From: the human T2T-CHM13v2.0 reference genome, Homo sapiens
Assembly: GCF_009914755.1 (NCBI RefSeq)
Contig: NC_060947.1
Strand: one strand, 5' to 3'
Length of the DNA stretch: 64,000 nt
Positions 1 to 64,000 of the stretch are shown piece after piece. Every line of letters starts with the position of its first letter. The stretch's first letter is position 1. The notes beneath the pieces were generated by a model. That model saw only the letters and a program-made list of their open reading frames with translations, had not been told where the DNA came from and did not search any database. A program made the position numbers and the translations under genes.

Positions 1-268
1 TCTTGCTTAGTTTCCAGGAGAGCTGGTGCTTTAAAAGAGCCTGGCACATCCACCTTTTTTCTCTTATTTCTGCTCTCATCATGTGATCTCTGCTCTCTTT
101 TGCCTTCCACTATAAGTGGAAGCAGCCTGAGTTCCTCAACAAAAGCAGATACTGGTGCCATGCTTTTCGTACAGCCTTCAAAACTGTAAACTAAATAAGC
201 ATCGCTTCTTTACAAACTAGCTAACCTCAAGTAGTTCTTTATAGCGACACAAAAAATGGACTAAGACA
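1..268 (+). mobile_element. MaLR LTR (MST family), 3' portion, cut by the window edge
   Basis: MST-like motifs gcagatactggtgccatgctt..gtacagcct and terminal ctttatagc..aatggactaagaca. Confidence 0.8.
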
Positions 269-2237
269 ATGATCCTTTTAAGAGAGTTCTATCCCATACT
301 AATTCAAAGTCAACATGGTGTTTCATATAATCTTGTTGTAATAGTCTCTTGGTGGTGGACATCCGGCACCTAACACAGTGCCCAGCACATGTTGGAGTGT
401 CAAGAATTAATGATTGAAAGTGAATGGAAAAAAGGTATATATCTCCTCCCAAAACATCAGGAGATTGAATATAAAGGACACATCTTCCTTCTATAATGTG
501 ACAGATGCACTCTATAGTTACTGTTTGAGAGTTTTTTTAGTGCAAACTATTTACCTCTTAGGCTAAATTTAATTTACAAATGGAATCATTAGTAGTGAAG
601 ATATAGCAGGGTGCCTTCCAGATTCCTCTGCTGTGATCTTCAAATGAATAAGCACTGCAGATTAGTCAACCTTCTGAAAAGTTCTTAATTAAGGAAACCA
701 ATACTGTGCAGAATAACAGCCTGTGTGTTAACCTTGTTGACACAGTGTAGAAATCTCATGTAGATAGCTAGTACAAAAGAATAAAAATGTTGTTCTAGTT
801 TCTAAAGTGGCGTTTCCAAGGAATTATACTTCTAATGAAAATTGCTGCTGTGGATGTCTGTTCAAAGGCTTTGGCTTACAAAGTAAAGATTTGAAAATAT
901 CAAACTTGCTTAATCTCTGAATGTTGTTTTCATTCATTAGGTGAATATGACAGCTCTCTCTTTACCCTAATCGCCCCCCCTGGAGGAAATAACATTTTTG
1001 TTTGTCTAAACAGTACTTAATGACTACTCTAAAATTAGAGTTTAAGATCTTTAACTCTAGAGTGCAAAGCTCTACGTCCTTGACTCTGACGTTTATCATG
1101 AATATTAATTTCTGATCTTAAAGTCAAGCCATGAAATTTTTATATATTATCATACATTTCCCTTGACAGTTTTTGTAATTGCCGTAATTTCCTCATCAGC
1201 AAGAGTTGTTTGTGGCTCTCCTGGTCTGAGGAGGCTATAAATTTGGCAGCTTTGAATTCCCTCTTTTGTTTGAATGTGGAACCATCGACTTGTTTACTCT
1301 GAACATTAACTAGATCTCAGATCTTAAAAGAACTATAGTTTTTATTGGTGCCTTTACATGACAAAAGACTCAATATATTTGTTGCCATTACATGTTTTCA
1401 TTGTTACCTTTGGATTGACTTTCTTGTTAGGGGAGATTTATGTCCATCTTCAGATACTTTTCCTGCTACTCACATAAAAATGTTATTTTCTGCCACATAG
1501 CTACCATTTTCTTTAAAATTGATTTATTAGTAGTGTTTGATTATCGAATACCAGACTGTATATATTCACATTGTGTATAAGTATCCAACATGAAAATTAT
1601 TTAGACAATATTCATGGACATGTATACATAAACACACATACTTTTTAATATATGTAATTCAACTGAAATGTTATCTTCCGTTTGTACTTTCAACAAAGAT
1701 TTATCGAACATCTACTACACATCAGGCCTGGATTTTTTTCTGCACACAGGAATAAAAATAGACAAGACACAAATTGGCCTGAAGATGCCACAGTCAACCA
1801 GGCAAACAGACAGACTCATAAAAAATTATCTGTATCACTGTACGGCAAATGCTGTTAAAAATATGGTGACAAAGAGCTGTTGCAACCAGAGAGACTCAGG
1901 GATGGATACACAGAAGACAGGTCTCTGAGGCTACACGAGATAGATCTTTCTTCCCAGAGAAATTGAAAGGGCATGTTATTTTACACAGTAGGAGTGGCCA
2001 GACATGGTGATTTAGTAAAAGAGCTTCAGAAGGGAAAAGCAACAGATACACGTGGCTGGAGTGAAAAGTGCAAAGTGGTGCGTGGGAAAGAAACAGAAGC
2101 TAGAAAGTTAACTTTTGGATAGATTTGGGAAGTACCCAAGAATAGAATCTCAGGTTCAGGTGTTTGACTTTTTTTTTCTTAGGACCTGAAGACAGTGATC
2201 CAGGATGGCCTAAATGTCGCAGAGAAAATTATTCTAT

Positions 2238-2520
2238 ATATTCAGTCATTCAGACAATTATCTAATGAATTCTTTATGAGAGTTGTTTTTGGCCAGGTGA
2301 TGAACAAGAGTCAAAGTCTCTGTTCTTAGGAATCTTATAGTCTTTCAAGAGAGAAAGTTAAGTCACTCAACGTTTAATGTCTGATATGACAGAGGTTACA
2401 ACAGAGAAAAGAACAGAGTGTAATGGGCACATAGATGTGATGTGTAATTCAGAATAAAAATCAGGTAAGGCTTCTTGGAGATTTAAATATTGAGTTCTGA
2501 TACAGAAGTAAAACTTACCT
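2238..2520 (-). mobile_element. L2 LINE 3' fragment
   Basis: attcagtcattcag.., gatgaacaagagtcaaagtctctgttcttaggaatcttatagtct and atcaggtaaggcttcttggag are typical antisense L2 3' blocks; boundaries approximate. Confidence 0.55.
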
Positions 2521-2857
2521 GGATGAAATAAGGAGATGAAAAAGGAGATTTGGAGGAGATCCTAGGTGGTAAGATAGTATATGGCTACAGTCATTATATA
2601 TTCTTCTAATTGTCCACGACTATAGTAAAGTTCCCATGACTTGGGTCATTTTTAGAGAAGTTGGAAAGGATCAGTTCATGGTCTTGGGGTACAAAACGGG
2701 AGAGCTGAAACTTTACACAAAAAGGTTCAGGGAGACAATGAAAAACTTTAATCAGATGGATGACAAAAATTGGATTTGAGTTTTGGGGCGGTCATTTAGC
2801 AGCAGTGTGTGGGGATGTTGAATGGAGGGCTTGGAGAGTAGCATCTAACTACAGGGT

Positions 2858-3270
2858 TGTCTTAGATTGGACTCCTCTAGAAACAAACCGCAAGGAAACA
2901 TCACTAGAGGAATGGGGAAGTAAGATGTAGCAGAGAAGGGAAGCCAGTAAAGTATGCATTATAAAGCTGTTTTATCCCTTTTGGCAACTGGAAATTAGGT
3001 TTACTGGAAAACTCTGTGAGACAATGTAGACATACTCTCAGAGTTATACCCGAAGGGAGAGGAAACTGGGTTGTTTTTCTACCAGCTCCCTACCTGTTCC
3101 TGATTGAGGGTTTCTTCTACTAGGAATCTTAGTTCTCTAGCATTTCTGGCTTGCCCTTCATGAAGACCAAGGTTGGTCTCAGGGCCAGACAAAAGCCATC
3201 AGACTGAGGGTGTCACGTATTTGTAAGAAGCAGCCTTCATACGGTAGACGTTTGGGTGGGGCACTGACAT
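2858..3270 (-). mobile_element. ERVL LTR, LTR16-like
   Basis: Resembles recalled LTR16 antisense: tgtcttagattgg.., ggcaactgga.., actctgtgagacaatgtaga..ctcagagttatacc. Confidence 0.55.
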
Positions 3271-4659
3271 AATCAGCTAAAGAACTAACAAGATGGGAGG
3301 TGTTGAGGGTCTGGACTTAGGCCATGATAGTGGTAATCCGGGGAAGTTTGGGAGTGCTACTAGGCCATTGTTTTAATAAGATTTGGCCATGCATTAAATG
3401 TTAGGGGTAAATTATGAATGATGACTTTCCAGAGAGTAGACAGATGTTGATGATGTAAAATGTGTGTGTTTAACAACGTAAAGGTTTTAGTATAAATATG
3501 AAACCTATATTAAAGTCTCTTTATAATTGTATCTATTTTAGAAAAGTATTATAATACAGCAGTATAAAAACTCTCTAACCAGAAGACCTAGAGTACTTCC
3601 TAGATCCAGATTTCTAACAGCATGAATCTTGGATGATACTCTTAATCTCTCAGAGCGTCTCATGAAAAAAATGGAAGTAAACATGAAAGAAGCTTTGCAT
3701 ATGTTACGTAAACCAAAGTGTCAGTAAGCCTTGTACAAAATTTTAACTTTTAAATAGAAATTACATAAAGTATTTGGGCCCTAGGACCTACCAAGTCGAT
3801 TATTATTAATGAATGAGTAAATCTAGTCAATCAAAGACCTTTCATTTTTCCCACACCTATATTTGAACAGATGCCAGTTAGTGAGCATCTTTGTTTGTTA
3901 ATATCTGTACTTCATACTTAATGGACTAATTTTTTCTCTATCAAAAAAGCTGCCTTTGTTAAAACATTTCAATCAACTAAATTACTTAACTCTAATGCCT
4001 ATTTTGAGGGAAAAATATACTTAGAGGGAGAATTAAATGTGTAATTTTATTTCTGCCTCATTAAACCTCCTCTGTGTCTAGGCCAACAAGAGTTTCCTCC
4101 TCCTCCACCGGCACACACTTATTGGACGCTTCATTGTGAGAAAATCCTCAGGTCGCTGGAACTTGGTAGTGAGTTACATACCTGCCCGTCCCCTCCAGTA
4201 TATGTACTAATTATCTTATGGAAAATAACTATTTTCTTGCTTTTTTTTTTCCTCAAGAAAGCCTTGAGTCTCATCCAGAAGTCAGATGAGTGTTAGATTT
4301 CTTCCTTCTCTTGGCTTCAATGGCAACTCTTTTTTTTCTGATTCTAAATAAATAGATTGTTATACCCACATGAATATCCACAGGACCAACACTGCCCCTT
4401 TATTACTCAGGAAGTATTTATTTTTCAGCTTTCTCTTTCCTTTCTGGCCCTTTGAAATTCAAGCTTATTTAATAATGAATTTTAGTGAAATTATTTTAAA
4501 ATATCTTTTAATCACATTAGCAAACTTCTAGCAGAGCATTGAGTTTCTTCCTCAGATAATTCAAGTTGTCTTTTCTAAAATATGTACTTAAAATGACTTT
4601 GAAAAAAGAGATGTATGATGTCAGAAATTTCTTTCAAAAGAATCTGGGTGTGGTTGGGG

Positions 4660-4790
4660 TGATGGGTAGGGATATAGATGAAATTAAATAAGCGCTATGT
4701 TGATAAATGTTGAAGTTGGATGATGGTATATGGGAGTTGTGTAGTGTTTTCTACTTTTGTATATGTTTGAAATTTTTTCTACACTTGAAA
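4660..4790 (+). mobile_element. Old L1M 3' end fragment
   Basis: tgttgaagttggatgatggtatatgggagtt..tctacttttgtatatgtttgaaatttt is an L1MC/MD/ME-type terminus. Confidence 0.6.
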
Positions 4791-4845
4791 AGATAAGAGA
4801 AATTTAAAAATTAAATTGGTTCTCACAATTTTATTTTTGTAGCTG

Positions 4846-4957
4846 TTTTTTATTTGAGACGAAGTTTCACTCTTCTTGCCCAGGCTGGAGTGCAGTGGCA
4901 CGACCTCGGCTCACTGAAACCTCTGCCTCCTGGGTTCAGGTGATTCTCCTGCCTCAG
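4846..4957 (-). mobile_element. 5'-truncated AluS fragment (3' part of the right arm)
   Basis: T-rich tail, then gagacgaagtttcactctt..cccaggctggagtgcagtgg..ctcctgcctcag; homology stops abruptly at 4957. Confidence 0.9.
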
Positions 4958-6316
4958 GGCATGCATGTGTACAAGCAATGCCCTTACCATTTATGCATTC
5001 AACTATTCTTCCCTCTACCCATTATTTAATATAAGAAGTACTTATGATGTCTGTGCTGCTGACTGTGCTAATCATTGAAGAACCTAGGGTGAGCAAAAAC
5101 ACACACAGCCATTGCCTTCATAGGACTCATAGAGAAATGAGCAAGAAACCCAATGAGAAATCACACAAATAAATGTAAAATTGCAAAAATAACAGCTGTT
5201 AAAGAGGAAAGATACATGATTTTATGTGAAATTATAACCGGGTGGTATTGACTTGATGATTTGAGAAATCAGGGGAGGCTTATCTGAGTTTGTGCTGATT
5301 TAACTGAGATCAAACTTTGATCTTGGTGTGTGGAGACATAGAACATAAACCTCAATTCACCCATGGTAGACATGTAGCTTGAGTGAGAAAATGTAACTTT
5401 GTTATTGAAAAAGTCATGACAATTTTGTAATCTGGCCTATCCTGATGAACATTCATAGGGTTATGATGGGTTATCCTTATATATCTTGAGAACACCAAGG
5501 ACAGTGGCAGAGCTTGGAGTGAGAAGGAAATCCATAAACCAGATGCCAAACCTTCCTGGAGTCAGCATAGACATGAAAATGCACAAGAGGGCAAAAGAGT
5601 TATAGAACCAACTGGTATGCATTTCAAAAGAGCAGGATTGTGGAGAAGAGAGTGGATGAATTATTATTTAGGAGCTGGAATAGGAAGGAAGGATATCAAG
5701 CCCAGTCCCTATCTCTGAAATGCAAAAAGTATGAGGAAGTAAATAAGCACCACCTGAGATAGCTGTAGGAGAAGTGATAATCACAGAGGAGAGCTAGGTT
5801 TGATTGGGTGAATACCAAGAAGAGAAGGGGATACTAAGGATTTAGAGCGGTTATATGAGTATGGAAATATTGCATCAAAGGGTACAGTGAAACAATTTGA
5901 GCCATGAGATGTGTGTGTGGGCACAGAATATGAATAAATGAATGAATGAATGAATAATAGCATTATAGAAATGCTAATGCAGTAGAAGTGTATGTATATG
6001 AGTGTGTTGGAGAGGGGATGCTTACAATTTTGGCATTGATTTGTTAAACTAAGGATGACAGACATCCTGAATTCAACCTTAATATCTCTTTGAGGAAGAT
6101 GACTCACTTGGTTGGGGGTGATGGGAAACCCAGAGGCAATAGAATCCATATACTTTTGATGGTGGGTTGATAGTAAACCAGATCTTCAGATCCCCAGTGT
6201 CCATTACTACCTACGTTGTAGTCTAATCTCTCATTAATTCTCACATGTTTAATTCCCTCCAATCCAGCTGTCAGACATTTTTATTCCTCTCTGCTTAGAA
6301 ATTGATATTTATGGGG

Positions 6317-6644
<328 letters not shown>

Positions 6645-6648
6645 TTAT

Positions 6649-6996
<348 letters not shown>

Positions 6997-7779
6997 TTAA
7001 AAATCCTTCAATGATTTTTCAAGCTTTCCAGATAATATTTAAACTGTGTTAAAACACAAAAGCCCTTTACCGTCTCTCCTGTAGCTACTACTTTAGTGTC
7101 CCTTCAAAGCACTTTCCCCTACTCATCTTTCATGTCAGCAACAGAACTATTTTAATTTTTTAAAGCTTTCTTGTTTCATGCTGCTGTACTGGTGTCTGTG
7201 CTATTCAATCTATCTGGAACCTCCATCCTAACCTCTTTGTCTGGTTAACTCCTCCCCAAAGGGATTAATGACTGAATTAATGATGCCGCATATGTTTTTC
7301 TAATGTTCTTTTGAAGTAACTCAATTGACTCTGAAAGTTTCAGAAACCCCTTGTCAAGTACTGATCAAGCAGCTTATTTCACTGCATATTTTTTAAAATT
7401 ATTTTTTCCTGAAGTTTCAGAAGTCATGACTTTATTTCCTTTGGAAGTGTTCAATATTTATGAATAAAATTATGAAGATAATCATGTAAAAACAGCTTAA
7501 TAAATTTAAATAAATTTTAATAAAATAAAGAGATGATGAAAAAAAGGAGTTATGAAAAGCCATAACAGCAGAGAAAAAAGAAGCTACAGGAAGTGTGAAT
7601 TGGAACTAAGATAGAACTATACATAGCATAAATGGGAAATGTAAGAATGTAAAATTTGTGCACTTGAAGAAACTGAACACAATTGCAAAAGTTTATTTTG
7701 ATAAGTGGAAAACATTGTCATCATTTGTACATTTTTTTCCCTTAATAGAAAGCTTCTTAAATTATATCTAAGCACTTAT

Positions 7780-7923
7780 CTTATTGCACTGAATGTAAGA
7801 TGCCAAATATAGTAAGAGACACAATCAACAATGCTTTCTTATAGCAATCATAAAAGATATACCCAATTTTGGAGATGATAAAATACAAGCAAAATGCACA
7901 TCTTAGAACTGATGAAATCTGGA
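7780..7923 (-). mobile_element. MER104-like TcMar-Tc2 non-autonomous DNA transposon
   Basis: Degenerate inverted termini (tattgcactgaatgtaagatgcc / gcacatcttagaactgatgaaatctgg) match the recalled consensus. Confidence 0.45.
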
Positions 7924-8094
7924 AATTGATGAAAAAAGTCAAGTAACTAGGTTATTGCATACATGGTATTAGAAAACTGCCAAAGGAAATTTTTAAAATC
8001 TTTAGAAAGAAAATTATCAATACTGCTTGATCACATTTGATATGAATTTTTAGGAGGACACAAATATTCAGTCCATAACACTCTCTGAGCTTGT

Positions 8095-8600
8095 CTTCTT
8101 CAAGATTCTTTCAGTTGCAAGTGACAGAAAACCGAGATCAAAGACTGATTAAGCATAGAAAGGGATTTTTTTGATTCACGAACTGAAAAGTCCAAGGATA
8201 GCCTGGCTTTTTAGGCATGTCTGGATTTAGATTAGAGGCTCACATGATAACAGCTGAAACATTCTCTCTTTTTCCCACTTCTTTCCTTGGTGTTGGCTTT
8301 ATTCTTAGGTAGGCAAAGATGACCCCTATCTCCTCTAGTCTTAGATTCTACTGTCTTAGCCACCAGAGCCAGAGAAAGACATCATGCATTCCTAAATCTC
8401 CAACAAAAATCCAAAGTGTGGCTCTCATTGGCCTCATATGTCCATCCCTGAACCAATCACGGTGGCCAGTGGAATAGAATATTCAGATTGACCAGTTCTC
8501 AGGCATAAGAACCAGAGAGAATCAGTCCAACTTGAACTACATGCTAATAACAAAAGAAGGGAGAAAATGTTGGATAAGGAAAAACAGTAGAGGAGCCCCA
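8095..8600 (-). mobile_element. MaLR LTR (MLT1K/J-like)
   Basis: ttctttcagttgcaagtgacagaaaacc.. and catccctgaaccaatcacggtggccag motifs. Confidence 0.7.
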
Positions 8601-9598
8601 GTACTCACTAAATAGGATTAATTTCTTAAATCTGCAAACTGGGAGAAGATACCAAACCTTTAGGACTGCTGTGAAACAGAATTAAACAATATGTGTTATT
8701 ATACTGAATTGCACTCATGTGACTAAATTATTACACACCACATACCCGTATATTGCAAAATTCTAATTTCTTAAGGATCTGTCCTTGACTTCATTGTGGC
8801 GATTATACATCCCCCTTGTAGCCCACGATAGAAATGATCAATAGAAAACATTGTCCAAGCGTCCTGGCTTTCCTCAGGCAAGATGTTAGTTAATGAGACC
8901 TCAACAAGGATGAGTAACTCTTTCCAAGGGACATCTTCAGGGTCTCCCTAAAGGAGAAATCAATGCCCCCTAACTGATTTGGATGAGGAAGCCACTAGGG
9001 TCTCAGGAAGTCCCCCATTGAAATGCAAATTGGTCTAGCTAGGGCTTTATCTTAAACACCAGCAAATAGCTCAGTTATTACTTAGCACAGCTGCAGGGAT
9101 TATCAAAACTTGCAGTTTTGTTGTCCTATAGGACATAAGTCAATATTGTATCTAACTTTGCAATCTTATTCTATCTCTTTTAGTCAAAGCGATACTGCAC
9201 CAGGCATTTGTTAAAAAAATGGCAAGGAAAACTTTATTCAAAGCTATTGTAATATCAGTTAAGACTATTGCAATAGGGGCAAGAAAGTATACTCAACTTT
9301 ATTGAAATGAAAGGCAGGAGAGGTTTTAAGCCTTAGGGTGAGCTAGAGGAAAAGCACTGGAAGACACTAGGGGGAAGGTCGGTCAGGGTGATTGGGCTTA
9401 TCAAAATTAGGCTCCTACCCTCCCACAGAGACTGAGAAATGAGGATGTTATCTTTCTTGATGATTGGATTTCAAAAGAATGGCTTCCAGGTGCTTGAGAA
9501 AGACATTCCAGGGATGTAGAAGATTTACATCTCAAAGGGACAGAGAATACATTTACAATGGAAAGTTTTCTAAAATAACTGCTCCAAAAAAAGGGCGG

Positions 9599-9880
9599 GG
9601 CTGGGCTCAGTGGCTCACGCCTGTAATCCCAGCACTTTGGGAGGCCAAGTCGACTAGATCACCTGAGGTCAGGAGTTTGAGACCAGCCTGGCCAATATGG
9701 TGAAAACCCATCTCTATTAAAAATACAAAAATTAGCCGGACGTGGTGACGGGCGCCTGTAACCCCGGCCACTCGGGAGGCTTAGGCAGGAGAATCACTTG
9801 AACACAGGGGCGGAGGTTGCAATGAGCTGAGATCACACCACTGCACTCCAGCCTGGGGAGACACTGTCTAAAAAAAAAAC
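9599..9880 (+). mobile_element. Alu (AluSx-like)
   Basis: Dimeric Alu with gatcacctgaggtcaggagttt; small deletion near the 3' end. Confidence 0.93.
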
Positions 9881-9881
9881 T

Positions 9882-10353
<472 letters not shown>

Positions 10354-11498
10354 TCATGGCTTTATATTTATAAAAATTATATTTTGACTTCTTTTCTCTT
10401 ATATTAGTTGGTAGAATAAGCAGAAATCAAAGAAGCTGAAACTAGAAAACAGAACATAGCAAAATAGCAACAAAAAGACATTAAAACACAAATTTTGAAA
10501 GGGCAAAAAATCATTTTTGGAATCTGACTAATGAGACAGCATGGGGAAGGCTAATGGGGTAAGGAGAAGAACAAATAGAAATAATTGTCTTTGGAATGTG
10601 AACATTAACATAATGGAGAGCAATGAATAAGAAGTATGACAATGTTAAGTATTTTATGTCATTGTCCCAAGAGGTGCTCAATTGAGAAATCACACACACA
10701 CACACAACTTTAATTATAAGAAAAATATGTGGTAACAAAATAACAGGAAAACTCAGAAGTCAGAGAATAAATTGCTTATTACCACCTCCTAAGTAGCTTT
10801 TAATGCTCTTTCTAAATTTTCTTTGTAAATTCAAAAGTTAAATTGAATTTTGATTCAGACATAAAATGAAACTGGGAGCATTTATTTCTGTATTGCCAGG
10901 AGAAATATTTACCTTGATTTATTTAAATTCTTCTAGGCATTCCTATTTATTCAATTTTATAAACATCCTCTTCTTTGATGTTACTCTAAGTTTATTGTTT
11001 CATTGTCTGAGAAAAATCTTATTGCCATTTCCTAAATTGGTGTTTTTTTCCCCATGAAATTTCCAGAAGCATCCAAATGACTGGATTAAAATGAAGTATG
11101 GCAAATTGCCTTTTAGAATGACTCTTCCCAATTAGAAATTGCCAAAAGTAGAGATCAAAGCAGTATACAGTGGTTTTAAACTAGCTCATATAACATCTTC
11201 CATGAGCTAGTTATATAAAGATTTTTGTTTTGATTACTTTTATCTTATAATTATTCTTACCAAATTCCAACCATAAAAGATATTTTGTACATAATAGGTA
11301 CTCAATAAATGAACATTACATTTGAAAAGCAATGACCTGCTTTATATTTCAGTCTAAATGTAATCGATATGAATCAAGCAGTAAAGAATATGGCAGAGTT
11401 GCATTACAATTTGCAGTCCAAAAATTCTTGAGTAATCTCAGGAAAAATGTACTCTACCAGGGCTTTCCAAAGATCGTTTTCAGGAATACTAGCCTGTC

Positions 11499-11520
11499 TA
11501 TGTGCTGCCAAAGCGAGCAC
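11499..11520 (-). pseudogene. Tailless retrocopy of the U6 snRNA 5' end (nt 1-22)
   Basis: Minus strand reads GTGCTCGCTTTGGCAGCACATA versus U6 GTGCTCGCTTCGGCAGCACATA (21/22, one CpG transition); flanked by 19-bp direct repeats aggaatactagcctgtcta at 11482-11500 and 11521-11539. Confidence 0.88.
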
Positions 11521-11544
11521 AGGAATACTAGCCTGTCTAGATCA

Positions 11545-11750
11545 ATGCAGTTAACACAACCCAGTAGATCTCTGTGCTTGATGATGAAAATATTCTATGT
11601 CTCTGCTGTTCAATACAATAGTCAATAGCTATCTGTGGCTGTTAAGCACCTAAGATGTGACTAATGCAACTGAATAACAATTTTTTTCATAGAAATTAAT
11701 GTAAATAGCCATATGTTGCTAGTGGCTACGGTACTGGACAACATAGCTCC
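11545..11750 (+). mobile_element. MER3 (hAT-Charlie) DNA transposon
   Basis: gatgatgaaaatattctat..tagctatctgtggctgttaagcac..aatagccatatgttgctagtggctacggtactggaca. Confidence 0.75.
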
Positions 11751-12217
11751 AAAGTTCTCAAGAACAAAGAAAAAAATTTATTTATTTTTCTTTAAAGAAC
11801 AAAATTTTGTCTAACCTAGCATTTCCCAAATTTAGTTCATCACGAAATTCCTCTTTCTACTTTGAGAAGAACATTAGGGTACACTTTTCAAAAATTTTAT
11901 ATTATTAATAAAAAGGAATAAGATGTTTAAGGCCATTTACACATGATTCCTTATTTTATTTGCTGATTCATTTATGTATCCACTCAACTAACATCTAATG
12001 AGCTAGGGGCTTGGCAATATTGAGATACAGTTTTGTTCATTATTGAGTTATATCTAATGGGACAGGCAGATTAATCAAGAGATAATTACACACAGTCTGG
12101 TAAGTTCTAAGAAACACAGAGGACTGTGGGAATACACAGGTGGGTGCAGAATCAAAATTTGTCATGGGGAAAGTTTCCAGAGGGAGAATGGAGGACAAGT
12201 AGGACATTGTCTGGTTA

Positions 12218-12526
<309 letters not shown>

Positions 12527-12778
12527 TTATTTCTCTTATTCCCCTCCCCAGGGTTTGACACTTAGTCTGTCTTATTCAAGCTAAGTCCTTGAATCACAAC
12601 TATGCCTAGATCCTTATGGGTTGCTTATTTATACCTTTAAACAAAGAGAAATTCATCTGATTTTTACAGATTGATTTGAGAATTAGAGGCTGTTAATACT
12701 ATTTCCTTTTTGCCACCCCAACCACTTTTTCCTGTTCTAACTTCTTCATACTCCAGTATACACCACAGAAACAGAGGC

Positions 12779-13126
12779 TGATATGGTTTGGCTCTGTGTC
12801 CCACCTAGATCTCATCTTGAACTGTACTCCCATAATTCCCATGTGTTGTGGGAGGGAGCGGTGGAAGATAATTGAATCATGGGGGTGGTTTCTCCCATAC
12901 TGTTCTGGTGGTAGTGAATAAGTCTCACGAGATCTCATGGTTTCATAAGGGGTTTCGGCTTTCGCTCCTGTCTTATTCTCTCTTGCCACCATGTAAGAAA
13001 TGCCTTTCACCTTCTGCCATAATTGTGAGGCCTCCCCAGCCAGGTGGAACTGTGAGTCCATTAAACCTATTTTTCTTCCCAGTCTCAGGTATGTATTTAT
13101 CAGCAGCATGAAGAAGGACTAATACA
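12779..13126 (+). mobile_element. THE1 (MaLR) solo LTR
   Basis: TGATATGGTTTGGCT..GGACTAATACA termini with a perfect 5-bp TSD GAGGC (12774-12778 and 13127-13131). Confidence 0.93.
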
Positions 13127-13324
13127 GAGGCCATTCGTACTTTAAATGTATTACGGCTAATTATAGTCAAGAGATTAGAAGTCATAATACAAATATTAAC
13201 CACAGAGAGGTTTAAATTTCTCTATATAATCTACAGTCTTCTCAAAATAGCCTTCAAAATTTTGACCTGAGAGCAGGAACAGGCCTTTCATGTTTTAATC
13301 CTCAATAAAACACAGACATACAAG

Positions 13325-13326
<2 letters not shown>

Positions 13327-13366
<40 letters not shown>

Positions 13367-13374
13367 CACATGCA
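13327..13374. repeat. (TG)17(CG)3 microsatellite / alternating purine-pyrimidine tract
   Basis: Direct reading. Confidence 0.95.
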
Positions 13375-14129
13375 TTCTCACGCTCATAGTCTGTCTTTTC
13401 CCAACTTCGACAATTGTCCCACTGATTTCTCTGTACCTTCCTTTCTATTTTAATCAAATCTCCGCAAAATAAATAAGGGATATTCTAAAATGTAAATCTC
13501 ATTAAGCCCTCCCCCAGATAATACTCTTCAAGAGTTTCCTCAGTTTCCTTCAAAATATGTTCTATGGCCATTAGAGTAGTTTAAAATTCCCTGTATAATC
13601 TAGTCCAAGTTTATTTCTCCAACCTCAGAGCAAACAATTCTAGAACAGTGTCTAGCATATAATAAACACCCAATAAGTGTTGGCTATTGTTTTAGGAAAT
13701 GGTTGTCTGTCCAGGAAGCCTAAAAAGGTGTCAAACCACAATATTAGGGAGGCAATGCATAGTGCAGCCAATTCACAAAAGAGAAACAAGTCCTAGAAAT
13801 GTTACTAAGAGCTCACCATTCATGACAACACTAATCTCCTCCCGCAACTCTGCCCTCACCCTTCATTCTTTGAGGCTTCAAAGGATGAAGTTTATCCATT
13901 CATATCAAAACCTTCCTTTTTCACATATCAATGCACATTTAAAATAATCTTGTAGACACTGTTTTCTCCTTAAGAGTCTGAGAGTTAGGAAACAATTCTG
14001 TAAATATTAAAAACACAGGTATTGTAAGACTGATTGGAATCTTACAAACTAATTTTGTTTTACTAACCAAGACAGTGTAGGATAGTTACACGAACCCAGG
14101 TCTAGTAAATAATTCATTCGCGATTGTGG

Positions 14130-14680
14130 GATTGAGTGCAAATAATTAGTGTAAATTGTCACTTTCTCAAAACAACCGCCATAATAGCCTGTTGATTAAG
14201 CAACGCTGAGTTTATTACTTAGTGCAGTAATAAAGATCAACACTTGACACAGGGTCTTAGTTCTCTGAAGACAGTGGTTGAAGGTAGATATTTTTTATAG
14301 AGTTTTGAGGGGGTCTAGGTTCAAGTGGTTTAAAGAAGTTCTTTGAATGCAGAGATTTGATTGAAATTGGGCAAAATCCAAGATATAATAGACAAGAATT
14401 GGTGGACCCAGTGAGTCCAGGTTCTTAGAATAAGTCTTGATGAGTAAATAGCTGTTGAATAAGTAAGGGAGTTCATCATGTTAACAATCCATTGTCCCAT
14501 GAAAGGGAGCTTTTTCTCCAAATAAACAACTTATTGTCTTAAGACAGAGCTACTTGATCACTGTGTAGTTCAGATAAATGCAGTTTCAGGAATTTCCTGA
14601 CGCTGTATATTAGTTTACAACATTATTTCCTGGGAAAATGTTTTGTGGAACAAAATGCAAAGTTATATTGACGTAGGGGC
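14130..14680 (-). mobile_element. Old ERV LTR-like segment (family uncertain)
   Basis: gctgagtttattactta.., tttatagagttttgaggg.., gatttgattgaaattgggcaa resemble antisense MER110/MER89-class LTRs. Confidence 0.35.
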
Positions 14681-14689
14681 CTTGATAAT

Positions 14690-14840
14690 TAAGTTGAGCG
14701 ACAACCTCTCTGAGTTTCCTCAATTGTAAAATGGGGATACCAGTGGCACCTTTTTCTTTTGGTTGTTTTGAGGATTTAGTGAAATAATGTGCATAAAGTC
14801 CTCAGCAGGATACCTGGCACTTAGTAAAAGTACAATGGCT
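14690..14840 (+). mobile_element. MIR SINE
   Basis: Core aacctctctgagtttcctcaattgtaaaatggggata..ggttgttttgaggatt. Confidence 0.75.
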
Positions 14841-15449
14841 GTTAAATATATTTTTCAACTACTTTCACAGTAGTTACTCTTAAAGTATCAACTCATTTTT
14901 TCATCCACTCTTCTAAAACATTCACCAAAATATTATATGCCATGTTCTTTGCTGTGTGTTAGGAGCACAGGGATGAAAGAACCATGTACTCAATAACTTG
15001 TACTTATAGACATGTTACCCTATTACTGGAGACTGTTTTGGTAAAAACAGGAATAACATGCCAAGGCAGCTCAGGGGATGTAGGAAAGTCTAAAAACCTG
15101 TCCTAGTGAAACTGATGCTTGACCTGGGCCTTAAAGGATGAGTAATAATCCATTAGTCAGCCAAGGGTCCGATCATTCCAAGCTAAAGGAAAACTATGTA
15201 CAAAGGCTAGGAACTATTAATTTCCATGCTGGGTTCCAGATATAAAGGAGAAATCCATGTGATTTCACCTAAAGGGTCAGATGGATCAGCAGAAGATGAG
15301 TTCGGATAACAAAAATAATAGTTAATAGAATTCAATATATGATAAGAATATTCGGTGTTTATAACAAACGGGATAATTCCAACCAGAGGATGGAAGGATC
15401 AAAGGTTTTTTTTCTATCAAGGTGTGGAGCTGGGGTCCTATCTTACACA

Positions 15450-15640
15450 GTTTAGTCATTCTCAAATATTTTTATACACCAGAAAAACATGGAAAGACTT
15501 AAAATTGCCTCCGTCTTGCTCAAACCTTCCGAAGATTCCAATTTAATTGATCTGGGATGGAGCCTGGGAATCTATATTTTTTATTTTTGTGTGTGTTTTA
15601 TTTGTTTAGTGCTCTCCTAGTAATACTAATATATAAGTAG
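15450..15640. mobile_element. MER5-like hAT-Charlie fragment
   Basis: agattccaatttaattgatctgggatggagcctgggaatctatattttt. Confidence 0.55.
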
Positions 15641-16557
15641 GACAGAAAGCTGCCTGCAGTAAGCAGTCACAACCCAATACCAGTAGTTAGAAGCCCAAAA
15701 TGAGTCATTTAAACAATATTCTTAAGGTCCACGTGCAAAATTCTGGAAACAAGGAGTCAGTAGAGGTTACAGAAGGTAATTTTAGCAGCAGTGAGAGGTT
15801 GAATTAGGACAGTGAGTTTTCAGTCATTTCTGCTTATCTGGCACTTGCTTTCTATGAAGAAAAGGAAAGAGCATATTCAGATACTCCCAGTGATACTGGA
15901 GTCATAGTCTCAGGCTAAGATAGTGGGCATGAGATGAGATGGACTCAAAAGACAGAAGTAGATGTTGGGATAAATTAGAGTATTGGGATAAAGAAGAAAG
16001 AGAGAGCTCAAAGAACAATCCAAAGGTTGTAACTATAGGGGCAGGAGCAGTAGGTCTAGGATGTAGATAAAGAACTAATTTGAAAGTGTTGACTATAGGC
16101 AGCTTCCCAATAAACCATGGCTAATACCTGAGCCATTATTTCTTTCACAGCCCCAGGCACAACTGTGTGGTGCCTCACTTTCTGAAACATTTTAACAGTC
16201 TCCTCCTTTGTATATGACCCCAGTGCCCTCAGGCCATTCCCGGACTGCTTTCTTGGTTTCAAAATATTTCCTCTACTTAAGTATTGGTTTTAGAGGAGAC
16301 TGAATTGAGAATTGTGCTATAGGGAGCATCCCAGAACCACGAAAATGACAGTGGTTATGAACTATCACTGATGAACATTTTAGGCAAAAGTGGCCGATTT
16401 TGAAGATGACCTCGAGGTCATCCAAACTTCCCTCTTTCCTCATTGCCAAAGGTCCTGAGGAACATTATGAAAAATAAAAATTAAAGGCAGGTGGAAAGCC
16501 CAAACATACGTCTTTTTATTTGTGATATTGAATTATAAAGTGAGAATTACTAGGCTT

Positions 16558-17162
16558 TGTTGATGGCAAAACCAGACTCTGTAAAATATTTTAGGCAGTC
16601 AGATTACAGTTTGGTTTTATACATTTTATGAAGGCAGGAGTTTTAGGCAAAGACATAAATCAATATATGGAAGGTACACATTGGTGAGGCCTAAAAGGGT
16701 GAGATATCTTGAAGCAGGGGCTTACAGGTCATAGGTGGATTCGGAGATTCTTTAATTTGTGATTGGTTAAAGGAGTAAAGGTTTGTCTAAAAATTTGGAG
16801 TAAGCAGGAAGGAATGTTTTAAGTTAAGATAAGGAAGTCTGTTAATCAATACACTGGGTCAGAGTGACCTGTAGGGGTGTGCGATTTAACCCTTGTCTGA
16901 CATGGCCTTAGGTCCTGTTTATAATTTGGTATCTTAATGTTGCAGAGTCCATTTTGTTAGTCTTTGCTCTCTATTTTACAATAACATTAATGCTAGTCAG
17001 TTGTGCCTAAACTCCAAAAGGGAGGGGGTATAAAAAAGCGTGTCTGACCTCCTTTCTTGTCATTGCCAGGAATTCAGTTTTTAAGGTTTCTCTGGGGTCT
17101 CAGTGGCTAAGAGAGGGTCTGGTCCATTTGTGACGGGCTAAGGATTTTATTTTTAGTTTACA
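16558..17162 (-). mobile_element. ERV1 MER4-family solo LTR
   Basis: TG..CA ends; tttggttttatacatttt, ggggcttacaggtcataggtggattc and ttttatttttagtttaca match MER4 antisense. Confidence 0.8.
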
Positions 17163-19216
17163 GCAGGATCAATGATTATGTTTCCTAAGGGACCTAATTC
17201 TAGAAGTCCTTCAGTTCTCCCCAAATATTTTGGGCCCTTGTGTCACAATTGCTGAAACCCTGACTCCAAATTTGGGAGGATAACATTGCTGCCAGCTTTT
17301 TACTGGTATCAAGAAAAATGCCAGAAAATATGCAACATATGTTGCCATTTTGTCAAAAGCAGCAATGTTAACATGACAATGAAAGCAAGTTCCTTTTGGA
17401 TTTCTTTTTAATCCCTGGAAGGTCAGAGGGCCAAAGTTTTCTAGTAATTCATCTAGGAAATTAACCACCTTTGGCTTTTCTTACTATTTTAATTTACAAT
17501 TATGATTTATAGATGAACGTTGGTTGGAAAATATTTTTACACATAATGGCTTTTTTAGAATAGCATCTACAGATACATGACAGAAGGATAAAAATTGTAA
17601 CTGTGACAGCAATTTCAATCAGAAATAAAAACCTTAAGGAGCATCATGAAATTTACCAAAATTTATGCTTCTGATTTCATGGTATGTATTTGTTGATTTG
17701 TTTCTTCCCCAAGGGATTAGTAGTGAATATGTAAGTAAAAAAGGACATGATTACACATGAAATACAATATGTCTTCTGGGAAGGTGGAGAAATCTTTCAG
17801 CCTTAGTGGCATTCACGTTTGTGTGGCTGTGTATGTGGATGTGTGAATTTATTCAACAAAAATGATACCACTTCCATTTGCATGATATTGTAAAGATTTT
17901 TTTCTTTCCCATATATTCTCTCTTTTTGGTCTCCTGATAATCCTGCGAGGTAACATTAATATATGTGATACATTTAATGAAAGTCTTTGACAGGCAGCAA
18001 CATATTTGAGAAAACAAGCTTGGGAAGTAAGCAATATTATCTTCATTTAAATAATGAGAAAAATGAGTCTCAAATAGGGTAAGTGATCTACCAACCAGCA
18101 CCCAGCTCTCCAAGATAGAACTGATACTCAAAACTAAGTCTTGTTAACCCAGTACTGTGCTTGATTCATAGAAAATGTTCCACAAATATCTGAAATTTAA
18201 TTCATAGTTTGTGTAGGTACAGCATGCAACCACCACAAGGAATTTTGGCTTTCTCTTTAAAATGTGGACTTTTATGTGCCAAGATAAATTTTCTTTGTGG
18301 CTGAATGTTTTTCAGGAAGAGATTACTCAACTAATTTGAACCACATTGACCTATCTGTAATTTATGGAAAAGTGCAACATAATACAGGATTATAGAGGCT
18401 AGAGTCACGCTTGCTGAATACATATGCTGTACATTATTTTGAAAGAAAGAAAACATTTTAATACAAACTATGTGAATTTGATGACGCATTTTCCCTTTAT
18501 TTCTGTTAGTATAAACCTGCCTATATCTGATAATTGTTGGTGGGCATGAAGTAAAAGGAAATTATCCCCCTTTCTGTAGGTTGTCTGTAAAGAAATAAAG
18601 CAAAAGGGAATTAGTACAAAATAATAACGGTAATCTAAGCAGACATAGAGTTCAGTGTTTGTTTTATTTCACAGAAAGATGCCTATGCAACTTGTGTAAC
18701 AAATTGGTAGGCTGAAAGAATAACCTCATGTAAATGAAGAATGTAATTACCATCTTCACAGTTTTGGTACATGTTGGAAATGTCATTTCAATCAGGGCTA
18801 ATCATAATATGACAGGAATAACTGTGATACCATAAGTGATAATGTTATGCTGCTCACTTTTTCTAAATTTGGTGGCAAAATATGCAAAGATAAAACTTTC
18901 AAAGAGCCAGTAAAACATGTTCAAGAATTTTCTCACTTTAAAAAATATTTTCAGGGAAGTACTCATCATTATAGATCAACAATTATTTTGATAACTCCAT
19001 TGTTTTTAAATTAACCCTGTTTTAGTATTTTGGTCATCTTTTATGGTCAATTATAAAAGAAAAGGATCCATTTTAAGTGACAATAAGTATTTGATATTTT
19101 ACTTTTTCCACATATATATTCCTATATTCCATATGGCACATATGTATATTTTGTATATATTCCACATATAATCCATATATATATATTAGACACACAGATA
19201 CACACATACGTATGAT

Positions 19217-19233
19217 ATCTGTCTATCTGTCTG

Positions 19234-19282
<49 letters not shown>
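19217..19282. repeat. (TCTG)n(TCTA)n tetranucleotide STR occupying the Alu tail
   Basis: Direct reading. Confidence 0.95.
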
Positions 19283-19283
19283 A

Positions 19284-19580
19284 GTTGAGACAAGGTCTTA
19301 CTCTAACAGCCAGGCTGGAGCGCAGTGGGGTGATCACGGCTCACAGCAGACTCCATCTCCCAGGCTCAAATGATCCTCTCACCTCAGCCTCCCGAGTAGC
19401 TAGAACTACAAGTGCACCCCACTGCATGTAGATAAATTTAATTTTTTTTTTTTTTTTTTTTGTAGAGACAGGGTCTCACTGTGTTGCCCAAGCTGTCCCC
19501 TAACTCCTGGGCTTAAGCAATCCTCCTACCTCAGCCTCCCAAAGTGCTGGGATTATAGACATAAGTCACCATGCCTGGAC
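19284..19580 (-). mobile_element. AluJ
   Basis: J-type diagnostics gatcacggctcac, ctcctgggcttaagcaatcctcc. Confidence 0.9.
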
Positions 19581-19594
19581 ACATGTGATATTTT

Positions 19595-19665
19595 GTATGT
19601 ATGTATGTATGTATGTATGTATGTATGTATGTATGTATCTATCTATCTATCTATCCATCCATCGA
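19595..19665. repeat. (TATG)n(TATC)n(CATC)n compound STR
   Basis: Direct reading. Confidence 0.95.
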
Positions 19666-20570
19666 TCTAAAAATTTAAATATAGTTTTCGAAATGTTGTC
19701 TCTCATTTTTTTTTTCCGTACATGGGCTTCTTATTAACAATAAATAAAGTAGCTAAAAACAACGAACTAAGAACTTCAGCATAAAGCTCAATGGGTGTTC
19801 CCATTCATTGCATTGTGAAGTTGATATGAATGCCATTTTGATGCTACCTCATTTTCTGGCTCCTGATGAAGAAACAGATTAATGACAAATTCCTTTCATT
19901 ACTAATTTCTGTGGTTCTCATGAAGTTTATGACATTTTAATTTAATTTTATTTTGTTACTTTTCTAATCCACTACTTTATGGACAAGTCAACAAATGGTT
20001 TCTTAAAAGTACCTCTCTACTAGGAAGTTGGCAATAAATACAAATAACTAACTGTTGCTGTGTGGATACAGCCTCCCAACGGGAGACAACAGGGGAGTCA
20101 GGGGAGTGAAGAAGAAAGGAAGAAGTATGATTTGTATTTTGTTTTTGTTCATAATTTTTGGTGTTGAGTACAAAGTTTGACCCAAGACATAAATAAATGC
20201 GTTGATTTTTGAAAACTTTAAATAAAGGTATCTTATTCTGTGGTTCAAGAACCACTGGAAATGTAGAGGTCATCCAAATGTCCTGAAATTGGATGCAAAT
20301 TTTTATTTCTATGTGCATATGTACATTTTTATGGGGAAAGGATACACGACATTATTCAGATTTTCCTCAACATATAAGACTAGCAAATAGGTTCAGGACC
20401 ACTGCCTTATCTATTAATTATATTCAGGTCCAAATGGGAAAAAGACGTTTCTAAGAAACAAGAATATAAATGCCTTAATCCATGAATTTACTTTTATTTA
20501 TACAAGATATTACATAAAATAATCTGAAACAAAGCATCTTCCAAAATAGTGTTATAAGAATGAATATTAT

Positions 20571-20853
20571 GCCGGGCACGGTGGCTCATGCCTGTAATCC
20601 CAGCGATTTGGGAGGCTGAGGCAGGTAGATCACCTGAGGTCAGGAGTTCGAGACCAGCCTGGCCAACATGGCAAAACCCCGTTTTTACTGAAAATACAAA
20701 AAAATTACCCGGGCGTGGTGGCGTGTGCCTCAAAAAAATTACTGAGGCAGGAGAGTAGCTTGAAACCGGGAGGCTGAGGTTGCAGTGAGTCGAGATCATG
20801 CCGCTGCACTCCAGCCTGGACAACAGAGTGAGACTCCATCTCAAAAAAAAAAG
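20571..20853 (+). mobile_element. Alu (AluSx-like) with internal deletion/insertion
   Basis: Dimeric Alu; TSD gaatgaatattat at 20558-20570 and 20854-20866. Confidence 0.95.
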
Positions 20854-22158
20854 GAATGAATATTATAATACTATGTTATTTACTTAATTATAAGAATTAA
20901 AAATATATTTGAGCATATTTAGGGCCTCATAATCATGCATAGAGGAAATTGATATGATCCATTTTATGTTGAGTAACTCATTATCATTATTATTATTAAT
21001 AATATTGCTTACTACAAAAAATTAGGCAAATTCCTTTTCTTATAAAAATTAAGAGTTGAATATGTTGTTATGCCTAAACTACATAACGTCTGCAAAGGTT
21101 ATGGTCTTATGGATGATGATTTTTCTCAAATATTAGTGTGAAAATAACAAGTTTCTAAGTTTTCCAAATAACTTAATGTGAAGGCAAAGGATTTTTAAGA
21201 GGTTTTGATTATACTCAGAGAGTGGAGGACTAAGTGATGAAAGACCAAGATGAGTGGTGATCTGTGTTCCTTTAACTATTATGTGCAGTTGCTGACACAA
21301 AATGGTTTTGTTCTTTCTAAAAGGTAGAGAGAGAATTTTGCCCACAGACAGAAAGAAAATGTCTTTCAAGAAGTGGTTTGAGAGGCTGGAGAGAAGCAGA
21401 TTGGTTACTTGATTACTGAGAGGGCCATTAATAGGAGCTCATTTCTAGCTAAAGTGCTGACATCACTTTGAAGCCATTTACAATTGTTAAAAGGAAGCAA
21501 CCCTTTAGTATAAATAATGAGCCTGTTACAGTGAAGTGCATTGGCAGATATTCATAAACACAGATACAGGAGGAGCTGTTATTCATTACAATTACTGTTT
21601 TTCGTATGTTTGAAAAATGCAAATATATGTGTGTGTGTATGTGTGTAGTCGCACAGTGATATTTTGTTTTAGTACGTATAATTTAGAATTATCAAAAGGA
21701 GGTTTGCTCCTTATATGTAGGTTATATTATGTCATGTGTCTACTTTTGGAGAGAGTGATAAATTGAGACAAATATTCCCTAAGTTTGGATTTAACAACCC
21801 AAAATCCTCTAGGATGTCACTCTACACTTTATTTGGCAACTTTTCTATGTGCATATTTTAGGGACGCTTGCAGAAAAGGTATGTATGGACAAGACAAGAT
21901 CCTTGCCTAGAAACAGAAAGAACAAATATGAGCAGAGGCATAAATCAAAACATAAGCAATACAAATCAGTGCTAATTTTTTTAATTAAATAAGGCTTTCT
22001 GATTCATGATCTAACCTTTAAAAGTAGTTTCTGAAGTATATTCTCTGTTATGAAACTTCGTTCTTATAATAAAAATCATATTTTGCAAAAAAAAAACCCT
22101 AATTTTCAATTACACTATGAAAAAATAAACTAATGAGTTTTCACTATTAAAAAAATAA

Positions 22159-22641
<483 letters not shown>

Positions 22642-23279
22642 AAGTTCAACATATTTCATATTCAAAATATCTGTGTCAGTTAGCTTTGGCTACATAATAA
22701 ACTACTCTAAAACTGAATGGCTTAAGACAATTTAGTTCACTGTTCTGGTAGGTGTTTCTTCTGGTCTGGGCTTGGCTCTCTCATGCATCTTTGGCTCAAG
22801 TATGGCTTTCCACAGTGTCTTAACCCTTCAAAGACTCAGGTTTTACATCTAAAACCAGAGTTCGAGAACAGGAACCTCATAACTGACAAAAAAATAAAAG
22901 TTACTCCTCAGTGTTGTCTGAACTCATCTCTCCTGCTAAACTCCCAAAGGAGAATTCAAAACTGGCCTATTTTCCTCAAGCTCCCTATTCAACCCTTCTC
23001 AACCTTCCCCTCTCCTTAGCCAATATCCTACCTGATATGTTTTTAAATATTTTAGACCCTCAGATATGAATGCTCTTGCCTTCCCTATATCCTAATGATA
23101 AATGTATTCATGATCACAGCCAACCTCACGTTCTTTTCCTGGCTTTCTCAGAGGAGAGTCTCATCGTCCACTTAAGAGATACCTATTTCACTTGCATCCT
23201 TGATTTTATCAATTCTTATTCTCTTTCAACTGTATGGTCATCTTCATCTTTTCCTCTCTACTGTAGAACTGCCATTTTA

Positions 23280-23784
23280 TTTTTCTTCTTTTCTGAGCCA
23301 ATCTTCTCGAGGGAGTAATCTCAATTCTCTATCTCCATGGCTTAATTTCCCACTTCATGCTAATCTACTGTAATTCAGTCTTTATTTGTCATGGTGCAAA
23401 AACTATTATTTTTATAATCAATGGTGACTTTTATATTGGTAAATCTAGTGAACATGTGCTAGTTTTTTTTTTAACTAGGTCTCTCTTCTGCACTTGACAC
23501 TGTTCATTACTCTGTCTTAGTCTCTACACACTTGCCTCTTATTATAGTATTCTCTGTTTTCTTTCCTTTGTGAACACTGTCAACATCCTTCACAAGTTTC
23601 TCTTCCTGCAGTCACCTTTTGGATAGAGGTGCCACCATGCTTCCGTCCCAGTTCCTTTACTCTTCTTATCCTGCACATCCTCTTGCTGTCTTCATTCCAT
23701 CTCCAACCCTTGCATTTCCATCAGATACTTCTCTGGAGTGGTTCCATAGGGATGCCAGATGCACTACCTACCAACTCATACTGA

Positions 23785-23844
<60 letters not shown>

Positions 23845-24060
23845 CTTCTTCTTTAGCACAATATCCTGGAGAATCACGTAGATTAGAAACAAACGGGTCA
23901 CTCTTGTTCCCCTACTTCCTCACTTTCCTATTCAATTAGTCATCAAGACTTGCACATTTTGACAACTAAGATTTTTCTTTTGTTCCATCCCCTTTCAGCC
24001 CATCACAGTCCCCTAAGACCACCTCTTAGTTCAAATATTTTGTACCTCTTGTTTACTACC
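23280..24060 (+). mobile_element. L2 internal fragment, containing a (TA)n tract at ~23790-23840
   Basis: aatctactgtaattcagtc.., aaatctagtgaaca.., ctctcttctgcacttgacactgttcattactct typical of decayed L2 ORF2. Confidence 0.55.
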
Positions 24061-24248
24061 ACAGCACACAACAGTTTCACATAACTTCACATTACATATA
24101 CACTTTCACTCAAAAAAGGATAGCATTTTTGGATTTTGAAGCACGGCATACCTTTTAACGTGTGTATAAGATGTGTTTTCTCATGACTTCTTATACAATC
24201 ACATGTACTATTCTGCATTGCTGCTTTATACGCTTGTGACTTATCTCA

Positions 24249-24890
24249 TGTAGGAATGGAAAGAGGGTGATCCCTTTCCTTCCCATCATAAGGGTCACAG
24301 TTGACACCTCTATAAAAAGAGAGAAGCCATACAAATTTATTTTATCATAGTTTCTTGTGGCTTGGGAGGGAGCCTTCAGAATGAAGACCCCAAGATACAG
24401 GGAAGACTACCTTTTTATGCTTAGGTTCCATGAAGGATGGACAGCTGTGTAGAACTGTGATTGGACAAAAAGGGTATGATCTAATACTAATAGACTGAGT
24501 GGGAAAAATCAGCAAGGCCTGTCTGTCCAGATTCTTCTTGACCTCTCTGTGCAGCGTTCCTTCCTCCCAGGTGTGGTGCAGGAACTCTCTCTGGTATGGG
24601 GGATCTTTGACCTATAGTCAACAGGTAAGTTAGAGAATTTCTTTATGGCCAGTTCTTACACATAAAGGTAGGGGGTAAGTTATGATGATATTTTTAGGTT
24701 TTATGGCTGGCCTTGAGGAGAAACATTTCTGATTTCTATGACCAGTTTTAGGGAAGAGGGATTTTAATTTCGATGGCTATCCTCAGGGAAGAACAAGGGG
24801 TGAGAGACAAAAGGGCAGGAGGGCAGAATTTTGTTTCTGAAATTGCCTCTGAGGACTTCACTTTGGGGTACTGCTTCCTGTGCCTCAATA
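24249..24890 (-). mobile_element. ERV1 MER39-like solo LTR (copy 1)
   Basis: gagccttcagaatgaagacc..ggacaaaaagggtatgatcta..cagattcttcttgacctct, shared with three other copies in the window. Confidence 0.75.
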
Positions 24891-25730
24891 TAATCAATGT
24901 GATCAATTTTACATTGTTGGTATTATTCAATGATACTTTAGATTTGTGAAATTCACTAGTTAGAACCAAGCTATTTATTCTACATTAAAACATTTCAATA
25001 GATAGAATATCTTACAATAGCTATTGTCAAAAAATCATTATTATTGGGTTTAACATTTTTATATTTAGCTCTGTGTGGAATATCTTAATTATTTTTTGAC
25101 TTCTCTCTCATGTAGCATCAGAAATTATTCACTTGAACAGATTTTAGATTAATTTATTGATATTATGATTACCATGCATATCCATTAAATATTTTGATAT
25201 TGACAATTAAAAAGAATGAAGTATGCATATATGTCTCAATCATCCAGCTGATCCTAGGAAAGGGATGTGCATTTATTAATCATGTTTTTAACCCACAGCA
25301 CTTACTGTGACATTTGTCACATAGTAAGCACTATATATGTTTTTAAATTAATGAAGCTATCAAAGTTCACCAACCAATATAATTTCAGAGGACAGATGAA
25401 GGCTTTCACGTCTTCATTTGTTCACACCCTATATTCTTCCTTATGCAGCTATTTAAAATTAATTGGCAAGAATTACCACTCTCCTTTTCTCATACTTGTT
25501 TTGGATTCTAAACTTTGTTATTTTATTTTTGCCATCTCTATTCTTTCTACTTACTTGACAATTTTAAAATCACACATTATCTAAAATCAGGCAGTGTTTT
25601 AATTGGTTGATATATTTTACAAGAAACCATTCCACCATTATGTTCTTGGTGATTTAAATGCCTATTTGGCTACTTACTTGCACATTATTTGCAAGAATAC
25701 TGATATCTCTTTGAAATCCTTATCTGTGAG

Positions 25731-26152
25731 TGTGTTAGTCCATTTGTGTTGCTCTAAAGGAACACCTGAGGCTGGATAATTTATAAGAAAAAAAGTTTGT
25801 TTTGGCTCACAGTTCTGCAGGCTGTGCAAGAAGCACGGTGCTGGCATCTGCTACTAGTGAGGGCCTCAGGAAGTTTCTGATCATGGCAGAAGGTGAAGGG
25901 GGAGCCAGTGCATCACGTGGTTAAGAGAGGAAGAATGAGGGAGAAAGAGTGGGGAGGTGCCACAGTTTTAAACAACCAGATCTCACATGAACTGAGAGTG
26001 AGGACTCATTCATTATTCTGAGTACAGCACCAAGCCATTCATGAGGGATCTGTTTCCATGACACAAACACCTACCACTAGGCCCCATCTCCAACATTGAA
26101 GACTATATTTCACCATAAGATTTGGAGGGGACAAACATCCGAACTATCAGCA
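25731..26152 (-). mobile_element. MSTB-like MaLR solo LTR
   Basis: tgtgttagtccatttgtgttgct..ggctcacagttctgcaggctg..ggaggggacaaacatccgaactatcagca. Confidence 0.88.
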
Positions 26153-27800
26153 ATTATGTAGCTACATAGAAACACCAAAGCTGTTCTTTCTATTTTATTT
26201 GGTAGAGGTTAAGATAAGAGAATATGACAGTTTATTTCACTCAAGGCATTTTATTAATTCATTGACATTTGTCTTTGAACAAAGAGGGTCATGTACGTTC
26301 CTGCCTTATTCATGGTGAATTGGTTTGGATGTAATGGTACTTGTACAACCTGAGGTCTTACCAAGGATACTATCTCTCCAGTTCATTTGTATGTCTTTCC
26401 AAGGACTCTGAAACATTTTGTCCAAGGAAAAAGTTTCTTATTGAATTTGAACTTACATCAAATGAGGCAAAGTACTTAGCAGCCACTCCACTTTCAGCAT
26501 AGGAAAATTCTATAATTTGTCTTGTGCATTGTATGCATTGTTCTATTTAGAATCTGTGTTTACCTTGTAAATGTACTTTTAATAATACCTGAAAAAGTAA
26601 TATTGAGAATGCATTGTTCTATGTCATAGCCCTCATTATTTCATTAAATGAAGAGCTGAAAAAGAGATAATCATTTAATTTATGTTTTAAATATCTATAC
26701 TGACTTGTTTGAAGAATAATATAGCCACCATTTATTAAACCTTGGAAGTAGTGATTTTACAAACATTTTTTTCTCATTCGCACAATGACTCTGCACATAA
26801 GTGGCCTATTATTATTTTCATTGTCCAGTTGACGATTCAAGGGTTATACAATTTATGTGACTTCCCATTGTCATATTGGGGCTGGAATCTATACCAATTT
26901 TGCAGAACTTGAGAATTTATGTCCTTTCCTGTATAACCGTGGTTTTCCATGTTTTCCTTCTGCTTCCATATTTCCACATGGGCAACACATTCCCACTCTT
27001 TTACATAATATTTCTTCAGAAAAAGGCAAGAAGAAGGTTGTATGTAATCTGAATTGGCTGTCTTTTACATTCCCCTCTCAAACCCTAGAGGTTGCAATAC
27101 CCATGATCCTCTTGAGAATTGCCACACTATATAGCAGTGGTTGGATGCTGGCTCCAAATTAGAATCTCTAATAGTCTGATTTAATTATTCTGGGTACTAA
27201 GATGCTGGTATTTTAAGAGCTCTCTAGGTGATTTAATATGCAGCCAGAGTTGAAAACCAAGGTTTCCCTTCTATTGTATTTCATGAAATGAAAAAGACAA
27301 AATAAAAAAAGAAATTCAATTTATATTGTTTGCTGTCAATGAAACATATCACATAACCTCCCAATTCTTAAATTACACCAGTACTTCATATTTGAAATAT
27401 ATATTCTTAATAAATCTTTTAACTTTCAGGGCTCTTTCCCCCTAATTCTTTTCAGTTACTTTATTAGCTCTTTGACCTTGGGCAACTTTCTCTTAGAGTC
27501 GATTTTCTTTTCTTCATTCTAATTTATAAATTAAACTCTTAGCTAGGTAATATTATTTATTACTTTTTTGAATAGGTGACTCTTATAAAATTTCATTTAT
27601 TTTGTTTCTGGTATTTACATATTGGCCTAGTGACCATACTAGATACTTAATATGCTGTATATATTTTATACACATAAATAAAAATGTAAATACACACTAT
27701 ATATATACTATATTTATTTTTAGAGTAAATAAACTTTTTAAACTTCAGGTTATTTAGCACTAACATACTCTCTGATGGTCCCAGTATTAACATGGTTTTT

Positions 27801-28045
27801 AGGAGTGCACAAACCCTTTTCTGCAAGAGACCAGAGAGTAAATATTTTAGGCTTTGTAAAACTTATGGTCTCTTTTGCAACAATTCAGTATCTGTCACAA
27901 CTATTCGACTCCACCATTGGAATGCTAAAGCATCTGTAGACAATATGTAAACAAATAGGTATGATTATGTTGCAATAAAACTATATTTATGAATGCTAGC
28001 TGTAGGCTAGGTTTGACCTGCAGTCTGTCGTTTGTTGAACCCTGC
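27801..28045. mobile_element. MER58A-like hAT-Charlie element
   Basis: gaccagagagtaaatattttaggcttt..gtagacaatatgtaaacaaat..tgttgcaataaaact. Confidence 0.75.
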
Positions 28046-28680
28046 TTTTTATGATGATTGTGACCTTGATTTTGTTTTCCTTTTTCATAGCAGGTGCTTC
28101 ATAAGTATTGATTTATATTAGTATGTTTCCTACTTTCTTCCTGCCACAACACAGCAGTTGTTCACAGGAATTTTGTTGCTTCTCCTAGCCTTTTCCATAA
28201 TTTTTTGGTATTAACCAAAGTAATCTACTATATATGGAGAAATTTGCTATGGTATTACTTTTGTATAGGTTATGTGGTCAGCTGCTCTAGGTTGATTATT
28301 TTAGCTCTATTGAAATCACTTTGGTAGATCTAGGCTGCAGCAACAAGGTGAAATAAAGTTAGAACAATGGAAAGAGTGGTAAATAAAAGGATCAAGGCCA
28401 ATGAAAAGGCTTATATAAGAAGATATCCCAAAATATTAGAGTTTTTTAGTGGCTCTCCCTATTATACACACTGTACCAATTAAAATAAATTTAAGAGACT
28501 TCAGAAGAATAACACAGTTTTCAGATGGGTGGATATGGACATATTCTCCAATCCTCAGGTGACTACAAGTAAGAAATCCACTAATTGGAAAGAAAAGAAA
28601 GTAGACTGTAATATAACAGGTAACAACTTCATGAAATGAGTAATCTCAATGAGTAGTTTAGACTAAAAATACAAATAAAT

Positions 28681-28688
28681 TATATATG

Positions 28689-28732
<44 letters not shown>

Positions 28733-28749
28733 GAGAGGGAGAGAGAGAG
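28681..28749. repeat. (TA)n(GA)n compound microsatellite
   Basis: Direct reading. Confidence 0.9.
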
Positions 28750-29369
28750 TTCATAAATGAATAATTGTAGAAAGTTGGTTTGAGATTTCAGTAATAACGT
28801 CATGGAGGGCAGCTCTGTTCATTTTTCAGAATGCTCTATTCAAAGTAGTTATGTCTGTGATTTTATTTATACTGTGATTTTTTCTTAAATGTTTTGATTT
28901 CTCTTAAAGTCGTATGCTTTTCCTCTCATTATTTAAATTTAGATCACGGTAGTATGATTTACTATTAAAAGGTTAATAAAATGGGCTGATATTTCTCATT
29001 ATATATGAGATAGCTTCAAATTATGATATAGAAAAGCCATTACATTGATATAGAGCATTTTCTGTTTTATCTAACACAGAAATTTCCCAATCACTTAATC
29101 TGCTTAATATTTATAGATCTTACATTATCCATGATTACTGTTTCAGCTTATTTTTACTTTATTCATGTTGTGAATAGATAGTACATGCTCATGGTACAAG
29201 ATTCTAAACACACACACATACACACACTCAAACACACACACACACACAAATGATACAGAGAAACAGTAGTCTCTTTTTTCTTCTGTCCGTCTATATCCTG
29301 AATTCAATTACTACTATGAGTCTCATCTAGAAATAGTTCATATACTTACAAACATATTTAAATTCTTAT

Positions 29370-30260
<891 letters not shown>

Positions 30261-30863
30261 TGTATATTTGTTCAAGATTTTGAACCAGCAACATCTGTAA
30301 CATATTCAAATGCAATTTCATTTTAGCTTCCAAGCATGGTCACTCTACCTCATAGGTGTTAATTCAGTATTAGAATGACTAGTCCAAGGTAGCATCTAAA
30401 ACTCTGAACTTAATTTAGTGTTAAATTGTGCCCCTTCCCCGGTTTAGGGCTACTGCAGACAGGAGTATTACAACAGAAAAGACAGGCGTGGCAGGCGGCG
30501 TCTTTAAATCTGTTCCTTGGACTTCTCTCCTGCTTACACCTTGCTATTCTGACTGTTCCAAGGTCAGAGCAGAATAAAGACAGAATGAGGTGATATAAAG
30601 TGTTTTCTAGGCCTAATGGCTGGTTAAGTGTTCTTTCTCTTTGTCTCTCCCCTCCCAGCCCTACCTACCTCTCCTACAGTTTCCTTGACCCAGACAGGCT
30701 CAATCTCTATCTGTGTGGAGACTTGTTACTCTTTCCTTCTCTTCTGAAGATCTAGGCTTCACCTCAGGTTCTTGTTGCTGAGGTTCTTATACTCCCATAG
30801 GTGGCTACTGGTCAGAACCCAAGTCAACCCAGTGTTGACTCTATTTTCTGTGTACTTTGCTGT

Positions 30864-31319
<456 letters not shown>

Positions 31320-31829
31320 TCACATATCCTTTGCCCCCAAAGGTTTGGAACACTGCCTCATCTATTCTGCTTGTGGCCATTGCTCTGCCTCTCTCAGGTG
31401 TGAGGTGAGCTCCATTCCTCCACATCACCCAACTGCAAAGAACACATTCAGTAGATTTCAAAGGAATCTCATAGAAGACCCCTTTACTTGGCTGGAGATA
31501 ATAGATGAGAATTCTCAGCTCTTTCCCAAGGAGATAGACAAAATATCTTGTCAGAGAAATATCTGCACAAAATCCTTCCTCTGCACTTTCCTAAACCATT
31601 TAAAATCTGAAAGTCACCAAGGAGTTCAAGAGTAAGGAACAGATGCTTACCCATTTCCTTTAAAAATCTCTATTTAGTGATTTGTAACTCACACTAGTAT
31701 TTCGCATCTGTTGTAACATGGTGCCTAGTTCCAACTTCAATTTTAACATCTTATTCTGTATATATTCTTTTTTTGTCCACACAAATGTGAGAGTTATTTT
31801 TGAAATATAATGTCAAAAGAGATGATTTG

Positions 31830-32070
31830 TCTTAGTGGTTCAGTGTGGCACAGGCTTTGAAATCAGAAAACCAGTGTTATTAGATTTTTGACTTTAGGAA
31901 AGTAACTTGACTTCTTGCAGCCTTAACTTCATCCCCAGTAAAATGAGGATAATAATAGTACCTACCTCATGGGACTATTATCATAATTATAAGAAATCAC
32001 ATATGTAAAGAAATTAACATAATACTCAACTTGTGGTTTGATGTGCAATAAGTTAACTATTATTATTACT
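31830..32070 (+). mobile_element. MIR SINE
   Basis: gtaaaatgaggataataatagtacctacctcatggg core. Confidence 0.75.
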
Positions 32071-32152
32071 ATGATTGTTATTTTTAATATCTATAGGAAA
32101 CCAAATAATATGAAATGTCACAAATTATTTTTGAAAATACTATTCTAAGGTC

Positions 32153-32183
<31 letters not shown>

Positions 32184-32666
32184 TTCTATATCAATTTTTA
32201 TTCCTTCATTGTTACGAAACAGATGAATAATCCTTGGCAGATATACTTGAGAGAAGACTCTTCTCTCTTCCTGACTGGGGTCCAAGTAGTCCTAATCCCA
32301 TTTATCCGCATCTGTATATTCCACATTGGATTTGTCTCACACATGTCCTTCTTGAGATGTTACTTCTGTGTTTGAGCCAGATTCTCTGTCTAGAAAATTG
32401 TCCTTGGTTATACCTGCTCAATGTTTGCTATTAATAATGATATACATCATAATCATTTAAAAAGCCCAAAACTATAACAACCCTTTAGATTAAAGATACA
32501 TGCTCCATTGGCAGCCCTCAAGCCATTTATTTTCACAATGTGCTGAGTTTAACTCACTCATTCATTTATAAATTGACTTGGTTGCCAATATTTGGAATCA
32601 GAAGATGTTTATCCCAAATCCAGCTTTCCATGGGAAATCAGGTAACATGGGAGAACTTGGCCCATA
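32153..32666 (-). other. SVA-mediated 3' transduced segment with its own polyA signal and tail
   Basis: Lies between the SVA's internal tail and the left TSD; T28 at 32153-32180; minus-strand AATAAA at 32197-32202. Confidence 0.88.
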
Positions 32667-32668
32667 TT

Positions 32669-32714
<46 letters not shown>

Positions 32715-35410
32715 TTTTTTTATTGATCATTCTTGGGTGTTTCTCGCAGAGGGGGATTTGGCAGGGTCATAGGACAATAGTGGAGGGAAGGTCAGCAGAT
32801 AAACAAGTGAGCAAAGGTCTCTGGTTTTCCTAGGCAGAGGACCCTGCGGCCTTCCGCAGTGTTTGTGTCCCTGGGTACTTAAGATTAGGGAGTGGTGATG
32901 ACTCTTAACGAGCATGCTGCCTTCAAGCATCTGTTTAACAAAGCACATCTTGCACCGCCCTTAATCCATTTAACCCTGAGTGGACACAGCACATGTTTCA
33001 GAGAGCACAGGGTTGGGGGTAAGGTCACAGATCAACAGGATCCCAAGGCAGAAGAATTTTTCTTAGTACAGAACAAAATGAAAAGTCTCCCATGTCTACT
33101 TCTATCCACACAGACCCGGCAACCATCCGATTTCTCAATTTTTTTCCCCACCCTTCCCGCCTTTCTATTCCACAAAACCGCCATTGTCATCATGGCCCAT
33201 CCCCAATGAGCCGCTGGGCACACCTCCCAGACGGGGTCGTGGCCGGGCAGAGGGGCTCCTCACTTCCCAGTAGGGGCGGCCGGGCAGAAGCGCCCCTCAC
33301 CTCCCGGATGGGGCAGCTGGCCGGGCGGGGGGCTGACCCCCCCCACCATCCTCCCGGACGGGGCGGTTGGCCAGGCAGAGGGGCTCCTCACTTCCCAGTA
33401 GGGGCGGCCGGGCAGAGGCGCCCCTCACCTCCTGGATAGGGCGGCTGGCCGGGCGGGGGGCTGACCCCCCCACCTCCCTCCCGGACGGGGCGGCTGGCCG
33501 GGCAGAGGGGCTCCTCACTTCCCAGTAGGGGCGGCCGGGCAGAGGCGCCCCTCACCTCCCGGACGGGGCGGCTGGCCAGGCGGGGGGCTGATCCCCCCAC
33601 CTCCCTCCAGGATGGGGCGGCTGGCCAGGCGGGGGGCTGACCCCCCCACCTCCCTCCCAGACGGGGCGGCTGGCCGGGCAGAGGGGCTCCTCACTTCCCA
33701 GTAGGGGCGGCCGGGCAGAGGCGCCCCTCACCTCCCGGACTGGGTGGCTGGCCCGGCGGGGGGCTGACCCCCCCACCTCCCTCCCGGACGGGGCGGCTGG
33801 CCGGGTGGGGGCTGACCCCCCCCACCTCCCTCCCGGACAGGGCGGCTGGCCGACCCCCCCCCCCGCCTCCCTCCCGGACGGGGCGGCTGGCCGGGCAGAG
33901 GGGCTCCTCACTTCCCAGTAGGGGCGGCCGGGCAGAGGCGCCCCTCACCTCCCGGACGGGGCGGCTGGCCAGGCGGGGGGCTGATCCCCCCACCTCCCTC
34001 CCGGACGGGGCGGCTGGCCGGGCGGGGGGCTGACCCCCCCACCTCCCTCCCGGACGGGGCGGCTGGCCGGGCGGGGGGCTGATCCCCCCACCTCCCTCCC
34101 GGACTGGGCGGCTGGCCGGGCGGGGGGCTGACCGCCCCACCTCCCTCCCGGACGGGGCGGCTGGCCGGGCAGAGGGGTCCTCACTTCCTAGTAGGGGCGG
34201 CCGGGCAGAGGCGCCCCTCACCTCCCGGACGGGGCGGCCGGCCGGGCGGGGGGCTGACCCCCCCACCTCCCTCCCGGACGGGGCGGCTGGCCGGGCAGAG
34301 GGGCTCCTCACTTCCCAGTAGGGGAGGCCGGGCAGAGGCGCCCCTCACCTCCCGGACTGGGTGGCTGGCCGGGCGGGGGGCTGACCCCCCCACCTCCCTC
34401 CTGGACGGGGCAACTGGCCGGGCAGAGGGGCTCCTCACTTCCCAGTAGGGGCGGCCGGGCAGAGGAGCCCCTCACCTCCCGGACGGGGCGGCTGGCCGGG
34501 CGGGGGGCTGACCCCCCCCACCTCCCTCCCGGACGGGGTGGCTGCCGGGCGGAGACGCTCCTCACTTCCCAGACGGGGTGGCTGCCGGACGGAGGGGCTC
34601 CTCACTTCTCAGACGGGGCGGTTGCCAGGCAGAGGGTTTCCTCACTTCTCAGACGGGGCGGCCGGGCAGAGACGCTCCTCACCTCCCAGACAGGGTTGCG
34701 GCCCAGCAGAGGCGCTCCTCACATCCCAGACAGGGCGGCGGGGCAGAGGTGCTCCCCACATCTCAGACGATGGGCGGCCGGGCAGAGACGCTCCTCACTT
34801 CCTAGATGGGATGGCGGCCGGGCAGAGACGCTCCTCACTTTCCAGACTGTGCAGCCAGGCAGAGAGGCTCCTCATATCCCAGACGATGGGGGGCCAGGCA
34901 GAGACGCTCCTCACTTCCCAGACGGGTTGGCGGCTGGGCAGAGGCTGCAATCTCGGCACTTTGGGGGGCCAATGCAGGCGGCTGGGAGGTGGAGGTTGTA
35001 GCGAGCCGAGATCACGCCACTGCACTCCAGCCTGGGCACCATTGAGCACTGAGTGAACGAGACTCCGTCTGCAATCCCGGCACCTCGGGAGGCCGAGGCT
35101 GGCGGATCACTCGCGGTTAGGAGCTGGAGACCAGCCCGGCCAACACAGCAAAACCCCGTCTCCACCAAAAAAAAAACGAAAACCAGTCAGGCGTGGCGTC
35201 GCAGGCACTCGGCAGGCTGAGGCAGGAGAATCAGGCAGGGAGGTTGCAGTGAGCCGAGATGGCAGCAGTACCGTCCAGCTTTGGCTCGGCATCAGAGGGA
35301 GACCGTGGAGGGAGACGGAGACGGAGACGGAGAGGGGAGAGGGGAGAGGGGAGAGGGGAGAGGGGAGAGGGGAGAGGGGAGAGGGGAGAGGGGAGAGGGG
35401 AGAGGGAGAG
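32667..35410 (-). mobile_element. Full-length young SVA retrotransposon (D/E/F class; SINE-R variants recalled as SVA_E-like)
   Basis: All domains in order on the minus strand: CT-rich head 35311-35410, Alu-like ~34940-35300, GC-rich VNTR ~33215-34940, SINE-R ~32720-33215, AATAAA and A/(AAAT)n tail 32667-32724; CpGs largely intact. Confidence 0.97.
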
Positions 35411-35604
35411 CTATTCTAAGGTCTTTAGAAGCAAACAGTGCCATTGAGAATTCCTCAAAGCACTAAATTACAAAAATATTCACATAGATTTAAAGGTTAA
35501 ACCTGGCTTATAGCAGGTACTCAACTAATATTGAATGAATTAAATGAAACAACTCTTTATCTATCAGGTACCTTTACAAAGTGTACACTACCATTATGTT
35601 ATAA

Positions 35605-35706
35605 TGTATTAGTCTCCTGAGTCTGTTGTAAAAAGTTACCACAAACTTGGTGACTTAAAACAACAGAAATGTATTCTGTCATGGATCTGGAGGCCACAAT
35701 TCCAAT
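35605..35706 (-). mobile_element. MLT1C/D LTR terminal fragment
   Basis: tgtattagtctcctgag..ttaccacaaacttggtgacttaaaacaacagaaat. Confidence 0.7.
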
Positions 35707-36133
35707 ATATGTTAGAACCGCAGCTTATTAGAGGAAATAAGCAAGTCAGAATGCTTGACTGTACATATCATTCTAAACTGATAGACTTGACCTGAGGCCT
35801 TTGACCTCTTACGGAACAAAGGACAAGTACTTTGTGACAGCTATTTTTCTATTTTATTATTTGCCTATATTTGAAAGCACATTTAAATGATAGATGTTGA
35901 ATTTGTTAGAAAAGTGTCAGTCTTTAACTTTTGAAAAAATGCCAGTTAATAAAAAGGATATATAGGTATCAAGTATCCTTGATTGTGTTGTATTTAAAAA
36001 CAGTCGTGCGTATGTAAATAGTTCCAAAAATATGTGATAGCTACAGACTTTTTGGTTGTTTATGGAAATATATCTCAATTATAGCTGTTTTTTATAAGCC
36101 TGACCATCATAGCCAATCACTGGTATTAAAAAA

Positions 36134-36366
36134 ATATATATGTATATTATACGTATATATTTTATATACATAAATATACATATATACATATATATCTATA
36201 CCTTATATACCTATATTATTATTCTGCTTTTTGGTAGAAAAGGTGTGTGTGTATATATATATATATGTACACACATACACCTTTAATATATCATATGTAT
36301 ATATACCTTTAATATATTACATATATATGCCATATATATATATATATATATATATGCACCGTTTTG

Positions 36367-36416
<50 letters not shown>

Positions 36417-36430
36417 CTATGTATATATAT
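36134..36430. repeat. TA-rich low-complexity tract ending in a (GT)n microsatellite
   Basis: Direct reading; (GT)n at ~36369-36412. Confidence 0.9.
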
Positions 36431-36548
36431 ACCTGATATACCTGTATCATTCTGCTTTTTGACCTTATCTTTGAAAAACTTTGTCTTCTTTTGTTTTTAA
36501 GGATATTCACAAGAATATGAATAGTTCGAAATGTAAAATACAAACTGC

Positions 36549-37186
36549 TGTAGGGTAGAAAAAACTGTAGTGCCTTTTCCTCAGGGATTCCAAGCGTTGT
36601 GGCCAACACTCCTATGCCAAAAGACGTTAATAAGATAAAAGCATAACAGAATTAATCAAGGTATTTTGTGACATGGAAGGCTTCAGAAATGAAGACCCGA
36701 AGACCCAGGGAAAACTGTATTTCTGTGCTTAAGTTCGATGAAGCATAGACAGGTGTGGAGAAATGTGATTAGACAAAAGGGTATGATCTAGTGTTACCAG
36801 ATTGAGGGGGGAAATCCAGTGAGGCATGTTTGTTCAGATTCTTCTGGCCTCTTTGTGCAGCATTCTTTCCTCCAGGTACAGGGCAAGACACCTGTCACAT
36901 GTGGGTTTTCAGGGGAGAACAGAGAAGGTCAGAGAGTGACATTTCTTGGTTTTATGGCTTGCTTTGGGGGAGAGGAGTTCTAGTTTCTATGACTTACCTG
37001 AGAGTGTGGGTGGAGAGGAATTCTGGTTTCTATGTCACACTTTGGAGGAGAAAGGGGAGCCGGAGACTGGAGGGTGGGAGAAGGTCTGATAGACCTGCTT
37101 CTAAGGTCCCCCCAGTCTCCTCCAAGTCAAAGTACTCAGCATACAAAGGTGCCATACTTTGGGGTATTGTGTTCTGAGTTCCAACA
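36549..37186 (-). mobile_element. ERV1 MER39-like solo LTR (copy 2)
   Basis: TG..CA ends; terminal ctttggggtattgtgttctgagttccaaca; same internal blocks as the other copies. Confidence 0.75.
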
Positions 37187-37742
37187 TGGCAAACATGCCC
37201 TTTTATTATAAAATGGCTTTGGACATTTTACTGCATTGCCTTAAAAAATAACCAAGGAAATGTGCCAACATTTATAAAATATATGTGTAAATAATTATAT
37301 GCATTTTAATGTTTCTATCAAAATATAGACTAGTATAGATAGGTTTTGAGTTTATCAGTTGAACACTGTCAATCTTAAATTTTAAGCTGACTGTGGACTA
37401 TTTTATCTTAAAGCATTGTCTAAGAGATAAAAGAGTATACATTTACAAGATTACTTTCTAATTTAAAGGGAAAAAAGATTAGTATTCTCAACTTTAAATG
37501 AAAATCAGTAGCAGTGAGGAAATATAGTACTAGCTAAAATAGGCGTCTTGCAGCTCATGACCCTTGAGTTTATGCTTATTATATATGTGACCTTAGAGAA
37601 GTACCTTTACCTCAGTTAACTTCAATGTCCCCATCTGAAAAATAGGAGTTGTGATAATGATATATGAATTACAAGATTTTTTTTCTGTATTAAATAAGAT
37701 ACTATACACAAAGGGCTTAAAACAATATCTGACAAATTTATT

Positions 37743-38038
37743 TATTTATTTTTTTTGAGATGGAGTCTCACTCTGTCACCCAGGCTGGAGTGCAGTGGCT
37801 TGATCTTGGCTCACTGAAACCTCTGCCTCCTGGGTTTAAGTGATTCTCCTGCTTCAGCTTCCTGAGTAGCTTGGATTACAGGTGCCCGTCACCACGCCCG
37901 GCTAATTTTTGTATTTTTAGGAGAGACAGAGTTTCACCATGTTGGCCAGGCTGGTCTCGAACTCCTGACCTCAAGTGATCTGCCCGCCTTGGCCTCCCAA
38001 AGTGATGGTATTACAGGCGTGAGCCACTGCACCTGGCC
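37743..38038 (-). mobile_element. Alu (AluSz/Sx-like) inserted at the end of a MIR
   Basis: TSD gacaaatttatt at 37731-37742 and 38039-38050. Confidence 0.95.
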
Positions 38039-38589
38039 GACAAATTTATTCTTATTATTATGCATCATATTAAAAATTAGGCTTTTTAAATTTTTTGGTA
38101 TGCGTCATTCTCTGGACTGAGCATCTTAAGGACATAGAAACCATATCTTAATCATTTTTTATTGTGGCTTCATCAATTAACACTATTTTATCCTTAAATG
38201 CTTGAATAAATGATTCACTGATTGAGTGAATTGTCGGCTGAGTTAACTATAAAGTGTGTGAGAGGCATATAAATTTAATCACTTTAGGAAATTTTTAGTT
38301 TCAGTATTATATGGGAAATGGCACACACACACATACACACACACACACGCACATTGCTGAGCCAAATACATTTGAACATAGAATGCTCTATTTATAATGA
38401 ATCTAAAAGTGTTAAATTATACGTTTGATTCTTTTCATTTCTAAGAAGGTTTTGTAGATATTATTAAATCTTTGTTTACGTAGTTGTTAAATATTTGCTT
38501 TTAATTTTAGACAACAATTGGCTGAAAGAAAAGCTCATGTTATTTTTAAAAATGTTGCTTTTTAACACACATTTCCTATATTACAACTC

Positions 38590-39130
38590 TCTGAGGGACA
38601 AGTGACAGAAATCTAACTGAAAATAGTTCAAAGAAAAATACTGACTCAGTCAGTGAGCACTCCAGTGGTAGGACTGTCATTGTCCTCAGATAAAGTTGAA
38701 TCCGGGAGCTCAGTTGATATTATTAGTACTTTGTTTCTCTCTCTCTGTGTCACTCTCCCTCATCCCCTTCTTCTCTTCCTGTCTCTGTCTGTCTCTCCAT
38801 TTCTTAACTGTTCATTTCTCTGAGTCCCTGTGGTAACTTTATTATCTGTGAGGCCCTATCTTTCTGGTGATTAAAATGGCCTCTGGCTACCTCAGACTTA
38901 CATGATTCTTGGTGCCCCCCATTTTAGAAAGCTCCACATTTTTGTTTGGTCTGATTTTGATGACATGCTTTGATCACACGCCCACGCTGGAATCAACCCT
39001 AGTGGCTAAGGGGATATGTTACCCTGATTGGCCAGTCTTGGGTCATATGCCCAGCACTAAGATAAATAATATGTTCGGCCCACCCGAGCCGCAGGTACTG
39101 AGAACTGTGATCTGTTCTCCAAGCTTATGC
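38590..39130 (-). mobile_element. MLT1K-like MaLR LTR
   Basis: caagtgacagaaatctaact.., ctgattggccagtcttgggtcatatgccca. Confidence 0.6.
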
Positions 39131-39137
39131 TGGGTAA

Positions 39138-39138
<1 letters not shown>

Positions 39139-39184
<46 letters not shown>

Positions 39185-39185
39185 C
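39139..39185. repeat. (CA)n microsatellite
   Basis: Direct reading. Confidence 0.95.
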
Positions 39186-39569
39186 TCAAATATCACATGT
39201 TACTATGTTGATGACACTGTGATAAAAATTGGACAAGTCTTTTATAAGAAAGGCAACTTGACATATTGGAAAAATGTAGGAGGCAGATCATTTTCACTCC
39301 TGTACATTTTGGCTATTTGCTGTCATCAGCCAAGTTATATAACCTTTCTGAGCATCAATTACTTCACTGTAAACATAGGATAGATTGTGATGAAAATTAA
39401 ATGATACATTATGTAAAGAACCTAACCTAGTACTTAGCACATAGTAGATAATCAATGTATATTAAATGTGTAATCACTCTTTGATAAAAATACCTTAGGA
39501 TTCAGAAAAGGGAATTGAAAAGTGGGGAAGGGGTATGAAATTTAAAGAAATACTATCTGTTCCCTTTAT

Positions 39570-39990
39570 AAAAAATAAACTTTTTAAAGAACTATTCTAG
39601 ATATGCAGTATTATTATAGTTAGTTCTTTTTAAAGAACTATTCTAGATATGCAGTATTATACAGTTAGTTTCTGTATACCCTACGCTTAGTTTTCCCTGT
39701 TACTAATAACTTGCAAAAGTATGGTACAGTTGTCATAATTAATGAGCCAATATATGTTACTAACTAAAGTCCACATTTTATTCAGCTTTCCTCAGTTTTC
39801 CTTAACATTCTTCTTCTGTTCCAGGATCTCATCCAGATAATCACATTACATTTAATCATCATATATCAATAGGCTAACCTTGGCTGTGACAGTTTTTCAG
39901 ATTTTCCTTGTTTTTGAGGACCCTGACAGTTTTGAAGAGTACTCACTAGGTATTTTGTAGGATGTCCCTCAACTGGGATTTGTCTTTATA
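39570..39990 (-). mobile_element. L1MC/MD 3' end fragment carrying a 46-bp tandem duplication
   Basis: ttctgttccaggatctcatccag..gacagttttgaagagtact..tgtccctcaactgggatttgtct. Confidence 0.75.
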
Positions 39991-40224
39991 TGTATATTTT
40001 TTCATCAGATGTTTCTGGGCAAAATATAAGGTCAGAGACTTGTCAGTCACCTTCATCCCTATAGCTTAGCTCATTATCTGTTGCATAGTAGGTGCTGAAT
40101 ACATGTTTTTCTGCCAACTGAAAGAATAGATACAGTGGTAGAGATTACTGTTTATCTAGTCAATATTCTTTGTTTCCTTCTGCCTTACTGACAAGAACAT
40201 ACTTTAAAAATATATACTCAATTG

Positions 40225-40600
40225 TTTGTTGATTGAGGTGAAATTTGTATAACATAAAATCAGTCATTTTAAAGTGAAACATTCAGTGGCATTTAGAACA
40301 TTCACAGCGCTGGGCAACTACCATCTCTATCTAGTTCCAGAATATTTTCATCTACCCAGGAGAAGTTGCTGTACCCATTAAGCAGGTGTGTTCCCCATCT
40401 CTCCCACTTCCCCTACCCCCAGCTCTTGGCAATTACCAATCTACATTCTGTTTCTACAGATTTACCTATTCTTTATATTTAATATAAATGAATTCACACA
40501 ATATGTGACTTTTTGTGTCTGGCTTCTTTCACTTAGCATAATCTTTTTGATGTTCATCCGCATTCTGTCGTGTATCAACATTTCATTTCTTTTTATAATA
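40225..40600 (-). mobile_element. L1MB 3' end nested in an MLT1J-like LTR (~40145-40960)
   Basis: ttgaggtgaaatt..cattcagtggcatttag..ctatctagttccagaatatttt; MLT1J motifs on both sides. Confidence 0.75.
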
Positions 40601-41834
40601 AAAGCCTAATTTTTTTTGGAATAGCAATGACCAAGTTTAAAACTACATTCCCTTTCCTTTGGTCGTGTGGCACTGATGCCACCAATGATGTCTAGGAATC
40701 CCGATAAGGCCTCTAGGCAATTTTCTTACAGACAGCTGGTTCAGCCTGCAAGTACCCTGTTTGCTCTTTTCCCTTTTCCTTCTTCCTTTCTGAAATACAG
40801 GTATTATGGTGAGAGCTATAGATCTAAGCAACATAACACAAGGATGATGGAGTGAAAAGGTGAAGGAGCTGGAGTCTCCGAGGACACCATGTAGCTGCCA
40901 TACCAGCCCTGTAATGACTACTTTAGCCTTCATTCATGTGAAAGAGAAATGAACATCTAGTGCCCTTAAAAATATTAGTATAGCAATTCAGATTTTACTA
41001 TGCATTAGAAATCCAGTGAAAGCTAGAGACATTTCCTGGCCAATGGGTTTATCATAATTCTGAATTAACCTATGTAAGAGAATATTCAAATGTCCACTGA
41101 AATCAATGTTCTAATTATTATTGCCCTTGTCACCCTTAGCTTACTATTCCTGTGTTCCTAGTATGGCAGAATGAAAAAGGCTAAAACGTTATATCTGAAA
41201 TTGGAGGTTGCTGACCTGTAAAATGAGTTAGTTAGACAACAATATACCATTATAACTCCATCTTAACACATGTTACCACCCCCTTCTGGAAAATAAATCC
41301 AAGATGTCTGTAGCACCTTTGTAGCCCTGACGGAAGAGTCAGGCCCTTTGTGTTGCCTGCACATTCACTTAGGAGAGAATGAAGCGTGCTAATTTGTGGA
41401 GCATATAATCTATTCTTTTATTAAAAGTGTATGACAAATGGATACAGAGATACCTACCTGGCATACTCATTTGCATACTAAAAATATAATCTTTATAGAA
41501 GACAAAATAGAATACGTCCTTGAGCAAAACAGAGGGAACAATTTAGTGTTGGAATGGCTAAGAGGTTGGAATAATGATGACTAAACTTGAAAGTGAAGAT
41601 GAAAAAGTTGAGTCTGAAGGGCAATGAAAAGCCAGTGAGGATTTTTAAAAATAATAGTGTAGTTGGAGCAAAGGAGGAAAAAGTTATTTTGGTAGAAGGA
41701 ACATTTTCTATTACGTGAGGAAGGTAAACTAATGAGGAGACTGGAGCATGGAGTATGCTAATATGTGAATGAAAATAGTGAGTACATTGAGAGCAACCTT
41801 AGGATTGAAAATAAGCTTAAAAATGAAAAAATGA

Positions 41835-42170
<336 letters not shown>

Positions 42171-42173
42171 TTG

Positions 42174-42233
<60 letters not shown>

Positions 42234-44499
42234 GTTTGTTTTTGTAATTTTAGCTTCAGGAAAAACTTTCTGAGGCAAAAAAGTTAATTGGGACTTAAAA
42301 CCAAAGACCAGAATAAGTCATTCATTTGAATACATTTATTGAGAATTTACTATATTCCAGGACTCTGCTAGGCATTGGAGATTAAATTGTGAATTAAAAA
42401 ATAAGGCTTTTACCCCCATTGATCTTAGGTTTTAGTGAAGGAAAGACAGTAAACAGATAACAAGTAAATACTTAAAGAGACAGTTAATAGTGTCACAGTT
42501 TTTCCAATTTTAGTTCCATTTAGCAGTAAAAACAGAATAAAATGAAGCCACATGTAATTGGAAGAGAGAGGTCAAGCATGTAACTTTTCTTGAAGATGAA
42601 TCATTCAACAAGCATGTTTGCATCTGGTCATTAGTGATGCGTTTGGGCAGCTTTGCCCTCACTGTCCTCAGTCACAAGAAAGGATGGACATGAGCAGAGG
42701 ACCCTGTAGAAAAAGGCAGACATACATGACAATATGAAGTATCACTTGGTTGCTTTTCTAATTATTTATCAGTTTTTAAATTGTAAATATGACTTAGACT
42801 GCAGGCTAGTATCACCTGAATTGTCTAATTATGCTAACACGCTACTAAAAATTACGATGTTGATAATGTGTTTCTCTTTAAGTTCAAGTAAACATCATTA
42901 AAAGAAGCACAAAGCAAGTGAAATATGCATGGCAGAGAAGCAGTATAATAAGGGACCATTGCTAGGTCACAGGTTCCAATGTTAACAGCGAATGAAGCCG
43001 TTTTCTTTTTTTTCTGGAATAGAATTTCAAGTAGATGATGACTGAAAAGTCGTTCTTGGACAGTTCAGCCTCATTACTTCTGGAGGTCTCTCTCATCAGT
43101 GCCTAGTGGAGATGACAATTCCTAAACTGTCTGCAACAAGTATTAATTACTTGGGTAATCAAAACAATATAATTGTTGATTTCTTCCCTGTATTTATTTT
43201 ATAAAATGAAAACAGCTTTAACTGTTTTTCTGGCTGTTAAAATACAAGCTCCTTGGAAAAACCTGTAAATGAATAGTCAAATTATCAATAATGGTTTTCT
43301 CCCATGGTGAGATTGTAGGTACTTTTGCTTTCTTGTATTTATTTTCCATATTTTTGTTCCCAGTGAGTCCCACAGGGAGAAGCTGAGATGCCATAAAGGA
43401 AAAATTGGGGCTCATGAGCAAATAGGGTAAGGACCCAGAAGTGGTACAGGCCTAATGGTTCCCTGCTTTTTGTTTTAGCCCAGGTATCCCCCTTTCCTTG
43501 GGCTAATGTAGATGAGTCTTTTCCTTTGCCCCCAAAGAACCCTGCTAAAACCGGGTGGGGCTACATTCTACACTTGTATTTATTGGTCATCATTCCACAG
43601 AACCAAGCACACAGTAGAAACTCAAGAAATAAAATACTTGATTTTATTAAGTGTCTTATTTCCTGAAAGTATGAAATAACATTACGTGGTGGAGATATGG
43701 TTAAAAACAATATGATCAATTTCAGGAGAAGGAAACACTCCATAAAGTGCGAGTCAACTTGATGATATTCTATGAGAAAAGATTGATTTGTAGTTTTTTT
43801 TTACATTAGAAATCTCATATATGTGTCTTTGTGTGCAATATTTATTTAAATAAAGGCTAAAGATTCCCAAAAACATTAGTGAGAAACTCTTCTTAATTAG
43901 CTTTCACTTCTTGGCCCACATTAGTCTTTCTCTCTCTCACTTTCTCACACACATACACACACACCACACACAAATGTAGGTAGGAGAGCAAGGGAGGAAT
44001 TCCGCATTAGGACATATCGAAAGTAGATTAATGCAAATGAACAAGATGCCAAGTACAGTATGAAAATTGACATTTATCAGCACACTCTGTATGAAGATAT
44101 TTTCAAAGCTTTGCCATACATATGAAAATATTCCATTTTTATGCTTATGTTTTCGTTATTCAATAGCATGCATTACTTTCTGTTGTTTCCAAATGCAAGT
44201 TGTAAATCTCCTCAGAAAATTTCACCGATGTGAGATTTCACTTAGTCTTTTATGGTTGGGTGGATCATTTCCTTTCAACCAGAACAGTAATTCCATGTAA
44301 AAGAGTAAGAATAAATTGAAATAGAAAGCCATGTTGCTTTGAAATTGAAAAAGAAATAAATTATTAATTTTAGTGGCTTTTTGGCCATACTTAAGTTCCT
44401 ATTTTCATCTATGGAATTATATTTTAACATCATAAACATGAACTATGTTTTATGTTCACAGAAAAGGGAAATTTTCATCTAGCTATTCATTTTACATAG

Positions 44500-45780
<1,281 letters not shown>

Positions 45781-46114
45781 TTTTTAATAAAAGCAACTTG
45801 ATTTATAATCCATCTAGCATTTATTTTGTGAATAGTCTATGATAGAAATTGATATATATATATATGTTTGTACAAACATGAATAATATATGACAGTTTTT
45901 CTTTTAATTATTAAATCACCTTACAAATCAAACAACTATGGAATATTATTAGCTTAACTACCTGGGTGATTAGCAAAAGTTTTATATTTCCTTTCCCTAT
46001 ACTTTTTAATATCTACTCTAAAATAGGAAAGTTACTTTCTCTGGCTTTGAGTTGTCACTAAAATATATTCCTTTTTGTTTGTTAAGGCCAGTCAGTTCTT
46101 CGATTTGAAGCCCA

Positions 46115-46395
46115 AAAGGCTCCAATGAGGAAAAGATTCATTTCTTCTCTCTTTGGTGCTGTTGTTAATATCCTCACTCAGATGCAGTCAGGAATATAGT
46201 AATGCCTGTCTCCCTTATAAGGACCATTATGATTACATTGGGCTGATCTGGCTAAACCTGGATAATCTTCTCATCTAAAGATCCCTAATGTAATCACATC
46301 AACAATCTCCCATTTGCCATGTAAGGTAAAACACTCACAAATACTGGGGTTTAGCATGTGGACATCTTTGGGAGGCCATTATTCTTCCCTCCACA
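46115..46395 (-). mobile_element. MLT1C/D LTR fragment
   Basis: cttataaggacc..gattacattggg..ttgccatgtaaggtaa..gtggacatctttgggaggccattattct. Confidence 0.7.
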
Positions 46396-47122
46396 TTGTC
46401 AACCTCTGGTCCAACTCACTTGTCATCAGTGTAGGAGTGCCTGTGGAGGCAGGTAGAGTGGTAGGAGTTGGGAGGATTCTTGATTGCCTTCAGCTGAGCT
46501 TGAACCTGTGCTCTTAGTGGAGCAGTTTCATTTAAAAGGGGATGTGGCTAAGCAGGCACCATAAAATGTACTTCTAGTAGCATCCCTGAATTGAAAGAGT
46601 TTACATATAAGACTGCATGATAAAATTAAATGAGTTACATTTTGTAAAGCAGGTAGAACAATGCCTGAGCAGAGTAGGCATCATATACGTATTTGTGCTT
46701 GTTAAATAAAACCCAAAAATAATTTCCACGAGGAAAGGAGTTTCAAGCAGATAATTAATTTGCGAATGTGATATATCCTCTTGATCCAGGGAGCTAATTG
46801 ATTTTGTGAATTACATTTCTCAGGGTACACTAAATCCTCACTGTTGGCTATCAAGAGGAAATACACCTTGACAGGTTTCTCCAGTGGTGGTGAAGATTGT
46901 GTATGGATTATACACTTAATTGTCACATTTTTAATGAGAATAACAGCTTAAAATCAAGAGTGAAACATATACGCTGAAAAATGGCAGTATTAATTAGCTC
47001 ATTCCATATTTATTGAACAACTACACTGTACCAGATTTTACAGAGCATCAGTGATAAATAACAGTCCTTGTGCTCAAGCCTTTTGAAGTATAATAGGGTG
47101 AATTCTTTTGGGTTTGCAAATA

Positions 47123-48181
<1,059 letters not shown>

Positions 48182-48199
48182 TACTTATAATACAAAATG

Positions 48200-48870
48200 A
48201 ATTACACTGTGGCCCGAAGAAAATATTAAAACAAAGTGGTATAAAGTATTATAAATTAGAGTAATCACTCTTGTAAAGATGTCTTAGAGTAACAAGGTAG
48301 TATTTGAAATGAGCTTTGACCATAAAGGTGAAAATGAGATGGGACACCCCAGGTAAGGGGTTAATATTACCTAAGATAGAGAGAGAGAAAATCCAAACCT
48401 TTAAAATAAAACAGCTTGGCAGAAATAGAGGATGTTGCACCTATAATTGTAGTGAGAAAGAAAATGGAAGAGTTCAATGTAACTTTTGGATCATATCTGG
48501 GTGTAAGGAGTTAACAACTCATTAACAAGTGGCCTAAGTGACAAATAGTGAAAGCTTTGACTAAGATAGTAAGAATGAACTAGAAAGGAGGGGCTGGGTA
48601 TGAGAGACATTGTGTTAAAGCAGAATCCACATGATTTAGCAACTGATTTAGGAGGGGAGAGAGGGGCCCATAATGACTGCTTTCCTGCTTGGATGACTAG
48701 AATAATGTAGTTTCAGAATAGAAACAGGAAATTGGACAGATGATGTATTCTTGTCTTTAAATGAATGGATTTAAGATGCTGGAAGAATTTTGAGGGTGAC
48801 TCTTTCAAACAAGTATTTGAAAATGAGGTTGGACATTCCTGAGGGAGATAGAGAAAGATATTTGGGAGCT
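48200..48870 (-). mobile_element. L2 fragment
   Basis: tatttgaaatgagctttga.., gcagaatccacatgatttagcaactgatt, ttggatgactagaataatg. Confidence 0.5.
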
Positions 48871-49006
48871 TTAGTCTAAAATAATCTCAAAATGGGAGAG
48901 GGGAGACTTTGTAGCTCATTTTGTCCTATGGACTCATCTTACTTGAGTTCCAGCCCTTTCCTTGTAACTGCCAAATGTTTTTCTATCCTGATTTGAACTT
49001 TGAGTC

Positions 49007-49650
49007 TATGGAGGCCAAACCCGTGGCCCCCTGGAGGTTACCTCAAAATCACTGACATGAGGCAAATTGATGAGTGGGATAAATGGCATACAAATTTATT
49101 TAACTTGTATATACGGGAGCCTTCAGAATGAAGACCCAAAGACACAGGGGAAATTGTCCATTTTTCTGCTTAGATTCAACAAAGTATAGACAGCCACGCA
49201 GAAATATGACTGGACAAAAATGATATGATCTAATGCTGATAGATTGAGTGGGGAAACCCAGCAAGGCCCATCTGTCTAGATTCTTCTTGGCCTCTCTGTT
49301 CATGTATTTCTTCCTTGTGGGTATGGATCAGGACCCTCTCTGGAATGGAGGTCTTCTGACCTATAGTCAAACAAGGTAAGTGAGATCATTTCTTTATGGC
49401 CAGTTTGTACACAGATAGGACAGAGAGAAAGTTAGAGTAATATCTTTAAGTTTATGAGTGGCTTTGGGACAAAAGGAGTTCTGGCTTCTATGACCTGCCT
49501 TGGGGAAGAGGGATTCTAGTTTCTATGGCCAGCCTCCGTGGAGAATGGGATAGAGAGACAGGAGGGTGGGAAGAGGTCAAAGAAAAACTTTTGCTTCTGA
49601 AGCTGTTTTTGAGGCTTTCATTTTGGGGCATTGTTTTCTGAGCCCCAACG
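49007..49650 (-). mobile_element. ERV1 MER39-like solo LTR (copy 3)
   Basis: gggagccttcagaatgaagaccc..ttttggggcattgttttctgagccccaac; flanked by agtc repeats. Confidence 0.78.
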
Positions 49651-50248
49651 AGTCTATGACATCCTGAGGCAGGCAATTCTGTTTGTACCATTCAGTTTGA
49701 AATTTCTTCTTTATTCTGAGTTGTCTAAAGTTCTTTCCCTTTGAACCTAGTTCTACATCTTGGGACCCTACCCTAGAGCATTTGCGGTTCTGTCTCACAA
49801 AAGCTCCTCTGATGTTTTAAGAAAGCTATAAAGTCCCTCTTTAGCCTCCTCTTCCAGTAACGCAGGGAGTGTAAATGGTGCTCAGCGGCAGTATAATATC
49901 TTCATGCCCTCTTTTGCTTGCTCCCTGCTAGAGTTTTCCCAGATATAAATAAATTAATAGAAAACTAAAAACAACTTGCATAGGTTCTAGGCTCAATTAA
50001 TCTAACATGTGAAATTGAAATAAAAATCCTTCACAGAAATTAATAGGGTTTCACCATAGATAAATGCCTGAGGGCATATGTCCACCTCTGTCACCTCTCC
50101 CGCTTCCAATGCTCCTTTATTCTTTTATAGGCTAAACATCTCTACTTGGCACAATGGTTCATGTGACAGTTTCCAGTCATATCACTGTCTTTGGTCTAAG
50201 TAGCATGGAGAAGAACAAGACCAGCCCCTCCCTTGGTCTACATACTGT

Positions 50249-50290
<42 letters not shown>

Positions 50291-50435
50291 TAAAATCAGT
50301 TGTGTGTTTGGATACACCCCCCCCCCCACCTGGCTCATAGACACACTGCCACCAATGCCTGTTAATCATCTGCAGCTCGCTATGTAACCAAGTGGAGGTT
50401 CACCCTTCACTGCTATTATATTTCACCTTACTATC

Positions 50436-51051
50436 CATCAGGTCCTCAGATAACATCGTTTTGTTCAATGTTGTTTCATTATAACACTGATGAGAAAAAA
50501 AATCAATCCCCAGCCAGGACCACTGTCTATGTGGAATTTGCATTTCTCTGAATGTCCGAATGAGTTTTCTCTGGGTACTCTGTTTTCCTCCCACATCCAA
50601 GATCTGTGCATGTTCAATTCATTGGTGTGTCTGAGTGGTTCCAGTCTGAGTGAGTGTGTGTGTGTGCGTGTGCATGCGTGCACACGCACACACACACCCA
50701 GCGATGGGCTGGCATCCTGGCCACAGTAGATTTCTACATGGCGCCCTGAGCTGCTGGGATAGGCTCCCACCACTTGTGACTCGGAACTGGAATAAGCAGG
50801 TAAATCGTGATTTACTTATTTTATGAATCTTTCTTAAATGATGTATAGCTCATATGTATTTCAATGTTTAATATTAGAAGTACGTTGGTCTTTAGAAGTT
50901 TTGTGATATTTTATGACAAGAAATATGTTACAAGAACTTAAATCTTGTTTATATCAATTAGCCTATGAGAAAATTGGTTGTGTATGAGGTTGTTGCACCT
51001 AAAGTCGCAGTTTCCAAGAACCTATAGATGACATTAAGTGAGGACTTACTG
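50436..51051 (+). mobile_element. MER6A (TcMar-Tigger) DNA transposon
   Basis: Ends caggtcctcagataacatcg and gatgacattaagtgaggacttactg-ta; central ttcctcccacatccaaga..ctgctgggataggctcc domain; ~615 bp. Confidence 0.85.
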
Positions 51052-52059
51052 TAGTTGAACCTTACTCTAATCTGCACGATCATTTAGATCTCAAATTGAT
51101 CATGTTTATCAGCTTGCCTTTTTTCTCTCTTGCTAAGACATTGTTGATGATGTAGAATTTTAAGAAACTTACATTTAGGATAGTGTGCTTGACAAAACAG
51201 TATTTTTCCAGTTTGACATTAAGTTGTCAAAGGTCTGATAAGGAATTTTGGGGGAACTTTATTGAAGTGGTATAGATGTTAAAAGTGCTTTTTAAAATGA
51301 GATGACACTTGGTTTATTCTGAATTTATTTATATAAAATAACACTGTCTTACGTGTTGAGAACTTAGACTTTTGATTCAAAACACCCAGCATCAAGTCCT
51401 GGTCTACCATTTATAGTTTATTTATGCTCCCTGAATCTATTTCCTTAAGTGTTATATGAGGCTATTAATGCCTTCTTCCTAGGCTATTGTGAGGGTTTGA
51501 GGAGACGATGTGAATAAAACACTTAGTACCTTGTTTGGTATATAATAAGTGGCTGTTATTTTTCTATGAAAGTCTGATTACAGTATAAAATATAACTTTA
51601 TTCCCTTTGCGTTCATTTTCATGCCGAAAGGTTTTCTTTCAATATGAAATTGGTATTTAATTGTATAATGAATACTTAGGAAGAAATATCGAATGTACAT
51701 GGTAAGCCTTCTAATGTTTTTTGTAAGAATGGATTTTGATTTGCCGTACATTCTTTTCATTCTTTGCGTAAGCAGCAATACTTACTGATTTTGAAGGTGA
51801 TAAAGGCCAAGGATGTAGTCTAGAAATCCATGGGCTTGGTGTTCTTAACTTTTGTGCTTTTATCCAAGCTGCCCTACCATCATGATCTGTAACCTTCAAA
51901 ATCCATCCCTTTTTATAAACAGTATTCCATTACCCATTTGTCATAGCTTGCCTGGAGTAAAGAAGGATACTGGGAAGATAGTGGGCACTCTTACTTCAAT
52001 GACTGACCCCTTCCCCACCATTTGTTCTCATCAGCTGTTTTTAATGTTCCATTAAATCT

Positions 52060-52940
52060 CTCCCTTGAAGTTTTGATATTATTTATTATATTTTTCATTT
52101 CTGGAAGTTCAAATAATTTTGTTCAAATCAGGTAATCTTTGTAGACAGACATAGAAATATCTGCATAAGCTTTATGCTTATCTTTTATTTCTTTAACCTA
52201 CTTGTTTTAAAATTGCTGGCTGATAACTCCAATATTCATAGTTTCACCACAGAGAGCAATAGCTGCTCTCTGCTCTTTCATATGATTCTTGCTGTAGGTA
52301 CTGTATTTCTTTTTGTGTTTAGTTGTTTTGTTTTGTTTCTATTTCAATGAGCTGATCAGTTTCCCTGGAATGTTATTTGTGGGGATTCTCTGAGGCCTAG
52401 GTTGAAGGGAATTCTTGTAGAGAGGATTTCCATTAGCCTTGGCAGGTGCCTAAGGTATAACCACTCTGGGATCACTATAAATTAAATGAAATTCATAGCT
52501 TGAGGTTTTGGGGGACCATCCAAGTAATAAGAATTTGTGCTGTAAATCTATCTTAAGGATATATAAGGGGTGGAGATGGTCAAGTTTAGTTATGTTTCAT
52601 TATTTTTCCTGAGGATGTAGCCCTTAGCTTTACTGGGTAGAGGTTCTCTCCAATTTGAGATTTAACCAAGCCCCCACCCCCCATCCCCATCTCTTTAGCC
52701 TCCTGCTACCATTAAACCTAGGCTCAGACTACTGGAATGTCCAGGATCAGTGTCCTCAGGAAAAATGTCTTCAGTGGGCCACTTAACCCTTTGAGCTCTG
52801 ATTTTACTTAGATTTTGGGCATAGGAATTCCTATCTTGTGAACTATTTGATAACTTTAGAAAAAAAAAATAACCCAGTGTTGTTCCTTATTTTCAGTGGA
52901 AAGGTTGCTCCAATTAACCTTGCTTGCCATATTAATAGAA
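52060..52940 (-). mobile_element. Very old L1M (5'/ORF1-side) fragment
   Basis: tttttcatttctggaagttc.., ggattctctgaggcctaggttga.. resemble antisense L1ME; weak. Confidence 0.4.
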
Positions 52941-54442
52941 ATAGAACTTCCCTGTTATTTCTCACTTAGGAGTTTTCTCAACCAGATTTTATATTTAACA
53001 TTTCAAATTTCTTGGCACAATTCTCATTCTCTGACCCTACTTACTTGCTACTGGCAGCTTTATTTTTAAACTCTGCTTTAGCTTTTCTTTTCTCCTTTGT
53101 ATAACTTATCCTTCAACACCTTGAAATAGTTAACTCCTGTGAGTGTAATAGGAAATTTACAAAAAATAATCTTTAAAAACCACCAGATTATTTGATTGTG
53201 TGATCCAGGAATGAATGCATGTCTTAGAAGAAAGAGGGCAAATTGGGTGAAATAAAAGATGTTAAGCAAGAAACTCATGGGTGGAAAGAGAGTATTATTG
53301 AGATGATTGGCAAGACCACTTAGGCTGTCAGATAATTAAATGAAGCCAAGAAGGGGTTATGGGAAATAAGCTGATTACGGCAGGTAAGACAGGAAGGAAT
53401 GATGGAAGAACTGGAGGAAAAGGAGCACCTATTAATCTTGGGGAATTTTATCATGTATTCAGATTTTTAAAAAATCAATTAATGAACATTTGACTATAGA
53501 CCATATAAATCAGGGCTGATTCATAGTTTTCCCTTTTCTTAAAACTAATTAGCAGATATTAGCTATAACAAAGGATCTTTTGACCTCAAAAGAATACCCT
53601 TGGTACATTTTCTCATCAAACTAATACTTAGAAACAATAGGGAAACAGGAAATTAATGAGACATCTGAAACTTTATGATTTCTTTTCATCTGGAAATATT
53701 AGGGGGAAATCAAATAAAATATACATTTTATCATGCTGTTTTTACATCAGACTTTTCCCCTAGTATTCTTTCTCATTTGGAACATGTTAATGTACTACAA
53801 ATGAAAGAGGATGAAACACTTGAAAAATTTCTGGATTGTAATATGTTTAAAAATATATATAGTTCTCCATCTCTCATTTTCTACATTTTTCCAGTGTTTT
53901 TTTTTTTTTTTTAAATTTGCTTAGCCACGATTCATTACTCATTGAGGTCCTCCTCTGTCCCTGGCACTATGGTAAGTGTTTTGTGTTTTGCATATAGTTT
54001 CTCATTGAATCCTCAGAAAACCTATGAGGTTCTAATTATTATTGCCATTTTACTGGCAAAATTGAGACTCATAAAAAATAAGCAAACAAATAACCTTATT
54101 GTTTATAAAGTTTACCTATATTTATTTTGATGTGCGTTTTAATTGTTATCTTCATATCAAGCCTATGATTTTGTCAGATACTGTTATTATTTTTTTTAAT
54201 ACATGAGGACAAAGAAGCTCAGAGAAGTGAAGTGACTTGTCAAAGCTTCCAGTATACCGATACAGATGGTGCTTTATCTCAAAGCTTCTAAGTCACACTA
54301 CTAATTTTCTACAATGCTACACTTATTTGGAAGATAAACATAGGATGATGATGATGTTGATGACAATGACTACTTTTAAAGTGGTACAAAGCTTGAGATT
54401 TAGAAAACCATTAGTATCCAACACTAGTTGTATTTGGTAATA

Positions 54443-54818
54443 CAGATTCTCCTCTGCTCCTCATAGTTTAGTGTAGCCTACCTTAAACATGTTCAGCACA
54501 CTTATGTTAGCCTACAGTTGGGCAAAATCGCTTGACACAAAACCTATTTTATGATCTCATGTAATTTATTGAATATGCTACACTGTAGAGTACATTATCC
54601 ATTGTTTATCCTTGTGATCGTGATGGTGTGGCTGACTGGGAACTATGTCTCACTTCTGCTGTTCAGCATTCTGACAGAAGATCACACAAATATCACTAGC
54701 CCAGGAAAAGATCAAAATCCAAAGTTCAGAATAGTATTTCTACTGAATGTGTATTGTTTTACCCATCCTAAAGTTGAAGAATCACAAGTCAAACCATCAT
54801 AAGTCCAGGATTATTTGT
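54443..54818 (+). mobile_element. MER47/Tigger5-type DNA transposon
   Basis: tagcctaccttaaacatgttcag..ttagcctacagttgggcaaaatc..tttctactgaatg..aaccatcataagtc. Confidence 0.8.
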
Positions 54819-54828
54819 TTATATATCT

Positions 54829-55362
54829 TGTAGGGAAGGGAAAAGTGAAAGGAAATAATGTTCTTTCTACCCTTCTACATTATTGGCTGGAGCCCCTGTA
54901 ACAAAAGACAAATTAACAAGAGAAAACAAACAGGAGTTTACTAACATGTATATCTCATATATACATGGGTGATACCCAAGGAAATGAGTAAATCTCAAAG
55001 AGGTGGCTTAAGAATCAGTCTTAAATACGATCTTCACCTAAAAACAAAGAAAGAAGGGTATGGGGGAAACCACTTATGGGGGTGACCAGGAAAAGTACAG
55101 TAAACAAGAGTAAGGTTTTTTATGCAGATTTAAGCCATTTCCTTCTTCATTAATAAGACTCCAGTCTTCTTGGTACAGACAGAAAGAGACACCCTTACAA
55201 ATGAAAATTTACGTTATAAGTGTGAATTTGCCTTACAAAAGGGTAACTTCTACTTTGTTTGCAGAGCTTCACATGTGTCTGCTATTTCTCAAAATAACTA
55301 GTTCAAAATAATCCTTATACTGAAGAGGCATATTTTGGGGTATCATATTCTGGTCTCCTACA
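54829..55362 (-). mobile_element. ERV1 MER34-family solo LTR
   Basis: TG..CA ends, terminal gcatattttggggtatcatattctggtctcctaca, perfect 4-bp TSD ATCT (54825-54828 and 55363-55366). Confidence 0.85.
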
Positions 55363-56329
55363 ATCTTAATATCAAATGCCATAGAAATAACCCAAAGGAT
55401 GGGCACAGTGTGTGAAAAGTTCTAGGAAGAATATAACAAGTAGACTATATAACTACTAATGGCAATCTGTGTCCCAACCATTTATTTAGCTTTATCAGAT
55501 ATATTTTTCTGAAGATACTTTTCTTTCTCATGTGCTCCACTGGTTAAAACCCAGAAATACTTGTAGCATAAAGATATAACCCACAAACAGCAATCATTTC
55601 TTTTTTCTTGGGTGTCAGAAATAGCTCCTTTGTAAATTCAGGTGTGATGATTAAAGTAAAAACGAGCGTGAGATAAACTGTTACGCTAATTATCTGGAAT
55701 TCTTTTTGAGATTTTTATGTTAGATTGATTTAGGTGAGGAAGTATGGCATAGGGCCATAAAATCAGAGGAAAAAGACCGTATCTGTGAGTTATAAATAAT
55801 TTTTGTATTAAAAGGGAATATTCAGTATAGTACATCTCTTCAATTTCTAAAATGTCTATAGTAATATTTTAAAATATTCACAGAAGAAGTTGAAGTATTA
55901 TTGATAAGGCTTTTGAAGACTATTTTGTTCATTAAGTAAACAGTAAAAAAAAACATTTTTTGTTAGGTAAATTTTCAGGATTACTCAGAATAAGAATACT
56001 TACAGATATAAGGGAAAACTACCTCAAAAGGAGTTTAAAGAGATTATATTAAAATATATAGTTTGTACCTAACGATTAAAATTTTGTCCTGAGCTCATCT
56101 TAAATTATCTTTGAAATCATTAACTATGTGTTCTGAAATTTTATTTTGGGTACAAATTGTTTGAGATGGTTGTTTATTTTATGTATATATGTATTCATGC
56201 ATTAATTCATTTGTTCATTCATATTTTTTGTAATCTTCAGTTCCTTATCATCATTGGCCCAGGCTAGTGCTGTTTCTTCATTATATGTGCATATATATGT
56301 GTGTACACGTGTGTATCCATATATGCCCT

Positions 56330-57000
56330 TATACCTACGACACTAATCCCTTTATTCTCCTACAGTGAGGCAATCGTTTTAATGTACTCAACGTGTATCT
56401 TTTTATTTGCACGTGTTTTTGTAAAATTTGTGTTGTTGGTTTGTGTGTGTATCTTTTTATGTAAATTATGTTATATATCATATACTGTTTTCTACATCTT
56501 TACTAAGCACTATGTTTTAAAGATCCATTTATACTATATACATACATATATGTATATAGACATGCATATATACACACACATATGTATATTTTGTGCATAT
56601 ATACACACACGTGCGTATGTATGTGTGACACATACACACACACACACACGCACACACTCACATTCTAATTTCTAAATGCTTCGTGGTTCTCCATAGTGGG
56701 CATCTACTACATTTGACCCTATTCCCTCTCCCAATATGGATAACCAGTTGCCTCTACATCTATACGACCGCAAATAATGCTACAGTGAACATCCTCTCAT
56801 GTGTCCCCTTATAGATCCCTGTGAGAATTTCTCTGAGATATACATGTGGGAGTGGAATGGCCGTGTTATAGGTAAATATCTATTTCTGTGCTTTCCAGAA
56901 TTTTGCACCAGTCTGCACTCCCACTAGAAGTGCTTGAAGATTCCCACGATTGCTCATTTCCATCAGTATTTGGCAATGAGTAGTGTTCTAGTTTTCGCCT
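56330..57000 (-). mobile_element. Old L1ME fragment with an internal TA/CA microsatellite
   Basis: caaataatgctacagtgaacatcctc..gagtggaatggc..tgcactcccactag. Confidence 0.6.
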
Positions 57001-57750
57001 CAGAGAAATGTTTAAACTATTTTAAACACAAGGTTTTCAAGAGTATTCTAGTCACTATTACTCTGCTGATAAACCTTTATTATTATTCATCCACCAAACC
57101 AATCTCAAGAAAACCTGTACTACATGATAATTTGCTAGTTATGGTGTATGTATTGTAAAATAATAAACTTATTTCCTTAGAAAAATTCTTTCAGATATTT
57201 TATTAATACTGCTAGGATTTAGAATTGGTGATAGTTTATCTTACATTTTATTTCTAATTTGCTCATAGCAAATTATATTCATGATCAAAGAATATTTTCT
57301 GTCATAATTATTGTCCAAACAGTGTTTAGGTTGCACATGGAATTTAAAAGTACTCTTCAGTGAGTAAATGACAAAATCCTGTTTTTTTACTTAGAACACT
57401 TTTAATACTGTGGTTCACTTTTCTATAAGTTATACTAGTGGGATAGGTCACATGCAGACTAAATGTAGAAATATAACTAGGCTGTGGAATTAATTAGCTT
57501 TGATTTTGCATTTATTTGAAAAACAAAAAAGAATATGAAGACCACTGACATATATTTCCACTATTTTTCTTTTTCAAATCATACAATTGAGATAAAGATT
57601 CAGTACTTCCTCCAAATAAACAGCCCCGTAATAGCAGAAATGTAAATTACAACACTTCTAAATCTGTTTTTATCAACTATTGACCTAACTTTATTAAATG
57701 TACCTAAAAATGTAGGGCTACTAAGCAGCTGGAAAATAATGTATTCAGTT

Positions 57751-58390
57751 TGTAGAGGGGAAAGACACGATACCTTTCCTCCGTGTCATAAGGTTCTTGG
57801 CTGACACTCCTATAACAAAAGACAGATTAACAAGTGAAAAGCATAACACATTTGTTTAATCAAAATTGTATGTGACACAGGGGACTTCAGAAATGAAAAC
57901 TCCCAAACCCGGGGAAAACGATGTCATTTTGTGCTTATGGTTGTTGAAGAGTGAATAGCTGTGAAGAAATGTGACTGAACAAAAGGGTATGATCTAGTGA
58001 TAATAGACCGTGGAGGGAAACCGAGCAAGGCCTGTCTGTTCAGATTCTTGTGACCTCTTTGTGTAGCATTCCTTCTTCTCAGGTAAGGGCAGGAACCCCC
58101 TCTGAAATGAGGGTATTCAAGGTATAAAGGAGGAGAGGGTGACTTTTCTGGGTTTTATCCTTGCTTTGGGCAAGAGGGGTTCTAGTTTCTATGACTTACC
58201 TTGGAGAAGGATTCTGTTTTTTTATAAATTGCTTCAGAGACAGAAGGAGGGATAGGAGACAAGAGGGCAGGAGGTCAGAAAGAGAATTTGCCTCTGAGGC
58301 TGCTTCTGCAGCCTTCCAATCTCCTTTGGTTCAAAGTAATCAGCATGCCAAAGCACTGTTCTCTGGGGTGTCATTTTTTGAGCCCCAGTA
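57751..58390 (-). mobile_element. ERV1 MER39-like solo LTR (copy 4)
   Basis: tgtag start, ctataacaaaagacagattaacaag, caaaagggtatgatcta, terminal ggggtgtcattttttgagcccc. Confidence 0.75.
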
Positions 58391-58619
58391 AGTAAAAGAA
58401 GAAGAAATCATGGGCAAGAAAATTTCATTGTCTGTGTCTCTATCTCTGTCTCTGTCTCTCTCTACGCACCCACCCCCCGCCACACACACAGAGTAACAAA
58501 TTCACATAAAGAATTGTAAAGTTATTGTCAAGATATTTTACTTCAGTACTTAAATATTAATTGGGTACTTACCAAAAAGCATGAACATAAATACATATGT
58601 GTTATTTTATATATATATT

Positions 58620-58800
58620 ATTTATAATTGACAAATAATTGTATATAGATATGGGGCACAATATGATGTTTTAATATATGTATACATTATGACATGATTA
58701 AATCAAGCTAATTAACATATCCATCAACTCTGCTACTTATCATTTTGTCACGGTGAGAACATTTAAGATTTACTTTTTAAGCAATTTTGTAATATACATC
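58620..58800 (-). mobile_element. L1MA 3' end fragment
   Basis: ataattgtatat..ggggcacaatatgatgttt..aaatcaagctaattaacatatccatca. Confidence 0.75.
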
Positions 58801-58801
58801 A

Positions 58802-59104
<303 letters not shown>

Positions 59105-60174
59105 TGTAATATACATCGAAGACCTTCAGTCTAATTAGGCAAACATACTCCAAAAGTTTATTTTAGCAAAACGTGGTTTATATACTACAATAGGCTAGTA
59201 TAAAGAAAATATGTTCATTCAGATTTTTTCCTCTTAAACTTATCAATATATCTGATGTTTTTAGAACAAATTCCTTACTTTCATTATTTTAGCCACTACT
59301 GAGAAGTCAATCATCAAGTCACTCATAGTTTGTCTACTTAGGGCCTTTCACCAATACTCAGTCCCTTTAACTGGCTACACCAACCACCATCACCCTTCCC
59401 AAAAATACAACAGAAAATAAAATAAAACAATAATTATAGCTCAGTGACTTCAGAGTACTATCAGTCTATCACTGTCAGTGATTTCTTACCACTTGTGAAA
59501 TTTCAAAAGCCTGCCATGTACTATTTGTCCTGTCAACTCATACCAGGATCGTCTGCCAAATATCTCAACATGAAGGCTCTGTACAATTACAGACATCTCC
59601 ATTTGATTCCTCCTCTGAAATGTGTTATTTACATGGTTTTTTGTGTGTATTTTGCCCATCATTCACTAATAGTGGCTTACTCCAATGATATATAGCTATC
59701 CTCCCTTCTTTACCTAGTTAAATTTCCCAGATGCTCTTCATAGGATCCCTCTCAACTATTCAAGGTCTCTTTCTATGGTTTAAGGGCTTCTCATAAATGC
59801 AGCCTATCCTCATTGGGTAAACTATGGGACTAGTTAGAGGATAGCAGTAAGGTGCATACTCCAGCTTTTCCCCCCACACGGATTCAGACTCATACTTGGG
59901 TACCTTCTGCCTGAAGGTGATGGTGGCAGATACTTTGTAACCCCTGGGTTACTAAATCCTTCTCAATATTTCTAGGTAGCCATGTTATTACCATTCCATT
60001 TCCACAAAGATCCCTCAAGTACCAGAGCCAATATTCAAACCCAGATCTGTGGGAACTCCAAATGCTATTCTCATCTCTATATATGAGGGGGTGGGGAGCT
60101 CACCAATTCTCTTGACATGCCAGGAGCCATCTTACCCTTTATTTTGGTCAATTTTGTTTTGTTCTTCTTTTCTC

Positions 60175-60390
60175 TTGAGCTAATATTTATACGCTGATTA
60201 TGTGCTAGGCATTGTGCTAAATAGTTTAATTATTGCATTTCATTCCCATAATTTTACTGAGGTGTGGCTTTATGAATGAGCAAACTGGGACTTAATGAGT
60301 TTAAATAACTGACCCAAAGTCAGGCAGCTAATAAATGGTGGAGCTTGGATTTAAACCCAGTCTGCTTTACCTTAGCAGCCATACACTAAA
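60175..60390 (-). mobile_element. MIR SINE
   Basis: tatgtgctaggcattgtgctaa..gatttaaacccagtctg. Confidence 0.7.
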
Positions 60391-61605
60391 CCTGTAAGCA
60401 TTCCCAACAGGACACATGGGTTTCCATGATTCAGGGTTTCGTAAATTGGTTAACTGTGTTTCTTAGGATCATGAAAAACCTGCAGGCTTTCAGATTTATT
60501 TGAATTATTTTTGACCATTGAGTCACACATGGAGTGGATTAGTTAGGAAATAATTATAGGAGTCAGAGTTAAAATAAAATTAAATCCAGATTGGTTATAA
60601 CTCACACATTTCACTCTTTTATATTTTAGCTTCCTTTTTTTTACATAAATACCACACATTTAATAGTTTTAACTTGTTATTTTGGTCAAAATAAATTTTG
60701 TAACGCTGATTCTTCTGTTGTGTTTAGACTATTTGGTTGAATCAAGGATTTTAAAATTTGAGTTTACCAAGTTAAGCACTAAATCGAAGTCCAAAACCAT
60801 ATCTGCTTTTTATCCCAGTACTTTAGACAATAACTAGCACATAGCAGTTGCTCAATAAATATTTATTTAGTGAATATGTGGAATTACTATACATTTATTA
60901 TTAATTTGTACATCAAATGATCTTTCATCTTTTCCTTGAAAAGTATTTCCTCATTGAAGAAATGCTCAAATTCTGATACATCTTTCTTCCTAAAAGAGTA
61001 TCTTTCTAAAGTCCCTAAGCTTTTAAGGGTGCTATTAAATATATGTAAATAATGATTAATGAAAAATCAATCTAATTTTAAGATAGTGATGCATACCATC
61101 TCACACAATGTGTTTTTTCCCAGCTTATGATAATAAAAAAATGTCTCTGAGATGAGAAAGCATACTGTATCTGAAACCTAGCCAACCACAGCTGACATCC
61201 TCACTGAAGGTTAGCTGGTGTTGACTGATGCAGGGAGGGTACAGATGGAACAACTGTAGAGTATAGAATCTAGCTCTATGCGATTTTCATCTTCCTCAGA
61301 CTACCTTAGATATGTTAGCAGGTCAATTGGAGACGGGCACCAAAAAATGGAAGAAATGTGTAAGTATTAATTGAAGCCTCTGCTTTATGACTTCGCATTG
61401 GCTCAAACAGGTCATTTAGTGGGCTCATAACCAGAGTAAAGTTTCCTTAGGCAAAAGGTGCGGATACAGTCACAGATGGAGTCATTAACACAATCAACCT
61501 ATCATATAAGCTAAACTAATTGTATTTATTTCCATAAATTACATCTGGCCTTCCTACTACAGTCTTTTGATTTTCTACTGAGAAGTGCATGCTAAAAACT
61601 ACCTT

Positions 61606-61607
<2 letters not shown>

Positions 61608-61638
<31 letters not shown>
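61608..61638. repeat. (CA)n microsatellite
   Basis: Direct reading. Confidence 0.95.
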
Positions 61639-61639
<1 letters not shown>

Positions 61640-62974
61640 CTTTAACTTTCTGCTTACTTTCATTTCTGCTAATATTGTACTTTGTGCTAATATAATTCAT
61701 TAGCTAAAATATTCATTTTTGTAGAGACTGAGCAAAAGGATAGCAGTCTTTTAAATAGAAATATCATACAGTATGGCCTTTGTGGTCAGTATACAAGACA
61801 AATATCCACATGGCATTTATCAAATAAAATTTATGTATGTGGACATTTTATTTACATGCATATGTTGGAAGAAAGCCATGTATTTTAAAAATAAAAATGA
61901 GCTGATCATTCTACAAACGTTGCAGTTGCCTATTATAATGAAATTGTGTGTTAAGTGTCACTCTTAAATCAATGGAGATGACATTTGCATATCAGTTTAA
62001 TTGCTTTGGATTAAACATTGAAAGATGAGAGCCAAGAGAGCTTATTAAGCTGAAATGAGGGCAAGTGATAAAAAAGTGATATTATGTCAACACTACATCT
62101 GGAGGTCTGTTGTTGTTTCCATTTTAAATTCTAAATTGCAGTGTTTCTAAAAAAATTATCATCAAATGCCATAGTTTTGAAATATAGTACAAAAATTAAA
62201 ACAGTTAATGCATCAATTGTGCTTGATAAATACAATTTGATTTGAAAGCCAAGCTAGGGTTTTCTCTACTTTGTTGAAATGTATTTCTTCTTAATGTACT
62301 AGATTGTAAGATTTTGAAAGCTTTTGAAAAACATTATGTCTTATTTACTGCTGTATCTTCAGGACTTTGACATAGTGTGTCCTGTAATAGGTGCTCAATA
62401 AATATTTGTGAATAAATGAGTCAATGCAAAGTATGGCAACACCTTCATAGTTACTGTAAAACACTCTAAGTGAGTTCCTGGGTACCGCTGATTTTGGTTG
62501 ATGCCAGAAACTGTATCCACAGCTCCCTACCATTCAGAAGCACTGTGTGCTCATTGGCCTTCTTCTTTGCTTGGGGGAATCATCAGTCATTATTAAATAT
62601 ATAAATTCCTGCAATGATCTACTTTGAAGTAGGCTATGTGGACTGTGGCATGTGTGAAGCAATTTGATTCCCAATTCTGAGGGTCTCCTGTAGGGGTGTT
62701 TGATTTGAGACTCCGCTTAGAAACCACCATTTGTTTGCTGTGACCACAGCATCAGAAAACTGATGACCCATCATTATCCAACGATAATGCAGACCTCTTT
62801 CATTTGCATTAGAGAATTTGCATCACTTCCAGGTATTCCCTATTGCTCATCGGAGTGATTTCATGTTTGCCAGATAGACTATATTGTGTTAGATCATCTA
62901 AAACATAGCCTTCAAATTTGTTTAAATTAATCCCTCCATTGCAGTTATATTGGGGGATTTATTTTATGGAATAT

Positions 62975-63170
62975 CTAAGCATCTTACAAGCATTATCTTC
63001 TCAATCCTTATAACAAGTGTGTGGAAAAAGTTCTATGAAATATCTTCATTTTACAGACGAGAAAACTGAGGCACGGGAAGGTTAAGTGGCATACCTACAG
63101 TATGTGGAAGAGCCAGGTTTTGAAATTAGACAGTCTGGTTCCAGAGGGTGTGTTCTTAACCACCGTGCTG
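62975..63170 (-). mobile_element. MIR SINE
   Basis: cattttacagacgagaaaactgaggcacgggaaggttaagtg core. Confidence 0.8.
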
Positions 63171-63249
63171 TGAGTAAATAGGTGCCTGAGGTTCCCCTAA
63201 GGTCCCTGAAAATGAAGTATTTTGTATGCCACATCTATTTCATTGTTGT

Positions 63250-63420
63250 TTTTAGCTTTTAATCATAGTACAAAAAAGGTAACATAAAATTTACCATCTT
63301 AACTTTTTAAGTATAGAGTTTCAGTAGTGTTAAGTACATTCACATTATTTTGCAACAGATCTTTAGAACTTTGAGTTTTAAAAATTCTATACCCATTGTA
63401 CAACTCCTCATATCCCCTGT
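63250..63420 (-). mobile_element. L1MA9/10-like 3' end fragment
   Basis: aacataaaatttaccatcttaac..cagtagtgttaagtacattcacatt..caacagatct. Confidence 0.7.
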
Positions 63421-63600
63421 CATATCTATTTTTAAGTACTATCATCCCAAACATAGCACCTCAATCTGATGAGAAGCTATCATACTATTATCACTTCAAA
63501 TATTAATAAACAGAGAAAGGAGAATTTTTGTATTTGCATAGATTAGTATATGCCCAGAATTCAAAATTTAGAAAAAATACGAATGCAGAAGAAATGGAGT

Positions 63601-64000
63601 TGTATTAATCCGTTCTCACATCGCTATAAGGAAATGCCTGAGACTGAGTCATTTATAAAGAAAGGGGGTTTAATTGGCTCACGATTTTGCAGGCTGGACA
63701 GGAAGCATAGTAGCTTCTGCATCTCGGGAGGCCTCAGGAAACTTATAATCATGGCAGAAGGTGAAGAGAAAGCAGTCAAGTCTCACATGCAGAGCAGGAG
63801 CTAGCAGGGGAGTGCCGCACACTTTTAAATGACCAGATCTCGTGAGAACTCTATCACTAGAACAGCACCAAGGGGATGGTGCTAACCATTCATGATGGAC
63901 CAAGCCCATGATCCAATCACCTCTCACCAGGCTCCACCTCCAACACTGGGGATTATAATGTGACATAAGATTTGGGTGGGGACAAAGATCCAAACCATAC
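63601..64000 (-). mobile_element. MSTA-like MaLR LTR reaching the window edge
   Basis: tgtattaatccgttctcacatcgctataagg..tttgggtggggacaaagatccaaaccat. Confidence 0.9.

What the first reader, a model, noticed from the sequence alone, without database searches (positions are those of the whole stretch)
32140..35426. Full-length SVA with a ~490-bp 3' transduction: two tails, one TSD
Seen: the 16-mer ctattctaaggtcttt occurs at 32140-32155 and at 35411-35426, directly against the SVA 5' end. The left copy abuts a T28 run (32153-32180) about 490 bp beyond the SVA's own (AAAT)n/A tail (32667-32720), and a minus-strand AATAAA (32197-32202) sits 16 nt before that second tail. The nick site CTTT/AG is a variant of the L1 endonuclease TTTT/AA motif. 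Known: SVAs read through their weak polyA signal and mobilise 3' flanks using L1 ORF2p. Inference: 32181-32666 was copied from another locus and identifies an active source SVA.
Basis: partly seen in the sequence, partly recalled or inferred. Interest (0 to 1): 0.8.

Follow-up and report, generated by a model that had tools for sequence, protein, structure and literature searches.

The report
SVA with chr6-derived 3' transduction
A young, full-length SVA retrotransposon in an IL1RAPL1 intron carried about 490 bases of chromosome 6 with it when it inserted, a well-known kind of event, and its parent copy on chromosome 6 is missing from this genome.

Summary
The 16-mer CTATTCTAAGGTCTTT occurs exactly twice in the window. 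It brackets a minus-strand composite: a full-length SVA, its own A13/(TAAA)n tail, about 490 bp of non-repeat DNA, an AATAAA 16 nt before the end, and a pure 25-28-nt poly(A).

The extra DNA has exactly one other copy in this assembly, at chr6:64,619,555-64,620,043. It is identical at 489 of 489 bases and lies in continuous unique sequence. That site has no SVA beside it: it reads ...CCCATATT|ATGACA, an empty donor site with an L1-endonuclease-like T-rich nick. No SVA lies within at least 10 kb on the donor side.

So one L1-mediated event copied a read-through transcript of a chr6 SVA into chrX. The donor is not fixed: it is absent from T2T-CHM13. It also left no trace that I could see in a 35-genome non-reference SVA call set.

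The element looks like SVA_E. No sibling carrying the same transduction was found in this genome.

The event is textbook biology. I could not run the ape empty-site check or the population check.

The parts
32140..32155 (.). Left copy of the 16-bp target-site duplication. Its last 3 T merge with the tail.
   Evidence: exact 16-mer, present only twice in the window.
32156..32180 (-). Second (terminal) poly(A) tail. It is pure, 25 nt, or 28 nt if the 3 T of the duplication are counted.
   Evidence: T run 32153-32180, 100% matches. Absent at the chr6 source, which reads gtattttaat|agattc.
32181..32668 (-). 3'-transduced segment copied from chr6:64,619,555-64,620,043 of the same assembly. The two end bases on each side are ambiguous with the tails.
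   Evidence: 2 places in the genome, both 100% over 486 bp; exact identity run of 489 bp (window 32180-32668 = L002 1500-1988), 0 mismatches. Not masked as a repeat in the hub's table.
32197..32202 (-). AATAAA polyadenylation signal used by the read-through transcript, 16 nt before the terminal tail.
   Evidence: At the chr6 source a GU-rich stretch (tgtgtaggttgtgg) lies about 33-46 nt past the cleavage point.
32669..32720 (-). The donor SVA's own tail, in sense A13 TAAAA (TAAA)n TAAAA, read through and copied as template.
   Evidence: Absent from the chr6 empty site.
32721..33215 (-). SINE-R module, ending in the SVA's own AATAAA.
   Evidence: 40 of 40 scored genomic matches at 99-100% identity (1788 first-look candidates); 2-3 mismatches in 490 bp (three of the six also differ by a 1-bp gap) against six other SVA copies.
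33221..34945 (-). VNTR module, about 1.7 kb, with units of 37-49 bp and higher-order periods.
   Evidence: TRF periods 37, 40, 49, 127 and others.
34946..35307 (-). Alu-like module. It carries a 14-bp deletion relative to the labelled SVA_E rows I read (31-mer across the junction at 35183-35213).
   Evidence: aligns to the Alu-like part of other SVAs at 91.6-98.4% identity in the five copies that aligned; the deletion accounts for most of the gaps in the full-length alignments..
35308..35410 (-). 5' CT-rich repeat: CCGTCT units, then about 12 units of CCCCTCT. The element is full length.
   Evidence: 35329-35410, period 7, 11.9 copies, 97% matches; alignments to the 5' ends of other SVAs start at query base 1 for 2 of 6 copies.
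35411..35426 (.). Right copy of the 16-bp target-site duplication, directly against the SVA 5' end.

Best explanation
One L1-mediated (target-primed) retrotransposition inserted a read-through transcript of an SVA that sat, in minus orientation, at chr6:64,620,043/44 (T2T-CHM13 coordinates). RNA polymerase II ignored several AATAAA motifs: the SVA's own, those in its (TAAA)n tail, and one inside the flank. It ran about 490 nt into chr6 and was cleaved 16 nt after a flank AATAAA, then polyadenylated. L1 ORF2p nicked the chrX + strand at CTTT/AG in an IL1RAPL1 intron and primed on the new poly(A). It copied the flank, the donor's genomic tail and the whole SVA to its 5' end. A staggered second nick gave the 16-bp duplication. 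The insertion is recent, and the element looks like the human-specific SVA_E subfamily. The donor SVA is not fixed: this genome has the empty donor allele. Shown: the anatomy, the single identical chr6 copy, and the empty donor site. Inferred: read-through transcription, L1 ORF2p as the enzyme, that the donor ever existed at chr6, and human specificity.
For: (1) A 16/16 duplication sits exactly at both ends of the composite, and the 16-mer occurs nowhere else in the window. (2) The order inside the duplication is SVA, patterned tail, non-repeat DNA, AATAAA, 16 nt, pure T25-28. (3) The extra DNA matches 2 of 2 places in the 3.1-Gb assembly at 100%: itself and chr6:64,619,556-64,620,041. The exact run is 489 bp with 0 mismatches. 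(4) On chr6 the segment continues into unique sequence on both sides, with no tail or duplication. The 222 bp beyond the junction is single-copy, so chr6 is the parent and chrX the copy. (5) The chr6 junction reads CCCATATT|ATGACA, a T-rich nick of the L1 endonuclease type, as expected beside the tail of a minus-strand donor. (6) The internal tail is a (TAAA)n microsatellite, whereas the terminal tail is pure A. Fresh mRNA tails are pure A (established knowledge), so the internal tail was template-encoded in a genomic donor. (7) The chr6 cleavage site has AATAAA at -16 nt and a GU-rich stretch downstream. (8) SVA modules: the SINE-R is 99% identical to 39 of 39 other scored copies. By eye, the Alu-like part carries the motifs of the SVA_E-labelled rows of Table S2 of PMC12593883, not those of the D or F rows.
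Against: The donor SVA itself was not seen. There is no SVA in chr6:64,618,056-64,629,999 of this assembly. Among the rows I saw of the PMC12593883 tables (543 non-reference SVAs, 35 genomes), there is no non-reference SVA on chr6 between 48.3 and 87.4 Mb. There is also no transduction origin on chr6 between 44 and 69 Mb (I viewed 73 of 79 'chr6' places, and the 6 unviewed fall between sorted Table S2 rows at 121.8 and 138.8 Mb). No sibling carries the same segment in this genome, not even a 20-nt stub: of 3 hits, 2 are the known copies and the third is a chance match with no SVA beside it. I could not check GRCh38, other human genomes or apes. The nick sites CTTT/AG and TATT/AT are variants of the consensus TTTT/AA, not exact matches.
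Confidence: 0.92

Rival explanations
1. Template switch. L1 reverse transcriptase began on the poly(A) of an ordinary polyadenylated chr6 transcript, copied its last ~490 nt, then jumped to the 3' end of a separate SVA RNA. On this reading no SVA ever sat at chr6.
For: No donor SVA is visible at chr6 in this assembly. None appears in the rows I saw of the 35-genome call set. PMC12593883 proposes a template switch for one SVA-CKS1B chimera (passage). The chr6 site has a plausible stand-alone polyadenylation site.
Against: The SVA and the chr6 segment are separated by a 52-nt patterned A13/(TAAA)n tail. That is what a genomically encoded tail looks like, not a fresh mRNA tail. The terminal tail and the 489 identical bases show almost no post-insertion decay, so the pattern did not arise in place. 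In the CKS1B case the authors argued for a switch precisely because no tail separated the parts. The chr6 breakpoint also falls on a T-rich endonuclease-type site, which a random switch point need not do.
Confidence: 0.05
2. Two separate insertions. A processed copy of a chr6 transcript inserted first, and an SVA later landed exactly beside it, or the reverse order.
For: There are two poly(A) tracts in tandem.
Against: Only one duplication exists, and it encloses both parts. The SVA with its own tail has no duplication of its own: the bases after its tail (ATATGGGCC...) do not repeat the bases before its 5' end.
Confidence: 0.01
3. The 16-mer pair is chance or an assembly artefact, and the 490 bp reached chrX by DNA-level duplication.
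For: None found.
Against: An exact 16-mer sits at both precise element ends, against a chance mean of 0.11 for the looser 2-mismatch search. The copied segment ends exactly at a polyadenylation site and a tail, which are the marks of an RNA intermediate.
Confidence: 0.01

Closest known systems
SVA 3' transduction. Catalogued in reference genomes (Xing et al. 2006 PNAS, which I could not read), in T2T-CHM13 (bioRxiv 10.1101/2021.07.12.451456) and among polymorphic insertions (PMC12593883, PMC9311842, PMC12350158).
   Same: Read-through of the weak SVA signal, a flank carried between two tails inside one duplication, and a source traceable through the flank. The length fits: PMC12593883 gives a mean 3' transduction of 347 bp and a range of 9 bp to 4 kb. 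The terminal tail also fits: a mean of 29 nt for 3'-transducing SVAs (passages).
   Different: The source site is empty in the same assembly. PMC12593883 traced 84% of its transduction-carrying insertions to an identified source, and said that the rest may be lost or rare. I did not find this particular locus named in any text I could read.
L1 3' transduction (Pickeral 2000 and Goodier 2000, seen only as reference-list entries).
   Same: The same mechanism and the same enzymes. The transduced flank serves as a barcode for the progenitor.
   Different: The passenger here is the non-autonomous SVA, mobilised in trans by L1 proteins.
Template-switch SVA chimeras (the SVA-CKS1B pseudogene copies in PMC12593883).
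   Same: Non-SVA sequence lies 3' of an SVA inside one insertion.
   Different: In those chimeras no tail separates the parts, and the passenger is a 5'-truncated mRNA. Here a patterned genomic tail separates them, and the passenger is unspliced, unannotated flank.

Membership tests
SVA composite retrotransposon | Module order: 5' CT-rich (CCCTCT)n, antisense Alu-like, VNTR, SINE-R, poly(A). | tested here: met
   All five modules are present in order on the minus strand, 32669-35410. The CT-rich array is mostly a 7-mer variant.
L1-mediated (target-primed) insertion | Target-site duplication of about 4-20 bp at both ends. | tested here: met
   16/16 exact, unique in the window.
L1-mediated (target-primed) insertion | Terminal poly(A) and a T-rich endonuclease nick (consensus TTTT/AA, recalled). 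| tested here: met
   Pure T25-28. The inferred nick CTTT/AG matches 4 of 6 consensus positions. The consensus is recalled, not drawn from a call.
3' transduction | Non-element DNA between the element's own tail and a second tail, all inside one duplication. | tested here: met
3' transduction | Polyadenylation signal 10-30 nt before the second tail. | tested here: met
   AATAAA at 32197-32202, 16 nt before the tail. The same signal is at the chr6 source, with a downstream GU-rich stretch.
3' transduction | The carried DNA has a parent copy elsewhere, in continuous non-mobile context. | tested here: met
   chr6:64,619,555-64,620,043, 489/489 identical, with continuous flanks.
3' transduction | A donor element of the same family directly upstream of the parent copy. 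| tested here: not met
   There is no SVA beside the chr6 copy in this assembly, nor within about 10 kb on the donor side. This is what a polymorphic or lost donor would give. Other human genomes could not be examined. A missing donor is accepted in the literature for a minority of cases.
SVA_E subfamily (human-specific) | Subfamily-diagnostic bases in the Alu-like and SINE-R modules. | tested here: inconclusive
   By eye, the element has TTTTCGTTTTTTTTTTGG and GATGCCGAGCCAAAGCTGGACGGTACTG. These match rows labelled E in Table S2 of PMC12593883, not rows labelled D or F. Its SINE-R is 2-3 mismatches in 490 bp from two relevant copies. One is the CHM13 chr6:126.58-Mb SVA, whose flank matches the transduction of an E-labelled insertion. 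The other is a chr7:20.8-Mb copy that probably corresponds to the SVA_E source named in PMC9311842 (the coordinate mapping is inferred). No subfamily consensus was available for a formal test.
Human-specific or polymorphic insertion | Empty orthologous site in apes; presence/absence among humans. | not testable with these tools
   Only this one human assembly is held.

The most novel reading that the evidence does not exclude
The chr6 source SVA may be extinct or very rare in living humans. It is absent from T2T-CHM13 and unseen in the 35-genome non-reference call set. On that reading, the IL1RAPL1 copy is the only surviving record of a short-lived SVA_E source element, the 'stealth driver' type of progenitor. 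Its sequence, tail and insertion site could be recovered only through this offspring.
Probability: 0.35. Interest if true: 0.3.

Novelty: already known. Interest (0 to 1): 0.2.

Why it matters
The transduced flank is a barcode that fixes the parent-offspring relation of two loci and marks chr6:64.62 Mb as the site of a retrotransposition-competent SVA that never became fixed. This adds one data point on the turnover of SVA source elements. It also gives a clean, fully resolved teaching example. Biologically it is a routine intronic insertion, antisense to the X-linked intellectual-disability gene IL1RAPL1. No effect on the gene is shown or implied here.

Tried and rejected

(2) I tested a 14-bp deletion in the Alu-like module as a lineage marker. 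The 31-mer across it occurs in this element, in chr7:54,828,519-549 (0 mismatches) and in chr1:21,214,484-514 (1 mismatch). Those two SVAs are only 89.8-93.4% (CT-rich plus Alu-like) and 94.5-95.3% (SINE-R) identical to this one. I therefore rejected the deletion as a marker of close kinship; it is probably recurrent.

(3) Search for siblings with a short stub of the same flank: a 20-mer with up to 1 mismatch gave 3 hits. Two are the known chrX and chr6 copies. The third, chr7:54,905,039, has no SVA or tail beside it, so it is chance.

(4) Search for offspring of the chrX element: its 500-bp 3' flank has no second high-identity copy. Of the 40 matches scored (64 first-look candidates), the other 39 cover at most about 130 bp, at 73-100% identity.

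(5) Rfam scan of 32100-35450 at E up to 0.1: 0 matches. Four ORFs of 40 aa or more overlap the segment, the longest 86 aa. None was pursued.

(6) Literature. Searches for IL1RAPL1 with SVA and retrotransposon found 6 papers. I opened one, and its single IL1RAPL1 passage only lists the gene among those with 'tandem' SVA insertions (PMC10063665). PMC1693794 (Xing 2006) is not held. The PMC9311842 supplement is too large to read. The held PMC10681720 supplement text is 7,245 characters, with 0 hits for the approximate GRCh38 coordinates. A coordinate-prefix search of the PMC12593883 workbook gave 0 hits, so I listed the 'chr6' places instead. Unread supplements of these papers, and of the T2T repeat preprint, may list this locus.
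Full report
**Observation.** The region was read in full. The 16-mer CTATTCTAAGGTCTTT occurs exactly twice in the 64-kb window, at 32140-32155 and 35411-35426. The repeat finder reports the pair as family D8.

Between the two copies lies a minus-strand composite. In sense order it contains:
- a CT-rich 5' array at 35308-35410, of which 35329-35410 is a 7-mer with 11.9 copies
- an Alu-like module
- a VNTR of about 1.7 kb, 33221-34945
- a SINE-R module, 32721-33215
- a patterned tail, A13 TAAAA (TAAA)n, at 32669-32720
- about 490 bp that NCBI does not mask as a repeat (hub table)
- an AATAAA at 32197-32202, followed by 16 nt
- a pure A run, seen as T at 32153-32180 on the + strand (28.0 copies, 100% matches)

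Three refinements apply:
- The last three T of the duplication overlap the T run, so the added tail is 25-28 nt.
- The copied segment is 486-489 bp.
- The 5' array is a 7-mer variant of the hexamer.

**Where the extra DNA came from.** I searched the window's own assembly (3.1 Gb, 24 contigs) with 32181-32666. This gave 2 matches, both 100% over 486 bp: the query itself, and chr6 (contig C6) 64,619,556-64,620,041 on the same strand. A base-by-base walk extends the exact identity to 489 bp with no mismatch (window 32180-32668 = L002 1500-1988).

On chr6 the segment lies in continuous sequence. To the left it reads gtattttaat|agattc, with no A or T tract. To the right it reads cccatatt|atgacattcaca, with no SVA. 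BLAST of the SVA against chr6:64,618,056-64,629,999 found only matches of about 66-73% identity to resident Alu elements, and short matches of 87-92%. The 222 bp just past the right junction is single-copy.

Chr6 is therefore the parent and chrX the copy. The place where a donor SVA must have sat is empty in this genome.

**Mechanism.** A single duplication encloses the SVA, the first tail, the flank and the second tail. This makes it one insertion event rather than two.

The chr6 end of the copied segment coincides with a good polyadenylation site. It has AATAAA, then 16 nt, then the cleavage point, and a GU-rich stretch (tgtgtaggttgtgg) about 33-46 nt downstream on chr6.

The other end falls at CCCATATT|AT. 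This is a T-rich nick of the kind L1 endonuclease makes, and it is where the tail of a minus-strand donor would abut its target. The chrX nick is CTTT/AG. The consensus TTTT/AA is recalled, not tested here.

The best-supported reading has five steps:
- An SVA at chr6 was transcribed through several AATAAA motifs: its own, those in its tail, and one inside the flank (minus strand 32526-32531).
- The transcript was cleaved at the flank site and polyadenylated.
- L1 ORF2p reverse-transcribed it at a nick in an IL1RAPL1 intron.
- Synthesis reached the SVA 5' end.
- A staggered second nick gave the 16-bp duplication.

The anatomy and the chr6 parent are shown. Transcription, the enzyme and the former presence of the donor are inferred from established knowledge of L1-mediated SVA mobilisation.

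**The main rival.** The alternative is a template switch from a free chr6 transcript onto an SVA RNA, with no donor SVA ever at chr6. PMC12593883 proposes such a switch for an SVA-CKS1B chimera. The authors argued for it because no tail separated the parts (passage).

Here a 52-nt patterned (TAAA)n tail separates them. A fresh mRNA tail is pure A. The terminal tail of this same insertion is still pure, and the 489 bp show no change, so the pattern cannot have arisen on chrX. It must have been template-encoded in a genomic donor. I give this rival about 5%, and the other rivals (two nested insertions; chance or a DNA-level copy) about 1% each.

**Age and subfamily.** Zero differences in 489 bp, a pure 25-28-nt tail and a perfect duplication all point to a recent event. 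With a recalled rate of about 0.5e-9 per site per year on two lineages, zero differences gives a 95% upper bound of roughly 6 million years. This is a rough inference, and it does not by itself prove human specificity.

The SINE-R matched 1788 first-look candidates. Of those, 40 were scored, all at 99-100%. Six fetched copies differ by 2-3 mismatches in 490 bp, and three of them also by a 1-bp gap.

By eye, the Alu-like module carries motifs seen in rows labelled SVA_E in Table S2 of PMC12593883. It does not carry the motifs of rows labelled D or F.

Two of the near-identical copies can be linked to SVA_E:
- The chr6:126.58-Mb SVA has a flank that matches the transduction printed for an E-labelled insertion.
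- The chr7:20.8-Mb copy probably corresponds to the prolific GRCh38 SVA_E source named in PMC9311842 (passage). The coordinate mapping is my inference.

I had no subfamily consensus, so SVA_E is likely but not formally tested.

**The donor and other offspring.** No other copy of the flank exists in this genome. There is not even a 20-nt stub: of 3 hits, 2 are the known copies and 1 is a chance match with no SVA. The chrX element's own 3' flank has no second high-identity copy, so no offspring of it is visible here.

In the workbook of PMC12593883 (543 non-reference SVAs from 35 genomes) I listed 73 of the 79 places holding 'chr6'. The 6 unviewed places lie between sorted Table S2 rows at 121.8 and 138.8 Mb. 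No non-reference SVA lies on chr6 between 48.3 and 87.4 Mb, and no transduction origin lies on chr6 between 44 and 69 Mb.

The donor is thus absent from CHM13 and unseen in that call set. It could still be present in GRCh38 as a polymorphic reference element, which I could not check. Otherwise it is rare or lost. [quoted passage not shown]

**Comparison with what is known.** SVA 3' transduction is well documented:
- The T2T repeat preprint reports 55 highest-confidence SVA 3' transductions in CHM13 (passage).
- PMC12593883 finds transductions on 40% of non-reference SVAs. The mean 3' length is 347 bp, and the mean tail of 3'-transducing SVAs is 29 nt (passages).
- PMC12350158 reports 176 source SVAs (passage).

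This locus fits those figures. All defining features of a 3' transduction were tested and met, except a visible donor element. That feature is not met in this assembly, which is acceptable for a non-fixed donor.

I did not find this specific chrX/chr6 pair in any text I could read (searches; passages). Xing et al. 2006 and several supplements were not readable, so it may well be listed there.

**Verdict.** The finding is real and correctly interpreted, and it is ordinary. The only mild point of interest is that the parent site is empty in the same genome, so the insertion records a source SVA that never became fixed. Interest 0.2; the kind is already known.

Noticed in passing
window 35183-35213 (minus strand); also G000 chr7:54,828,519-549 and chr1:21,214,484-514: The Alu-like module has a 14-bp deletion relative to the SVA_E rows I read. 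The exact 31-mer across it recurs in one other SVA (chr7), and with 1 mismatch in a third (chr1). Those elements are only about 90-95% identical to this one, so the deletion seems to have arisen more than once, or to have spread by conversion.
   Followed up: partly
window 35329-35410: The 5' CT-rich array is about 12 copies of a 7-mer (CCCCTCT in sense) preceded by CCGTCT units, not the canonical CCCTCT hexamer.
   Followed up: no
window 32526-32531 (minus strand): A second AATAAA lies inside the transduced flank, about 140 nt past the SVA tail. The transcript read through it, as it did the many AATAAA motifs created by the (TAAA)n tail.
   Followed up: no
L012 (G000 chr6:126,575,200-126,580,800), bases 900-1003, minus strand: The 3' flank of this CHM13 SVA contains the same sequence as the 3' transduction printed for the SVA_E-labelled non-reference insertion SVA_Chr13_381 in Table S4 of PMC12593883. 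That source element is therefore present in this assembly. The printed origin coordinates nearly coincide with the CHM13 coordinates.
   Followed up: partly
window 32659-35415 (hub repeat mask): NCBI's mask splits this one SVA into two blocks (32659-33743 and 33753-35415). A paper lists IL1RAPL1 among genes with 'tandem' SVA insertions (PMC10063665). I did not check whether it means this locus, but here there is a single element.
   Followed up: no
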